This document shows, piece by piece, positions 1-53,044 of a stretch of DNA of 53,044 nt. A program made the translations under genes and the position numbers. Below the pieces are notes generated by a model that searched no databases, had not been told where the DNA came from, and saw only the letters and a program-made list of their open reading frames with translations. Source of the DNA: a virus (taxonomy: Duplodnaviria; Caudoviricetes); IMG/VR virus record IMGVR_UViG_3300031449_000026, positions 1-53,044 of that record; one strand, given 5' to 3'. Numbering within the stretch: position 1 is the stretch's first letter; every line of letters starts with the position of its first letter.

Positions 1-780
1 GCCCGACAAATCGCCCGTTGGGAACGTCGGCGGAATGAGGTTGACCGGGCCGGGCGCAGGGGGCGGAAGCGGCGGCGGGGCGGGAATGCCGCCGCGAATC
101 GGAAACAGGTAACGCCCTTTGATGCCGTCCGGGGAGCCTGTGTTGTGAATCAGCCCCGTCTGAAAACTGTTATTCAGGAAGCTGCCGGGAATGCGCGAGC
201 CGGGAAACTCCAAAAATGTGCCGTACTGCCCGCTGCCGCCGGAATATCCCGCTGCCGCGCTCACGCCTCCCAGCCCGCCCCTGCCGCCCGATGCCTCCCC
301 GGTCTCCCACCCGACGCCGTAAGTGCCGTCGCCGTAATTAAACTCCAAGTCGCAGTCGCCCGGCGCGATGTCCGAGCGGTCTATCAGGAGAAGCTGGAAC
401 GAGTTGCGCTTGTCCATCTTCTCCGCGTAGTACCCGACCGCCAGCCAGTTGACGATGAAGACAGGACGCCCGGTGTTTGCTCCTGCCGCCATCACGCCTG
501 TTCCGTACTGCACCAGCGGGGAGCCTTGCGCTCTCGTGTCAACGTCGCAGAGCAAAGGACTGATGATTGGATTGGCGAGCGCCGCCGTCAGCGTGTAGGG
601 CGTGTAGACGCCGTTGGCAGACGCGAATGAACAATTTCCATTGTTATTGACCCAAGTTTTTGTGTACGACGTGCCGAAGAAGTTCAGCGTCAGTCCCATC
701 GGAACCTGCGCCGTGGAGCCGTCGTCATTCGCCGCGAGGCTTTGGTAGACCGCGTTTGAGATTGTGCGGACGGCTGCCAT
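1..780 (-). CDS. NIDO (nidogen-like) domain protein, probable tail/receptor-binding adhesin; runs off the left edge
   Basis: Not in the ORF track because it has no stop in the window. ATG at 780 overlaps the upstream stop (TAATG). Hand translation: MAAVRT..NDDGSTAQVPMGLTLNFFGTSY..VNNNGNCSF..IISPLLCDVDTR..VNWLAVGYYAEKMDKRNSFQLLLIDRSDIAPGDCDLEFNY..WETGEASGGRGGLGG..AGYS..FPGS..GRYLFPIRGG, then a Pro-rich linker. This matches the bacterial NIDO motif pattern. Confidence 0.85.
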   Translation of the reverse strand, partial: MAAVRTISNAVYQSLAANDDGSTAQVPMGLTLNFFGTSYTKTWVNNNGNCSFASANGVYTPYTLTAALANPIISPLLCDVDTRAQGSPLVQYGTGVMAAGANTGRPVFIVNWLAVGYYAEKMDKRNSFQLLLIDRSDIAPGDCDLEFNYGDGTYGVGWETGEASGGRGGLGGVSAAAGYSGGSGQYGTFLEFPGSRIPGSFLNNSFQTGLIHNTGSPDGIKGRYLFPIRGGIPAPPPLPPPAPGPVNLIPPTFPTGDLSG

Positions 781-1403
781 TAAATGTATCCTGGGTCGTC
801 CGGGTCAGGTTTGCCGGAAAACACGCCGAACGGGTCATGGGTAGGGCCATTGTCGAGCGTCTTGCCAAAAATTACAATCTTGTAATCCGCCTCTTTTTCC
901 AGTTCATCAAAAAGGAAGTTCTTCTCCCACACAGAGAAGCGGGCTGATCCTCCGTACAACTCAAAGCGCTTCCCAGTAAGCCCAATAGCGCAACAAAGAA
1001 CTGCCTGCCCATTACCAGGCTGGTCTTCTAGCCAAAGAGAAACGGCGAAGTTCTCGCCAAACACTTCCACTATCTTTGCGGGCAGTTTTTCTAAGACTGC
1101 TAGGACGTTTGGGTGCTGATGAATAAACATCTTTGTTTCGCATGAGGGGAGGTCAGCATACAGCATCGACGTCCAGTTTAGGCCGTAACCTATCATCACC
1201 TGTTCGTCCGGCTCACGAGCAGGCGGCGGAACATCCGCAATTTCCAAAACCTCTATCGGCTTCCAGTCAGTCGTCGCCCAGTTTTTCGTGTACTCAAACG
1301 CCGCCTGCCAGCCGAGGTTGAAGGCATGGGCCGATACTTCCCCGGTCTGTTCTAGGCGTACCCGTTCCGCTTCCCGCGCTTCGTCTAAGCTAGTTTCTGG
1401 CAT
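780..1403 (-). CDS. hypothetical protein
   Basis: 3' part of ORF 780..1634. Start moved to ATG 1403 (MPETSL) because the upstream part overlaps another ORF. Confidence 0.5.
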   Translation of the reverse strand: MPETSLDEAREAERVRLEQTGEVSAHAFNLGWQAAFEYTKNWATTDWKPIEVLEIADVPPPAREPDEQVMIGYGLNWTSMLYADLPSCETKMFIHQHPNVLAVLEKLPAKIVEVFGENFAVSLWLEDQPGNGQAVLCCAIGLTGKRFELYGGSARFSVWEKNFLFDELEKEADYKIVIFGKTLDNGPTHDPFGVFSGKPDPDDPGYI

Positions 1404-1624
1404 AGTTCTTTGTTCCTTTCTGCTGCATCTCTCTCCGCGTCTTCCCGGCAAGCGAACCACAGGCAGAACCGAATGCGGTACGGCGGGTAAACTTTGTTTG
1501 CATAAACCTGCCGCGCTACTTCCTGGGCCAGCCGGTCTACAACCCAGTGGCCTTTGAGGAAGCCGGGTTCTACGGCGAAGCGCACCGTCAAAGCGTTCTT
1601 GTTCAAGGGAGCGTTGTAGATCAT
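1385..1624 (-). CDS. small hypothetical protein
   Basis: ORF starting MIYNAP just after the stop of 1627..2952. Confidence 0.45.
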   Translation of the reverse strand: MIYNAPLNKNALTVRFAVEPGFLKGHWVVDRLAQEVARQVYANKVYPPYRIRFCLWFACREDAERDAAERNKELCQKLA

Positions 1625-1626
1625 AG

Positions 1627-2952
1627 TCAGCCAATCCACCCTGTCACTTGGTCAATGATCCCCGGCGTCGTATGCACCGTGTCAATCTTGGTCGGGTCAA
1701 GTCCGTGAATGCGAGGGTCGTAAAAATAAACGTCCACGGCAGTCGCAAGGCTTGCAATCAGCGCGGCGTTGGTCAGCGTTCCGTCCTGTACCTGCGCGTA
1801 GCCGAGGTCAGCAATCATGCCAAACGACTTCAAGGTGTTGACGCACTCCACGTCTACGACAAGGGGCGCAGGCGTCGGCGGCGGCTGGGCCGGAGGGATT
1901 TGTGCGGCGATGTAGGCTGGCAGGCTCGTTGGGTCTGTCAGAGACCGGGCGAGAAGCCCCCAGAAGACCACCAGCCCCGCCGTCGGCCCGCCCAGCCCGG
2001 CTTGTTCTAAAGCCGTCAGCCGGGATGTTACCGCATTGGGAATCGCCGCCGCGCTGCCCTGCGCCGGGAAATACGCCGCGCCGATGGCGGCTTCTACTGC
2101 CGCAAGCGTCGCGTTGATGGCCGCTATCGCCTGCAGCACCGCCGCGCCGACAAGCACCCGCAAATCAGTCAGGCCGGAAATCACCGAAGCGATGGACGTG
2201 CCGGAAAACAGCGGCAGTCCGCCGTCGGGGACCGAGCCGTCAGTCACCACCGTAAGCTGCGCCTGTCCGCTTTCCGCCGTGTCATACGCCGCCGCGCCAG
2301 CAAGAGAAGCGACCACCGGCGCGGCGTAGACGACAAATGACGACGAGGCGGGAAGGGCAAGCGTCTGTCCCGCAAAACTGCCCGCCGCAAAGCCCGTGCG
2401 GGTGGACGACGCGGGAAGAATGCCTTGCCATGCGGCAACGGGCAGCGACAGTCCCGATGCCTGCCCGAAGGTTCCTCCGCCGTAGGTTCCTGCGCCGATG
2501 GCCGCGAGCGCCCCGGCCAATCCGTTTTGCGCGAGCAGGGACAGCAGATCAAAGTCCGAGGCAAGGGGCGACGCCCCGGCGGTGTACCCGGCTTCTAGTC
2601 CGTAGGGAACCGGCAGGTTGCCGCCGCTTCCCGGCAGAGAACCGCCTGGCGGCACGGGAACGGACGGAGCCAGCGAGCCGTCCTCCGTCAGCGTGCTTGG
2701 ATGCGCCGCAAACGTAGACGGGTCGGTCTGCGGCGGCGGCCAGTCGCCCGGCACAAAGGAAACATTCCCAGCGGTCACGGGGTCGGATGTAGACGCCGAC
2801 AGAGCGTAGACGCCGCCGCTTTGACTCACTGTGGCCGGATACGGACCGTAAGTTACGCCGCCCTCAGTCAGCGTCAGCGCGGCGGTAGACGGGTTAGGAG
2901 CGTAGGACACGGGGAACGGGCCGAGCGACTGCGGGCTAGTAGGCATATTCAA
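1627..2952 (-). CDS. minor tail / fibre-like protein
   Basis: Ala/Gly/Pro-rich with short coiled-coil segments; distal tail position; N-terminal module shared with 16485..18053. Confidence 0.55.
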   Translation of the reverse strand: MNMPTSPQSLGPFPVSYAPNPSTAALTLTEGGVTYGPYPATVSQSGGVYALSASTSDPVTAGNVSFVPGDWPPPQTDPSTFAAHPSTLTEDGSLAPSVPVPPGGSLPGSGGNLPVPYGLEAGYTAGASPLASDFDLLSLLAQNGLAGALAAIGAGTYGGGTFGQASGLSLPVAAWQGILPASSTRTGFAAGSFAGQTLALPASSSFVVYAAPVVASLAGAAAYDTAESGQAQLTVVTDGSVPDGGLPLFSGTSIASVISGLTDLRVLVGAAVLQAIAAINATLAAVEAAIGAAYFPAQGSAAAIPNAVTSRLTALEQAGLGGPTAGLVVFWGLLARSLTDPTSLPAYIAAQIPPAQPPPTPAPLVVDVECVNTLKSFGMIADLGYAQVQDGTLTNAALIASLATAVDVYFYDPRIHGLDPTKIDTVHTTPGIIDQVTGWIG

Positions 2953-2960
2953 CCTCTAAG

Positions 2961-3212
2961 CTAATAGGCATATTCCGTCTCCAGCACTTCTTCCGGCTTG
3001 TTGCCTGCCGGGGCCGCATTTTGCAGCTTTGCACGGACCGCGTTCAGGCGTTCCAGCGCAGGATAGCGGAAATCCCTGAGTTCCGTCACCGCCGCCTTCT
3101 TTTCGCACACGCCGCAGCGTCCGTGGTGGAACGTCGCCAGGTGTCCTTCGGGCATCCGTCCCCCGGCTTCCTCCGCGCACTCGCCGCACACCCACGCGGG
3201 ATACTCTGTCAA
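2961..3212 (-). CDS. small Cys-rich (CxxC..CxxC) phage protein
   Basis: TTG start after AGGAG; WVCGECA..RCGVCE motifs. Confidence 0.5.
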   Translation of the reverse strand: MTEYPAWVCGECAEEAGGRMPEGHLATFHHGRCGVCEKKAAVTELRDFRYPALERLNAVRAKLQNAAPAGNKPEEVLETEYAY

Positions 3213-3231
3213 CGGCTCCGTAGAATCTCCT

Positions 3232-3459
3232 CTACTTGAACACGCTGCCGTCGCCGAACTGAGACACGCCGAACTGGAAGTAGGAAACGTAGGCAGTTCC
3301 GTTCCAGTAGCCGTTTCCGTCACCTGTATCCGTTCCCGTGTTGCCGTCCTGCCGCGCCGCGTAGTCCCCGCCAAGCCGGGCATTCTCCACAAGCGAAGTC
3401 CGAAGGCTTCGCTCCCGCGTGTTCCCAATCAGTTGAATGCCGCTCGTGTCGTCTGCCAT
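3232..3459 (-). CDS. small putative virion protein
   Basis: GGAGG RBS, MADDTSG start, tail-region context. Confidence 0.5.
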   Translation of the reverse strand: MADDTSGIQLIGNTRERSLRTSLVENARLGGDYAARQDGNTGTDTGDGNGYWNGTAYVSYFQFGVSQFGDGSVFK

Positions 3460-3479
3460 AAATCCTCCAAGCAATAATC

Positions 3480-3528
3480 CTAGATAACTTCCACCAGCTT
3501 CAATCTAGATAACTTCCACCAGCTTCAA
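3480..3528. repeat. 24-bp direct duplication of a gene 3' end
   Basis: ctagataacttccaccagcttcaa at 3480-3503 and 3505-3528. Confidence 0.95.
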
Positions 3529-5991
3529 GGTTGTGGTGGCTTTGGAGTTGCCGTTGCCTTCTTCCACGAGGTCTACGATGCGAAGCGTTTTGCCGTCCAG
3601 GTTCGCCGCTTGCCCCCCGTGGAACGTCAGCTTATGACCCCAGAAAAGCGCGGGGTGCGGGAATGGCGAAGTCGCCTCGTACCGCTCTGCCGCCTTTGCT
3701 CCGGCAGACAAGCGCTTGGCAGTCTGCACAAGCTGGCCTGCTACGTCCGGGTCATAGAACATGGCCCCCGAAATCAGCTTCGTTCGCTGCCACGACTGCG
3801 AGATGCGAACCGCGTCCCGCGCCCGCGCCTGCACCGGCGGGACACCAAGCTGCGTGGAAGCGTCGCCTGCGCCGGGAGGCCGGCCTTGCAACAAAAAGTC
3901 GTTGAAGTCTTTTGCCGTGTCAAACGTGTTCCCGGCCTTTTCCACGATCCAAGTAAGCTGCGTGTCCGAAAGCGGCATGGCGGACGGCAGGCCTGTACCG
4001 CTGTCCTGGCCCGTGTAAGCGTCGTGCGCCGGCAGGCCCGCCACAATGAGGTCATACTGCCCGTACACCGCCGTCTCTCCAGCCCAGTAGAACGCGGCAA
4101 AGTCAAACGCCTGAATGTCCGCCAGCCACTCGTCGGCAGACTTGCCGTAAGGCGGCGCAAACAAGGGCAAATCATTGGTGGGAACCTCTCCGTTGACCAG
4201 CGCGGACACTTTCAGCGCCGTCAGCGAGTACCAGTCTTGCGGCATAAAAACCTTCAGGGCTTGCGCCGCCGCCTGCGAAATGCACTTGCCCAGAATATAC
4301 TGCACCCCGTGGTAGCCGTACACCGTGTCCGCGCCTGCCGGAAAAAGTAAATCCAGTGGCCGAAACGACGTGTCAATGATAGCCGCCGGTTCGTGGAGCA
4401 GAATGGACGCATCGGAGAGCGTGAGCGTCAGCGAGTTGTCGTTAAAGCCCCGCGCCTCAAAGGAAGGCTTTTCCCAGTAGCCGAGGATGCGCGGCCCTTC
4501 CTCAGTCGTCAAGTTTCCTACCGAATCCCCCAAGTAGCTGCCTGTCACAAACGTCGCCGGGGCATACGCCGCTAAATCCCGTTGCCAGACGCTTCCCGCC
4601 GCTGCCGCCAGTTTGTCCAGTTCATAGCTATCAAACGTCACTTCGCAGTAGGAGCGGCTGCCAAACAGCGTTCCCGTGCCGGAAAAGTTCGGCTCCGGCA
4701 GATGCAGGCGGTAATGCGTCACCGCCCCGCCGTAGTCCACCGGTGAATTATTGCCGCCGGCATCCTGCCCCGGCGAATGAAAGAAAACCTGCTTTAATCC
4801 TGACGGCTCCTGCCCGCCAGGGCTGCTGGTGAGAACCGCCGTGTAGGTCATTAGCGTCGGCGATGTGCATTGCCCGGTCACGGTCACGTCTCCGCCGAGC
4901 GCAGGCGCATACCGCACGGCAACAAACTCCCCGGCGGTCGGTGGGCCGGGAAAAGACGCCGGGGCAACCGTCGCGTCTTGCAGGCGCAGGGCATTCTGCA
5001 TCCTGGCTGTCCCCCAGACAATGCGCCGCAACCCGATCCAGCGCGGCCCGCCCCCGGCCCGCCCTGTCACCCGCACCGGCGCAGAGGCAATCGTCAGAGT
5101 CTTATACTGCGTTCCGTTGCCGGACTTTGACGGGTCAGGCGCGTAATAGACAAAGGCGTCAGCGGCAAGGCTTCTGCCGCCGCAGTTCACCAGCAGCCGC
5201 CCGGCGATGATAAAAAACGTCACCAAAAACTTTGCCCCGCCCGCGTCAGACGACAAAGGCTGCGCCCCGGCAAAGGTGTGAAGCCGCACCCATTCATGGG
5301 CTGTTCCATCCTCGTCCCGGTGCGGAAACCGCTGCTCGAACACCGGGTCGCTGCCCGCCGGAAACAGCACCGACCAGATATTGCCCACCGTCACGCGCAC
5401 GTCGCCGGGGGAAGACCCGTCGGACGCCGTGGCCGGCGGCGTCACGGGCGGCCCATCGGCAGAAGTATCGCCTGTGTCGTCCGTGTCCGAAGAACCCAGC
5501 TTTACCGTGACGCCGATACCCCGGTTCTTGCCGAAGCTGCCGCCGCCTGCCGCATCTGCATCGTTCTTCCACTCGCCGAGGTCAACCGTTTGGAACGCCC
5601 ACGGCAGGCCGGACTGCCTGCCCGCCGGGTCACTGTCGAGTATCTTGATCTCATGCACCGCCGGGCTTCCGTCCGGCAGGCACGATTGCGCGTTGACGCT
5701 GCCCGATACCCGGCTCCACTTGACCGTCGGCAGAGACGACCCGGACGTGTCCGACACGGGGTACTTGCCCGCCGCCGTGTCCGCAAGAAGGCAGTGCGCC
5801 GCGTGGAACTCCGGCATCGGCGTATACAAAGACAGCGTCGCCTGCGCCCAGAACGCCGCATTAGAAAGTCCCGTATGCGCGGCGCGGCTTTGGCTGAGAA
5901 TGTCCAAGCACTCGTTGCCGGGTGCGCCGCCGTTTTGGGCATACGCCTGAGCGGTCAGCACCCGGCAGTAAGCGCCGCGCGGAGTTGTCAT
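3505..5991 (-). CDS. large minor tail protein (hub/Tal-like position)
   Basis: 828 aa downstream of the tape measure. Called by synteny only. Confidence 0.55.
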   Translation of the reverse strand: MTTPRGAYCRVLTAQAYAQNGGAPGNECLDILSQSRAAHTGLSNAAFWAQATLSLYTPMPEFHAAHCLLADTAAGKYPVSDTSGSSLPTVKWSRVSGSVNAQSCLPDGSPAVHEIKILDSDPAGRQSGLPWAFQTVDLGEWKNDADAAGGGSFGKNRGIGVTVKLGSSDTDDTGDTSADGPPVTPPATASDGSSPGDVRVTVGNIWSVLFPAGSDPVFEQRFPHRDEDGTAHEWVRLHTFAGAQPLSSDAGGAKFLVTFFIIAGRLLVNCGGRSLAADAFVYYAPDPSKSGNGTQYKTLTIASAPVRVTGRAGGGPRWIGLRRIVWGTARMQNALRLQDATVAPASFPGPPTAGEFVAVRYAPALGGDVTVTGQCTSPTLMTYTAVLTSSPGGQEPSGLKQVFFHSPGQDAGGNNSPVDYGGAVTHYRLHLPEPNFSGTGTLFGSRSYCEVTFDSYELDKLAAAAGSVWQRDLAAYAPATFVTGSYLGDSVGNLTTEEGPRILGYWEKPSFEARGFNDNSLTLTLSDASILLHEPAAIIDTSFRPLDLLFPAGADTVYGYHGVQYILGKCISQAAAQALKVFMPQDWYSLTALKVSALVNGEVPTNDLPLFAPPYGKSADEWLADIQAFDFAAFYWAGETAVYGQYDLIVAGLPAHDAYTGQDSGTGLPSAMPLSDTQLTWIVEKAGNTFDTAKDFNDFLLQGRPPGAGDASTQLGVPPVQARARDAVRISQSWQRTKLISGAMFYDPDVAGQLVQTAKRLSAGAKAAERYEATSPFPHPALFWGHKLTFHGGQAANLDGKTLRIVDLVEEGNGNSKATTTLKLVEVI

Positions 5992-6217
5992 AGCTTGACC
6001 CGGTAGGTTCTAGCGCGAAACTCTGGTCGGTAGTTCTTGCCGCTGTCCAGCCAGCGCAGAATCGCTACTTCGAACACCAGAACGGGCGCAGGATAATCGT
6101 GCCGCCGCCTGCAAAGCCCCGGCACGTCAAAGCCGACAAACTGCGCCCGTTCTGGTGTTCGAAGTAGCGAACATAACGCAAAACCGTGTTCCCGCGCGTG
6201 TGACCGAAAATTTTCAT
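5988..6217 (-). pseudogene. small gene disrupted by an internal inversion/duplication
   Basis: ATG 6217 gives MKIFGH..RYFEHQNGR. A second frame (LRWLDSGKNYRPEFRARTYRVKL*) ends in an ATGA overlap with the 5991 start. The two parts are separated by the inverted-repeat structure. Confidence 0.55.
6062..6170. repeat. perfect 30-bp inverted repeat with 49-bp spacer
   Basis: tcgctacttcgaacaccagaacgggcgcag at 6062-6091 and its exact reverse complement at 6141-6170. Confidence 0.95.
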
Positions 6218-6218
6218 G

Positions 6219-7265
6219 TTAGCTCCATATCAGCTCGTCGTCCGAGTGCAGGTGCGTGACGCCTGCCGCGCCGGAATAGAAAAAGTCTAAGCCCCCGCCG
6301 TCCTGTCCCAAAAGCACCCCTTCTGCCAACTTCACTCCTGCCGGAACCGTAATCGGGGACGGCGGGTAATCTTTCCCGGTGCGGTCCAGTGTGCCGATGA
6401 ACGGATTGCCACCACTGTCCGACAAGAGCAGCTTGTAGCCGCCGTCTCGCTGCACTGCGCCAAGCGGCGCGTACCCGGCAAAGATCGTTGCCATGTCGTA
6501 GTTCAATCCTCCGTCGTCGCTGACCTGCCACGTCGTGCTGCCTGCTTCGCTGTAGAACGCGGACTGCCTTGTGCCGTGCGCCGACCGCAAAAGCGTGACT
6601 TTCCCCGACGGCTTCCAGTCTTGCGTCACCGGCGGTTGCAAAGTGCGTGTGCGGTCAATCGCCGCCGCCGTAGGCACTCCGGAACTGCCTGAATACGCAA
6701 GATGCACCTGTCCGTCCGAGCCGTGCCGGAAGCCCGTGCAGAAGCCGCCGCCGGGCCGGGTCGCGACCCGAAGACCCTCAATGTCGTCCAGCGCGGGATA
6801 CTGCGCCGTGTGAAACGTGATCTTAACGGTGGCCCCTGCCGGGACCGGGAACACGATGACCGGACTCTCAAACTCATCAAAGATGATGTCTGCGCCGCTT
6901 TCGGCTCCCGCGCCGCCGTCGCCGGGAATGATGTTGCCGCTGGAATCGCCGAGAACCGTCACGTCCGGCGTCAGCGTCACCGACTGCCGGGTGACGTATT
7001 CTGTAAAGCCAAAAATATCTTGCCCTGCCAGATACGTTGCCGCGAACGCGACGGTTAAAAGCAGGTTGCCGCCTGCGTCTTTGACCTCTGCCGTGAGCGC
7101 AATACTGACGACCAGGAGGTCGCCGGTGCTGTTCATCAGCAAATCGGTCAAATCAATTTGATACAGCCATTTTAGGGCAAACTGTGCTGCCGGGACAAGC
7201 GCGTCTGGGAATCCCCCACTGTTGTTCGTCAGCTTGTGAAAATCCTCAAACTGGGACAGTGGCAT
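6219..7265 (-). CDS. putative tail/baseplate protein
   Basis: 348 aa, beta-rich, with a BNR-like SDDGG motif; first minus-strand gene after the tape measure. Confidence 0.5.
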   Translation of the reverse strand: MPLSQFEDFHKLTNNSGGFPDALVPAAQFALKWLYQIDLTDLLMNSTGDLLVVSIALTAEVKDAGGNLLLTVAFAATYLAGQDIFGFTEYVTRQSVTLTPDVTVLGDSSGNIIPGDGGAGAESGADIIFDEFESPVIVFPVPAGATVKITFHTAQYPALDDIEGLRVATRPGGGFCTGFRHGSDGQVHLAYSGSSGVPTAAAIDRTRTLQPPVTQDWKPSGKVTLLRSAHGTRQSAFYSEAGSTTWQVSDDGGLNYDMATIFAGYAPLGAVQRDGGYKLLLSDSGGNPFIGTLDRTGKDYPPSPITVPAGVKLAEGVLLGQDGGGLDFFYSGAAGVTHLHSDDELIWS

Positions 7266-7270
7266 AGCGT

Positions 7271-7299
7271 ATTGTAACAGCGATATGTTCTTTTGTCAA
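7271..7299 (-). promoter_or_regulatory. sigma70-type leaderless promoter
   Basis: TTGACA-17 nt-TACAAT, 5 nt before ATG 7265. Confidence 0.75.
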
Positions 7300-7356
7300 G
7301 AACGACTGCAACACGAAAAAGAAGGAAACCGAGCAGGCAAAGAAAAATAGCGAGGC

Positions 7357-7689
7357 ATGAAAAACTCATGCTTCGTTCTGCTTGCCGCCTGCCTGCTGAC
7401 TGGTTGCAGCCCCGAGCCTCCGCCTGCCGTGGTGACTGCTCCTCGCCCTGCTGCCTCTGTCCCGTCAGTGCCGGTTCTGCCTCCTCCCATTGTGTTGTCG
7501 GCAGGCCGTCCCAACATAAATGTCAAGCCTTATTCTGCTAAAGATTACCCTCCGATCCATGCAGAATACCGCTCGGTTTTGCCGCCGCCCTCGCCCGCGT
7601 TGTCCCCTACTGCCCAGCAGGAGCAGCACTGGCAAGAACTTCGCGCCAATGCTGCCGCCGAATCTGCCGTCCGCGCAGATCAGCGTTGA
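7357..7689 (+). CDS. small Pro-rich lipoprotein (moron-like)
   Basis: MKNSCFVLLAACLLTG-C lipobox; opposite strand to the tail operon. Confidence 0.7.
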   Translation: MKNSCFVLLAACLLTGCSPEPPPAVVTAPRPAASVPSVPVLPPPIVLSAGRPNINVKPYSAKDYPPIHAEYRSVLPPPSPALSPTAQQEQHWQELRANAAAESAVRADQR

Positions 7690-7723
7690 CCGCAAATTCA
7701 CTCCGTTGATCTGCCCTGAAAAT

Positions 7724-10700
7724 CTAGCTCCGCTGGTCGGCGCGAACAATGCGCTGGATGGTCTTGTCACCGACGCGCACCTCAAAGCGGTGGAAGCTAT
7801 CCTCGTCCGGGTGAACTGTAATGTCGGCTTTCAGCGTCAGGGCATTGTTGCCTGCCGCTCCCGGCTGGCTATTTTTGAGGTACTGGTCAAACGCCGCGCT
7901 CCGGGTCTGCTCACTTCCGGCATTCCGCTGGAACGACTGGTCAAAGCTGTATTCCTTTTCGTTCGCGGCATGGCCCAGCCTGTCTCCAACTTTCTGCCAA
8001 GTGTCGCCTTTGCCAAGCTGTTTGTCCAGCAGCTTCCCCAGCCCGTTCGGGTCAAGTCCCGGCGCGGCCAAAAGCTTCTGCCCGCTGGCACCCATTGCCA
8101 TACCGGATGCCATCAGTCCTTTGCCAGCACCTCCCGGCAGCACCTCCCCCACAAGCACCATCAGCGTCCCAACAGTCTTCATCAGTCCGCCGAGGCCGCT
8201 TTCAATCGCGTTGAACACGGTGGCAAACCCGGTGTAGAGTGTTTTCGCAAACTCTACGATCTGCGGCAAGTTGCTTCCAATAGACTTCCCTAGCTCAAAG
8301 AACGCATTGCCGCCGCGCCGCAGGTACTCCGGCAGCATGACGTATAGCCAGCGGCCCAAGTGTTCCAGGCTTCCAATGATTGCCCCTTCATGCCCCGTAA
8401 ACCACTTAGAAAACACGTTCAGCGTGGTCGTAATCGCTGGCATCAGGTCACTCAACAGTTTTGTTTTCAGCCGGTCAAGCTGCGCTCCTACCACGTCTAG
8501 GTTAAACCCAAGCACCGCGTTCTGCATGACTTCTTTGGGTGACAGCGCCGTGGCTTTGGCGGTTTGCACCGCCTTATTCACCATGCCGCCGCCGAGCGAG
8601 AACAGTCCGCCGACTGCCGCTTCCGATCCCGGCGCAACGACTGACAGCATGATGCGCCGCTCCATTGCGCCCGCCGGGCCGTCCCCAAAGGCTTTGTACC
8701 GCTGGAACAGTCCCGGCAGGTTGTCTACAAACGAGCCGCCCGCCTTCACGCCGTATGCCTGATCGCGGGCCTTCATATACGGCGTCATCATCGCCATATT
8801 CTGAAACGTGCCGCTGAACGCTCCCGGCCCGCCCGTGAGAACCTGCGACAGCGCCGTAACCTCGGACGATGCGCCGAGGCTCATGCCGCTGCCGCGCTGG
8901 GTGGCAAGCGTGGTGGTAGATAGCTTCACGCCGGTTTCAATCAGGTCCGACAGGACGCTTTGGACGCTGGAAAGGAACGAGCCGAGGCTGCCGCCAAGCT
9001 GCCCGAACGCCGTACCAATGGCTCCGAGCGCCTGCCCAATGGCCCCGCTCACCGTAGACAAAAGGCCCGCAATGGCAGAGCCGATGCCCGCGACAAGCCC
9101 TGCGCCTGCGACGGCTCCGGCCAGCGGCCCGATGCCTGCAATCGTGCCAATGATGGCCCCCATGCCCGCGCCGATGCCCGCCGACAACCCCAGCGCGACG
9201 CCGCTCGCAATGCCGACGCCGATCTTCAGCCCCGCTGTAACCACCGCCCCACCTGCCGACAGTGCCGACAAAAATGCCTGCCCGATGCCGCCAGCAAGAT
9301 GCGCGGCCGCCCCGCCCGTGCGTCCGAACGGCGACAGAAGAAGCCCGAGCGCCGTTTCCCCGGCATGGACAAACAAAGACCCTGCGCCGACAATGGCATG
9401 GGTCAGCCCCGTCGCCACCGCCCCTGCCGCGTTGCCGACTTGAAGCCCGGAGCGAAATGCCGACGTGAATTCGGCGACCAGCAGCGAGCCTTTGTACAGG
9501 TCAAACGAACCTTTCTTCCCCGCCGCCTTGTCTGCGTCCGTCAAAAGGCCGCGCCGCTTCAGTTCTTCCTGCTCGGCTTTTTTGTGCTTTGCCCCGCCGT
9601 AGAGTTTGCGCTTCTTCGGGTCGGACAAGAATTCGTTGGACACGTCCCACACCGCTTCGGCGCGTTCGCGCTTGAACTTCGTGGTCGGATCGTTATCCAC
9701 TTCTTCCTGCGCTTCGGCTTTTTCCTCACGCTCTTGCCGCGCCGCCTGGAACGAGGCGAGTTTGTGCTGGGCGCGAAGATGCTCCGCCGGGGAAAGCGAC
9801 TTGTCCTGCACCTGCTCGTTTAAGTGCGAGGCCATGTCGTCGTCCGGCACAAAGCCGAGTTTATGCCGAAGTTCCAGCAGCCGCTCTTTTTCGGCGGCTT
9901 CGGTTTTCGTTCCCCGTGACTTCTTTGCGGACTCTCGTGCTTCCAGGTTGCTGACCTGCCGAATGGCCCGGCGGCGCTCCCCGTGCGGCAGAGAGCTGTC
10001 ATAGCCTTTATTGTTCAGGTAGCCGATGTAAGATTCTGCGGGCAGCATTTCTTCTTTGTACAGGGCCGCCATGCTTTCGTCAAGATCTGCTCGCCCGTCG
10101 GCCTGGTCTTTTGCGTCCTGTCGTCCGTCCTTATCCACGAACATCCCGTTCGCCCGAAGCCGCGTCGCCACGTCTCGGCGAAAGTCCGCCGTGCCGATCT
10201 TGCCGCGCCGCTTGGGGTCTTTGGCGTATTCGTCGCCCACGTCAGAGATCATTGCGGACCGCGCCCGTTGGAAGCCATCCAGGGTCATGGGCGGCGACTT
10301 CGGCTTTTTGCCGCCGCTGGCTGCCGGAGCCGGGCCGTCGTCCGGGCGCGGCGGGGCGACTTCCCCCGTGTGCCGCATGGCATCGTGGGCCTCTTTGTCG
10401 AACGGCGCATCGCTTCCGGTGGTGATAGGAGCGTTGCCGCCTGCGCCCGGAGCGGCGTCCGGCAAAATGCCCAGTTTTGTTTCGGTCTCCCGTTTGCCCT
10501 CTTGCTTGCCTTGCAGAAACGAAATCCGCTTCTCGCGCTTGGTGGCTTCCGTGAACGCCTTCGTCACCTGCTTCCGGGCATCCGCCGCCACCTTGCCGAC
10601 AGTCTTGCCGACGGCCTCTTTTTGCGCTTTGGCGGTGGATGGCCCCGCTTCGGCTTTCTCGGCTTTTCGGATGGCGACATTTGCCCGGTCCTGCACGGCT

Positions 10701-11317
10701 TTGGGCAATCCGAACTGCTTGCCGAAGTCCGAAACGTCTCCGCTGCCGATGGCCCCTTCGCCTGCTGCGTCCGCAAGCAGTTTTTCCAGCGCCGACTTGC
10801 CGATGTCGGGCGGCACGATGCCCAGATCATTGACTACTTCGTCGTGCGTGAGAACCTGCGGCTGGCCGCTCTTGCCGTGCGGGTCCACGTAGTTGCCCGT
10901 CATGTGGCCTAAGACGTACTCGTTCAGGAATTGTCCGAGTGGCGCTTTCAGGGCATCGTTCGTCCCTTCCGCATTCAGGCTCTCACTGCTGCCAGACGGC
11001 ACGGAAAAGCCGACGCCTTTCGGCGTCCGCAGGGTCTTTCCCCTTCCCTGTTTTTTGACGCCGATGCCGCTGCCCATAACGCTGACAGACTTCACCGCGT
11101 CCATCATTGCCCGCAGTTCGTCTTGGCGGATGGCTTTGTTCCCTGCCGCTTCCCGCTCTTTGACCACCGTCTCCTGCCGGGCTAAAGCATCAAACACGGG
11201 GCGGTAAGCGGGGTCGCCTTCAATCCACGGATCGTCCCGAAGCGTCTGCTCCAAAGCGTTCAGGTCACGCGAGTTGCCGATAGACTCGATCTGCTTGATG
11301 TAATCATTAACCGTCAT
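7724..11317 (-). CDS. tape measure protein
   Basis: 1197 aa with a long Gly/Ala hydrophobic helical region, directly after the tail chaperone pair. Confidence 0.8.
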   Translation of the reverse strand: MTVNDYIKQIESIGNSRDLNALEQTLRDDPWIEGDPAYRPVFDALARQETVVKEREAAGNKAIRQDELRAMMDAVKSVSVMGSGIGVKKQGRGKTLRTPKGVGFSVPSGSSESLNAEGTNDALKAPLGQFLNEYVLGHMTGNYVDPHGKSGQPQVLTHDEVVNDLGIVPPDIGKSALEKLLADAAGEGAIGSGDVSDFGKQFGLPKAVQDRANVAIRKAEKAEAGPSTAKAQKEAVGKTVGKVAADARKQVTKAFTEATKREKRISFLQGKQEGKRETETKLGILPDAAPGAGGNAPITTGSDAPFDKEAHDAMRHTGEVAPPRPDDGPAPAASGGKKPKSPPMTLDGFQRARSAMISDVGDEYAKDPKRRGKIGTADFRRDVATRLRANGMFVDKDGRQDAKDQADGRADLDESMAALYKEEMLPAESYIGYLNNKGYDSSLPHGERRRAIRQVSNLEARESAKKSRGTKTEAAEKERLLELRHKLGFVPDDDMASHLNEQVQDKSLSPAEHLRAQHKLASFQAARQEREEKAEAQEEVDNDPTTKFKRERAEAVWDVSNEFLSDPKKRKLYGGAKHKKAEQEELKRRGLLTDADKAAGKKGSFDLYKGSLLVAEFTSAFRSGLQVGNAAGAVATGLTHAIVGAGSLFVHAGETALGLLLSPFGRTGGAAAHLAGGIGQAFLSALSAGGAVVTAGLKIGVGIASGVALGLSAGIGAGMGAIIGTIAGIGPLAGAVAGAGLVAGIGSAIAGLLSTVSGAIGQALGAIGTAFGQLGGSLGSFLSSVQSVLSDLIETGVKLSTTTLATQRGSGMSLGASSEVTALSQVLTGGPGAFSGTFQNMAMMTPYMKARDQAYGVKAGGSFVDNLPGLFQRYKAFGDGPAGAMERRIMLSVVAPGSEAAVGGLFSLGGGMVNKAVQTAKATALSPKEVMQNAVLGFNLDVVGAQLDRLKTKLLSDLMPAITTTLNVFSKWFTGHEGAIIGSLEHLGRWLYVMLPEYLRRGGNAFFELGKSIGSNLPQIVEFAKTLYTGFATVFNAIESGLGGLMKTVGTLMVLVGEVLPGGAGKGLMASGMAMGASGQKLLAAPGLDPNGLGKLLDKQLGKGDTWQKVGDRLGHAANEKEYSFDQSFQRNAGSEQTRSAAFDQYLKNSQPGAAGNNALTLKADITVHPDEDSFHRFEVRVGDKTIQRIVRADQRS

Positions 11318-11340
11318 ATCAAGTTATTCTCCCAAGCAAA

Positions 11341-11380
11341 AAATCAAAATAAAAAGCCCTGCGCCGAATGGCACAGGGCT
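11341..11380 (-). terminator. intrinsic terminator
   Basis: Minus strand AGCCCTGTGCC-attc-GGCGCAGGGCT followed by a T-rich run. Confidence 0.65.
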
Positions 11381-11384
11381 GTCT

Positions 11385-12163
11385 CTACATCACGGGCGCG
11401 TTGCCGAGGCGTCCGCCACTGCCCTGCCGGATAGCCCGAAACGCTTCTTCGAGCGCCGGGGGCAAGTCACCGGGCCGCAGTCCCCGGTAGAAGTCTTTGG
11501 CATCCAGGTACAGGTTCAGCGTTTCCTGCGCCCACGCATTCTCCGGCAGGGACAAAAGCCGTGCGCCTTCTTCTCTCGCCCGTTTCTCTTCCTCGTAAGT
11601 GTGCCTTGCCTCGTCCGTCCACTTGCTCGTGTCCGGCGGACGGGGCTGCTCCGCGATTCCGGCTAGAAGCGCGGCGACTGACCGAAAAAAGAGAGCGCCT
11701 CGGTGGGAGCCTGCGCCTGGGCCGCCAGCGTCTCCACTGCTTTCTTCACGTCTTCCCGCAGGGAGAGGCAATTTTCAGGCGTCACGGCGTCATCAATCGC
11801 GTGTTCATCTTTGCCTTCCAGCAGGCTCCACGACCCGATAATTTGGGACAGCGAGAAGGCGCGTGTCAGTGCCCCGGCCTCCTGCGCTTGTTTCGCCGCA
11901 TCTTCGCCGAGGGCGGCGTAGGCGGCGTCGAACTCGGCAAGCTGCTCCGGCTCAACCCTCTCCCCTTCCAAAACGCGCAGGGCCGTCTCACCCGGCAGTC
12001 CGAGGCTTGTCAGGCGGCCTTTCATGAACTCAAAGGCGGCGATCTTCTGCCCGTCCGAGAACGCCCGGTAGCGGATTTTCAGAGATGCGCCGCTGCCGAG
12101 CGCGACAGCGGCGATGTACGGATAGCGGTCTTCGGCAAAGACTTGGGACAGGCTTTTGTTCAT
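11385..12163 (-). CDS. tail assembly chaperone, -1 frameshift product (gpGT-like)
   Basis: ORF 11385..11771 is in the -1 frame of the chaperone and is entered at T TTT TTC. Confidence 0.8.
11663..12163 (-). CDS. tail assembly chaperone (gpG-like)
   Basis: Between tail tube and tape measure; slippery heptamer near its 3' end. Confidence 0.8.
   Translation of the reverse strand: MNKSLSQVFAEDRYPYIAAVALGSGASLKIRYRAFSDGQKIAAFEFMKGRLTSLGLPGETALRVLEGERVEPEQLAEFDAAYAALGEDAAKQAQEAGALTRAFSLSQIIGSWSLLEGKDEHAIDDAVTPENCLSLREDVKKAVETLAAQAQAPTEALSFFGQSPRF
11684..11690 (-). other. -1 programmed ribosomal frameshift site TTTTTTC
   Basis: tcT TTT TTC ggt fits X XXY YYZ; the -1 frame stays open to 11385. Confidence 0.8.
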
Positions 12164-12289
12164 GGTAAAAACTTTCAGGGTTCTGAATAATTCACAGGGT
12201 TCTGAATAATTCAAGAGTGCTTAGGAAGAGTTAGACGGCAGGAGCGGACTCATCTCGCCCCTGCCTAATCGTTGCGCCAGCCAAAAGGG

Positions 12290-13285
12290 TTAGCTGGTCG
12301 GCGGCGTGGTCGGCGGCGTGTCGACGATGACGAAGTTCCGGGCGTCCGCTTCCGCCGAGAAGTTCAGAAGGCTGGTCGTGTCGCCCTGGTTCTGCTTGTC
12401 CGAAGCGAACGACACGTCCGTCAGCGCAATGCCGAGCGACCGCCCTGCGTGGCAGGCGTCGGCAAGCTGCACGGCGACGGTCGGGTTCGTGCGGCACAGC
12501 ACCGAGACGTTTGCAATCGGGATGCCCTGGTACAGCTCGATGGACAGCGAAGTCACCTGCTGCTTGGCCTTGAGGTGCCGGGAAACGAGAATGACTGTCG
12601 GCTGGCCGGCGACGCTGATGGTCTTCTGCTTTGTGGGCAGGCGCTCGACCTCGTGCTTGACGGAGATGCGGACGCGCTTCACGTAATCAGTGTAGTCGTC
12701 GCCGCCGATGAGAACAATGCCGTTGTAGCCATAGTAGACCGGCAGCGACAGGGGCGCATAGGTCATGGCGGGGATGGCCGCCGCCGCCACGTCCGCCGGG
12801 GCGAGCGTGGAGCCGTACAGCGCCTGGTAGCCCATAGACACGGTGACGGCCCCCGACTCAAACGGGATGTCAATGTCCATGCTCTCGCAAAGACATCCAG
12901 ACATCTGCCGGGCGTACTGCCCGTTGCCAGTCAAAAACGAGTAGTAGTTCAGCGTGCCGTCGGCATTCCGAACGCCCGATTGCAAAAGCGCCGAAGTGCG
13001 AAGCTTCTGGGTGAACCGCAGGGAGGGCTTGGTCATGGCGACGTTGCGCTGAAGACGGGTATAGTAACCGACGCCCATCACGTTGTCCATCTCAGCCTCG
13101 GCGCTCATGTCCGGGATGTCCACGAAGTCCATCGGCGAATAGGCGTTCTTCACCGGCGCGGCACTGGCCGGGGTGTACGTGAACGCGGCAGGCGTGGTCG
13201 GATCGGGATTAGCAGTCAAATCTTGCTGGGCGATATACGCGGCGATGTCGCCGCCGAACTGGGGGTTGGCAGTCAGGATAGCCAT
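12290..13285 (-). CDS. major tail (tube) protein
   Basis: 331 aa, beta-rich, immediately upstream of the chaperone pair. Confidence 0.75.
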   Translation of the reverse strand: MAILTANPQFGGDIAAYIAQQDLTANPDPTTPAAFTYTPASAAPVKNAYSPMDFVDIPDMSAEAEMDNVMGVGYYTRLQRNVAMTKPSLRFTQKLRTSALLQSGVRNADGTLNYYSFLTGNGQYARQMSGCLCESMDIDIPFESGAVTVSMGYQALYGSTLAPADVAAAAIPAMTYAPLSLPVYYGYNGIVLIGGDDYTDYVKRVRISVKHEVERLPTKQKTISVAGQPTVILVSRHLKAKQQVTSLSIELYQGIPIANVSVLCRTNPTVAVQLADACHAGRSLGIALTDVSFASDKQNQGDTTSLLNFSAEADARNFVIVDTPPTTPPTS

Positions 13286-13329
13286 GAGTTTCGTTTTCCT
13301 TTTCTTTTACTTTTGTCTTCTGGGCGGAC

Positions 13330-13647
13330 TTAAACGGCAAGCCCCTCGTTTTCGGCGGCGTGAACTTCGGCGGCGTGAACTTCGGCAAGCCGCGTTTCCT
13401 CGGTGAGCCGCGCTTCTCGGCAGGGCTGGCACTCCTCATCGGGCGCAGGGAAGGCGATGGCTCCGCGCCGGGCTTTGGCAGCTTCCGCGATCTGGGCCAG
13501 CACGGTGTCACGCAGAAGGCCCGCCGGGAACAGCAAGGTTGCCTCCGCTTCGGTCAGTGCGTGTCCGCCGTGAACGGTCACAGAGGGCGAGACAAAGACG
13601 ACAGTTTCATCAGCGGTAACTTCTTCGGCTGGCAAATCTTCGGGCAT
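13330..13647 (-). CDS. hypothetical protein
   Basis: AAGGAG RBS, MPEDLP start, AEVHA repeat near the C-terminus. Confidence 0.55.
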   Translation of the reverse strand: MPEDLPAEEVTADETVVFVSPSVTVHGGHALTEAEATLLFPAGLLRDTVLAQIAEAAKARRGAIAFPAPDEECQPCREARLTEETRLAEVHAAEVHAAENEGLAV

Positions 13648-13700
13648 ACTTCTCTCCTTAGCAAAATCCAGGCGAACGCGATAAGCGTCAGCGGCGGTGT

Positions 13701-13741
13701 CATGCGGAAGTAGCCGGGAGCGAAGGGGGAATGTCACGGAC
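13701..13741 (-). promoter_or_regulatory. phage late-promoter-like motif, copy 1
   Basis: GTCC GTGACA-19-TACTTC CGCATG, directly downstream of a terminator. Confidence 0.7.
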
Positions 13742-13744
13742 GAC

Positions 13745-13775
13745 AAAAAACCCGCACTCCAAAAGAAGTGCGGGC
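13745..13775 (-). terminator. intrinsic terminator
   Basis: CCCGCACT..AGTGCGGG stem followed by TTTTTT on the minus strand. Confidence 0.75.
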
Positions 13776-13801
13776 TACCTAAAAACAAGTTTGAGCAGTA
13801 G

Positions 13802-14494
13802 TTATGCCGTCGTGCGCGTGTAGGGCAGGAACGCGGTGCAGGTAAAGGTCACGATGCCGAGAATGAAACGCGCCCCCGACGCAAGGCGCGGGATATTTCG
13901 GGAAACGCTCGTCACCTGCCCGTTCACCCACAGCGTCACGGGGTCCTGCTGGTAGGTTCCGAGAAGGTCCGAAATCGCCCCTGCGCCGCACAGCGCTTCG
14001 ATCTGGCGCTCCCGCTCCCCTTCGTAGGGCAGGACGTAGAGAATATGCACCGTCGCGTTTTCGCGCGAGACCGTGCCGAGCGCCCCCCGCTCCACGTCTA
14101 CTCCGGCGGGAAGCGTCTCGGTCACAATCAGGGACGGCGGCTGATCTGCGCCGAGCGTTTCCAAAATGTCCCCGATAAACATATTCGCCCCGGCGACGGG
14201 CGGCGGGGTCAGCGAGGTCCACTCCGACACCGCAACATTCTCCCACAGCGCGTCCAGTCGGTCCGCCAAATCCTGCTGGGCAGCGGGGATGAGCGTCGTG
14301 ACGGCAAGCTGGGCGTTTAAGCGTTGGGCCAGAATGTCCGTGATGCGCTGCTCGATGAGGGCGGCAGGGGAGCGGCGCGTAACGGGAACGCCCGCCGCGT
14401 CCGGGTGCGCTCTGAGGAACGCCTTTGTCGCCGTTTGCAGGTCGTCCTGCGTCCAAAGAGTGCGAATGTCCGACAGATCAGAGGGCGTGAGCAT
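13802..14494 (-). CDS. putative tail terminator/completion protein
   Basis: Synteny between the neck gene and the tail tube. Confidence 0.5.
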   Translation of the reverse strand: MLTPSDLSDIRTLWTQDDLQTATKAFLRAHPDAAGVPVTRRSPAALIEQRITDILAQRLNAQLAVTTLIPAAQQDLADRLDALWENVAVSEWTSLTPPPVAGANMFIGDILETLGADQPPSLIVTETLPAGVDVERGALGTVSRENATVHILYVLPYEGERERQIEALCGAGAISDLLGTYQQDPVTLWVNGQVTSVSRNIPRLASGARFILGIVTFTCTAFLPYTRTTA

Positions 14495-14504
14495 GGTATA
14501 CTTT

Positions 14505-14786
14505 CTATTCCGTCAAGTAGCCGTCCGCGTCAACCTTTGGCGACAGGTATTCATAATTTTCGCCTTGCATCCAAGCGTCGTACTCGCGCTCGGCTTCGCG
14601 CTCGTTGTAGAGGCTAAGATGCGTCCTGCCGGTAATGCGCTCAATTTCTGACATTGGCGGCGGCGGAATGGGTGCAGGCAAGCCTAAACCTAGACACCTT
14701 CTATGCTACGGATACCGCGGTATCCGTAGCATAGAAGGTGAGGTCGTTGCCATTGGCGGGTTCCAATCTTTTCCAGCGTAGGCCAT
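14505..14786 (-). pseudogene. small ORF with an in-frame TAG inside the palindrome
   Basis: MAYAGKDWNPPMATTSPSMLRIPRYP*HRRCLGLGLPAPIPPPPMSEIERITG..YLTE*; one frame fills the whole intergenic gap. Confidence 0.45.
14695..14740. repeat. perfect 46-bp palindrome with no spacer
   Basis: caccttctatgctacggataccg|cggtatccgtagcatagaaggtg. Confidence 0.95.
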
Positions 14787-14789
14787 TCT

Positions 14790-15521
14790 CTACTGCCCCT
14801 TGTACCGTCTATCTAGTGACCCTAACTTGAAATCCACTTCTGGGGCTTTCAGGCCCGGCACAGCTTCCCCCAGCGCTTCCAGCTTCGCGGCGGCTTCCCG
14901 CACCTTGCCGCTAATCTGCTGATGGGCGAGTCTTGCCGCCTGCTGGTCGTAGGCGCGTCCGATCATCGTGTCCGTGCCTGCCGCAAGAAAGCCCGCGTAG
15001 GGACTGCTGCTCTCCACCGTCACGGCGTAAATGCCGCCGGGCGTCAGGGCTTCGGAATAGGTAAAACTCTCCGTCAGGTTCGCCGGGCCGAGACTTTGGT
15101 TGTTGATGACCCCCGGCCCGGTGGGAAGCCCTCCCCTGCCCCGTTTGCTTCGTGCGACGCTTGGATTGAACCGGCCGCGCGCGTCTCGGAAGTGGGCTTT
15201 GGCGTAAGGGTGGCCCATCGCCGCGAGCTGGGCCAAAGTCGCGTACTGCGTCCCCGTCAGTTGTTTTAGGTCTTTCGCAAGCAGCAGCACCATCTCGGAA
15301 GCGAGGTCGCGCAGAATGGCGTCCCGCTGGGCCAGCCGCTTCCGCACGTCGTCTTTCAGAACTTGCGCTGCGTTACCCGTGATGCGCCCGGTGGACAGGT
15401 CTTGGAACGCCAGCAGCTTCCCCCGCGCCTGCACGAGACGATAGGAGTCCGCGCCCGACGCGATTTTCTGCCCCAAGAACAACCCCCTTAAAACGGTGTC
15501 AAGTTGCGCGATGTCTGCCAT
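14790..15521 (-). CDS. HK97 gp10-like neck/tail-completion protein
   Basis: SPYAGFLAAGTDTMIGRAY resembles the PYA-fle-GT--M-aRP motif; neck position. Confidence 0.65.
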   Translation of the reverse strand: MADIAQLDTVLRGLFLGQKIASGADSYRLVQARGKLLAFQDLSTGRITGNAAQVLKDDVRKRLAQRDAILRDLASEMVLLLAKDLKQLTGTQYATLAQLAAMGHPYAKAHFRDARGRFNPSVARSKRGRGGLPTGPGVINNQSLGPANLTESFTYSEALTPGGIYAVTVESSSPYAGFLAAGTDTMIGRAYDQQAARLAHQQISGKVREAAAKLEALGEAVPGLKAPEVDFKLGSLDRRYKGQ

Positions 15522-15559
15522 GCGGAAGTAGCCGCCGTGACAGGCACTTTGTCAGGGAC
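15519..15559 (-). promoter_or_regulatory. phage late-promoter-like motif, copy 2
   Basis: GTCC CTGACA-19-TACTTC CGC ATG; the ATG is the gene start. Confidence 0.7.
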
Positions 15560-15562
15560 AGG

Positions 15563-15592
15563 AGTTATATCGCCAGATTTGGCGATATAACT
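15563..15592. terminator. 13-bp hairpin at a gene end
   Basis: agttatatcgcca-gatt-tggcgatataact; no clear U-tract. Confidence 0.45.
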
Positions 15593-16364
15593 ATTTCAGC
15601 GTCACCATGTATTTCTGATGATGCTCATCGCCGCCGACATCCACCGGCACGGAGGCAATGCGGTACTGCATGACTGGTCCCGCCCCGCCGTACACGGCGG
15701 GGTCATCGGTCACGATGCTATTTTTCGGGTCAAAGGCAAACCGTGTTCCTGCCGCCTGCGCCGCGATCCCCGCGCCGGTCATGCCCTCCCCCGCCGTGAT
15801 AAACGGGCATTCCATCGTGAACGCGCCGGTCAAAACTCCGGGCAGATCAGGGTCTTGGTCCAGCGACGATTCAAGGGGCGACAAGCGGCACGGAAGCTGG
15901 GCGCAGACAAGAAGGCTCGTATTATCCGTCCGGTTCTCCGCGCGGACGCTCACCCGCCGGTTGCAGACGGGCGTTCTTCGCACGAGCGCAATCCGGGCGC
16001 GGTTCTCGACCAGCGCAGCGGGAACAATGTAGATCACGTCCCACGCTTCCCCGCTGCGCTGGTCGGTGATGGAAACAAGGCTTTCGGCAGGGGTTGTCCA
16101 CGCAGTATCCAAAAACTCCGCGTAGCCGTCCGGCAGAAACGACGGCCCCCACTTCTCTACCTTCTCTTGCTTTAAGTCCGACGGCAGAGTCCCGAACGAG
16201 GCGAAGCCGTTTGCGCTGGACGTGCCGAGGGGCGGACGCAGGACGTATCCGTTCATTGCCGAGCGGGTACAGGAGGCGGCGAAGGTGAACAGGAACGGCC
16301 TGCCGCGAATAAGCGCCTGCCGCTGAAACCGTGCCTGCGAGCGTAGAACTGCCGAGGGAAGCAT
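15591..16364 (-). CDS. putative head-closure/stopper protein
   Basis: Synteny; C-terminal YRIASVPVDVGGDEHHQKY resembles head-closure protein ends. Confidence 0.5.
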   Translation of the reverse strand: MLPSAVLRSQARFQRQALIRGRPFLFTFAASCTRSAMNGYVLRPPLGTSSANGFASFGTLPSDLKQEKVEKWGPSFLPDGYAEFLDTAWTTPAESLVSITDQRSGEAWDVIYIVPAALVENRARIALVRRTPVCNRRVSVRAENRTDNTSLLVCAQLPCRLSPLESSLDQDPDLPGVLTGAFTMECPFITAGEGMTGAGIAAQAAGTRFAFDPKNSIVTDDPAVYGGAGPVMQYRIASVPVDVGGDEHHQKYMVTLK

Positions 16365-16474
16365 CACTGAATTTCTTCCTCACTTTTTACAGTTCTGATA
16401 ATTCTGTAAATGTTCCAAGCGGTAATCGCCAGAAGGATACCGATGCGAACTTTTTTCTCTGTTTGCTTTGTCAT
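16364..16474 (-). CDS. 36-aa single-TM peptide
   Basis: MTKQTEKKVRIGILLAITAWNIYRIIRTVKSEEEIQ*; TGATG overlap with the next gene; below the ORF track cutoff. Confidence 0.55.
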   Translation of the reverse strand: MTKQTEKKVRIGILLAITAWNIYRIIRTVKSEEEIQ

Positions 16475-16484
16475 GGTTTTTCCC

Positions 16485-18053
16485 TTAATACCGCCCCCCG
16501 CGAGGCTTGCCCTTTGTCCGGGCATTGAACTCGTCCATGCTCGTTTTCGCCATTGTCAGCAAATCCTTTCGCCCGAGTCCCGTGTGAACCTCGTAAAACG
16601 CCCATTTTTCAGAGTCGGTGGCAGCCAGCGGAATGACCTTTGCCATCAGAAGCCATGCCTGCCCGTACCGAAGCGACAGGCGCACGGCGTCGTCGCTTGG
16701 GGAGAACGGCAGCACGTCGGTTCCGTCCGTGAAGTCCTGCGACAAAAACGCGGGCGCGAACGCAAGGCTGCCATTCATATCCCGGAGCCAGTCCGCTCCC
16801 GCCGCGTTCACCGTAAGCCGCTGCGGGATATGAATGGCATGGTATGTCAGCCCACCAAGAACCTGCCTCTGCATCGGCGGCGGCGTCAGCACCATGACCG
16901 GCGCGGGGGCATCATAGGAGGCCGGGTAGAAGTCCACGCGGGAGCGGTAATGCTGCCCCCCGGCAATGATGTTTCCCTGCGCGTCTTCCGGCAAAATAGG
17001 CAAACCGCCGGAGCCGCCGTAAAAGGCCCCGCTCCATAGCCCGGCATAGCCCGTGCCGCTCCCGTAGCCGCCCGCAAGGCCGTAAGGAAGCCCTGAGTCC
17101 CGCTGCCCCTGCCGCCTGCGGAAGAAGTCTCGAGAGCCGGGAAATTGACCGGACAGCAGCGGGTCGGGGCCAAGCAAACTGCCCCACGTCTCGTCCACCG
17201 CCTGTGCAAAGTCTGCCGGGAGCGGGTACACGCTCTGTCCGGGAACAAGAGCGATTGGCGGCAGGGCGCGGACGGCAGGACGCCACTCGGATAGGGCGGC
17301 GAGGGCTTCCCGGAGGGCTTCGTCTATCTGCGCGTCGCTGATGACGACAAGCGCGGAGGGGTCTACGATTTGTCCCTCCGGGACAAGGAGCGGCTCGTCC
17401 ACGATCAGGTTTCGCATCATCGCCCGCCACCGCGCCACCGAATAGAGGTGCGGCGGAATCGCGGGGAGTACGGGAGTGGCCCCGCCCGAAAGCGCCAGCA
17501 TTCCGCCCGCCGGCGGCACGGCCACCCCGTTGACCGCCGCCGGCACAAACACGCCATTCACAAGGTCGCCTGCCTGCACCGCTGTGCCCCCCGGCCCCAG
17601 CCCAGCAGGAAGGCTTGTCAGCGAGGCTGTCAGCGCAAACGTCACGCCGTCCGCCGCAGGCCCGCTGACCGCCGCCGGGTACGGACCGTCACTTGCGCCG
17701 CCCTCGGTGATGAGGAGGGCCGCTGTTGCCGGGCTGGGAGCGTAGAAAACCGGGATGGTGATTGTCGCCAGCACGGGCAGGGGCGGCGCGACAAGCGGCA
17801 CGGAGTAAGTCTGCGGACTGCTGCCGCCCGTATCCCAGACCAGCGTGTCGGCAGGGGTGACGCCCGTATCCACCAAAACGCTGTATGCGCCGCCTCGCAG
17901 CCCTGCCGTGATGCCGTCCGGCCAGTCGGCAGGCAGAATACCCGCAGCAATGCGCGGCCCCAGCGCAACCCCTGCTTTATACAGGACGTAGCCGAGCGAC
18001 GACGCCGATGCAACGGGAACCGGGATGCCGAAATCAACTTGAAACACGCTCAT
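16485..18053 (-). CDS. putative head-tail adaptor with extra N-terminal domains
   Basis: ATGA-coupled start MSVFQ; ISDAQIDEALREALAALS..LVPGQSVYPLPADF is adaptor-like. Confidence 0.55.
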   Translation of the reverse strand: MSVFQVDFGIPVPVASASSLGYVLYKAGVALGPRIAAGILPADWPDGITAGLRGGAYSVLVDTGVTPADTLVWDTGGSSPQTYSVPLVAPPLPVLATITIPVFYAPSPATAALLITEGGASDGPYPAAVSGPAADGVTFALTASLTSLPAGLGPGGTAVQAGDLVNGVFVPAAVNGVAVPPAGGMLALSGGATPVLPAIPPHLYSVARWRAMMRNLIVDEPLLVPEGQIVDPSALVVISDAQIDEALREALAALSEWRPAVRALPPIALVPGQSVYPLPADFAQAVDETWGSLLGPDPLLSGQFPGSRDFFRRRQGQRDSGLPYGLAGGYGSGTGYAGLWSGAFYGGSGGLPILPEDAQGNIIAGGQHYRSRVDFYPASYDAPAPVMVLTPPPMQRQVLGGLTYHAIHIPQRLTVNAAGADWLRDMNGSLAFAPAFLSQDFTDGTDVLPFSPSDDAVRLSLRYGQAWLLMAKVIPLAATDSEKWAFYEVHTGLGRKDLLTMAKTSMDEFNARTKGKPRGGRY

Positions 18054-18532
18054 AATTCGTACTTTGCCTTCGTAATCCGGTGGATGTCTTCCGGCGACGG
18101 CGGCCCATTTAAGCCCCAACATTCCTGCTCTGTTTCAGAGGTTACCATCGCCAGCAGACTGCAAATCCACTCCCCTTGCCGCGACACGTAGACGTGCAGC
18201 CAGCCGGGCAGCCGCTTGGTCAGGCCAATGATGACGATGCTGGGCTTGTCGTAGTGCTTATCTACCTGCTCTTCCAGCCAGGCGAGTTTTGCGTCCACCT
18301 GCGCTGCGTCAAACGGTAGATATTGCACGTCCTCCACACCGAACCAGAGGTCAACGGGGTACAGTTCACGTTTTGTCACGCCGGTTGACCAGTACGCATC
18401 GTAGGCCAGTGCGCCGCCGCTGTCGTCGAAGAAGATGGCCGGGGCAACGTGAGCAAACCTAGATTTTGTCCAGCGGCGTATCCACCAGGCGGCAATTCCA
18501 GAGCCTCGGTAATAAAGCAGTGCGGCTTGCAT
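18050..18532 (-). CDS. permuted papain-like NlpC/P60 (YiiX-like) amidase
   Basis: IRRWTKSRFAHVA (His) ..YD.. WICSLL (Cys) ..SPEDI; His-before-Cys permuted order. Confidence 0.75.
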   Translation of the reverse strand: MQAALLYYRGSGIAAWWIRRWTKSRFAHVAPAIFFDDSGGALAYDAYWSTGVTKRELYPVDLWFGVEDVQYLPFDAAQVDAKLAWLEEQVDKHYDKPSIVIIGLTKRLPGWLHVYVSRQGEWICSLLAMVTSETEQECWGLNGPPSPEDIHRITKAKYEL

Positions 18533-18542
18533 AGTCTCGCTC

Positions 18543-18650
18543 CTAGAAGTGTATCTGCCCGGTCATCAGCAGTCCGTCAGTGATAGCAAGTAAGCCCGCT
18601 ATAACCGCCATCACGAGTAAGGCGATTTTGACGCCCCTTTCTTCGGTCAT
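18543..18650 (-). CDS. 35-aa TM peptide (holin-like candidate)
   Basis: MTEERGVKIALLVMAVIAGLLAITDGLLMTGQIHF* with GGAGG RBS. Confidence 0.55.
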   Translation of the reverse strand: MTEERGVKIALLVMAVIAGLLAITDGLLMTGQIHF

Positions 18651-18661
18651 TTTGACGCCTC

Positions 18662-19093
18662 CTATGGTATGATCCCTACCACCGTCACTTGGCCCGTCGC
18701 CGTGTCCATCGTGATAACGCTCCCGCCGCTAAAATAACTCGCCATGACCGGCTGGCCCTGGCCGTCCTTTGCGCCGGTGTCCGTGTCAAGCGTCGCTGCC
18801 GCCGACGCGACCATCGCCCGCGAAAAGTGCGGCAGAAGTCCCTCGCCTGCCGCCTGCGCCGGGAACGCCGCCATTTGCAAAAAAGCGTCCCGCCCAAGCT
18901 GGGTCTGGTGCTGGCCGTCCGGGGACGCGTTCGCAAGGAACGCCTGCACGGTGTGGAACACGTCCCAGGTGATGCCTGCGCCGAGTTCGCGGAGCAGGTT
19001 GTCCAGGTTGTCCGAGGCCGGGTAGTGAACGGCGTCCGGGTGCGTGTCGCCGTCCGTGCCTTGAAATTGCTTCCGAACGAGTGTGAGCAGCAT
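18662..19093 (-). CDS. hypothetical protein
   Basis: GGAGG RBS; tightly packed in the operon. Confidence 0.6.
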   Translation of the reverse strand: MLLTLVRKQFQGTDGDTHPDAVHYPASDNLDNLLRELGAGITWDVFHTVQAFLANASPDGQHQTQLGRDAFLQMAAFPAQAAGEGLLPHFSRAMVASAAATLDTDTGAKDGQGQPVMASYFSGGSVITMDTATGQVTVVGIIP

Positions 19094-19104
19094 GGCAAAG
19101 CCTC

Positions 19105-19995
19105 CTAGTGAACAAGCACGATGTTCGTGTTGTCACTGAAAAATGTCTCGCTGGCTCCAATGCCTGAGAGCGTGTCGGCAGGCGAACCTAAAACGGTGTT
19201 GGACACGGCGACGGAGTTTGCGGACAGGTCAATGAGCGTGATACGCTGGCCTTTCCAGGTGGAGGCGGCAGGCAGGGTTTCGGTGCAGGCGGCAGACGCA
19301 TTAAACTCAATCGCGCTGTCGATTGTGGTTGCCGTGTCAGTCGTGGCCGTAACGGTGCGGACGGCAGAGGCGAAGGCGGCGGCGGCAAATAACCCTCCGG
19401 TCTGAAGCGTTTGCTTTGCGGGTCGCCACAAGTAGGTGTCGGGGGACTGGTTATAGACTGTGCCATCCGGGAAGCCGATACCAATCATTGTGGAACTTGC
19501 CGGAACGCTTCCGATGCTCATTTGGTCTAAGTTTGGCCCACCGATAAAATTAAACGTGTTTCCATTGGGATAAATCTTTTGCACATGAAGGCCGTACTGA
19601 ATGGTGACGTCGCTCTTAAAATATGCACCGTTGTTACCGTCCAGATAGCAACCTAAATCCCCTGTGCTGGAAAAAATGCGAACTCCATGCCCCGTCCCCC
19701 CGCTCGGCATATTCACCGTCAGCCCGCTATCGCCGGTATTGACCACATTGGCCGTCAGCACCGAGTTCGTGCCAAGCGTCCCGCCCCCAAACGTCCAGTG
19801 AACGCCGTCGGGCGAGAACGTCACCGGCTGATAGGTGAAGGAGAGGCCGCTGGCAACGCTCACCGGGATTTGACCGGCGGCAGTGGGCAGAGGAACGCGG
19901 GTGCCGAAGCCAAAGTCCGCCCTCCCCGCAGCACAAAAAAACAGCGTACAGGGGAGGGTGAGCAGCAGCGCAAGAAAAGGAAATAGCTTGTTCAT
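19105..19995 (-). CDS. fibre-like protein with an N-terminal signal-peptide-like segment
   Basis: MNKLFPFLALLLTLPCTLFFCAAGRA-DF; Gly/Thr-rich body; C-terminal TETLPAAS..GQRITLID fibre-type motif. Confidence 0.55.
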   Translation of the reverse strand: MNKLFPFLALLLTLPCTLFFCAAGRADFGFGTRVPLPTAAGQIPVSVASGLSFTYQPVTFSPDGVHWTFGGGTLGTNSVLTANVVNTGDSGLTVNMPSGGTGHGVRIFSSTGDLGCYLDGNNGAYFKSDVTIQYGLHVQKIYPNGNTFNFIGGPNLDQMSIGSVPASSTMIGIGFPDGTVYNQSPDTYLWRPAKQTLQTGGLFAAAAFASAVRTVTATTDTATTIDSAIEFNASAACTETLPAASTWKGQRITLIDLSANSVAVSNTVLGSPADTLSGIGASETFFSDNTNIVLVH

Positions 19996-20000
19996 TTGCT

Positions 20001-20522
20001 TTATTCCAGGTGCCACGTGTTTGCCGCCACATCGCGCAGACGAAACGAGGCCGCGCCGCCGGCGATGAGGCTTGCGATGGCAGCCGCGACGCCTGCGTTG
20101 TTGGCATCGTAGCTGTCACCAACTTGGAGTGCTACGCCGAAAGTAAGGCCGCCGAGCGCGGACACGTCGAAGGTTTCCACGATGCCCGAGCCGGTTGCGG
20201 CGTACAGCGTCGCCACGGCGTTGGCAGTGGGCTTGACTTCGCGCACTGTATTTTGAGACGGGCGGGTGAGGGTGCCGGTTGTGGTGAAAGCAATGATTGG
20301 GTCGGGCTGCGGCCCGGAAAGCGAGAATGCCATTTGGAGGGATCCTATCTGTGTTCGGAGTGCAGCGTTTTCCTGCACGAGAGAATTGATGACTTGCACG
20401 AGAGAATTGATGAGGCTTGTCTGGGCATCAATCTGTGTAGAAAGCGATTGCAGCGTCACCGACGCGGGCGGGGCGGCGCTGCTGGTCAGGATGATAATTT
20501 GGTTTGGGTCAGGCTGGGTCAT
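20001..20522 (-). CDS. small coiled-coil fibre/decoration-like protein
   Basis: Heptad LINSLVQ repeat followed by a beta-rich C-terminus. Confidence 0.5.
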   Translation of the reverse strand: MTQPDPNQIIILTSSAAPPASVTLQSLSTQIDAQTSLINSLVQVINSLVQENAALRTQIGSLQMAFSLSGPQPDPIIAFTTTGTLTRPSQNTVREVKPTANAVATLYAATGSGIVETFDVSALGGLTFGVALQVGDSYDANNAGVAAAIASLIAGGAASFRLRDVAANTWHLE

Positions 20523-20549
20523 GTCATGCCCCCATTGCGTGTAGTCATG

Positions 20550-21125
20550 TCATGCCCCCATTGCCTCCTGCACTTCCGGTAGGGCGCGAAGCCGCGCCAG
20601 TGATTTTGCATTTACTTTGGAGATCCAGGAGTGGCTAACGTCCAGCATCTTTGCGACTTCCGCATTTGTTCTCTCTTCTTCGTAGATCAGCCACAGGATT
20701 TCGCGGTGATAAAGACTGGGGATTAAGCCGAGAAGCCAAAACAACCTGTCTGCGCTGAGAAAATCCGCGTACTGGTCACGCGGCGCATACAGTAGGTTTC
20801 CTCCCGAGTCTTCATCCTCATGGATTTCCAGTGGCAGCGTCAACTTGCCGCCATAAACACTTTGCCTTTTGCCGCCCTCGCCTGCCTGCGTCGTGTAGCC
20901 GATTTCTCCCCGCAAGAAGCCAAAAGCCCCTTGAAACGCATCCATCGTGATCAGCTGACGCGGCTTGCCCTTTTGATAGGATTTCCATGCGGCAATGTGG
21001 GCCGCCGCCGCTGCATCCTCTGTCAGTTCGGGGTTTCTACGGCAGACTTTCTTAGCCTGCTTCGCGCACATGTCAAAAAACCATGCCTCGTCTTCTGGCA
21101 GGATGTCAACTATGTTCCTAGTCAT
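20550..21125 (-). CDS. sigma-70 family (region 2/4) factor
   Basis: REILWLIYEEERTNAEVAKMLDVSHSWISKVNAKSLARLR is a region 4 HTH; start MTRNI overlaps the GH71 stop. Confidence 0.75.
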   Translation of the reverse strand: MTRNIVDILPEDEAWFFDMCAKQAKKVCRRNPELTEDAAAAAHIAAWKSYQKGKPRQLITMDAFQGAFGFLRGEIGYTTQAGEGGKRQSVYGGKLTLPLEIHEDEDSGGNLLYAPRDQYADFLSADRLFWLLGLIPSLYHREILWLIYEEERTNAEVAKMLDVSHSWISKVNAKSLARLRALPEVQEAMGA

Positions 21126-22725
21126 GCGCGTAGCCGGTCCAGTAATTGCCGTTGTAGGCCGCCGCCTGGCTGACAATCGGCTCCCCGGCAAGTGTGACAA
21201 GTGTTTGCCCGTTCCGGGTCAGGGCAAAACTGACATTGCCCGGCATGAATGGCCCGAGGCGCACGAACGACAATCCCGGCGTGACTGTTTTCGAGAGCGT
21301 CTGTCCGGCGTTCGTGACGCTGATCGTGCTGGTCGCTGCCGCCATGACCGCGACGTAAAACGTGTCCATCACCGGCCCGCCGTCTTCAGTCGTGAACGGA
21401 TCGAGCGGCCCGAGCGGGTCAGCGCACACGAGGCCAATCGGCTGAGTGCGGTAGAAGGGGAAAATCGCGTTTTTGACGATCGTGGGCCGAACGCCCGTCT
21501 TATACCGCTGGATGTAATACAAGTTGAGCATTTTCAGCCCACTCTTGTCTTTATAGAAGCCGTCAATACTGCTATGGGCGAGGTAATGCCACGGTCCGGA
21601 CGGTCCAAAGTTTGCATTGGTAAGATTCGAGCTTTCGTCGTCGTCGTTCCACGTCACGAACTGCACCCACGCGGCCTTTTGACTTTGGAGGATGCTTGTC
21701 CACTGATGGTCCAGCGCCTCACCCCCGCAGGCTTCAATGTAGAAATGATTGGGGGACGGGTGTGCGAGGCCCAAATACTGCGGCGTTACGGTTCCCATCC
21801 ACTGAATGCCGGCGGCGGCGAGCTGCTGGCTATACATCTCGGCCACCGCCAGCGCAGAATTGGGTGCAAGAGATGGGCCGGTGCCGGTGCCGAACAGCCA
21901 GCAGGCGTCCGCAAGCCCCGACAGAAGCCCGCTGATCTCGTTCGCATTGGACACGCTTTGCGGCGTCTGCGGCACATTGCCAGCCGAATCACGGACGTTG
22001 AAAAACGGGCAGAAGAAAAGGTTGGCATGAGGCACTTGTGCCAGCATCGCCGTCCTTACAGACTGGAACCGGGCCTTGACATCAGCATATGTTCCGCCCT
22101 CGCCAGCGTAAGTGCCGAGGAACGGACGGCCTTTATAGCGGTAGTACGACGGGTGACTGATGCCGGAGCTGATGAGGGCGCAAATCGTGGCGGTGTCCTG
22201 CGGGAAGCCGCTGAAGTCCGGCTGGGCGTAGATGAAAAAGTTACCGACGCCGGGGCTGTTCTGCGCCCCGGCGTTTCCGACATTCGACTGGTCTGCCGCC
22301 AGCAAAAGAAAGTTCCACGCTTCCTGGTAAGGAATGTCCCACGCCCCGATGTTCACCGCAAAACCGTCTATGCCGCAGGCTTTCGCCTCATTGATGTCTT
22401 GCAGGAAGTTTTGGACGCTGGGCGCTTGCCCGTAGTAGTCTTTGCCGTAGTCGCCGGAGGAAAGCAAGAAGTGGGCGAACACGAGGCGCGGCCCGCCGGG
22501 AGAATTTTCCGTGAAGCGGTTCGCGAACGGCTGGCCGAAGACAGTCGGGGCGAGTGCGGCGGCGGCGGCTTGAAGTCCGGCATTTTGGGACTGCAAGGCG
22601 GTGACCTCGGCTGTCAGAGCAGTAACTTGACCCGGCAACGCGAGCGCGGCGGGGGACGGCTCGAAGGTGAGTTCTCCTTCGGGCGTCGCAACTGTTTCCG
22701 GCAGAAATACAAGCGGATCAGGCAT
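21118..22725 (-). CDS. glycoside hydrolase family 71 (alpha-1,3-glucanase/mutanase-like) with N-terminal coiled coil
   Basis: VFAHF, DINEAKACGIDGFAVNIG, YYRYKGRPFLGTYAG, VQFVTWNDDDESS and FYRTQP match GH71 motifs; start at MPDPLV. Confidence 0.85.
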   Translation of the reverse strand: MPDPLVFLPETVATPEGELTFEPSPAALALPGQVTALTAEVTALQSQNAGLQAAAAALAPTVFGQPFANRFTENSPGGPRLVFAHFLLSSGDYGKDYYGQAPSVQNFLQDINEAKACGIDGFAVNIGAWDIPYQEAWNFLLLAADQSNVGNAGAQNSPGVGNFFIYAQPDFSGFPQDTATICALISSGISHPSYYRYKGRPFLGTYAGEGGTYADVKARFQSVRTAMLAQVPHANLFFCPFFNVRDSAGNVPQTPQSVSNANEISGLLSGLADACWLFGTGTGPSLAPNSALAVAEMYSQQLAAAGIQWMGTVTPQYLGLAHPSPNHFYIEACGGEALDHQWTSILQSQKAAWVQFVTWNDDDESSNLTNANFGPSGPWHYLAHSSIDGFYKDKSGLKMLNLYYIQRYKTGVRPTIVKNAIFPFYRTQPIGLVCADPLGPLDPFTTEDGGPVMDTFYVAVMAAATSTISVTNAGQTLSKTVTPGLSFVRLGPFMPGNVSFALTRNGQTLVTLAGEPIVSQAAAYNGNYWTGYAHD

Positions 22726-22765
22726 GGCAGGATCTTCTCGAACGAACAAAATCAAGGCGAAAAGC

Positions 22766-22806
22766 AAAAAAGAAAAGTCAACGGCAAGCCTTCTGCTGCC
22801 GTTGAC
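22766..22806 (-). terminator. intrinsic terminator after the capsid gene
   Basis: GTCAACGGCA/TGCCGTTGAC stem plus T-tract. Confidence 0.75.
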
Positions 22807-22853
22807 CTCCAAGCAGTAGCCAGTCTTAGAACAAAATGCTTGGAGCAAAATGC

Positions 22854-25800
22854 TTAGAACAAGATGTTCAGGGTGCTGGGCTTGTTGAAGACGTTGCCGC
22901 TGCCGTCTTGGGCAAGCGGAGTGCAGAACGTCTCGAACTGATTCATCATGTATTCCGTGCGTGCAACAAGCTGGTTCGTCGCTGACCCGTCGTAGTTGAC
23001 AAAGCCGCCTTCGGTGTGGAGCGGCGTTTCCACGACGTACTTGCTGAACTCGTTCTTGAACAAAAGAAGAGCGTCGTTGCCAAGAATGGACGGCGCGTTG
23101 ACCTGATCGTACAGAACCCCCGCGTACTCCGCATAGGTCTGGTCCGTTGGGTTGACCAGATCTGTTCCCGTCGGGCTTTTCAATTTGTCGAAGATGTCGG
23201 ACTGCACGATGTAAGACGCTGCAATCTGCGAGGAAAGGCAAAAGTCCGGGCGCAGGAAGTTCGGATGACTGCCCATTTTTGCGGCAATGATGTTGTTGGT
23301 GATAAAAACGGTATCGTAGTAGGCCCGCGAGGTCACGCCGCCGGGATAGCCCGCCGCTCCGAAGTTCACCTGCGTTAAAAAGAAGTTCGTGGCATAGGTA
23401 TACTGCATGGTCAAGGTCGTCGTTGCCGCCGTGATGCCTGCCGCCGCCGAGAACACGACTTTGCCGCGCATATAGTCCACAGCGTACTGCGCCTGCGCCG
23501 GGGCTCCCGTTGCCGGATTGTAAAGGCTGCCGATCTCAAAGTCTTCCGTCAGGTAGCCAGGAACAAGGACGGTGTTCCCCTTCATTACCGTGATGGGGAA
23601 CCGGGTCGCGGTCGTCTCGTTGTTGAACTGATCCACGCCCACAATATCGCGCGGAATGACAAGCGGCGTTCGGCAGGCATTAGACGCGGACGGCGTAAAG
23701 CCTGGATTGCCCGCGCCCGTCAGTCGCCCGGTCGCCGCCGCCGTCGGCCCGGCAGGAGGCATCCCGGCAAGGGTATTGCCGCAGTCCGGCTGGGCGATGC
23801 AGACAACGCCCTGCGGCGGGTACGGGTTGTCCGGGGAGCGGTCGAGGGCATTAGATCCGCTGCCGGAGCCGTAGGTTACGCCGTCCTGCGTGGGTCCGTT
23901 CGTGAGGTTGCCGGGCGCGATCGGCTCCGGCGCGGTCAGCGTGATGCTGTTCTGCTCCAAAGTTGAGGAGACCATCTCAAAATAGCCGAGGTTGTCGGTT
24001 TCCAAAGCGTTGATTTGCAGGTTTCCGGCAATTGCTTCGCCGAGAAGGTCAAATGGGGCCGCGCCGGTTGCCGTCCAGTTCTGAACTTCTTTGGTCATGC
24101 CGAACGCCGAAGCGCGGCGATAGGTGTTGAACTGCTGGAAGGAGTTCTGGAGCGTCGTCCGGGGAATACCCTGGTTTTCGCCGATGCGCCCAGAGTTTCG
24201 CGTTCGGCCTCCGGTGTTGTGGATCGCCCGCTCCCGGTAACGCGACTGGAACTTGAAAATACGGCCCATGTTGCTGCCGCCGCCGCCGCCGTCAAAGCCC
24301 GGCATCACGCCCTGCCGGAACTGAGCATTGGGACCGAATGCGCCGAGGTACTTCAAGGATTGCAAATTTTGGTACAAAGGCCGCATGACCAGCGGGATAA
24401 AAACCGGCTGCTGCAAAATGTTCGCGGTCGTCAGCACCGCGTCCGTAATAGGCGCGGACTCAATGAGTCCGGCGTCCACCATCGCGTTCAGCGCGTTCAC
24501 GCCGGACTGCTGGTTCTTTTGTCCTATCGGATTGGTCATGTAGTCCACGGCATCCACGATGGCTTGCCGTCCGACTTTCTTTTCCATCGGGCCGCAGATT
24601 TCGTCCACTTTGGCCTTCGTGGAAGCGGCAAGCCGCGAGTCCGGGTTGATGCCGTATTCGCGGAACTTCTTTTCCGTGGCCGCGTTGATCGCGTCCAGGA
24701 AGCCGTCTGTGCGCTTGTCTTTGTCGTCCACGATCACGTCCACACGCTCCGTTCCGGCTCCGCTGGCATTGCCTCGCGCCTGCCCGTTGTCTGCCCCGCT
24801 CCCTGCTTGCTGACTGTCGGCAACGCCGCCCAGTTTCAAGCCTTTCATCGCCAAATCAAGCGAGGACTGGATTTCGTCCTGCGTGTCAATGGCATCCAAG
24901 AGAACGACGCGGGCCTCAGCCTCGGTTGTTTTCCCGCGCACTTTTTTGGCGAACTTCTGCCGCACTTCGGCTTGGGTGAACCGGGCGACTTCCGGGGCGG
25001 TGCCTGCTTCCACTGCGTCGGCCAGCATGGTCACTTTCGCGGTTTCCGCAGAAGCGGCGTCGCGCTGGGTCTGGGCGTCCACATAGGCATTCGCCTTTTT
25101 GATGTCCGGGGCGAGTTCGGTTCTCACCCGGTCCAAGATGGCATCCACGGTCGGGGCCGCGTCCATCGCGTCGGCGGCGTCCAGAAGCGACTGTTTCACT
25201 TCCGGGTCTTCAATCGTCTGCGCCTGGGCGCGAAGTTCGGCGGCGGTTTTCAAGGGTCTTTTCTCCTGGGTTGGTTTGGCGAAATTTGGTTTTTTGATAG
25301 AGTTATCTGCGGCAACAGGCTCGGACTTGATGCTTCCCGTCGTGACCAGCGCAGTAAGTGTCGGTGCAGGAGCGGCTTCTTCGGCATCCGTGACCTGCAC
25401 CTGCGGGAGCGCCGCCATGTCGGTCGCATCTGTCATTGGGATCAGTTCGGCGGCGTCCACCATGACCCGGCCGGCCTGCGTAAAGGCGGGGTTGGGAACG
25501 TAATCCAAAACAGCGGAAAAGACGTACTGCCCGACTTCGGCATCAAAGAGCTGCACAGCCTGCCCTTCTGCGGTCTTGCCGGACTTGGGGGGCCTGCCCG
25601 CGTGCCATCGCACCGAGCAACCGATGTGTCCCTTTTCCCTGGCGCGGTCAATGACGGCGGCTTCACGGGGCTTCTTTGGGTCAAGGTAGACCGACGCGCC
25701 GAGGTTGCCGTCCACGATAAACCAGTGGCCTTGATCCCAAATTTTGTTTTGCAGGCTTGTGATGAACTGTTTGCGGTCCGCGTCAAAGCGCGGGTGCGGC

Positions 25801-26072
25801 TCCTCGCCGTAACGATCCATCGCGTCTATGTAGGCGTTTGCGCGGGGGAGCATGGCCGCATAGAATTCTGGCTTGAAGTAGCGCCCGTTTTCGTTGACCA
25901 CGCCTGCAAGGGACGCCAGCAAGTTCAGCTTGACTTTGCCGAGGCGCTCCGAGTCTACGATCTCGTACTGCGACTCCCCGATAAGGCAGGCATCTTGCAG
26001 GTCAATCTGTGAGTCCGCAACAGCAGGCGCATTGACTTCTTCGTTTGTTATTTCGTCTTCATCTTCGGACAC
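22854..26072 (-). CDS. prohead protease-scaffold-major capsid fusion
   Basis: N-terminal NENGRYF..GEEPHP..IGCSVR..LDYVPNPAF (T4 gp21-like protease pattern), a charged helical scaffold, and a C-terminal capsid-like region; downstream of the portal. Confidence 0.8.
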   Translation of the reverse strand: MSEDEDEITNEEVNAPAVADSQIDLQDACLIGESQYEIVDSERLGKVKLNLLASLAGVVNENGRYFKPEFYAAMLPRANAYIDAMDRYGEEPHPRFDADRKQFITSLQNKIWDQGHWFIVDGNLGASVYLDPKKPREAAVIDRAREKGHIGCSVRWHAGRPPKSGKTAEGQAVQLFDAEVGQYVFSAVLDYVPNPAFTQAGRVMVDAAELIPMTDATDMAALPQVQVTDAEEAAPAPTLTALVTTGSIKSEPVAADNSIKKPNFAKPTQEKRPLKTAAELRAQAQTIEDPEVKQSLLDAADAMDAAPTVDAILDRVRTELAPDIKKANAYVDAQTQRDAASAETAKVTMLADAVEAGTAPEVARFTQAEVRQKFAKKVRGKTTEAEARVVLLDAIDTQDEIQSSLDLAMKGLKLGGVADSQQAGSGADNGQARGNASGAGTERVDVIVDDKDKRTDGFLDAINAATEKKFREYGINPDSRLAASTKAKVDEICGPMEKKVGRQAIVDAVDYMTNPIGQKNQQSGVNALNAMVDAGLIESAPITDAVLTTANILQQPVFIPLVMRPLYQNLQSLKYLGAFGPNAQFRQGVMPGFDGGGGGSNMGRIFKFQSRYRERAIHNTGGRTRNSGRIGENQGIPRTTLQNSFQQFNTYRRASAFGMTKEVQNWTATGAAPFDLLGEAIAGNLQINALETDNLGYFEMVSSTLEQNSITLTAPEPIAPGNLTNGPTQDGVTYGSGSGSNALDRSPDNPYPPQGVVCIAQPDCGNTLAGMPPAGPTAAATGRLTGAGNPGFTPSASNACRTPLVIPRDIVGVDQFNNETTATRFPITVMKGNTVLVPGYLTEDFEIGSLYNPATGAPAQAQYAVDYMRGKVVFSAAAGITAATTTLTMQYTYATNFFLTQVNFGAAGYPGGVTSRAYYDTVFITNNIIAAKMGSHPNFLRPDFCLSSQIAASYIVQSDIFDKLKSPTGTDLVNPTDQTYAEYAGVLYDQVNAPSILGNDALLLFKNEFSKYVVETPLHTEGGFVNYDGSATNQLVARTEYMMNQFETFCTPLAQDGSGNVFNKPSTLNILF

Positions 26073-26097
26073 AGATTTCTTTTACCTTTGTGGGCTT

Positions 26098-26379
26098 CTA
26101 CCATTCTCTGCCGATACTTAGGGTCTTGCCAGAGCAATTTTTGGGCCTGCTGCCGTCCGGCTTGTTCTGGTTGACAACGTACACGTTTGGGCTGTCGTGG
26201 TTGTCGCCGAGGAACACGTCCATCGAGTCAGAATCGGCCCCGGTGATGCCCGGTACGTCGCCGTAGTCATGGCGCAAGACCGTTTGCCAAGAGCCGCCCG
26301 GCCCTATGCCGGAGCGCATGGAGCCTTTGGGGTTTTCCACAGTCACGGTAAGCCCATGAATGAAAACGCGCTGACTCAA
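26098..26379 (-). pseudogene. truncated phage InPase (inorganic pyrophosphatase-like) domain
   Basis: GLTVTVENPKGSMRSG..W..HDYG..GADSDSMDVFLG..VYVVNQ; lacks the expected downstream DEHK-type segment. Confidence 0.7.
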
Positions 26380-26945
26380 GCGGTTTTGCTTTCAGGGGCC
26401 GGCGTAGTTTCAGGAGTTGTCACTTTTTCAGGCGGCGTGGACTGGTCGGCAGGTGCGCCTTGCGGCTGGGCTTCGGCAGCGGCAACGGCAACCGACTGGC
26501 TTTCCGTCGCGGGAGATAGCTCCGGTACAGTCGCGGGCGTGGAAATGTTAAGTGTTGCGGCAGTCTGCGGCTGACCGTCCGGGACGGATGCACCCGCGAC
26601 AATGCCGGGCGACCCTGCTGCTGGCAGAGCCTGAGCCTTCGGCGTGTCGGCGATGATCGTGGCTGCCGCTTGGACAGTCGGTGCGCCAGCGCCGGGGACA
26701 ACGACGCCAGGCGCGGCAATCGCGCCGACTTCACTCAGAATTGTCGCAAAGCCGAGATTGATGGCCGTTAGATCAGCAGGAGCACCGAAATCGGCGACCT
26801 GCGCGGCGAGCTTTTTTACCTGGTCCTGCAAAGCAGGCACGGCGGCGATTGCGGTTTGGGAGCGCGTGACGGCGTTGCCGATAGCGGCGGTAAGATCGGT
26901 TTCCTCTGCCGTTAAAGCGTCAATCTGGTCCTGGGTAATCTGCAT
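26376..26945 (-). CDS. coiled-coil, Ala/Pro-rich hypothetical protein
   Basis: AGGAG RBS before MQITQD. Confidence 0.6.
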   Translation of the reverse strand: MQITQDQIDALTAEETDLTAAIGNAVTRSQTAIAAVPALQDQVKKLAAQVADFGAPADLTAINLGFATILSEVGAIAAPGVVVPGAGAPTVQAAATIIADTPKAQALPAAGSPGIVAGASVPDGQPQTAATLNISTPATVPELSPATESQSVAVAAAEAQPQGAPADQSTPPEKVTTPETTPAPESKTA

Positions 26946-27100
26946 GGCGTTCTCCTGGGCTTTCATTCTGATAAAGAGTTCAGTGGTTTGAGTAAAGAGT
27001 TCAACGATGGCTTGTTCAGCCGAAATGCTTCGGAAAGTCCGATGCCTAAAAGTTCGCTGATTGCGTCGGCATAAGAAGCGAGACATAAGAGGCACCTTAC

Positions 27101-27148
27101 AATACAAAAACGCCTCTACCCAAGTGGATAAAGGCGTTCAAGACGCTC
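27101..27148 (-). terminator. terminator whose 5' arm contains the repeated GAGCGTCYTGAACGCC motif
   Basis: AACGCCTTTATCC-actt-GGGTAGAGGCGTT followed by TTTGTATT. Confidence 0.7.
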
Positions 27149-27204
27149 TCGTATGGCGTTCGCGGTTAGCGAGATATATTCTGTGCGAAAGACGTTTTCT
27201 GCGC

Positions 27205-27387
27205 CTACTTTCGCTTTGCTTCTTTTGCGGCAACGGCTTCCTGCTGGTGCTGCTTGGCAACGTCGAGCAGGTCCACCGTATCGGCTTTGTCGCTGCCGTT
27301 GATCTTGATTTCTACCAAGCCCTTCTGCGGATCGTACTTGAACAGCAGTTTGCCGGTTCCTGGTTGACGAACATCGATGTACGGCAT
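27205..27387 (-). CDS. Mu Com-like small regulator lacking the Zn-binding cysteines
   Basis: MPYIDVRQPGTGKLLFKYDPQKGLVEIKINGS parallels the Com pattern iRC..CgKLL....iEIKC.rC. Confidence 0.5.
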   Translation of the reverse strand: MPYIDVRQPGTGKLLFKYDPQKGLVEIKINGSDKADTVDLLDVAKQHQQEAVAAKEAKRK

Positions 27388-27417
27388 AGAGGCAAGGTGT
27401 CTAGGTGAGGGGACTAT

Positions 27418-27468
27418 TATCCAGAGCAAGAAAATATCCCGAGTGAGAAAATATCCAGAGCAAGAAAA
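27418..27468. repeat. three tandem 17-bp repeats
   Basis: tatccagagcaagaaaa / tatcccgagtgagaaaa / tatccagagcaagaaaa. Confidence 0.9.
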
Positions 27469-27573
27469 AAGCGGCCTAATCGCCACACATTCCGTAGGTT
27501 GTTGAAACGGAAAGCAAGGCGTTCAGGACGCTCACAAAAAGTTGCTCCTAGCAACTGCACTGGTTACGCTCTC

Positions 27574-27602
27574 ATTCTACAAGCATTTCTGTCTTCTGTC
27601 AA
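27574..27602 (-). promoter_or_regulatory. sigma70-type promoter
   Basis: TTGACA-17 nt-TAGAAT. Confidence 0.75.
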
Positions 27603-27622
27603 GCATGACTGTACCAAAAGCC

Positions 27623-27664
27623 AAAAATAAAAGCCAGCAAGCACTATCCCTAGTGCTTGCTGGC
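27623..27664 (-). terminator. intrinsic terminator after the portal
   Basis: 14-bp stem GCCAGCAAGCACTA/TAGTGCTTGCTGGC followed by TTTTATTTTT. Confidence 0.8.
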
Positions 27665-27694
27665 CTGAAAATCGTCTAAATATGCTTTCTCCCG

Positions 27695-29365
27695 TTACGG
27701 CTTCTTCTTGTAAGCGTCCCCGCCCGGCTTACCCCTCTCGCCGGGGAGCATCTTGCCGCCGCTCATGCGCTGTGAGCTGCCGCCGGTTTTAGAGTTTGCC
27801 GCGCCGTTTGAGACCCCATCGTCTGCGCCCATCATCTGCATCTCGTGTACGGTGTCGGCGTCCATATGCTTGTCGACCATCATCGCTTCCAAGAGCGCGA
27901 CGTACTCCTTCGCTTTGCCGAGTCCGAGATATTCCGCCAGCATCTCGACTGCCGTTTCCGCCGTCAAAAGCGGGAAGGGCTTGGCGTTCATACCAGCGCC
28001 GAGGGTGTTCGTCATGGCTTTGTTGATAAAGGCAATGCAGTCGTTTGCGTCCTCAAACGTCCGTTTCGGCACGGCGAGGCTGATGAGAAACGCATCCGGG
28101 TTGATGCCTTTGAGTTGAAGCTGAAGGCAGATGCCGTCAAGTATTACGCCGTAGACCCACGCAAGGTCGTAGCTCATGCCGTCCAGCCACTCGGACACGA
28201 TCAAATCCAGCGTGTCCCGGCTCATGTTGGCAAGGTTCATGCCCGAAAGCTGTAAGGGTGTTCCGAGCGCCGAGGCTTCTTTTTCCAGAAAGTAAATCAG
28301 GTCGCCAATCTCATGCACTGTCGGGTCCGACGGATGCACCTTGATGGCGACTTTCGTATCGTGGACGTACTTGGCAAGCGGATTATACGGGTCGGCGTCG
28401 GTCATTGCGGCAGTCCCGACCGCGCTGATCTGCTTTTTGTAGTCGTCAATGTCTTTTTGGGTGGTGCTGTCATCGCCTTCTTCGCCAAGCGTATGGTCTT
28501 CAATCCGGGCGGCGTTAGACTTGCGGCGCGTCTCCTGGAACGCTTCCAGCACGTCGAGGTTATGCGTGATGCCAAGCGCGGTGGCGTACTCAAACTGCCC
28601 GTAGCGGTCTTCGCCGAGGCGCTTCCAGCGGTGGTGACTGATTTGATACGCGGTGAACTCGCCGCCCGGCACGACGGACTGCGTAGACAGGTCTATTTGC
28701 ACAAAAGCGCGTTCGGGGTCTAAAAACTGGTCGGTGTCGTCCGACAACCGCTCCATCGTTTGCGCGGGCATGACAAGCTGCCGGACAATCTCGCCCTGTT
28801 TCCGGGAACCGTCCCAGGCAATGACGTTCTGAATGAACAGGCCCGCGTCCATGCGCCCGTGCCGCAGATACTTTGCCATCAGGTCAACATTAGAGTTGCC
28901 GTCCCGAAGCGTCAGGCCCGTGCGGTGCAAATAGCCCTCGGCCTCGGCTTGGGCGCGTTTTGCCGCCGGGCCAGTGGCGTCCGCCTGCCCCGGCCCGGCG
29001 TCTTTCGGCGTGAGTTTTAGCCGGAAGCCCGCTGCCGTTGCTTTGTAGACGTGCTTCTCGACAGCTGAATGGAACCGGGGATTGGTGCGGTACAGCTCCC
29101 ACATCTGCCCGATCATCTCGCGCCGTCCCCACTCCTGCTGCTGGCGCGTCAGGGGCGAGATGGCGGGCATGACCGAGCCGGCCACGCCGCCCTCGGTGGT
29201 CGCAGGCGGAGCGTCGTCAAAGAAGCTGGACAGCTTCGCGCCGATGCGGGACAAGAGAGCCGGACGCCCCGCCTGCACTTCGGGGCGAAGCGGCTGCGAA
29301 AGCAGGGCGAGGTTAGACAGCGGCGAGGCAGAGGACCGCTTGGAAAACAAAGTGTTGATTGCCAT
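27695..29365 (-). CDS. portal protein
   Basis: 556 aa directly after the terminase; HHRW..RYGQ motif and portal-like architecture. Confidence 0.8.
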   Translation of the reverse strand: MAINTLFSKRSSASPLSNLALLSQPLRPEVQAGRPALLSRIGAKLSSFFDDAPPATTEGGVAGSVMPAISPLTRQQQEWGRREMIGQMWELYRTNPRFHSAVEKHVYKATAAGFRLKLTPKDAGPGQADATGPAAKRAQAEAEGYLHRTGLTLRDGNSNVDLMAKYLRHGRMDAGLFIQNVIAWDGSRKQGEIVRQLVMPAQTMERLSDDTDQFLDPERAFVQIDLSTQSVVPGGEFTAYQISHHRWKRLGEDRYGQFEYATALGITHNLDVLEAFQETRRKSNAARIEDHTLGEEGDDSTTQKDIDDYKKQISAVGTAAMTDADPYNPLAKYVHDTKVAIKVHPSDPTVHEIGDLIYFLEKEASALGTPLQLSGMNLANMSRDTLDLIVSEWLDGMSYDLAWVYGVILDGICLQLQLKGINPDAFLISLAVPKRTFEDANDCIAFINKAMTNTLGAGMNAKPFPLLTAETAVEMLAEYLGLGKAKEYVALLEAMMVDKHMDADTVHEMQMMGADDGVSNGAANSKTGGSSQRMSGGKMLPGERGKPGGDAYKKKP

Positions 29366-29403
29366 GCGGAAGTAGCCGCAGGGCAGGGCAAAATGTCACG
29401 GAC
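29363..29403 (-). promoter_or_regulatory. phage late-promoter-like motif, copy 3
   Basis: GTCC GTGACA-19-TACTTC CGC ATG; the ATG is the portal start. Confidence 0.7.
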
Positions 29404-29409
29404 AGGCGG

Positions 29410-30597
29410 CTAGTACGGCATACGCGCCTGCAGAACATGCCACGGCAGGCGTTCTGCAGGCGCGTATGCCGCACTTGGCACTTCTTCCATCTCCAAGCCT
29501 TCCCACCGGGACGCGATGTTCACCGGCACTTCGGGCGGGAGCATTTGCGCGGGACGCGGGCTGGGGCTGTAATCCACCGTGACGGCCCCGCCAAGAGGCT
29601 TGTCCGTCGCCTGCGCCGGGGCGATCTCGCAGGTGACGTACTGAAAAGCGTCCTGCGGGTGGGAGAAACGGTCTTTTAGGGGCGTTTCTTTGCCGCCGCT
29701 GTCCGCGTTTTCATCGTAGGCGTAACTGCCCTCAAATCCCGCCCGGAGCCGTTCGCAGGAGCTATGGGCCGAAACAAGCAGCTTCGGCTCGCCGCCTTCC
29801 ATGCTTGTCACCAGAAGGCTTGTCACGGCATTCCGGCGCGTGTTCCACACCTGATGCTTCTGCTTGCCCTGGACTTTGATGCCGTACCGGGAGGCAAGGA
29901 TGGTGTACGCGCTTTTTGCGTCGTTCGCGCTTCGGGACTTGCCTGCGGGGTCGCCGATATGAATGAAGTGCAGGGAGTTGCCGCACTCATGGTCAAAGGC
30001 GTCGCTGTACGTCATGCGCCACGTCTGCGCTTCGAGCGATTCCAGTTCTTTCAAGGTCATTTCCGCCTTGACTTGATTCCGCCACCGTTCGTCAAAGCGC
30101 ATCTGCAAGTCTTCCATCGTGACCACGGGGAACCTCGCTTCTTGGTTTAGCGCCAGCATCTGCCGGATGACGAGCGGAGCAAACAGCGACAGGTCTTTGT
30201 TCTCCTCATTGATGACCCGCAGCACCCGCACTTGCCCCGTGTCCGACGGCTGGACGAATACGGCGGCGGGGTTTAATCCAAAATCGTAGCCGACGTACAC
30301 GGTCAGTCCCGGCGCAGCTTTCAGGACTTCGCTGCTGCCGTGCCTGCCTGCGTCATACGACGGGAACACCGGTTTGCCGTTCGTGACCGTCCAGTCCAGG
30401 TCAAATTCGCGCCGGATTTCAAGTTCCGAGAGGCCCGTGGTGTTCACCGGAAACCATGCCGGGTCCAGGCGCTTCTTTGGGTCGGCCTTCCAGTGGAGGT
30501 TTGCAACCGCAACGCCGATAGAGGTCATCATGCCCCAGGTGCCGACGGGCCAGGATGACGGCACGGAAAAGTTTTCGCCAGCAACAAGTTCAGTCAT
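29410..30597 (-). CDS. terL: terminase large subunit, nuclease (RNase H-like) half
   Basis: LHWKADP, REFDLDW, YVGYDFGLNPAAV, GDPAGKSRS and SHPQDAFQY motifs. Confidence 0.85.
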   Translation of the reverse strand: MTELVAGENFSVPSSWPVGTWGMMTSIGVAVANLHWKADPKKRLDPAWFPVNTTGLSELEIRREFDLDWTVTNGKPVFPSYDAGRHGSSEVLKAAPGLTVYVGYDFGLNPAAVFVQPSDTGQVRVLRVINEENKDLSLFAPLVIRQMLALNQEARFPVVTMEDLQMRFDERWRNQVKAEMTLKELESLEAQTWRMTYSDAFDHECGNSLHFIHIGDPAGKSRSANDAKSAYTILASRYGIKVQGKQKHQVWNTRRNAVTSLLVTSMEGGEPKLLVSAHSSCERLRAGFEGSYAYDENADSGGKETPLKDRFSHPQDAFQYVTCEIAPAQATDKPLGGAVTVDYSPSPRPAQMLPPEVPVNIASRWEGLEMEEVPSAAYAPAERLPWHVLQARMPY

Positions 30598-30783
30598 GGT
30601 AATTTTATTGGGACACTTTCAGGTATGCTTTTGATTGGATAAGTATCGTTTAAAGAATGTGCAAAGACTTTCCGCCCGGTCGCTCCGGCATCAAGGAAAA
30701 TGGGGTTGGATGTAGCCCCTGCTTACCAATCTTTGGGACATTTTCAGGTCGCACCAAAGCGTAAGAAACTGCGTTCAAGTGCG

Positions 30784-31053
30784 TCAATGTTCGGACAGCC
30801 GATGGGACAACCGCTGGGCTTCAGCATGGTGGCGCAACAGGCCGATTGCGATCCATGTCAGGCCGGCGGTCGCAAGGAAATGCGGCGTCATTTGAAGGCG
30901 CGGCAGGGGCGAGTGCATCCAAATCCGTGCGTCTCGCTCCGATGCGAACACCCAAAATAGCAAGTCGTTGAGTTCTTCTTGCCCTTCGAGTCGTCTATAT
31001 TCGTGTTCGTCTGCGGATACAGTCTTGTGTTCGTCTGCGGATACAGTGGTCAT
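30784..31053 (-). CDS. Xre/MbcA/ParS antitoxin C-terminal-like domain protein
   Basis: VFASERDARIWMHSPLPRLQMTPHFLATAG matches the vFg....A..Wl..P...l..tP..l....G pattern. Confidence 0.6.
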   Translation of the reverse strand: MTTVSADEHKTVSADEHEYRRLEGQEELNDLLFWVFASERDARIWMHSPLPRLQMTPHFLATAGLTWIAIGLLRHHAEAQRLSHRLSEH

Positions 31054-31065
31054 GGTTTACGTTTC

Positions 31066-32046
31066 CTACGCGCTGTCAAACGGCTTGTCGAGAACAATGC
31101 GGCTCATGTGGCTCTGGGCGACCGGCGTTCCGACAAGCACGATCTGTCCACAGTCGTGGTCGCCGGCGACGCCGATGCGGTTCCCCATCAGCCCCGCCCA
31201 CAGCGACGCCAAATCCTTCTGCTCCGCGCCTTCGTCAATCCTTATGCGGGCCGCACCGTCGCCGCGCCCGTCGTCGTTTTTCGACATCGCCTGGATGAAG
31301 GAGTCCATCGCGCCCGGCTCATGCTCGGAGTGATGCACTGTCACCCGGTTAATCATGTTGTGGACATTCGGCTTGTCCTGCGAAGTCACCCAGGACAGTC
31401 GGGGTAGGCAGGAGCGGCTCACTTTGTCCGCCGGATGCTGGTCGTAGATAAACTTCGAGCGGTAAATCATCTTCTCGGTCTTGCCGAGGTTCACGCACCG
31501 GACGTAGATTTCCCGGCCTGGATGATACAAGGCGTCCCAGGTGTCCATCTCGCACAAAAGCCACGAGGCAATCATGCGCCGCGACTTCGGAATGGCGAGA
31601 ATGTCCTGCGTCTGCCACATGGCGGCAAAGAAGGCCAGCACGTCAAAATAGCTCTCGCCCGTCCCGTCTGGTTGGGGCAAGGAGCGCACGGGGCTTCCCT
31701 TGCCGTCCTCCTGCACTTTCTGGGCCTCCACAAACGTTCTGCCGCAGTCCCGGAGCCAGCGAATGCACCCGATGTCAATGCGGCGAGGAATGCCGAACGG
31801 GTCGGTCCAGTCGCGCCAGTCCCCAACGTAAGGCGAGCCTTCCAAGAACTCCCGGCGCTCTTTGGAGCGGAAGCGGGAGGCGGAGTTAGCCCCGCGCAGA
31901 AACGCGAGGTCACCCACCTTCTGCGTCCCAAACGACTGGGCCATTTCCTGCGCGACGGTGGCTCCGAGCCGTTGCCGCGAGTTTGTTCCCGCGATGCGGC
32001 CCTCAGCAGTTCCCTGCGGCCCGGAGCGTCCTGATTTACCCGCCAT
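31066..32046 (-). CDS. terL: terminase large subunit, ATPase half
   Basis: Walker A-like PKSRRMIASW, Walker B IRIDEGA, motif III LVGTP, then a stop. Confidence 0.8.
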   Translation of the reverse strand: MAGKSGRSGPQGTAEGRIAGTNSRQRLGATVAQEMAQSFGTQKVGDLAFLRGANSASRFRSKERREFLEGSPYVGDWRDWTDPFGIPRRIDIGCIRWLRDCGRTFVEAQKVQEDGKGSPVRSLPQPDGTGESYFDVLAFFAAMWQTQDILAIPKSRRMIASWLLCEMDTWDALYHPGREIYVRCVNLGKTEKMIYRSKFIYDQHPADKVSRSCLPRLSWVTSQDKPNVHNMINRVTVHHSEHEPGAMDSFIQAMSKNDDGRGDGAARIRIDEGAEQKDLASLWAGLMGNRIGVAGDHDCGQIVLVGTPVAQSHMSRIVLDKPFDSA

Positions 32047-32083
32047 TAGAAATTGCCCCTTGCCATTAGAAAGTCCCTCTAGG

Positions 32084-32118
32084 GCATTAGCCTTAGAGGG
32101 ATAGGAATTGTCATGGAC
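32084..32118 (-). promoter_or_regulatory. phage late-promoter-like motif, copy 4 (degenerate)
   Basis: GTCC ATGACA-19 (ending GGC)-TAATGC, upstream of the TerL ATPase gene. Confidence 0.55.
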
Positions 32119-32125
32119 AGCCGGC

Positions 32126-32707
32126 TTACCGAGGCGCGGCCAGCATTCGGGCGAGCGACGTATCCTCGTAGCCCATCTTCTGAATCTTCTGCATAATCAG
32201 CCCGTACACTTCGCCGCCAATCTGCTTCATTACTTCCTCATCATGCGCGTTCCCCGCTTCCGTCAGCGCCGTCGCGACCGCTTCCTCCGTGCCAGTTTTG
32301 ATGCACATTCCAATCTCGTTAATGATCTGCCGAATAGCGGTCGGCGTGGCGACGTTAATCAGGACGCTCTCGGTGTCGGCTCGCATCTTAGCGATCTTCG
32401 TCTTGTGCGTTTCCATTTCCGCCAGCACCGCAATAAACCCGGATGACCCTAGCTTATCCTGCTCCACTTCCGACACCAATTTGTTCAGGCAGATGTCAAT
32501 AACCTCCGAGATGTCAGCCTGTGTCACCTCAACCCCAAGCGCGGCGTTGTTGTCTAAAGCCTGCTGCAAAGCCGGATTGTTTCGGGCGAACTGATTAGTG
32601 CGGCGCGGCTTGCTTCCGCTCAGTTCCAGCAGGTTGATTTTAGCGACTTCGTTCTTCATTTGACTTCTTTCTTCCAGCAAAATAGTAGGCGCGGCCAGTG
32701 GTTCCAT
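32126..32707 (-). CDS. putative terminase small subunit (helical)
   Basis: Helical protein immediately upstream of TerL; AAGGA RBS before MEPLA; alternative start at 32659. Confidence 0.5.
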   Translation of the reverse strand: MEPLAAPTILLEERSQMKNEVAKINLLELSGSKPRRTNQFARNNPALQQALDNNAALGVEVTQADISEVIDICLNKLVSEVEQDKLGSSGFIAVLAEMETHKTKIAKMRADTESVLINVATPTAIRQIINEIGMCIKTGTEEAVATALTEAGNAHDEEVMKQIGGEVYGLIMQKIQKMGYEDTSLARMLAAPR

Positions 32708-32948
32708 TTTGTTTTCCTTCGGCAGTTTTTGGCCCGGTGGAACGCGCCCCGTGAAGGTAGCAGCGGATTTCGCCCGCCCGACACACCCGCTGGCAGGGCG
32801 GCTGTCCGGCATCGCAGACAAGTACAGGCAGGTTACGCGGGTTGAGTCCAGCAGCGGCAAGTGCTTTGAGCGTTGCGGCCCACTGCTTCCGGGCCGAGCG
32901 AGTTTTCCAGGGCGTATTCTCCTTAGGAACGTGATGATGCAGAGACAT
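32640..32948 (-). CDS. HGGxSTG domain protein
   Basis: CDAGQPPC..RCYLHGARSTGPKTAEGK. Confidence 0.75.
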   Translation of the reverse strand: MSLHHHVPKENTPWKTRSARKQWAATLKALAAAGLNPRNLPVLVCDAGQPPCQRVCRAGEIRCYLHGARSTGPKTAEGKQNGTTGRAYYFAGRKKSNEERSR

Positions 32949-33050
32949 AGCGGATTAACCTTTTCTAAGCAATCTTCCGATTGTTGCCAACTTAACCCAA
33001 CTTATCTTATGATGTTGTGGAAAGTGAATGCAGACTTTACCATTGACACG

Positions 33051-33085
33051 GAAGTAGCCCTAATGTTGGCATCGTTGACACGGAC
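33051..33085 (-). promoter_or_regulatory. phage late-promoter-like motif, copy 5
   Basis: GTCC GTGTCA-19 (ending GGC)-TACTTC CG, at the head of the packaging operon. Confidence 0.65.
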
Positions 33086-33621
33086 GATGTTTCAGGGCAA
33101 AGACAGTTAAGAGTGCTTAGGAGAAAGGGAATGCCGAGCTTGCGAGGCTTCCGAAAGCCTTACTTGATGCGAGAGCCGCAGAAGAGCAGGAGTGCTTGAG
33201 AGGAAGTGAATGGCGGCTGAATGCAACAGGTAAGGCAATTGATATGGGGAGAGCGTAAAGGTATTGCCCGCTCCTCCCTCATTCTTCCTTTGCCCGCTGC
33301 CGAAGTTCTACGCCCCCCCTGTTGCTGGAATTGAATTGAAGTAGAGGACGGGAGAGACGGTAGAATGCGCCTTTCCCTCCTCTGTTTCCCTGCTCTGCTT
33401 CTCTTTGTGAAGGGCGTGTGCAGCGGCAGTCGGCTTGGGCCTATGACGTGAATGCAGACACGGGTGCGAGGGCATGAGGAACGAGCAGAGGAGTATGGAG
33501 CAGTGCAAGGCATTGACCGCGCAGCGGCCTGGCCTACGGCAGTAAGGTGTAGAGGAGTAGCCCCAACGCGGCGCAGGGCGTCACGGACGGGTTAAGGGGT
33601 GGCAAGGGGCAGGCGGACGCG

Positions 33622-33894
33622 CTAAGGGACAGGCAGTAGGCCCCGGCGCTTGATAGCACGACCACGTGGACAAGTGGCACGGTGGCCGGCGAGCCGGCCC
33701 AGCGGCAGGGATTGACCGGCGGCACAGCGACAAGACAGATCAACGAGGGGCGTCAGGACGCGCCGAGCGTTGACAGCAGCGAGAACGGCGCGGTGCGCGT
33801 CGGCTTGCACCTGGGTGCGCCGCTTGCCGCCGAGACGACCAGCAGCGGCAAGCGCCTCACGCATAGCCGGAGTAAGTGCATCTTGTGTATCCAT
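33622..33894 (-). CDS. small basic putative DNA-binding protein (GRLGGK motif, CxC..HxxxC tail)
   Basis: Start MDTQDA about 10 nt after a promoter -10; basic, with possible Zn ligands. Confidence 0.55.
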   Translation of the reverse strand: MDTQDALTPAMREALAAAGRLGGKRRTQVQADAHRAVLAAVNARRVLTPLVDLSCRCAAGQSLPLGRLAGHRATCPRGRAIKRRGLLPVP

Positions 33895-33904
33895 GATGAC
33901 AAGG

Positions 33905-33935
33905 AGTATAGCACATAGGGCTATGCTTGTGTCAA
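33905..33935 (-). promoter_or_regulatory. leftward promoter with operator in the spacer
   Basis: TTGACA-19-TATACT with extended -10 TG; spacer contains CATAGCCCTATG. Confidence 0.65.
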
Positions 33936-34039
33936 GGCCAGACGCACGGCAGCAGGACAGGGTAAACAGGAGTAAAACAGCATCCAAGCCAGCCCTGAAA
34001 AAATAGTTGAAGTATTTTTGCCAAAGCACCATAATAGTA

Positions 34040-34068
34040 TTGACAATGCCATAGCCCTATGCTATACT
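34040..34068 (+). promoter_or_regulatory. rightward early promoter with operator in the spacer
   Basis: TTGACA-17-TATACT; spacer contains CATAGCCCTATG. Confidence 0.8.
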
Positions 34069-34499
34069 AGACTATAACCAAATAGAGATAGACGAAACGA
34101 GCAGCGGGCGCAGACGACGCGCAGGAGGAACGCAGACAAACAAAAGACCAGACGCCGAACCCGCTAATAAGCAAGAATGCAGACAAGCCAGAGCGCTTAA
34201 CGCAAACGACCCAGACCGAACATTGAAATACCCTAGTCGCTGGACAGACGGAAACCAGCACCGCCCGGATCAAGCAAGCAGCGCCCATAGGCTCACACCC
34301 TAGCGAATGATGCAGAGAGGTCCGGGAAAGATTGTAATGCAGCTAACAGCGGTCACAAGCCCGCGCATAATGCAGAGTGAGATGTAACACATGGAGCGTT
34401 GAGTTTCAATCCTCATCAGCCCCAGAGGGCTGATGCCACCGCATTAGCCTGACATGAGATAAGCGGGAAAGCAACCACAACCACAAGGAGACTTTTGTA

Positions 34500-34733
34500 A
34501 TGACTAACTGGACTGAACTATTTGTGACGGACACTGACGGCCCGACGGGCGAGACGCTTGGCAGCATGGTAGAGGCCGCCCCCGCAAACCTTGACAGCGC
34601 CGTGCTTGACAGCGATGGCCGTATCAGCGAGTGGCCTGATTTCTTCCTGTTCGCTGAGGGCGAAGAAGCCGATTGGGACACCCCCCGCACCGCAGTCAAC
34701 TGGGATGGGTTGCGTGAAAAACTGGGGCGATGA
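34500..34733 (+). CDS. small acidic hypothetical protein
   Basis: AAGGAG RBS; first ORF of the early block. Confidence 0.6.
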   Translation: MTNWTELFVTDTDGPTGETLGSMVEAAPANLDSAVLDSDGRISEWPDFFLFAEGEEADWDTPRTAVNWDGLREKLGR

Positions 34734-34748
34734 AAGGCAAATCATAAA

Positions 34749-35249
34749 GTGGCTAATACCAAAAAGCACTGTCCTTATACTGCCGCCAAACTTCAAGAAA
34801 TGTATTGGCGGCAGGCCCGGAGCATGACCTTGATTGGAACCAGGGCGGGAGTCAGCACGGCAGTTGTCAAGCGATGGCTCACAGAGGCAGGCATTACGCT
34901 CCGAACCCGTTCTGAGGTCATCAAGGCCGAATACATTACGCATGGAGCAAACAAGCGGCTTGCCGCCTCTTTGGCGATCTCGGAAACAAACCGCAAACTT
35001 GCGGGGGCGCGGAGCGCGGCTCACCTGCACAAAAAATCGGTTGCTCGGAAAATCAGTGCATCCAGATTGAAGCAGGACGCTGTAAAACGAGAGGCGATCA
35101 TGCAAACCGTTTATTGCGAATGGTGCCAAGAAGAATTGCGTCGTCTACCCTGCAAAGTCAAGGAGCGTAATTTTTGCAATCGCAACCATATGATGAAGCA
35201 CCGTCATAGCCAAAAAAGGCTACTGCAAGAAAAGCAGCCCAAAAGCTGA
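34749..35249 (+). CDS. HTH + basic + CxxC..C putative DNA-binding protein
   Basis: LQEMYW..SMTLIGTRAGVSTAVVKRWLTEAGI HTH; CEWC..NFCNRNH tail. Confidence 0.6.
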   Translation: MANTKKHCPYTAAKLQEMYWRQARSMTLIGTRAGVSTAVVKRWLTEAGITLRTRSEVIKAEYITHGANKRLAASLAISETNRKLAGARSAAHLHKKSVARKISASRLKQDAVKREAIMQTVYCEWCQEELRRLPCKVKERNFCNRNHMMKHRHSQKRLLQEKQPKS

Positions 35250-35296
35250 AGAGATGTCGCCTGCGGAATAGGCCGCAGACGCAAGCGCTTCCCGCC

Positions 35297-35330
35297 AAAA
35301 GCCGCCCCTAACAAGGCGGCTTTACTTTAT
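35297..35330 (+). terminator. intrinsic terminator
   Basis: AAAGCCGCC..GGCGGCTTT followed by ACTTTAT. Confidence 0.6.
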
Positions 35331-35380
35331 TCCTATCTTCTGCCAATAACAACTCTAACACCACAAGAAAGCCCAAGACA

Positions 35381-35542
35381 ATGAACACCATGAACAGCCG
35401 GACATTTAACCACATTCCCAGCCGTCAGTATTCGCTCCGCAGCGTGAGAGTTATGAAGGCGCACGGGTTCGGAGCGCAGAGGTTCGGCCCGCTCAAAGTG
35501 CTGCGAATGCTGAACTCAATTGTTCTTCATTATGCAGAGTAA
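35381..35542 (+). CDS. 53-aa basic peptide
   Basis: MNTMNSRTF..LHYAE*; below the ORF track cutoff. Confidence 0.4.
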   Translation: MNTMNSRTFNHIPSRQYSLRSVRVMKAHGFGAQRFGPLKVLRMLNSIVLHYAE

Positions 35543-35679
35543 ACACCTAGACCAGCACCGCCCGGCAGGATTGCCGGGAGTGTTTAATGCAGCCTGAGCA
35601 ATCAGAGAGTCCGAAGCCTCTACAAAGATTTATCTTAAATGCAGACGGAACACAATCCCCCGCCACAGGAGAACACCAC

Positions 35680-36063
35680 ATGACACACTTTCGCGTATCT
35701 CAGCCGCCGCCCCGCCCGGTCATCTTGACCGGAACCGAAGCCGCCGCGCTGTTCCGCACCGCCGACCAGGTGCAGGCGAAGGGGCAGATCACCGCCCGCC
35801 GCTTGACAAGGCTAACAGACGGCATTCGCTACCTACTCACGCTGTCCCAGGCCCGGCACAAGGCGACGGGCGAGACGTGGACAGTCGCGCACTATGCCGC
35901 AGAAATCCCGCGCGGCCACATTCGGCGCATCCTCATTGACCCAGAAGGCCGGACGTGGACACTTTGCCCGGCAACAGACAAGGACCACGCCAAAGCTGTG
36001 AACAGTCAAACTAAGTACCGCGCTCATTTATGGCGCATGACCCAGGAAGGACTCGCGAAATGA
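35680..36063 (+). CDS. hypothetical protein
   Basis: AGGAG RBS before MTHFRV. Confidence 0.6.
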   Translation: MTHFRVSQPPPRPVILTGTEAAALFRTADQVQAKGQITARRLTRLTDGIRYLLTLSQARHKATGETWTVAHYAAEIPRGHIRRILIDPEGRTWTLCPATDKDHAKAVNSQTKYRAHLWRMTQEGLAK

Positions 36064-36332
36064 CTTACGAAGACGCCCGCGCCGATATGGAGGCGACGCC
36101 GCCGGACGCAGGCGAGCGGCTGCACTTCACGCTCGGCCTCATGCCGCTGGACAAATCGCAGCTTGAATTCATGCTGACGCTCGGACTCTACGACCCCGCC
36201 CACACCCAGATCATTCACGACGCGATTAAGACCCAGGAAGCAATCACGCGCCGCATAAAACAAGGAAGGCGACCCGATGAACCACCGCTTGACCGACACG
36301 CTCATTGTCGTTTACCGAAATTGGTCCGTTGA
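36060..36332 (+). CDS. hypothetical protein
   Basis: ATGA coupling with the upstream gene. Confidence 0.5.
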   Translation: MTYEDARADMEATPPDAGERLHFTLGLMPLDKSQLEFMLTLGLYDPAHTQIIHDAIKTQEAITRRIKQGRRPDEPPLDRHAHCRLPKLVR

Positions 36333-36528
36333 CCCTGCTATTTTGCGATGGAAAGTATGGGTCATTCTACCAAGCGCAGATGAAGGTGTTTCCGCCGCGC
36401 CCACCATTCGGCAAGCCTACTATATCGCCCACCGAAACGCCCGAAGGTATCGCCCGCGCCCGTTCCAACCAGCCAGCTTTGGAAAACGGGACAAGAAATA
36501 TGAAGCGCGATTGGAGGCCACGCGATGA
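36277..36528 (+). CDS. hypothetical protein
   Basis: GAAGG RBS; stop coupled to the next ORF. Confidence 0.5.
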   Translation: MNHRLTDTLIVVYRNWSVDPAILRWKVWVILPSADEGVSAAPTIRQAYYIAHRNARRYRPRPFQPASFGKRDKKYEARLEATR

Positions 36529-36746
36529 CAACCGCCGAGACCGATGCCCAGCACGAGGCGCAGGAAGCCGAATACGAGCGCATATACAGCCAGGCCATTG
36601 AAGACACCTATGCGCCCCGCACAGGTCAGTACGTTCTGCTCTACACGCTGGCACTCCTCATGCTCATCCTTGCATTCGCGGCAGAGAAACGCGCCCCGTT
36701 CCTGCCGAAGCCCGTTCACTCTCTTTTTATTCAGAAAGGACATTAA
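36525..36746 (+). CDS. small membrane protein
   Basis: ATGA coupling; one TM segment. Confidence 0.5.
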   Translation: MTTAETDAQHEAQEAEYERIYSQAIEDTYAPRTGQYVLLYTLALLMLILAFAAEKRAPFLPKPVHSLFIQKGH

Positions 36747-36750
36747 GACC

Positions 36751-37119
36751 ATGCCCGAACCACTTCCCAGGCCGACTCTTGAAATCGGCTACTACCACCC
36801 GACCGAGACATTTCTGTCCCGGCGCGAACACGTCAGCGTCATGGACACAAGCAAGAGCGTTCCCGGCGGGGACGGCAGACTTGTCGCCTTGTTCGGCCCG
36901 TCACAGTGCGGCGAGGCTACTGCTGAGGAGGCCGCCGAAAGCCGCCAGCAGGCGCAGCTTTTCATTGTCGCCCTGGACTTGCTCGCAGCTTGCAATGCAG
37001 TCGTTGAGTCTGCTAACGCGAACCCGGAAATTTTTAAGCGCTACACGCCCGGCCAAATGCTTGCGTTTGATTATGCAAGACACGCGGCGGCACTCGCAGA
37101 GAAGGAAGTGAAGCCATGA
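36751..37119 (+). CDS. hypothetical protein
   Basis: AAGGA RBS before MPEPLP. Confidence 0.55.
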   Translation: MPEPLPRPTLEIGYYHPTETFLSRREHVSVMDTSKSVPGGDGRLVALFGPSQCGEATAEEAAESRQQAQLFIVALDLLAACNAVVESANANPEIFKRYTPGQMLAFDYARHAAALAEKEVKP

Positions 37120-37340
37120 CAACAATTCAGCTTGTCGGTGAGCCAAGACGGTTCACCGAGGCCGAACTTGCAGAACGCGATCTGCCATTTCTGCAAAAAC
37201 TCGCAGAGGCACACCGACAGTACCTAGCCGCGATAGATGCCGAAGTCGCGGCGATGCAGAAACGGCAAAACAGCCAAAAGCGAGAGTTTGAACTTGTTCG
37301 CTGGCATATCTGGTGCAGAAAGGAAAGCGCAAAACCATGA
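37116..37340 (+). CDS. hypothetical coiled-coil protein
   Basis: ATGA-coupled on both sides. Confidence 0.55.
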   Translation: MTTIQLVGEPRRFTEAELAERDLPFLQKLAEAHRQYLAAIDAEVAAMQKRQNSQKREFELVRWHIWCRKESAKP

Positions 37341-37873
37341 CAGCCATCCAGTACGGCATCTACATTGTAGACGACGAATCAGGCGAAGTCCTAGGACTTG
37401 CCGACCACAGCCAAGAGCAGTTCCACGCCGACGACCTTCCCGGCGTAGAATGGGTTTTGGAACGCATCAGCGAGGCGCAGGGAGACCGGACCGCACTCAC
37501 GGCACGGAAAGCCGCTATCATCGCAAACTTGGACCGGCAGATTAAAGCCGCCGAAAGCCGGGAGGCATTTATGATACAGCGGTTCGGGCCGGACCTGGAA
37601 GCGTATGCAAAGGCCGAGACCGAAGGCAAGAAACAGCGATACACGGACACCGCGTTCGGGCGCTTGCGGTTTACGAAGTCGCCGGGAAGCATTCGCATTG
37701 ACGACCCGCAAAAAGCACTCGTTTTCTGCTCCCTGCTGTTCCCGGACGCGGTGAAGACGACGCAAAGCGTTCTCGTTTCCGCGCTCAAAGGCCAAGAAGC
37801 CGAGTTGCCCGCAGACGCGTTTACCGTCACGCCGCCGCGTGACACGTTCAAGATCGAAACGGGAGTCAAGTAA
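37337..37873 (+). CDS. Gam-like host-nuclease inhibitor (Mu Gam/Gp157-like)
   Basis: EWVLERI + coiled coil + LEAYAK..GKK..T.FG.L.F.K.P..VKT..SV...LK pattern. Confidence 0.65.
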   Translation: MTAIQYGIYIVDDESGEVLGLADHSQEQFHADDLPGVEWVLERISEAQGDRTALTARKAAIIANLDRQIKAAESREAFMIQRFGPDLEAYAKAETEGKKQRYTDTAFGRLRFTKSPGSIRIDDPQKALVFCSLLFPDAVKTTQSVLVSALKGQEAELPADAFTVTPPRDTFKIETGVK

Positions 37874-37918
37874 TTCACTTGTTGCATGATATAATGCAGC
37901 ACCAACCACAAGGAGTAA

Positions 37919-38164
37919 ATGGCTATGATTATCAAGAAAATTGAACTGGACGACGACCAGAACATGGAGTCTGTCACCGTTAAGATGACACCTAAAGAGG
38001 CCGCGCTAATCGCTAAAATGGCCGGAAATTTGAACGACGCCAGCGCCGATGACATCGTTTCAGGTGGAGGTGAAGCGGCCCGAGAAATCTTTTCGGCACT
38101 CGTTGCAGGTGTCTTCAATCACTATTGGGAGGATGGACTGAACGACGCGCTTAAAGAGATTTAA
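37919..38164 (+). CDS. hypothetical protein
   Basis: AAGGAG RBS; TGATATAAT extended -10 just upstream. Confidence 0.6.
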   Translation: MAMIIKKIELDDDQNMESVTVKMTPKEAALIAKMAGNLNDASADDIVSGGGEAAREIFSALVAGVFNHYWEDGLNDALKEI

Positions 38165-38181
38165 GCAGGAGTTAAATAGCT

Positions 38182-38304
38182 ATGGAAATATCATGCTACG
38201 GTTGCGAAAGTTGCGGCTACTCATGGGATGATCCATCCGTTGACGACCCAAACGCACCAACAGAATGCCCGCGATGCGGGTCAGAACATTTCGGCACCGT
38301 CTAA
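38182..38304 (+). CDS. 40-aa zinc-ribbon protein
   Basis: MEISCYGCESCGYSW..ECPRCGSEHFGTV* with AGGAG RBS; not in the ORF track. Confidence 0.65.
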   Translation: MEISCYGCESCGYSWDDPSVDDPNAPTECPRCGSEHFGTV

Positions 38305-38388
38305 CACAACTCCATAGCCCTGCCGTCAAGCCCGGAAGCATTCGCGACCGGGCTTTATTCTTGCCACAGGCAGAAAGCACTTATCACC

Positions 38389-41300
38389 ATGAACACCAGT
38401 GAAATCATTCCAAGCACCACCAGCGCCAACCAGACGAATACCAACCAGAAGCGCGGCGACCTGACAGGCGGCGCATTGACGTTAGAAGTCATCGAGAGCA
38501 GCAAAAGCGTACTACACCGCACCCGCAGCGGCGACATCAAAGGGACGCAAAGTTTTTTCACCCCGCCCGCGCTGGCAGAGTTCATCAAAGAAGTGCTGGA
38601 CCCCGGCGACCGCTTCCACGTCCTAGACCTCACGGCGGGCGACGGCAGCCTGCTTGCGCCCTATGCCTCCCAGCACCGAATCGGCGTGGAGATTGACGCC
38701 GACCAAATCCGGGCCGCGAAACAAGGCAAGCGGCCCTACGCCGGGCTTCACGGCGACGTGCAGCGGCTTTTCCCCTTGCTTCGCCTCGCCGCCGTGCAGG
38801 TGGAGCGCGTTGTTCTTAATCCCCCGTTCGGCCTTGCGTGGGAAGTGCAGGGGAAGCCCATGAACTCGCAGAAGGCTACCCTTGTCATGGCGCTGGCACT
38901 TCTTTCCCCCGGCGGGCAAGGCGCGATGATTGGCGGCACGAACCGAATCAAAGAGGACATCTTAGGCGACCCGGCACTTGCGCCCGCCGTCTACGCTGTT
39001 GTTGAGCTGCCCACGCTGTTCCCCGGCGTGTCCCTGCCGACCAGCGTACTCTTTTTCAGTCATCCGTGCACGCGCCGCACGGGAAAGAAGAATGCCCCAG
39101 CCAAAGTCATTCAGGCAAGCGATGACCTTGCAGCAGCACTCCCCGCCGTCAAGCAGGCGCGGCAGGAGATGACGGAGAAGTTAAGCCAGTGGGACTCAGT
39201 GTTTCACGACCAGATGGTGCAGGACTTCCGGCAAGTCGCGCAGGAGCATTCCCGCCGCCGGGCGCAGAAGGAAGGCAAGCAGGCAGCCGACATCTGCCTC
39301 AAAGGAAAGAAAATCAGCGTCAACTTGTCGGCGCTGACAGTCAAAGCCTTGCTTGACGCCGGGAAAAGCCCCGTCAACATCAGCGGACTGGACGGCAAGC
39401 GCGTGAACTACTTTGCCTTAAACGGGCGACAGTGGCAGGAAGTGAATGAGTCGGCGAAAGCAAACCTCTTGACACTGGACAAAGGGCTTGCGGTAAGCGT
39501 TCAGGCTGTCATTGACGAGGCCACTAGCCTGGCTTGCCCGGTGTATCCCGTCCGGCCCCAGCAGCGGCTTGGATACTTGGCAGATGCCGGGCAGATTGAA
39601 TGCACGGCAAGTGATGACAAGAAGGGGTTTGTCGCCGGGCAGTTCTACGGCGTCAAAACTTCAAGCCGAATCGCCCAGTCCGAGCGCCGGGAAACGAAAG
39701 AAGTCACGACGGAGGCGGGCGGGAAGGAACTCAAAGAGCTGACATGGATCAGGAAAGCAAAAGTGTTGGACATCATTTTAGACCCTGGCCCCGGCAGGCG
39801 TCCGCACACGCTTTCCGAGACCAAAGAAGACATTGACTACCTACTCGCGCACTTTGCCGTTCCCGACCCCGGCGATTTGGCAACCCGGTTCCCGGCGGAG
39901 ATGGAGCAGCGCCGGGAAACTTTACGGCAGATTGAGCGGGACATCTTAGGGCCGCAAGGCGAGAAAGACTTGTCGCCGCAAAACGAAGGACGGCCTTATT
40001 CGCTGAAACCATTCCAGCGCGATGATGTTTCCCGGCTTTTAATGAAGCAGGGCGGCCCGCTCAACACCGAGCAGGGCGGCGGAAAGACATTGCAGGCCAT
40101 GACGTTCGCTGAAGCCGCGCACCGGCGGGGCGAGACCGACGGGAACGCGCTGTTTGTTGTTCCGCAAGACCTTATCGGGCAGTGGCAGGGCGAAGCGACG
40201 AAGTTCTTTGGGCGAAGACTCATCCGCATTCGCACCCGCACCGAAGCGCGGGCAGTGGCAGAAGCAATCAAAGCCGAACGGGAAGCCGTCCGGCTCGACC
40301 CGTGGCACGAGGCCGCGCCAAAGTGGTACATCACAAACTATGAAGCCCTGTCACTCACCGGCACAAGCGGCAAGGCGGAAGTTGTGCAAGAAGGCGAGCG
40401 GCAGAGCGTCCGCGCCCAGCGCGGCTCGGTAACGCTTCCCCCCGTACCCGTTCGCACCGTCTTAAAGCCCAAAGTCATCCCAGCAGGATACCGAGATGAC
40501 GGGGACGGTTTCCGCTGGCACGAGACCGAAACAAAAAGCGTTCGGGTATCCCAAGACTCGCAGCAGCTTTGCCCGCAGTGCTGGCAGCAGGGCGGCGGTC
40601 TCGGCGCAGGCTACACGAAAGCCGGGAACCAAATTATAAAGCGGCTCAGCAAGCAGGGCTTTTGCTTGCCCCAAGACCGGGACGCGCTCGCCAAAGAGTA
40701 CCACGCGGCGACGTTTGCCAAAAACAGCCTGACAACTTCGGAAGACAAAACCATCACCGGAAAGAAGGCTTGGGACGGCGTGAGCTGCCGGGAATGCGGA
40801 ATGACATTAAAAGCGCTCACGCTCAAAAACATGGCGCACGAGATAACCACCGCGTTTATTCAGGGGTGCATCTTCATTGACGAAGCGACAAAAATTAAAG
40901 GCGACAGCCTCCAAAGCTACGCCGTGCGCGGACTTCGGGCGCGGCGCAAAATCGTGATGACGGGAACGCCTGTGAAGAACATCGTACTGGACGTGTTTCA
41001 TCTACTCGGATGGTCGTGCGGCTACAACTCTCCCCGGTTCCCGTTTCCCTACGGCGAAGGCTACGAGCAATTCAAGAAAGACTTCTGCGTCGTGGAGTAT
41101 CTGGCAGGCAAGAAAAGCCGCGAAAAGGTGCTACCGGAAGTCACCAATCTTTCCGTGCTGTGGCGGCTTTTGTCTTCTGCCGTTGTTCGCCGCCGCAAGG
41201 AAGACATGGGCGAGCCGCTTGTTTCCCGCAAGTTCGTTCCTGTCACCGTGCCGATGGGAACGGCCCAGAGGAAGCAGTACGGGCGTTGGCTGTATGACTT

Positions 41301-42258
41301 TCCAGACTTCTACTGCGACAAAAACCCGCAGGCTGATTATAGCTACGCCGCCATGAACAGCTTTATGCTTGGGATGGGTCACAAGCTGGAGTTCACAACA
41401 ACCCTGCCGAGCGCCGACCCCGACCGAGACTACTTCCGTGTTCCTGGCCTGTCCGACATGACGCCGAAAAGCCTCAAAGTGCTGGAAATTCTTGCATTCC
41501 ACGCGGCGCGGGGCGAGAAAGTGCTGTACGGCTCGTTTGTCAAAATGAAGGGCAAGTTTGTTGCGGACGCACTCACGGCGCGGGGCATTCCCGCCGCGCA
41601 TATTTTAGACGAAGCGCGGGACGGAACGATGACCACCAAAAGCCCGGCGGCGCGGGCAAGCGTCATCAGCAAATTCCGGGACGGTGACACGCGGGTACTG
41701 TGCGCGTCGGTGCAGTCGGTGAACATGGGCCACAACTTAGACTTCGCCAACATTGTGGTACTGGACGGCCTGCCGTGGGACTTTGGCACGATGGACCAGT
41801 TCCTAGCCCGCGTTCACCGCCTGTCTTCCACTCGCCCCGTCACGGTGTACGTCGTTATGGCCGAGGGCAGCATGGACGAAAGGAAATGGGACCTGCTCCA
41901 AAGAAAAATGAAAGGCGCAGAGTTGACGCTGGACGGGCAGCTCACGGAAAAGGAAACCGAGGCCGTCAATCTGCAAGCGATCTTAAAAGAAATGATAGCG
42001 CGGGGACTTCCCGAAGCCGACACAATTGACGAGGCCGACTGCACAAGGCTTTGGAGCGAACGGCAGTATACTCTCCTGCCTATTGGAAGCGAGATCAGCG
42101 CCGATGCCCTGCCGGACACGCTCAAACCAGCAGAAACCAAACCACAGCCGAAGCAGGACACGCTGTTCACGTTTGAGACCGTCCAGCCGAAGAAGAAAGC
42201 CGCCGCGCTTCACATTCCTCAGCCTGTCATTCAGCAAGGCAGCTTGTTTGCGCTGTAA
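38389..42258 (+). CDS. amino-methyltransferase fused to a SNF2-family helicase (DarB-like architecture)
   Basis: FFTPPALA, VLDLTAGDGSL and NPPF MTase motifs; QGGGKT, FIDEAT, MTGTP, GHNL..DGLPW and ARVHRL helicase motifs. Confidence 0.85.
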   Translation: MNTSEIIPSTTSANQTNTNQKRGDLTGGALTLEVIESSKSVLHRTRSGDIKGTQSFFTPPALAEFIKEVLDPGDRFHVLDLTAGDGSLLAPYASQHRIGVEIDADQIRAAKQGKRPYAGLHGDVQRLFPLLRLAAVQVERVVLNPPFGLAWEVQGKPMNSQKATLVMALALLSPGGQGAMIGGTNRIKEDILGDPALAPAVYAVVELPTLFPGVSLPTSVLFFSHPCTRRTGKKNAPAKVIQASDDLAAALPAVKQARQEMTEKLSQWDSVFHDQMVQDFRQVAQEHSRRRAQKEGKQAADICLKGKKISVNLSALTVKALLDAGKSPVNISGLDGKRVNYFALNGRQWQEVNESAKANLLTLDKGLAVSVQAVIDEATSLACPVYPVRPQQRLGYLADAGQIECTASDDKKGFVAGQFYGVKTSSRIAQSERRETKEVTTEAGGKELKELTWIRKAKVLDIILDPGPGRRPHTLSETKEDIDYLLAHFAVPDPGDLATRFPAEMEQRRETLRQIERDILGPQGEKDLSPQNEGRPYSLKPFQRDDVSRLLMKQGGPLNTEQGGGKTLQAMTFAEAAHRRGETDGNALFVVPQDLIGQWQGEATKFFGRRLIRIRTRTEARAVAEAIKAEREAVRLDPWHEAAPKWYITNYEALSLTGTSGKAEVVQEGERQSVRAQRGSVTLPPVPVRTVLKPKVIPAGYRDDGDGFRWHETETKSVRVSQDSQQLCPQCWQQGGGLGAGYTKAGNQIIKRLSKQGFCLPQDRDALAKEYHAATFAKNSLTTSEDKTITGKKAWDGVSCRECGMTLKALTLKNMAHEITTAFIQGCIFIDEATKIKGDSLQSYAVRGLRARRKIVMTGTPVKNIVLDVFHLLGWSCGYNSPRFPFPYGEGYEQFKKDFCVVEYLAGKKSREKVLPEVTNLSVLWRLLSSAVVRRRKEDMGEPLVSRKFVPVTVPMGTAQRKQYGRWLYDFPDFYCDKNPQADYSYAAMNSFMLGMGHKLEFTTTLPSADPDRDYFRVPGLSDMTPKSLKVLEILAFHAARGEKVLYGSFVKMKGKFVADALTARGIPAAHILDEARDGTMTTKSPAARASVISKFRDGDTRVLCASVQSVNMGHNLDFANIVVLDGLPWDFGTMDQFLARVHRLSSTRPVTVYVVMAEGSMDERKWDLLQRKMKGAELTLDGQLTEKETEAVNLQAILKEMIARGLPEADTIDEADCTRLWSERQYTLLPIGSEISADALPDTLKPAETKPQPKQDTLFTFETVQPKKKAAALHIPQPVIQQGSLFAL

Positions 42259-42330
42259 CGTACCGGGAACGACTCTAACAAAACAAGGCCCGGTGAAAGT
42301 CCGGGCCACTCGCCACCAAAGGAAACCGCA

Positions 42331-42666
42331 ATGAAAATCAGCCTGCACATTGACGCCTATTTTGACACCGAAGGCGAAAATGCTAATACAACGCACTGGT
42401 ATATGGACAGCTACCGGGACACAAGCAGTCAAACGCCTCGCGTGATTGTTGCCGCCGGGCAGCAGCCGACGCCCCTGGAAGCCTTAGACGCGATCCGCGC
42501 CACCATGAGAGCCAAGATGGGCCTAGAGCCGGAGCAACTTACAGAATCGCTTGGAAGGCCCGTACAGGCAATTAATCCAGGCAAATCACCTGCCGATGTG
42601 GTCCCGCCTTATATCCAACGGCGCAAGGAGCGGCAAGCCGAAGCACAGGCAAAGTTTGAGTTCTAA
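42331..42666 (+). CDS. hypothetical protein
   Basis: AAGGA RBS. Confidence 0.6.
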   Translation: MKISLHIDAYFDTEGENANTTHWYMDSYRDTSSQTPRVIVAAGQQPTPLEALDAIRATMRAKMGLEPEQLTESLGRPVQAINPGKSPADVVPPYIQRRKERQAEAQAKFEF

Positions 42667-42688
42667 TCACAGCACCAAAGGAAAGAAC

Positions 42689-42853
42689 ATGGAACCTAAA
42701 AACAGATGGATTAGCGCAACACGAGTTTGGGAACACGCAGGCGGTATTGGTATTCTTATTGGGTACAAAAGCGGCCTCATGCTGACATTAATTATTGGCC
42801 CGTGGATGATTTTCTTAGGGCCGCACATCACCAGAACTCAGACTCTAAAGTAA
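42689..42853 (+). CDS. small hydrophobic protein
   Basis: AAGGA RBS before MEPKNR. Confidence 0.5.
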   Translation: MEPKNRWISATRVWEHAGGIGILIGYKSGLMLTLIIGPWMIFLGPHITRTQTLK

Positions 42854-42887
42854 GCGCTACCAGAACTCAGACTCTAAAGTAAGCGCT
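42830..42887. repeat. 29-bp tandem duplication of a gene 3' end
   Basis: accagaactcagactctaaagtaagcgct twice. Confidence 0.95.
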
Positions 42888-42892
42888 CTACT

Positions 42893-42931
42893 GAGCACCC
42901 TCACGACAAACGAAACGTTGTGAGGGTGTTC
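42893..42931. terminator. hairpin between converging operons
   Basis: GAGCACCCTCACGAC/GTTGTGAGGGTGTTC 15-bp stem with G-U pairs. Confidence 0.6.
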
Positions 42932-42948
42932 AATACTCCTAAGCACTC

Positions 42949-43731
42949 CTAAGACCCCCAAAGCACACTCCCCTGCCCCTGCCGCAGCGCTTCAAAGCTG
43001 GACTTATCGTACTTCGCTCGGCAGTTGGTGCAGTGCCAGCTAAACTCCCCCTCTTTCCCCTTCACGCGCTGAACGCGAAATTGATGCGAAGCGCAGTCGC
43101 ACACGCTCGCCTCCGCCGCCGCCCGGCCCGTCGTCAGTCCGTGGTGGATGGAGCGCAGCGTCATGGACTGAAACACCGCGTCCAGTCCGCACGACTGGTC
43201 TTCATTCAGGAACAGCGCCAGCTTCTTTCCAACGCCGTCCAGCCGCCGGGCGATAGTCTGCTTGTTCGTGCCGAACCTGTCCGCCACTTCCTGCAAAGAC
43301 AGCCCGGACAGCCGAAGGTCCACAATCTCCCGCACGCCCTCTTCCAGATGCAGCGCCGAAAGGATTCGGTCGATCTCGCGGGCGGTCATGTCCGAAGCGG
43401 CGGCGCGAGACAGGTGGGACGCCGGGGCCAGGCGGTTGAAGTTGGCATCGGACGGATTGGCGGACTGAACAAACGGAATACCCCGACTTCCAAAGGTTCC
43501 GAATTCTTCATTCGCAGCCCGGTACGCATCGCGGGCTTCCCGCCGGTCTAGGTTTCGGGACGACAGCGCCGGATAAGCGTCTGCGGGGTCGTAGGAGGGC
43601 AGGAGGGCATCTGCGTCCCGGTCGGTGACGGCGCGGCCCCCTGCGGGCTTCTGGGCGGCGCGGCGGGCGCGGTCGGCGCGGGCGTCGGCGACGGTTCGGG
43701 AAGTTCTTGTCTGGGTTGTTTGCGTGGACAT
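42949..43731 (-). CDS. sigma-region-4-like HTH regulator with C-terminal Zn ribbon (candidate late activator)
   Basis: REIVDLRLSGLSLQEVADRFGTNKQTIARRL; CDC..CTNC; AGGAG RBS before MSTQTT; last gene of the replication block. Confidence 0.65.
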   Translation of the reverse strand: MSTQTTQTRTSRTVADARADRARRAAQKPAGGRAVTDRDADALLPSYDPADAYPALSSRNLDRREARDAYRAANEEFGTFGSRGIPFVQSANPSDANFNRLAPASHLSRAAASDMTAREIDRILSALHLEEGVREIVDLRLSGLSLQEVADRFGTNKQTIARRLDGVGKKLALFLNEDQSCGLDAVFQSMTLRSIHHGLTTGRAAAEASVCDCASHQFRVQRVKGKEGEFSWHCTNCRAKYDKSSFEALRQGQGSVLWGS

Positions 43732-43969
43732 TTTGGCGGCTCCTATTTGGGATAGGCAGCCGCCCTTTTGTCGTGCTGGGAAGTCTCGGATTGAGATCAG
43801 CACTCGCGGGGGTTGGTCTGCGGACTATTTTGTTTGCGAGAGTATTTTATCGCACTCTCGGCGATGTATTTTATCGCGGAGCAACTCTGTCAGGTCAAAT
43901 GCTTTTGAAGCACTCTCCGTCAAGTCGCCGCCCCGCAAAAGAGAAGTCTAAAAGAGAGAAACTTTGGGC

Positions 43970-44374
43970 TTAACGGCCCTGGATCGTCGCGCAAATCGAG
44001 ACGCGCTTTTTCTCGTGGATCTTCACCAGCAGCTCGCCGAACTGGGCGTTTGAGATGAAGCGATAGCCGAACACCATCTGCGCTTCCGGGAGCGTCAGGT
44101 ACGCGGGCATCCCGTCCCCTTTGTGCCGCAGGCGCACCATCGCCGGGGCCAGCACGTCCAGTGGCATTTCGTCGGCCCGGAAATTGAACTCGGCAAACGA
44201 CATCTTTTCCTCATGCGAGAGGTGGTCCGCCGACAAAAGCCCCGGCACAGACAGCATGAGGCGCATATTCTCGGCGTGAAGAACGCTGATCTGGCTTTGG
44301 TTGTGAAGAACTGCTGCCAAGACCCGCTCTCTGACCTGGCTGATTTCCGTCTGCGCGGGCGAATTTGTTTGCAT
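43970..44374 (-). CDS. hypothetical protein
   Basis: Co-oriented ORF in the replication block. Confidence 0.55.
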   Translation of the reverse strand: MQTNSPAQTEISQVRERVLAAVLHNQSQISVLHAENMRLMLSVPGLLSADHLSHEEKMSFAEFNFRADEMPLDVLAPAMVRLRHKGDGMPAYLTLPEAQMVFGYRFISNAQFGELLVKIHEKKRVSICATIQGR

Positions 44375-44410
44375 AGTAACTTAACTCTACCATGCTTTAC
44401 TGCCTTCCTG

Positions 44411-44704
44411 TTAGTCCTCCTTCTTCTTCTTTTCCGTTTCCCGGAAAAGTGGCAGGCCGCGCCGGGAGCGGGACTGCGCGAGCGGCAGCCCCAGCAGGCG
44501 GCAGTAATCATGCACGGTGGACTTCGGAACGCCGCACGACGCCGACAGGGTTTTGAGCATCGGGTACTCGCCGCTGCAGCTTGCTACGAGGTAATCATGC
44601 CAAACCTGAACGCACCGGGCCTTGTTGACGTAGCGCGGCGGCGGGCGCAAAGGCTTGCGCGGCTCTGGGGCACTTTGCGGCTGATGTGAAGCAGGCGTAG
44701 ACAC
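44411..44704 (-). CDS. HTH DNA-binding protein
   Basis: LKTLSASCGVPKSTVHDY HTH; TGGTAGAAT 6 nt before the GTG (leaderless). Confidence 0.6.
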   Translation of the reverse strand: MSTPASHQPQSAPEPRKPLRPPPRYVNKARCVQVWHDYLVASCSGEYPMLKTLSASCGVPKSTVHDYCRLLGLPLAQSRSRRGLPLFRETEKKKKED

Positions 44705-45016
44705 TCTGCTATTCTACCACCCCGCGTGTAGTTTTGGCAGAGTGCTACTCAGCAGAAGGCACGAAATCAAGATTGCTCTGGGGCAACGCCTGGGAGTGTC
44801 CGCCCAATAGCCTCTGCGAGTTTTGGCGGTACAGCATTCCCGATCACCTTACTCGCCAGAGTCCGTTTCGGTGGCAAGATAAATGTGTCGAGGAAAGACT
44901 GGAACCTTGCAAGAGCGCGGGGAGTCATGGCGACCACGCGGCCCGTCCCTAGCCACGCCTTTGGATCACTAGCAGGACTCCGCCGCCACCCGCAAATAAT
45001 ACTGTCGCTGTTGGAT

Positions 45017-45586
45017 TCATACTGCTACCCCTTCATTCCACCAGGCCAGCACCGCGTCCAGATGCGCCGTCAGTTTCACCATGTCCCACGTCAGCCGCTC
45101 CAATCGTCGCTGAACCTCCCCTCCCTCCCGCCGCGCCCTGCCGCCGGTCATGCCAGCGAGGACGCGCTTCTCGGCCCATAGGTTCTGCCGGGCATGGAAC
45201 AGTCCGTCCATCCGCTCCCACGCCGTCCGAACCATTCCCGCCGGGTCGTCCGTGGAATATCCCTGCGAGAGCGGCAGACCCCCGTCCGGCAAGGGCGGCA
45301 GCTTCCCGGCTTTCGCGGCGGCGACAAGCCCCGAAAATCGCCTGAGAGACGCCCCGGAGAGGCTGGAGGCGTCCAGCACTGGCTCCGAGGGGCTGGAAGC
45401 CGTTTCTGGGGGCATTTGGGCGGCCCTGAGACGGTTCCAGTCATGTCCGGGGGTTAAGGTTTCTGGTTCGACAAAGGCGTCCTCGGTCACAATGCGGATG
45501 CCGTTCTTGTCGCGGTGCTCTAGGCGTTCTGATGCAGTCGTTTTCGGCAGAACGGCGGGCCTTGCTTGGGAGAGCGCTGGTGTCAT
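45017..45586 (-). CDS. hypothetical protein
   Basis: ORF downstream of the origin-like region. Confidence 0.55.
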   Translation of the reverse strand: MTPALSQARPAVLPKTTASERLEHRDKNGIRIVTEDAFVEPETLTPGHDWNRLRAAQMPPETASSPSEPVLDASSLSGASLRRFSGLVAAAKAGKLPPLPDGGLPLSQGYSTDDPAGMVRTAWERMDGLFHARQNLWAEKRVLAGMTGGRARREGGEVQRRLERLTWDMVKLTAHLDAVLAWWNEGVAV

Positions 45587-45659
45587 GGTGAGGTTCTTCT
45601 TTCTATCGGTGCAAATTCTGATCTAAAACTGACTTTCTGCTGAAAAACCTGTCAAAAAC

Positions 45660-45855
45660 AGAGAAACAGTCCTGACTGTCCTAAACCGTCTTGGCAATTT
45701 TCTTCTGATTTTTGGCTTATATACTCTTATTATTTCTTTTACTAGGACAGTAGGATAGATAGGACAGTATATACATATATTTCACGTGTGCGCACACGCG
45801 CAAAAAATACCGTTTTCATCTCCTGACTGTCCTACCGTCCTAGTAAAAGAAATTT
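45660..45855. other. putative replication origin (iterons plus AT-rich core)
   Basis: TAGGAC(A/G)G-type repeats in both orientations, a 17-bp perfect inverted repeat (45732-45748 / 45837-45853) and an AT-rich centre, directly after the primase-helicase gene. Confidence 0.65.
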
Positions 45856-45882
45856 GTCAAAAATCCTGCTGTGAAAGCCCTG

Positions 45883-48411
45883 TTATGGCGGAACATACCC
45901 TTGTGCCAGCAGCCCGATCCCGATTCGGTAGCCAATGCCGCCCAGCTTCTCAGGAAGGATGTCGCGCCTCGAGAGTTTGAGGCCAAAAGCTGTCTGGGTG
46001 TCAACGTGCTTCTCCCCGTTGTCTAGGCACCACACTTTATAGGCATTGTAAATCACGGACGCCGGAGATTTAAGCTCTTTGCTGATAACGCAGCGGTCTT
46101 CCAAGAACTGCCCCACGGTGTCCATCTCTCGCCGGTAATCCGCGATTGCGTCGGCAACTGCGCCAGGCATCCCAAGCCCGCTCTCCTGCCATGCAAGGCA
46201 TCCGCGCATGGCCCAGGCGAGGATGCCGGGAAGTTCCAGCAGCAGCTTCTTTTCCAGTTCGCCGTCAATCTCCTCGTCCGGGATGCGCTCATCGAACGGA
46301 ACCATGCGGAGCCTATCCCACATCCCTTCGTCCGTGCCGCGAATGATCGGCCTATGCTGCGTTCCGAAGAACAGTTTGAATTCCGGCTTGAAATCAAAAA
46401 ACTCTTGATGCAGAAACCGGGCCGTCATCATGTCGTTTCCCGTCATTTTTTTGACAAGCCCTTCGGAAAGCCGGTTCCCTTCGTCCGACTCGCTGGCAGC
46501 CACGAACCGGGCCGAGCGCAGGCGGGCAATGTCGTTCGTCGGCACATTCTCCCCGCGCTTCACCATCAGCGTATCGCTCGGCGTCGTCATGCCGTAATCC
46601 CCCATCATCTTCGTAATCGTTCCGAGAAAGGTTGATTTTCCGTTCCGCCCTTTGTTGCCATAAAGAATCACGAGAACGCGGCGGCGGCTGTCTCCCGTGA
46701 GCGCGTAGCCGACAGCTCGCTGCATAAAGTCAACCCGTTCTTTGTCGCCTGCCAGAACGCGGCGCAGAAACTTGTCCCAGACCGGCGCGGCGGCGTTCTG
46801 GTCATAGCGCACCGAGCAAAGCTTGGTCGAGAAGTCTTCCCTAGAATGCGTCAGGAGTGTCCCCGTCCGAAGATCAACCGTGCCGTTCTGCACCGTCAGT
46901 TTCATGGCCTCCTGGTCAAGTTGCGGCACATCTATCGGCAACCCTGGCAGCGATTGGGCCGTTTTTACCATCGCCTCCATGCGGGATAGGCTCTCGCACT
47001 TGACCGCCCACTGCCTCAGCATGACCCGCCGCTCCTCTAATGGCTCCCGGTCAGCATCTTCGCGGATAGAGGCGATGACGCGGTGAACAAGCCGGTAAAT
47101 GCCGCCGCTTGCGTCCGGGTGCCAGTAGCGCCCGTTCCACAGAAGCCACTGCTGCCACGCATGGCAGTAGCGAATGTCCGTCTTGAACAAATGGGCCAGC
47201 CGCTTTGCATTGCCGAGATCGGTAAAGTTGAACGCCTCGCCGCTTGGCATAGTCGTTCCCGGCACAGTCGTTCCCGACAGAAAGTCGCCTGCACCTTCTT
47301 CCTCCTTATCTTTGCCCGCTGGTCCATCTTTGCCCGCTGGTCCATCTTCGTCCATTGGAGAAGGCTCCTCGGATGGCTTAGGCTCTCGTTTGCGCGAAAC
47401 TCTTGCGCCCGCATTCGGCGTACTGGGCGTTCCGTAGCCGCCTGCCGCCAACGCCTTTGTCGCCGCCCGGAAGTCGCCGCCGTGCTGGATGAAAGCATAT
47501 GCGCCGAACAGGGTGTATGACTCCCCTGGTTCTAATGGCGAAGCATTCGTGCTGTGGACGTAGAGGTGATTCGTGCCGCCAACATTGACGGAGACGGCGG
47601 TTGATCTCGGCTTGTCCGCCCACCCGTAGAAAGAGGCGTTTCCCCTCCCGTACCGCCTCTCTAGTCCAAAACCGCGCAGGAGCGGCTCCCACTCGCCGCG
47701 AGCATTGAAGTCGTCACCAGGACGCAGTTCACCTAAAGCCGGGGCGACGCTTGGGCGCGGCGCGGGACCAGGCGCGGGCGGCGGTGTCCACAGGTTGAAC
47801 GTGCGGGCCAGAGACAAGATCGCATCTCGGTCCTCCGCCGTGATCGTCGGAACGTCCGCGAGGTGTCCTTGCAGGTAAACATAGGGAACGCCAGCAGGAT
47901 GACACGCAGCAGGGGATGGGGCGACGAGAGACGACTTCCCCTCCCCCTGCGTTTCAATGCGTATCGTTTTCTTCTTAGGGTCATCTTTCCTGGGAAGCCA
48001 TGCGAGGTACACTGTGCGCGGGGCAGCAACAGAGGAGCGCCAGAAAACCTTGACGCCGCCCGACGGCGTTTGTACCACCGGAAGACGGCCAGCAAGCAAG
48101 ATGCCGCCGTACCCTTCGTCTTCCATCAATCTGCCCCACTGCTCGTATAACCCCGGCTCATCAAAGTCCAGCGTTTCCAGGTTGCCGCTGACGCCGCCAT
48201 TGACGACAGCGATCCCTCGTAAAGTCTTGTCGAACCAAAGGCGCAGCTCGCCGTCATGCGGCAGCCGTTCTTGGAACTGTCGCCACGGCCCATTCGTGTC
48301 TACCATTTTCGTGCCGTCGGTTTTCACGGGAACTACGCTGATTCCCGCCGCTACCAATCGCCGCGCTTCCGCCAGTAATTCTAAAGTAATGAGAGAAGAA
48401 TTCAAGGTCAC
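45883..48411 (-). CDS. bifunctional primase-polymerase / D5-like SF3 helicase (P4-type)
   Basis: N-terminal LDFD..TPSGG Prim-Pol; TDLGNAKR D5-N; GNKGRNGKST Walker A; KKMTGND..ARFL. Confidence 0.9.
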   Translation of the reverse strand: MTLNSSLITLELLAEARRLVAAGISVVPVKTDGTKMVDTNGPWRQFQERLPHDGELRLWFDKTLRGIAVVNGGVSGNLETLDFDEPGLYEQWGRLMEDEGYGGILLAGRLPVVQTPSGGVKVFWRSSVAAPRTVYLAWLPRKDDPKKKTIRIETQGEGKSSLVAPSPAACHPAGVPYVYLQGHLADVPTITAEDRDAILSLARTFNLWTPPPAPGPAPRPSVAPALGELRPGDDFNARGEWEPLLRGFGLERRYGRGNASFYGWADKPRSTAVSVNVGGTNHLYVHSTNASPLEPGESYTLFGAYAFIQHGGDFRAATKALAAGGYGTPSTPNAGARVSRKREPKPSEEPSPMDEDGPAGKDGPAGKDKEEEGAGDFLSGTTVPGTTMPSGEAFNFTDLGNAKRLAHLFKTDIRYCHAWQQWLLWNGRYWHPDASGGIYRLVHRVIASIREDADREPLEERRVMLRQWAVKCESLSRMEAMVKTAQSLPGLPIDVPQLDQEAMKLTVQNGTVDLRTGTLLTHSREDFSTKLCSVRYDQNAAAPVWDKFLRRVLAGDKERVDFMQRAVGYALTGDSRRRVLVILYGNKGRNGKSTFLGTITKMMGDYGMTTPSDTLMVKRGENVPTNDIARLRSARFVAASESDEGNRLSEGLVKKMTGNDMMTARFLHQEFFDFKPEFKLFFGTQHRPIIRGTDEGMWDRLRMVPFDERIPDEEIDGELEKKLLLELPGILAWAMRGCLAWQESGLGMPGAVADAIADYRREMDTVGQFLEDRCVISKELKSPASVIYNAYKVWCLDNGEKHVDTQTAFGLKLSRRDILPEKLGGIGYRIGIGLLAQGYVPP

Positions 48412-49001
48412 TTTCCTTGTTCCGCCAAAATCCGCAGTGCGTCCTTGATGTCAAGCCCGTCCATCTCGTTTCCAATGCGAGTCCAGTTCTCTCTTGGCGG
48501 AAAGAGTAGTCCGTCAGGCCGTGCGAACATCTCCAAATATGGAGGCGGATAGAGTTCCGCCCGTTCGTACTGCTCATCGGGCTTTGCGCTGTGCGGCCCG
48601 GTGGGGTGGAACATCACGTCCAAAAACTGTTTACCAGGAGCGGGACACGCACCCTTGCCGCGCTTTGCGATGATGTACGGCTCCGAACAGGACCGCTGAT
48701 GATAACCCGTTCCAAGTCTCGGCACGGCGGCGCGGTACATCTTAATCCACGAACCGCCCGTCACCGGCACGAAATCCCACGCCCGGATGACCTCTTGCGC
48801 CGTGCCATCAGCAAGGTGCGGCCAAGTTGTCCACATGATGAGTATGGCGTCTTTCATGGCGACGCCGGCGACCGGCAACGCGCAGATGTCGGCTTTTGTC
48901 ATCACCGGATAATGCTGGTCAGGCGACTTTCCGCGCCCTTTCATCGTGCGCGTCTGAAACGTCCACGGCGGGTCAGAAATTATAGTCTTAAAGCGCAACA
49001 T
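48408..49001 (-). CDS. MT-A70 family adenine methyltransferase
   Basis: DPPW, HYPVM, MWTT, HSAKP and LEMFAR motifs. Confidence 0.9.
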   Translation of the reverse strand: MLRFKTIISDPPWTFQTRTMKGRGKSPDQHYPVMTKADICALPVAGVAMKDAILIMWTTWPHLADGTAQEVIRAWDFVPVTGGSWIKMYRAAVPRLGTGYHQRSCSEPYIIAKRGKGACPAPGKQFLDVMFHPTGPHSAKPDEQYERAELYPPPYLEMFARPDGLLFPPRENWTRIGNEMDGLDIKDALRILAEQGK

Positions 49002-49485
49002 CTTCTCCTAAACAAACCTCAAAGCGCAACTTCCCTTGCAGCGGTGACTTGTCTACTCGCGGGCGAGATACGCATGACCACGATCTGCCGCGCACTTCCC
49101 CCACACACTTCCAGCCTGCCGCCGCAAGGCTTGTCCCCGGCTCTATGTCCAAAATGTAGGTGATAAGGCGGCGGTAGCCGAGAGCGCGGCAGGCCCGCCA
49201 CGAGGCCGCGTAGAGTGCGGAGCAGGCGTTTGGGCATCCGTCAGTCGCAAGCCGCGTGACTTCCAGGCATAGCCCGTCGTCAAGCCCCCGCGCAACGGGC
49301 CTGCCAACCATGACCACGCCGCGCACTTTCCCCCCCCCCCCCCCCCCCCCCTCATCCGCAACCGCGAGGCTGAACTTGTGGCCGAAAGACGGCAAGTGAT
49401 GACAGTGATGCTGCTTCACAAATGCCTGCGCTTCATCTAAAGTGCAGGGAACGATGACCAGTTTGACTTGATCAGGATGTTTCAC
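48988..49485 (-). CDS. XF1762-family GNAT-like (Mom-related) protein
   Basis: GRPVARGLDDG..EVTRLATDG..NACSALY..ALGYRRLITY..E.GTSLAAAGW. Confidence 0.75.
   Translation of the reverse strand: MKHPDQVKLVIVPCTLDEAQAFVKQHHCHHLPSFGHKFSLAVADEGGGGGGGKVRGVVMVGRPVARGLDDGLCLEVTRLATDGCPNACSALYAASWRACRALGYRRLITYILDIEPGTSLAAAGWKCVGEVRGRSWSCVSRPRVDKSPLQGKLRFEVCLGEDVAL
49330..49351. repeat. C22/G22 homopolymer inside the XF1762-like gene
   Basis: 22 consecutive C on the + strand; encodes E-GGGGGGG in frame. Confidence 0.9.
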
Positions 49486-49799
49486 TTCCGCCGCCTTTCA
49501 ATCACCCACAAATGCACTCCATTGACCCGCCCAACGAATTTGTAACGCGGTCCAAGAAGCACTTTGGCGGCTTCGGGCCGCAGGTCAAGGTCAGAGTGTG
49601 CGCCAATCCTGTCGGTGATCGTGACGAGAACGCGCCGCCCGCCCCGGCTTGCCAGCACTTTGTCTCCGAGCCGACCTTGATTACAAGCCGCGCACAGGCC
49701 GTACCGCGCCCGGTTTTCGGCAGGCGTTCGCCCGTTGGCACATTTGCTCCCACCTGCGTACCACGTCGCAGAGGCAAGAACAAGCATTGGCGCTAGCAT
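49482..49799 (-). CDS. RlpA-like double-psi beta-barrel protein
   Basis: ATWY..ANG..AAC..LGDKV..VLVTITDRI..LDLRPEAA; start uncertain. Confidence 0.7.
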   Translation of the reverse strand: MLAPMLVLASATWYAGGSKCANGRTPAENRARYGLCAACNQGRLGDKVLASRGGRRVLVTITDRIGAHSDLDLRPEAAKVLLGPRYKFVGRVNGVHLWVIERRRK

Positions 49800-49914
49800 A
49801 AGCCGCAGTCCTCCCAAAGTTCGGAAACCAGCCGCTCCCCGCCAAGCCATGCCCCAAGCACCGCTCCGAAACAGGCCAAGACCATCTCGGTCCAAGTCAG
49901 CATTTCGTTTTCTG

Positions 49915-50511
49915 TCAGCATTTCTCGCTCCTTAGCTTTTCCGCAAGCTGTGCCCGGTACACCGCTAGGGGCGTTTCGCACGGTACGTCCGTTTCCCCGT
50001 CGCCCCATGAAAGCCAAGCAATCTGCGCCAGCCAGTAGGCGTCCGCTTGATGCTCATCTAAGGCAGCTTCTCCGCCGAGCGCTTCCGTCGCCGTGTCAAT
50101 CATGCGCTGCTTGTCCGCGTTGCCGAGGCCCGTCGCAAACTTCTTGATCTGCTGAATGCCGACAAGCGCCAGTTCCGCGCCTGCGCCGTCCCAGCAGGCA
50201 AGTTTTAGAACGCCTTGCATTTCGCCGATGTCGCTAGTCGCCCCCGTGCCGCGCAAGGCCGGAGCCTCAGCGCAAATGAGGATTGGGTCAAAGTTGTCAC
50301 CAATTTGAGCGCGGAGCCATCCTCGCCACCAGGCCAGTCGCGCTGCCCCGATGCGCGGCGCGTTTCTCTCCGTTCCCGCTCTCGCTCCGGGAACCCGCAG
50401 AGGCGGCACAGTGATTGTTTCCACGTCCCACACGGGCTTTCCGGCGACTACGCCCGCAAGTCGGCACACGCCGCAGGTGTTGAGGCTCATGTCAAGCGCA
50501 AGAATTCGCAT
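49915..50511 (-). CDS. RuvC-like Holliday junction resolvase
   Basis: ILALDMS, AEAP, IKKFATGLGNADK and HQADAY motifs. Confidence 0.85.
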   Translation of the reverse strand: MRILALDMSLNTCGVCRLAGVVAGKPVWDVETITVPPLRVPGARAGTERNAPRIGAARLAWWRGWLRAQIGDNFDPILICAEAPALRGTGATSDIGEMQGVLKLACWDGAGAELALVGIQQIKKFATGLGNADKQRMIDTATEALGGEAALDEHQADAYWLAQIAWLSWGDGETDVPCETPLAVYRAQLAEKLRSEKC

Positions 50512-50720
50512 CAGTTGCTCTTTCCGGCAATCCGCCAGTCATGCCCTGCTCCCATATCATTCAGGCAGTCCATGCACAGGGACACGCCGCAGCCGCAACC
50601 CTCGTGGGCGCCGGGAGGGACTTCCCGCTCCCGAACGCACTGCGGGCAGAAGGCAAGCCTGCGGGTCATGGTTCCTTCCGCGCCGCATTCGCCGCAACGC
50701 AGGTAGATGGTTTCAGGCAT
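50511..50720 (-). CDS. small Cys-rich zinc-finger protein
   Basis: Four Cys pairs; coupled to neighbouring genes. Confidence 0.55.
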   Translation of the reverse strand: MPETIYLRCGECGAEGTMTRRLAFCPQCVREREVPPGAHEGCGCGVSLCMDCLNDMGAGHDWRIAGKSN

Positions 50721-51231
50721 TGCCTTCCTCCCATTCCCACAGGCTTAGGCTTCCTTTGGCGGGGATCGGAACAGCCAGCGGCTTGATGTTTCCCAAGACC
50801 CACGCATAGCGTCCCGGCGAGTAGTCTCCGAACGAAAGTTCCGGCTCGGCGGGCGGAAGACGAAAGAGTTCATGTGCGCCGACAGAAATCCCCGTTTCGC
50901 TGCTGATGGAAATGTCGCTTGATGCAAACGAGAAAATTCGTGAGTTGGTTGAGTAAACCCCGGTCAGTTCGCACGTCGCCACAATGCAGCCAAGTGGCAG
51001 GATTTTGTTCATTATCATGGGCCGGTTGTCCGGCACGTCATAACCTGCGTCCCGCAAAGCAGACCGAAACGGCTCCGTCAGGCAGAGTTCCCGGCACTCT
51101 CGCGGAAAGCCTTTGGCGGCATGAATGGCGAGCGGGCCACGGTAAGAACTTTGCCAACTACGGGTTTCAATCCGCTTCGCGTCTATCGCAACGAGAGTGG
51201 CCCAGGGCTGAGTCAGCGTGATTGCTTTCAT
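50713..51231 (-). CDS. ASCH domain protein
   Basis: MKAITLTQPWATLV..KRIETRSW..YRGPLAIHA..PAKGSLSLW. Confidence 0.9.
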   Translation of the reverse strand: MKAITLTQPWATLVAIDAKRIETRSWQSSYRGPLAIHAAKGFPRECRELCLTEPFRSALRDAGYDVPDNRPMIMNKILPLGCIVATCELTGVYSTNSRIFSFASSDISISSETGISVGAHELFRLPPAEPELSFGDYSPGRYAWVLGNIKPLAVPIPAKGSLSLWEWEEGNA

Positions 51232-51818
51232 CAAATGCCTCCCAGCACGGCAAGAATGTAGCCGATGCCCAGCCATGTCGTTACTGACGCTACTAATATC
51301 CATAGCCCGAACTCCCGCACGTCCCGGATGCATCGGCCAAAAAACGACGGCGCTGCCGGAGATTGCCGCCTCCCTGGCAAAAGCGCCGCGCACTCCAGCG
51401 AAGCCCAGCCTTGCGCCAGGACGCGGCGGCAGCGCTCGTCGCGCAAATCTGCCGACCAGATCAGCCGGTCCAAATCCTCCTGCTGACACTCCTGTGCCTG
51501 CCGAAGCACCGCACCCGCGTCCAGTGCCATGCTGACGGTAACAAATCCGCTTGCCTCCATAAATCCGCTTGCCTCCATCACGGACAGCCGCAACCCGGCG
51601 CTGGTGGGAAGCCACACGGACAGGGCGAACAGAAGGTCGTCGTCATTAAAACGCAAAACAGCGCAAGAGTGAAGCGGCAAAGGGGCCGGGGAAGCAAAAA
51701 TGAACGGAGCGGGAAGCGGCGGCGCGGCAGGAAGAAAGCCAGGAAAACGCTGAGTGTCGCAGTCGTTTTCGTCAGAAGGATTGGGCGAATTGACTTTCGG
51801 ATTTTTGCTGGGTATCAT
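51231..51818 (-). CDS. hypothetical protein with C-terminal TM segment
   Basis: TGATG coupling to the ASCH gene; true start uncertain. Confidence 0.4.
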   Translation of the reverse strand: MIPSKNPKVNSPNPSDENDCDTQRFPGFLPAAPPLPAPFIFASPAPLPLHSCAVLRFNDDDLLFALSVWLPTSAGLRLSVMEASGFMEASGFVTVSMALDAGAVLRQAQECQQEDLDRLIWSADLRDERCRRVLAQGWASLECAALLPGRRQSPAAPSFFGRCIRDVREFGLWILVASVTTWLGIGYILAVLGGI

Positions 51819-51852
51819 AAGAGGGTGATTGTCCTTGTGGCGAGGGCAGAAT

Positions 51853-51881
51853 AAGGGCGGCTTTTCGGAGCCGCCCTTTTT
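51853..51881. terminator. terminator hairpin
   Basis: AAGGGCGGCT-ttcgg-AGCCGCCCTT with T-rich flanks. Confidence 0.65.
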
Positions 51882-51899
51882 GCTGTCTGGATGATTAGG

Positions 51900-52814
51900 C
51901 TAGTTCTGTCCGGCGATCTTCTCGTCGCCGCCAATGAAGGCATCGTCAAAAGGGTCTTCCTCCGGCGCGACTTCGGCGACGGCAGAGACTTCACTTGCCG
52001 TGACTTCCTCCTCAACCACGACGACTACTTCGGCGGTTGCTTCTTTCTGCGCTTTGACCATTTCGTCAAGCAATGCTTCTAGGTCGCAGAACGGTAATTC
52101 TGCAAGGGGGAGTTTTCCGAAAGAGCGTGAGTAGGTCTTTTTGTAGCAGATCAGCAGGGGAGCGTCCTCGCGCTTCGCATAGTCCATCATGGCGATAATC
52201 GCGTCACGGACGTTTTGAGATTTTTCTTCGTCCGAGGCAGCCGCTTCCCCCGTTTCCACGTCCACGACGCCGGTTTTCGCGTTTGCAATCGTTTCCACTT
52301 CCGTCTCATCCAGCCAGCCCAGCCCGCAGATCGAGAGCGTGACCCGCCGCTTGGCTTTGGTCAGCGCCTTCATGGTCGCGTTCGCCAGATTATCCCCTTG
52401 CAGACCCTTGATGCTGATGACACCGACATCGGAATCCTCGCGTCCGTCCGGCAGAACCGCAGTCACAAAGACTTCGTACATCCCGCTTTCTTTGTTGTAG
52501 GACGTGCGGATTTTGTCGGCAGGGATGGAGACTTTGTTGATTTTGCGAAGCTGATCCGTGCAGCATTTCGTTGCGTAAAACTTAAGTCCCCCTGGAAGCT
52601 GGATGTACTCAAACGGCTTCGTCAGAGGGTTCAGTCCGAGGCTCTCGCAGGTGCGGCGGTAGTAGTTCACCCGGTCACTGGGCGTCATTCGGGTAATGTC
52701 GCCCCTGCCGATCACGTCGTCAAGAGCCTGTGCGGTGCGCTGCTCGAAGTCGGGCGCGATAGATAAGAGAGGTGCCGCACCGCTACTGGGGCGCGTGGCA
52801 AGTGCAGTTGTCAT
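51900..52814 (-). CDS. single-strand annealing recombinase (RecT/Bet/Rad52 superfamily)
   Basis: LGLNPLTKPF, DQLRK and NATMKALTKAKRRVTLSICGLG motifs; acidic DPF C-terminal tail. Confidence 0.7.
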   Translation of the reverse strand: MTTALATRPSSGAAPLLSIAPDFEQRTAQALDDVIGRGDITRMTPSDRVNYYRRTCESLGLNPLTKPFEYIQLPGGLKFYATKCCTDQLRKINKVSIPADKIRTSYNKESGMYEVFVTAVLPDGREDSDVGVISIKGLQGDNLANATMKALTKAKRRVTLSICGLGWLDETEVETIANAKTGVVDVETGEAAASDEEKSQNVRDAIIAMMDYAKREDAPLLICYKKTYSRSFGKLPLAELPFCDLEALLDEMVKAQKEATAEVVVVVEEEVTASEVSAVAEVAPEEDPFDDAFIGGDEKIAGQN

Positions 52815-52857
52815 GGGAAAATCCTTTCAGGAGAAATCCGTCTTAGCCGTCGCCGTC

Positions 52858-53043
52858 TTAGCCGTCGCCGTCGCCGTCGCCGGAGCCGTCGCCGGAGCCG
52901 GAGCCGTAGCCGGAGCCGGAGCCGGAGCCGTAGCCGGAGCCGGAGCCGTAGCCGGAGCCGGAGCCGTAGCCGGAGCCGGAGCCGTCGCCGTCGCCGGAGC
53001 CGTCGCCGTCGCCGGAGCCGTCGCCGGAGCCGTCGCCGGAGCC
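52858..53043 (-). CDS. C-terminus of a Gly-rich (G-S/G-D/G-Y) repeat protein, partial
   Basis: 6-bp gccgga/gccgtc/gccgta units read as GSGDGYG repeats ending in TAA at 52858. Confidence 0.7.
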   Translation of the reverse strand, partial: GSGDGSGDGSGDGDGSGDGDGSGSGYGSGSGYGSGSGYGSGSGSGYGSGSGDGSGDGDGDG

Positions 53044-53044
53044 G

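Follow-up and report, generated by a model that had tools for sequence, protein, structure and literature searches.

A putative zinc-free variant of a Com-type RNA-binding regulator coupled to predicted terminators before phage head genes

What is the role of a 60-amino-acid open reading frame (ORF) that lies, framed by two nearly identical motifs, between the portal and scaffold genes of a phage? The locus that raises this question belongs to a 53,044-nt stretch of DNA, here referred to as the window, in which all of the relevant features are on the minus strand. A terminase-like ORF (30597-29410) precedes a portal ORF (29365-27695; PHROG category head morphogenesis/portal), and a 595-nt gap separates the portal-like ORF from a scaffold-like ORF starting at ATG 26948. 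The original prediction placed in this gap an RNA switch gating the capsid operon, in which a Cys-less, Com-like protein would bind the twin motifs and antiterminate both its own leader and the head genes. In our analysis, the finding is best filed as a putative zinc-free variant of a Com-type RNA-binding regulator, coupled to predicted terminators before head genes, and a full-text literature search returned no description of a zinc-free Com variant coupled to head-gene terminators.

Layout of the portal-scaffold interval

All of the features first proposed for this interval are present, with small corrections. Right after the portal stop codon lies the expected intrinsic-terminator-like hairpin, with a 16-bp stem, a 4-nt loop, and a T-run (27666-27631, minus strand). 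In the metagenome run X6, the 4-nt loop (27647-27650) is the reverse complement of that of the window. The sigma-70-type promoter is likewise found as a promoter-like site, TTGACA-17-TAGAAT, with 11 of 12 matches (27602-27574, minus strand), and the promoter scan found two such sites in the 1.1-kb region versus 0.5 expected. The predicted leader then carries a small 7-bp hairpin (27556-27540), as proposed, but the run that follows it consists of five rather than six T's (hairpin and run, 27556-27535, minus strand).

The first copy of the motif (27533-27516, minus strand) is a Com-type site made of GA, a 4-bp stem (GCGU/ACGC), a CCUGA loop, and a C. As claimed, it forms a 5' arm followed by a T-run: the whole of copy 1 serves as the 5' arm of T2, a terminator-like attenuator composed of a long imperfect hairpin and six T's (27533-27465, minus strand). 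The T2 hairpin has a predicted stability of -30.3 kcal/mol (z score of -5.1), which none of 200 shuffled sequences equaled. Between T2 and the 60-aa ORF, the three tandem 17-nt repeats of the original prediction are present at 27468-27418 on the minus strand (100, 82, and 100% identity). The repeat is unique to this site in the window, with three matches versus 0.07 expected and no such result in 100 shuffles. A promoter within the repeats was considered and dropped, the promoter scan reporting none there.

The 60-aa ORF itself lies between the twin motifs, as stated at the outset (27387-27205, minus strand; ATG at 27387, stop at 27205). Reading of the sequence before its ATG reveals no Shine-Dalgarno-like purine run; the next gene has AGGAG. 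The second motif copy (27148-27131, minus strand) is also a Com-type site, with a CUUGA loop, and differs from copy 1 at a single base. It had been described as the 5' arm of a 13-bp terminator. A terminator-like stem, T3, is indeed present (27139-27103, minus strand), but it comprises 14 bp, and its 5' arm starts in the 3' half of copy 2: the stem extends over 27139-27108 and is followed by TTTTTG, so that only the last 8 to 9 nt of the motif (AACGCCTT) are within it. The first gene after T3 is scaffold-like (26948-26376, minus strand), with AGGAG before its ATG at 26948, and is followed by a small InPase-like ORF and then by a 1072-aa head protein.

With up to three mismatches allowed, the motif has exactly two matches on both strands of the 53 kb, versus 0.14 expected, and two or more matches occurred in 1 of 100 shuffles. 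A DNA search of the region against phage records gave no match, and the Rfam search of positions 26000 to 28500 of the window gave no relevant match at an E value of ≤10.

A small phage protein family that resembles Com

The window ORF is a member of a real, conserved, and unannotated family of small phage proteins. A profile search with three Cys-less sequences retrieved 291 cluster representatives at an E value of ≤1e-3, mostly 50 to 70 aa long, with the consensus ..VREP.TGKLLFRYDP.R.LIEI..RG..T.VDL. The family members listed contain zero to three scattered cysteines, and the CxxC...CxxC pattern occurs in none of them. Annotation resources are largely silent on this family: the window ORF has no match in PHROGs or Pfam (the latter at an E value of ≤10), none of 122 family members matches PF10122 at an E value of ≤1 and these members have no consistent Pfam family either, and the ESM Atlas search returned only unnamed viral clusters. 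The word-indexed homologue search gave one relative of the window ORF and three relatives of the Com encoded at locus L009, tblastn of the small proteins against phage records yielded weak matches only, and the 53-kb window encodes no second family member. For the comparative analyses below, 30 viral and 36 metagenome loci of the family were fetched, the metagenome search being carried out with a 12-row alignment.

Is this protein a Com? In a six-sequence alignment comprising the window ORF, P0003, the L006 ORF, Mu Com, Moraxella Com, and the Cys-containing L015 ORF, all sequences share M1, R7, L14, L15, and I27, and where Mu Com and Moraxella Com have their four cysteines, the window protein has Q8, T11, I29, and S32. 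The zinc-ligand cysteines are also missing from P0003 and from the L006 ORF. The resemblance to Mu Com further includes the size of approximately 50 to 65 aa, a ribbon of four strands at the N terminus, and in-register R..(x)..KLL and IEI/K segments. The AF2 model of the window protein (pLDDT of 94.9) has strands at residues 4-7, 14-19, 24-28, and 35-39, plus a C-terminal helix, and the PF10122 Com model has four strands (2-4, 11-14, 17-22, and 29-34) in the same order.

Formal searches do not extend this likeness to family membership. The window protein differs from Mu Com by the loss of all four zinc-ligand cysteines, so that it lacks the four-Cys zinc signature of PF10122 (Zn_ribbon_Com), and the Pfam model is blind to it: at an E value of ≤10, no family was assigned to the window ORF, P0003, or the L006 ORF, whereas PF10122 matches Mu Com (E value of 2.7e-9) and the L009 ORF, a Moraxella Com (5.6e-10). 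A profile-profile comparison of 122 family sequences with five Com sequences by hhalign placed them in the expected register but was not significant (E value of 0.1, probability of 0.6%). Of 300 genomes of one class scanned for PF10122, only 2 matched, too small a number for a large Com profile. The search for a Com fold with Foldseek against BFVD and PDB gave no match at an E value of ≤0.001. Of the original description as Cys-less and Com-like, the in-register alignment with all four Cys columns replaced therefore stands, while profile comparison, Pfam, and Foldseek give no statistical support for homology to Com. "Cys-less Com-like" remains a fair and apt description of the window ORF, short of membership in the Pfam family. 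A full-text literature search found no described Cys-less form of Com. The C- forms of ribosomal proteins are zinc ribbons that lost their cysteines, and they offer a parallel in which a small β-ribbon is kept and all of the metal ligands are replaced.

The motif as a family-wide hairpin in terminator arms

The twin motif folds as a mini-hairpin of the form GA-4 bp-CNNGA-4 bp-C, with a site length of 16 to 18 nt. Our survey used the anchor pattern GA....C..GA....C, which makes no demand on pairing and which we chose with the data already in view. From 15 nt before to 350 nt after the stop codon of the family gene, 54 distinct loci (19,036 nt) contain 54 anchor matches, 47 of which are paired at all four stem positions. 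Outside these stretches, 366,246 nt taken on both strands contain 159 anchor matches, with only 8 fully paired ones, and these include copy 1 of the window and other likely real sites. Fully paired matches are thus 113-fold denser downstream of family genes than elsewhere. Anchor matches occur in 34 of the 54 loci and in 27 of the 38 protein clusters defined at 70% identity; the strict motif is missing in 20 of the 54 loci, several of which have variants with 6-nt or ANAA loops. The residue preceding LL (K/R or W) was considered as a tracker of loop type (CNNGA or ANAA) and dropped as a hint only: the three W-type loci all have ANAA loops, and ANAA hairpins also cap the terminator in some K-type loci.

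The stem covaries. Across a set of 31 rows (22 of them distinct), 98.9% of the cells are paired, and all four pairs change on both sides. None of 500 shuffles reached the observed values, and the signal collapsed in slid controls. A pattern based on pairing supplied two of the rows (L145b and L161b), and the other 29 came from the anchor, which fixes G3 and C15 and leaves the three inner pairs free. Conservation of the motif beside homologues of the window gene, on which the original prediction depended, is borne out by these locus and cluster counts and by the covariation of the hairpin. Since G-U pairs occur, the fold is strand specific and attributable to RNA of the coding strand. The sole Rfam match at an E value of ≤1 in 12 related loci was ncS54 (E value of 0.7), below its gathering score. 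A reading of the motif as the end of a frameshifted ORF was also dropped; a Com-like ORF ends there in L015 only, and in the window the frame ending in the TGA of the motif is open for 57 aa.

The same motif accompanies genuine Com genes. A scan of viral contigs for the exact 18-mer found 13 loci, in which all of the non-coding matches adjoin Com-type genes, on contigs that are unrelated to one another. At L006 and L013, a Cys-less ORF is followed by the motif 15 nt past its stop codon, by a hairpin with a T-run, and then by protease-like and capsid genes. L015 presents an SPP1-type portal, a Mu F-like gene, a CxxC...CxxC zinc-ribbon ORF, a terminator, and a scaffold-like gene, and the last codons and stop codon of the zinc-ribbon ORF form part of the motif. 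At L009 (also seen as L109/L167, a genome record), the PF10122 Com gene is followed 35 nt later by the motif and then by a D12 adenine methylase gene; here the motif is the 5' arm of a helix covering the Shine-Dalgarno sequence and the AUG of the methylase. Genome contigs contain the exact 18-mer at at least 120 loci, with a Com-like ORF upstream in 1 of the 120 listed. Altogether, 129 of the 133 exact matches listed in the viral and genome scans fall inside open frames of at least 80 aa and were treated as chance, a filter that wrongly flagged L015.

Annotated Com loci carry the pattern as well. The anchor pattern lies 32 nt before the start of mom, the known target, in phage Mu, and 35 nt before the methylase start in phiARM81ld (four of four stem pairs) and Chuche (three of four). 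With the Moraxella locus included, the site is therefore 32 to 35 nt from the regulated start codon. In an Acetoanaerobium phage, the pattern is inside the 3' end of gpCom, and the 3' half of the hairpin opens a terminator-like hairpin. Both in Mu and in the family studied here, the target hairpin has the form GA-4 bp-C(N)2-3GA-4 bp-C(C) and lies immediately 5' of, or overlaps, an inhibitory helix. According to PMC6483171, SELEX with the Com zinc finger yielded NGAGNNCC(N)2-3GAGNNCCNN, in which CC(N)2-3GAG in a hairpin loop is recognized and GA is crucial. The commonest natural site in our set, GAG-NN-CC-NN-GAG-NN-CC, fits this motif, and the sole difference of the window sites from it is the loop-closing pair, U-A instead of C-G. 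Our comparisons support the view that the motif is specifically tied to the Cys-less family and to true Com genes.

Could the motif instead be a double-stranded DNA operator, that is, an inverted repeat bound by a small DNA-binding transcription factor? One database labels Com homologues "Com family DNA-binding transcriptional regulator", and the motif is an imperfect palindrome near a promoter. We nevertheless consider this highly improbable. The half-sites change while their complementarity is kept, and a G-U pair would read as an A-C mismatch in the complementary strand. The sites occur in the coding-strand orientation past the end of the gene and within terminator stems, and at most one fully paired match was found on the opposite strand across all loci. 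Moreover, published assays show Com binding RNA (PMC6483171).

The relation of the motif to terminators was examined at 33 distinct loci, 32 of which have a T4 run within 130 nt of the motif. Minimum-free-energy folding of 24 of the 33, copy 2 of the window among them, pairs four or more of the six nucleotides in the 3' half of the motif with the 14 nt that immediately precede the T-run; copy 1 behaves likewise. Several of the remaining loci have a second mini-hairpin that takes the terminator-pairing part, and in many loci a second Com-type site is found at the apex of the predicted terminator stem. In 9 of the 10 loci sampled, the genes that come next encode a portal, protease, scaffold, or capsid-protease. 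The proposed location of the motif in terminator 5' arms ahead of head genes thus holds well beyond the window, and at both window copies a candidate antiterminator hairpin shares a strand with the 5' arm of the terminator. Because the motif is tied to the family, covaries, and lies in terminator arms before head genes, the predicted logic of an RNA switch has strong comparative backing.

Predicted switch and a segment absent from close relatives

How would such a switch operate? On balance, we think it probable that the 60-aa ORF encodes a Com-type RNA-binding protein, either a zinc-free relative of Com or its functional counterpart, that stabilizes an antiterminator hairpin. Its target would be the 16- to 18-nt motif, folded as a mini-hairpin with GA, a 4-bp stem, a CNNGA loop, and a C. 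At both window copies, the 3' strand of this mini-hairpin doubles as the beginning of the 5' arm of a far more stable predicted terminator hairpin followed by a U-run, so that the two folds are mutually exclusive. By binding and holding the mini-hairpin as it emerges from RNA polymerase, the protein may prevent the base of the terminator stem next to the U-run from forming, so that transcription would continue: into the protein's own gene at copy 1 and into the scaffold and capsid genes at copy 2. We propose antitermination as the direction of the effect because the layout is that of a competition between an antiterminator and a terminator, with a weak antiterminator needing a protein. In com-methylase operons, the same site would face a helix occluding the ribosome-binding site instead. 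The family appears to depart from Mu Com in two respects: its inhibitory helix resembles a terminator and ends in a U-run instead of occluding the ribosome-binding site, and its regulated genes would be head genes rather than a DNA-modification gene.

Protein-stabilized antiterminator hairpins are known in the BglG/SacY/LicT proteins with their RAT sites and in the ANTAR regulators (EutV, NasR, AmiR) with their paired small hairpins. The layout described here is reminiscent of both, with a weak hairpin, conserved loop bases, a 3' strand shared with the 5' arm of a strong terminator, and sites often in tandem pairs. In contrast to these regulators, the window protein has only 60 aa and no CAT/PRD or ANTAR domain (no Pfam match), the second hairpin of the family is often at the terminator apex rather than before the terminator, and no signal input is evident.

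The apex position also bears on what the bound protein would do. Binding at the apex is compatible with the terminator fold, so a role in promoting termination or stabilizing RNA is possible; hence, the hairpins may be bound with another outcome, in which the protein promotes or locks termination and so limits the transcription of head genes by autoregulation, protects the 3' end of the upstream transcript against exonucleases, or, like Mu Com, activates translation of the gene downstream. In line with the last of these, the inhibitory helix covers the ribosome-binding site at L009 and apparently at L153, which have no plain terminator, and translational activation is the only tested activity of the Com family according to PMC6483171. 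We find an outcome of this kind rather unlikely. The next start codon is approximately 80 nt (copy 1) and 160 nt (copy 2) from the hairpin, and because these start codons are so distant, occlusion of the ribosome-binding site is not possible in the window. Furthermore, the strand sharing observed in 24 of 33 loci is expected for competition but would be needless for simple binding at a 3' end.

If antitermination is true, it would extend the biology of Com from the translational activation of one DNA-modification gene to the transcriptional timing of capsid assembly. The protein would represent one of the smallest known sequence-specific RNA-binding folds, one that is metal free and controls terminators instead of ribosome binding, and a tiny ORF family that is hypothetical or missed in annotation would gain a function together with a cognate RNA element outside Rfam. 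It would also provide a handle on the timing and dosage of head genes versus the terminase and portal genes in tailed phages, and the protein/hairpin pair would be a simple and portable device for the control of read-through.

Elsewhere in the family, the small gene mostly lies right against the stop codon of the preceding gene or overlaps it, and hairpins are found downstream only. The window gene, by contrast, follows a predicted promoter of its own and a leader that includes another site and terminator; the upstream, putatively autoregulatory motif copy is thus peculiar to this window relative to most family loci. It is this own promoter, with the second site and terminator in the leader, that suggests positive feedback here.

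Close relatives of the window allow the importance of the gene to be judged. Searches for relatives of the portal (with one protein or with a six-sequence alignment) returned none in viral contigs, so the comparison within the lineage is drawn entirely from the contigs of four other metagenome runs, which we compared over positions 26900 to 27750. In X3, X5, and X6, which come from three studies, one contig each joins position 27141 to position 27527. The skipped 385 bp (27142-27526), which hold T2, the repeats, and the ORF, are exactly the stretch between the twin motifs; the junction is inside the 18-nt direct repeat, with seven letters fitting both sides. The flanks of the short-form contigs have zero to six differing positions, and what the short form retains is the promoter and the small hairpin, together with a single motif and T3. 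This makes the twin motifs the direct repeats at the borders of an indel that carries the gene; either recombination between the repeats removed the gene, or the gene entered at a site that already existed.

An essential gate on the capsid operon is at odds with this comparison, as relatives in three studies keep the promoter, the motif, and T3 without the 385-bp segment. Apparently, the capsid operon of close relatives works without the 60-aa gene, unless a copy is present in the unseen 24% of the genome (completeness, 76%). The absence of the gene from the short forms lowers the claim of an obligatory gate and leaves the family-wide association untouched; with no second copy seen, the regulator may be something the phage can do without, may come from the unseen 24%, or may have been inserted recently.

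The same indel raises the question of whether the twin motifs are mainly recombination boundaries, the gene being a mobile, moron-like cassette with ordinary terminators and an incidental link to the capsid genes. Phage morons are promoter-gene-terminator inserts in late operons. The locus resembles them by its sigma-70-like promoter upstream and terminator downstream, by its lower GC content (0.509 in the segment and 0.536 in the ORF versus 0.595 in the window), by its presence or absence among close relatives, and by the placement of a small gene between the portal and scaffold genes; the lack of a ribosome-binding site before the ORF and the exact skipping of the 385 bp between the repeats in contigs from three studies point the same way. 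However, the 385-bp indel leaves out the promoter and the last terminator: both the promoter and T3 remain in the short form, which argues against a self-contained moron. Moreover, many phages have a member of the gene family in the same place, accompanied by a cognate RNA site, and a covarying, strand-specific hairpin found in 27 clusters and beside true Com genes is unlike a mere scar. We therefore regard a purely recombinational role as unlikely. The recombination and regulatory readings are compatible, since a functional site can also serve as recombination microhomology.

The antitermination reading could be carried further, to a widespread and unannotated zinc-free branch of the Com superfamily that would serve as dedicated antiterminators of head operons, with a 13-nt mini-hairpin held by a 60-aa protein competing with the base of an intrinsic terminator and with the conserved site doubling as recombination microhomology. 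We find this broader proposal quite possible, though short of probable. If it is true, the use of the conserved site as microhomology would allow phage genomes to gain and lose the regulator cassette, a mobility suggested by the 385-bp indel. The regulator is present in one of the two natural forms, long and short, and absent from the other, so that they lend themselves readily to comparison. The long form is represented by X2, which shows no difference from the window as far as its contig reaches, and the three short-form contigs all share a change at position 27021, which suggests that they are one lineage.

Loop type and site position in the family loci

Three members of the small-protein family (at loci L144/L205, L149/L209 and L207) carry W in place of the K/R that precedes the conserved LL. 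At both site positions of these W-type members, GCGC-ANAA-GCGC tetraloop hairpins are found and CNNGA loops, as present in the Com-type mini-hairpin (GA-4 bp-CNNGA-4 bp-C), are absent. A co-variation between the protein residue (W versus K/R) and the RNA loop type is only hinted at, because ANAA hairpins also occur in some K-type loci, where they cap the terminator.

The position of the site relative to the regulator gene differs among loci. At L187, the small ORF's own frame begins with a fully paired Com-type site, about 168 nt before the stop; together with the window, this makes two cases of such a site upstream of or inside the regulator gene. At L153 and L208, the small gene is separated from the next element by a terminator followed by a near-consensus sigma-70-like promoter. 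At L153, where the terminator-promoter-site region spans about 30 to 110 nt past the small-gene stop, the element after the promoter is a Com-type site, and the subsequent helix takes in the next gene's Shine-Dalgarno sequence. This promoter-site-helix order resembles the short form of the window (relatives that lack 385 bp of it). A typical Com-type site was not found at L208. The site and terminator of another locus, L139 (2441-2498), gave a weak Rfam match to the Burkholderia sRNA ncS54 (23.2 bits, E 0.7), below the gathering score of 43.

Tandem domains and zinc-ribbon frames

The family profile search also retrieved long proteins of 124 to 3493 aa (P0010, P0033, P0045 and P0123), with up to nine tandem stretches matching the small-protein profile; therefore, this domain also exists as repeats. 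In the window, two further small open frames show a CxxC...CxxC zinc-ribbon sequence pattern (38176-38301, plus strand; 50514-50744, minus strand); at E≤10, neither gave a hit to the Com profile or to that of the Cys-less family.

Predicted terminator hairpins and head-gene neighbors

In the predicted portal terminator, the window's four-base loop (27647-27650) reads as its reverse complement in metagenome run X6 (TCCC to GGGA on the plus strand); the change is a loop flip, with the 16-bp stem otherwise conserved. The 5' arm of T3, the predicted terminator hairpin starting in the second motif copy, contains TTATCCAC (27125-27132, minus strand), which is near the DnaA-box consensus; the resemblance is probably coincidental.

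Between the scaffold-like gene and a 1072-aa head protein sits a 93-aa ORF (26098-26379, minus strand) matching the InPase domain PF18823 (E 8e-22), which in PHROGs is found within large minor-head and DarB-like proteins. The 1072-aa ORF (22854-26072, minus strand), in which no Pfam domain was found and whose C-terminal ~270 aa match phrog_22848 (unknown function; 2.4e-25), is probably a fused head protein.
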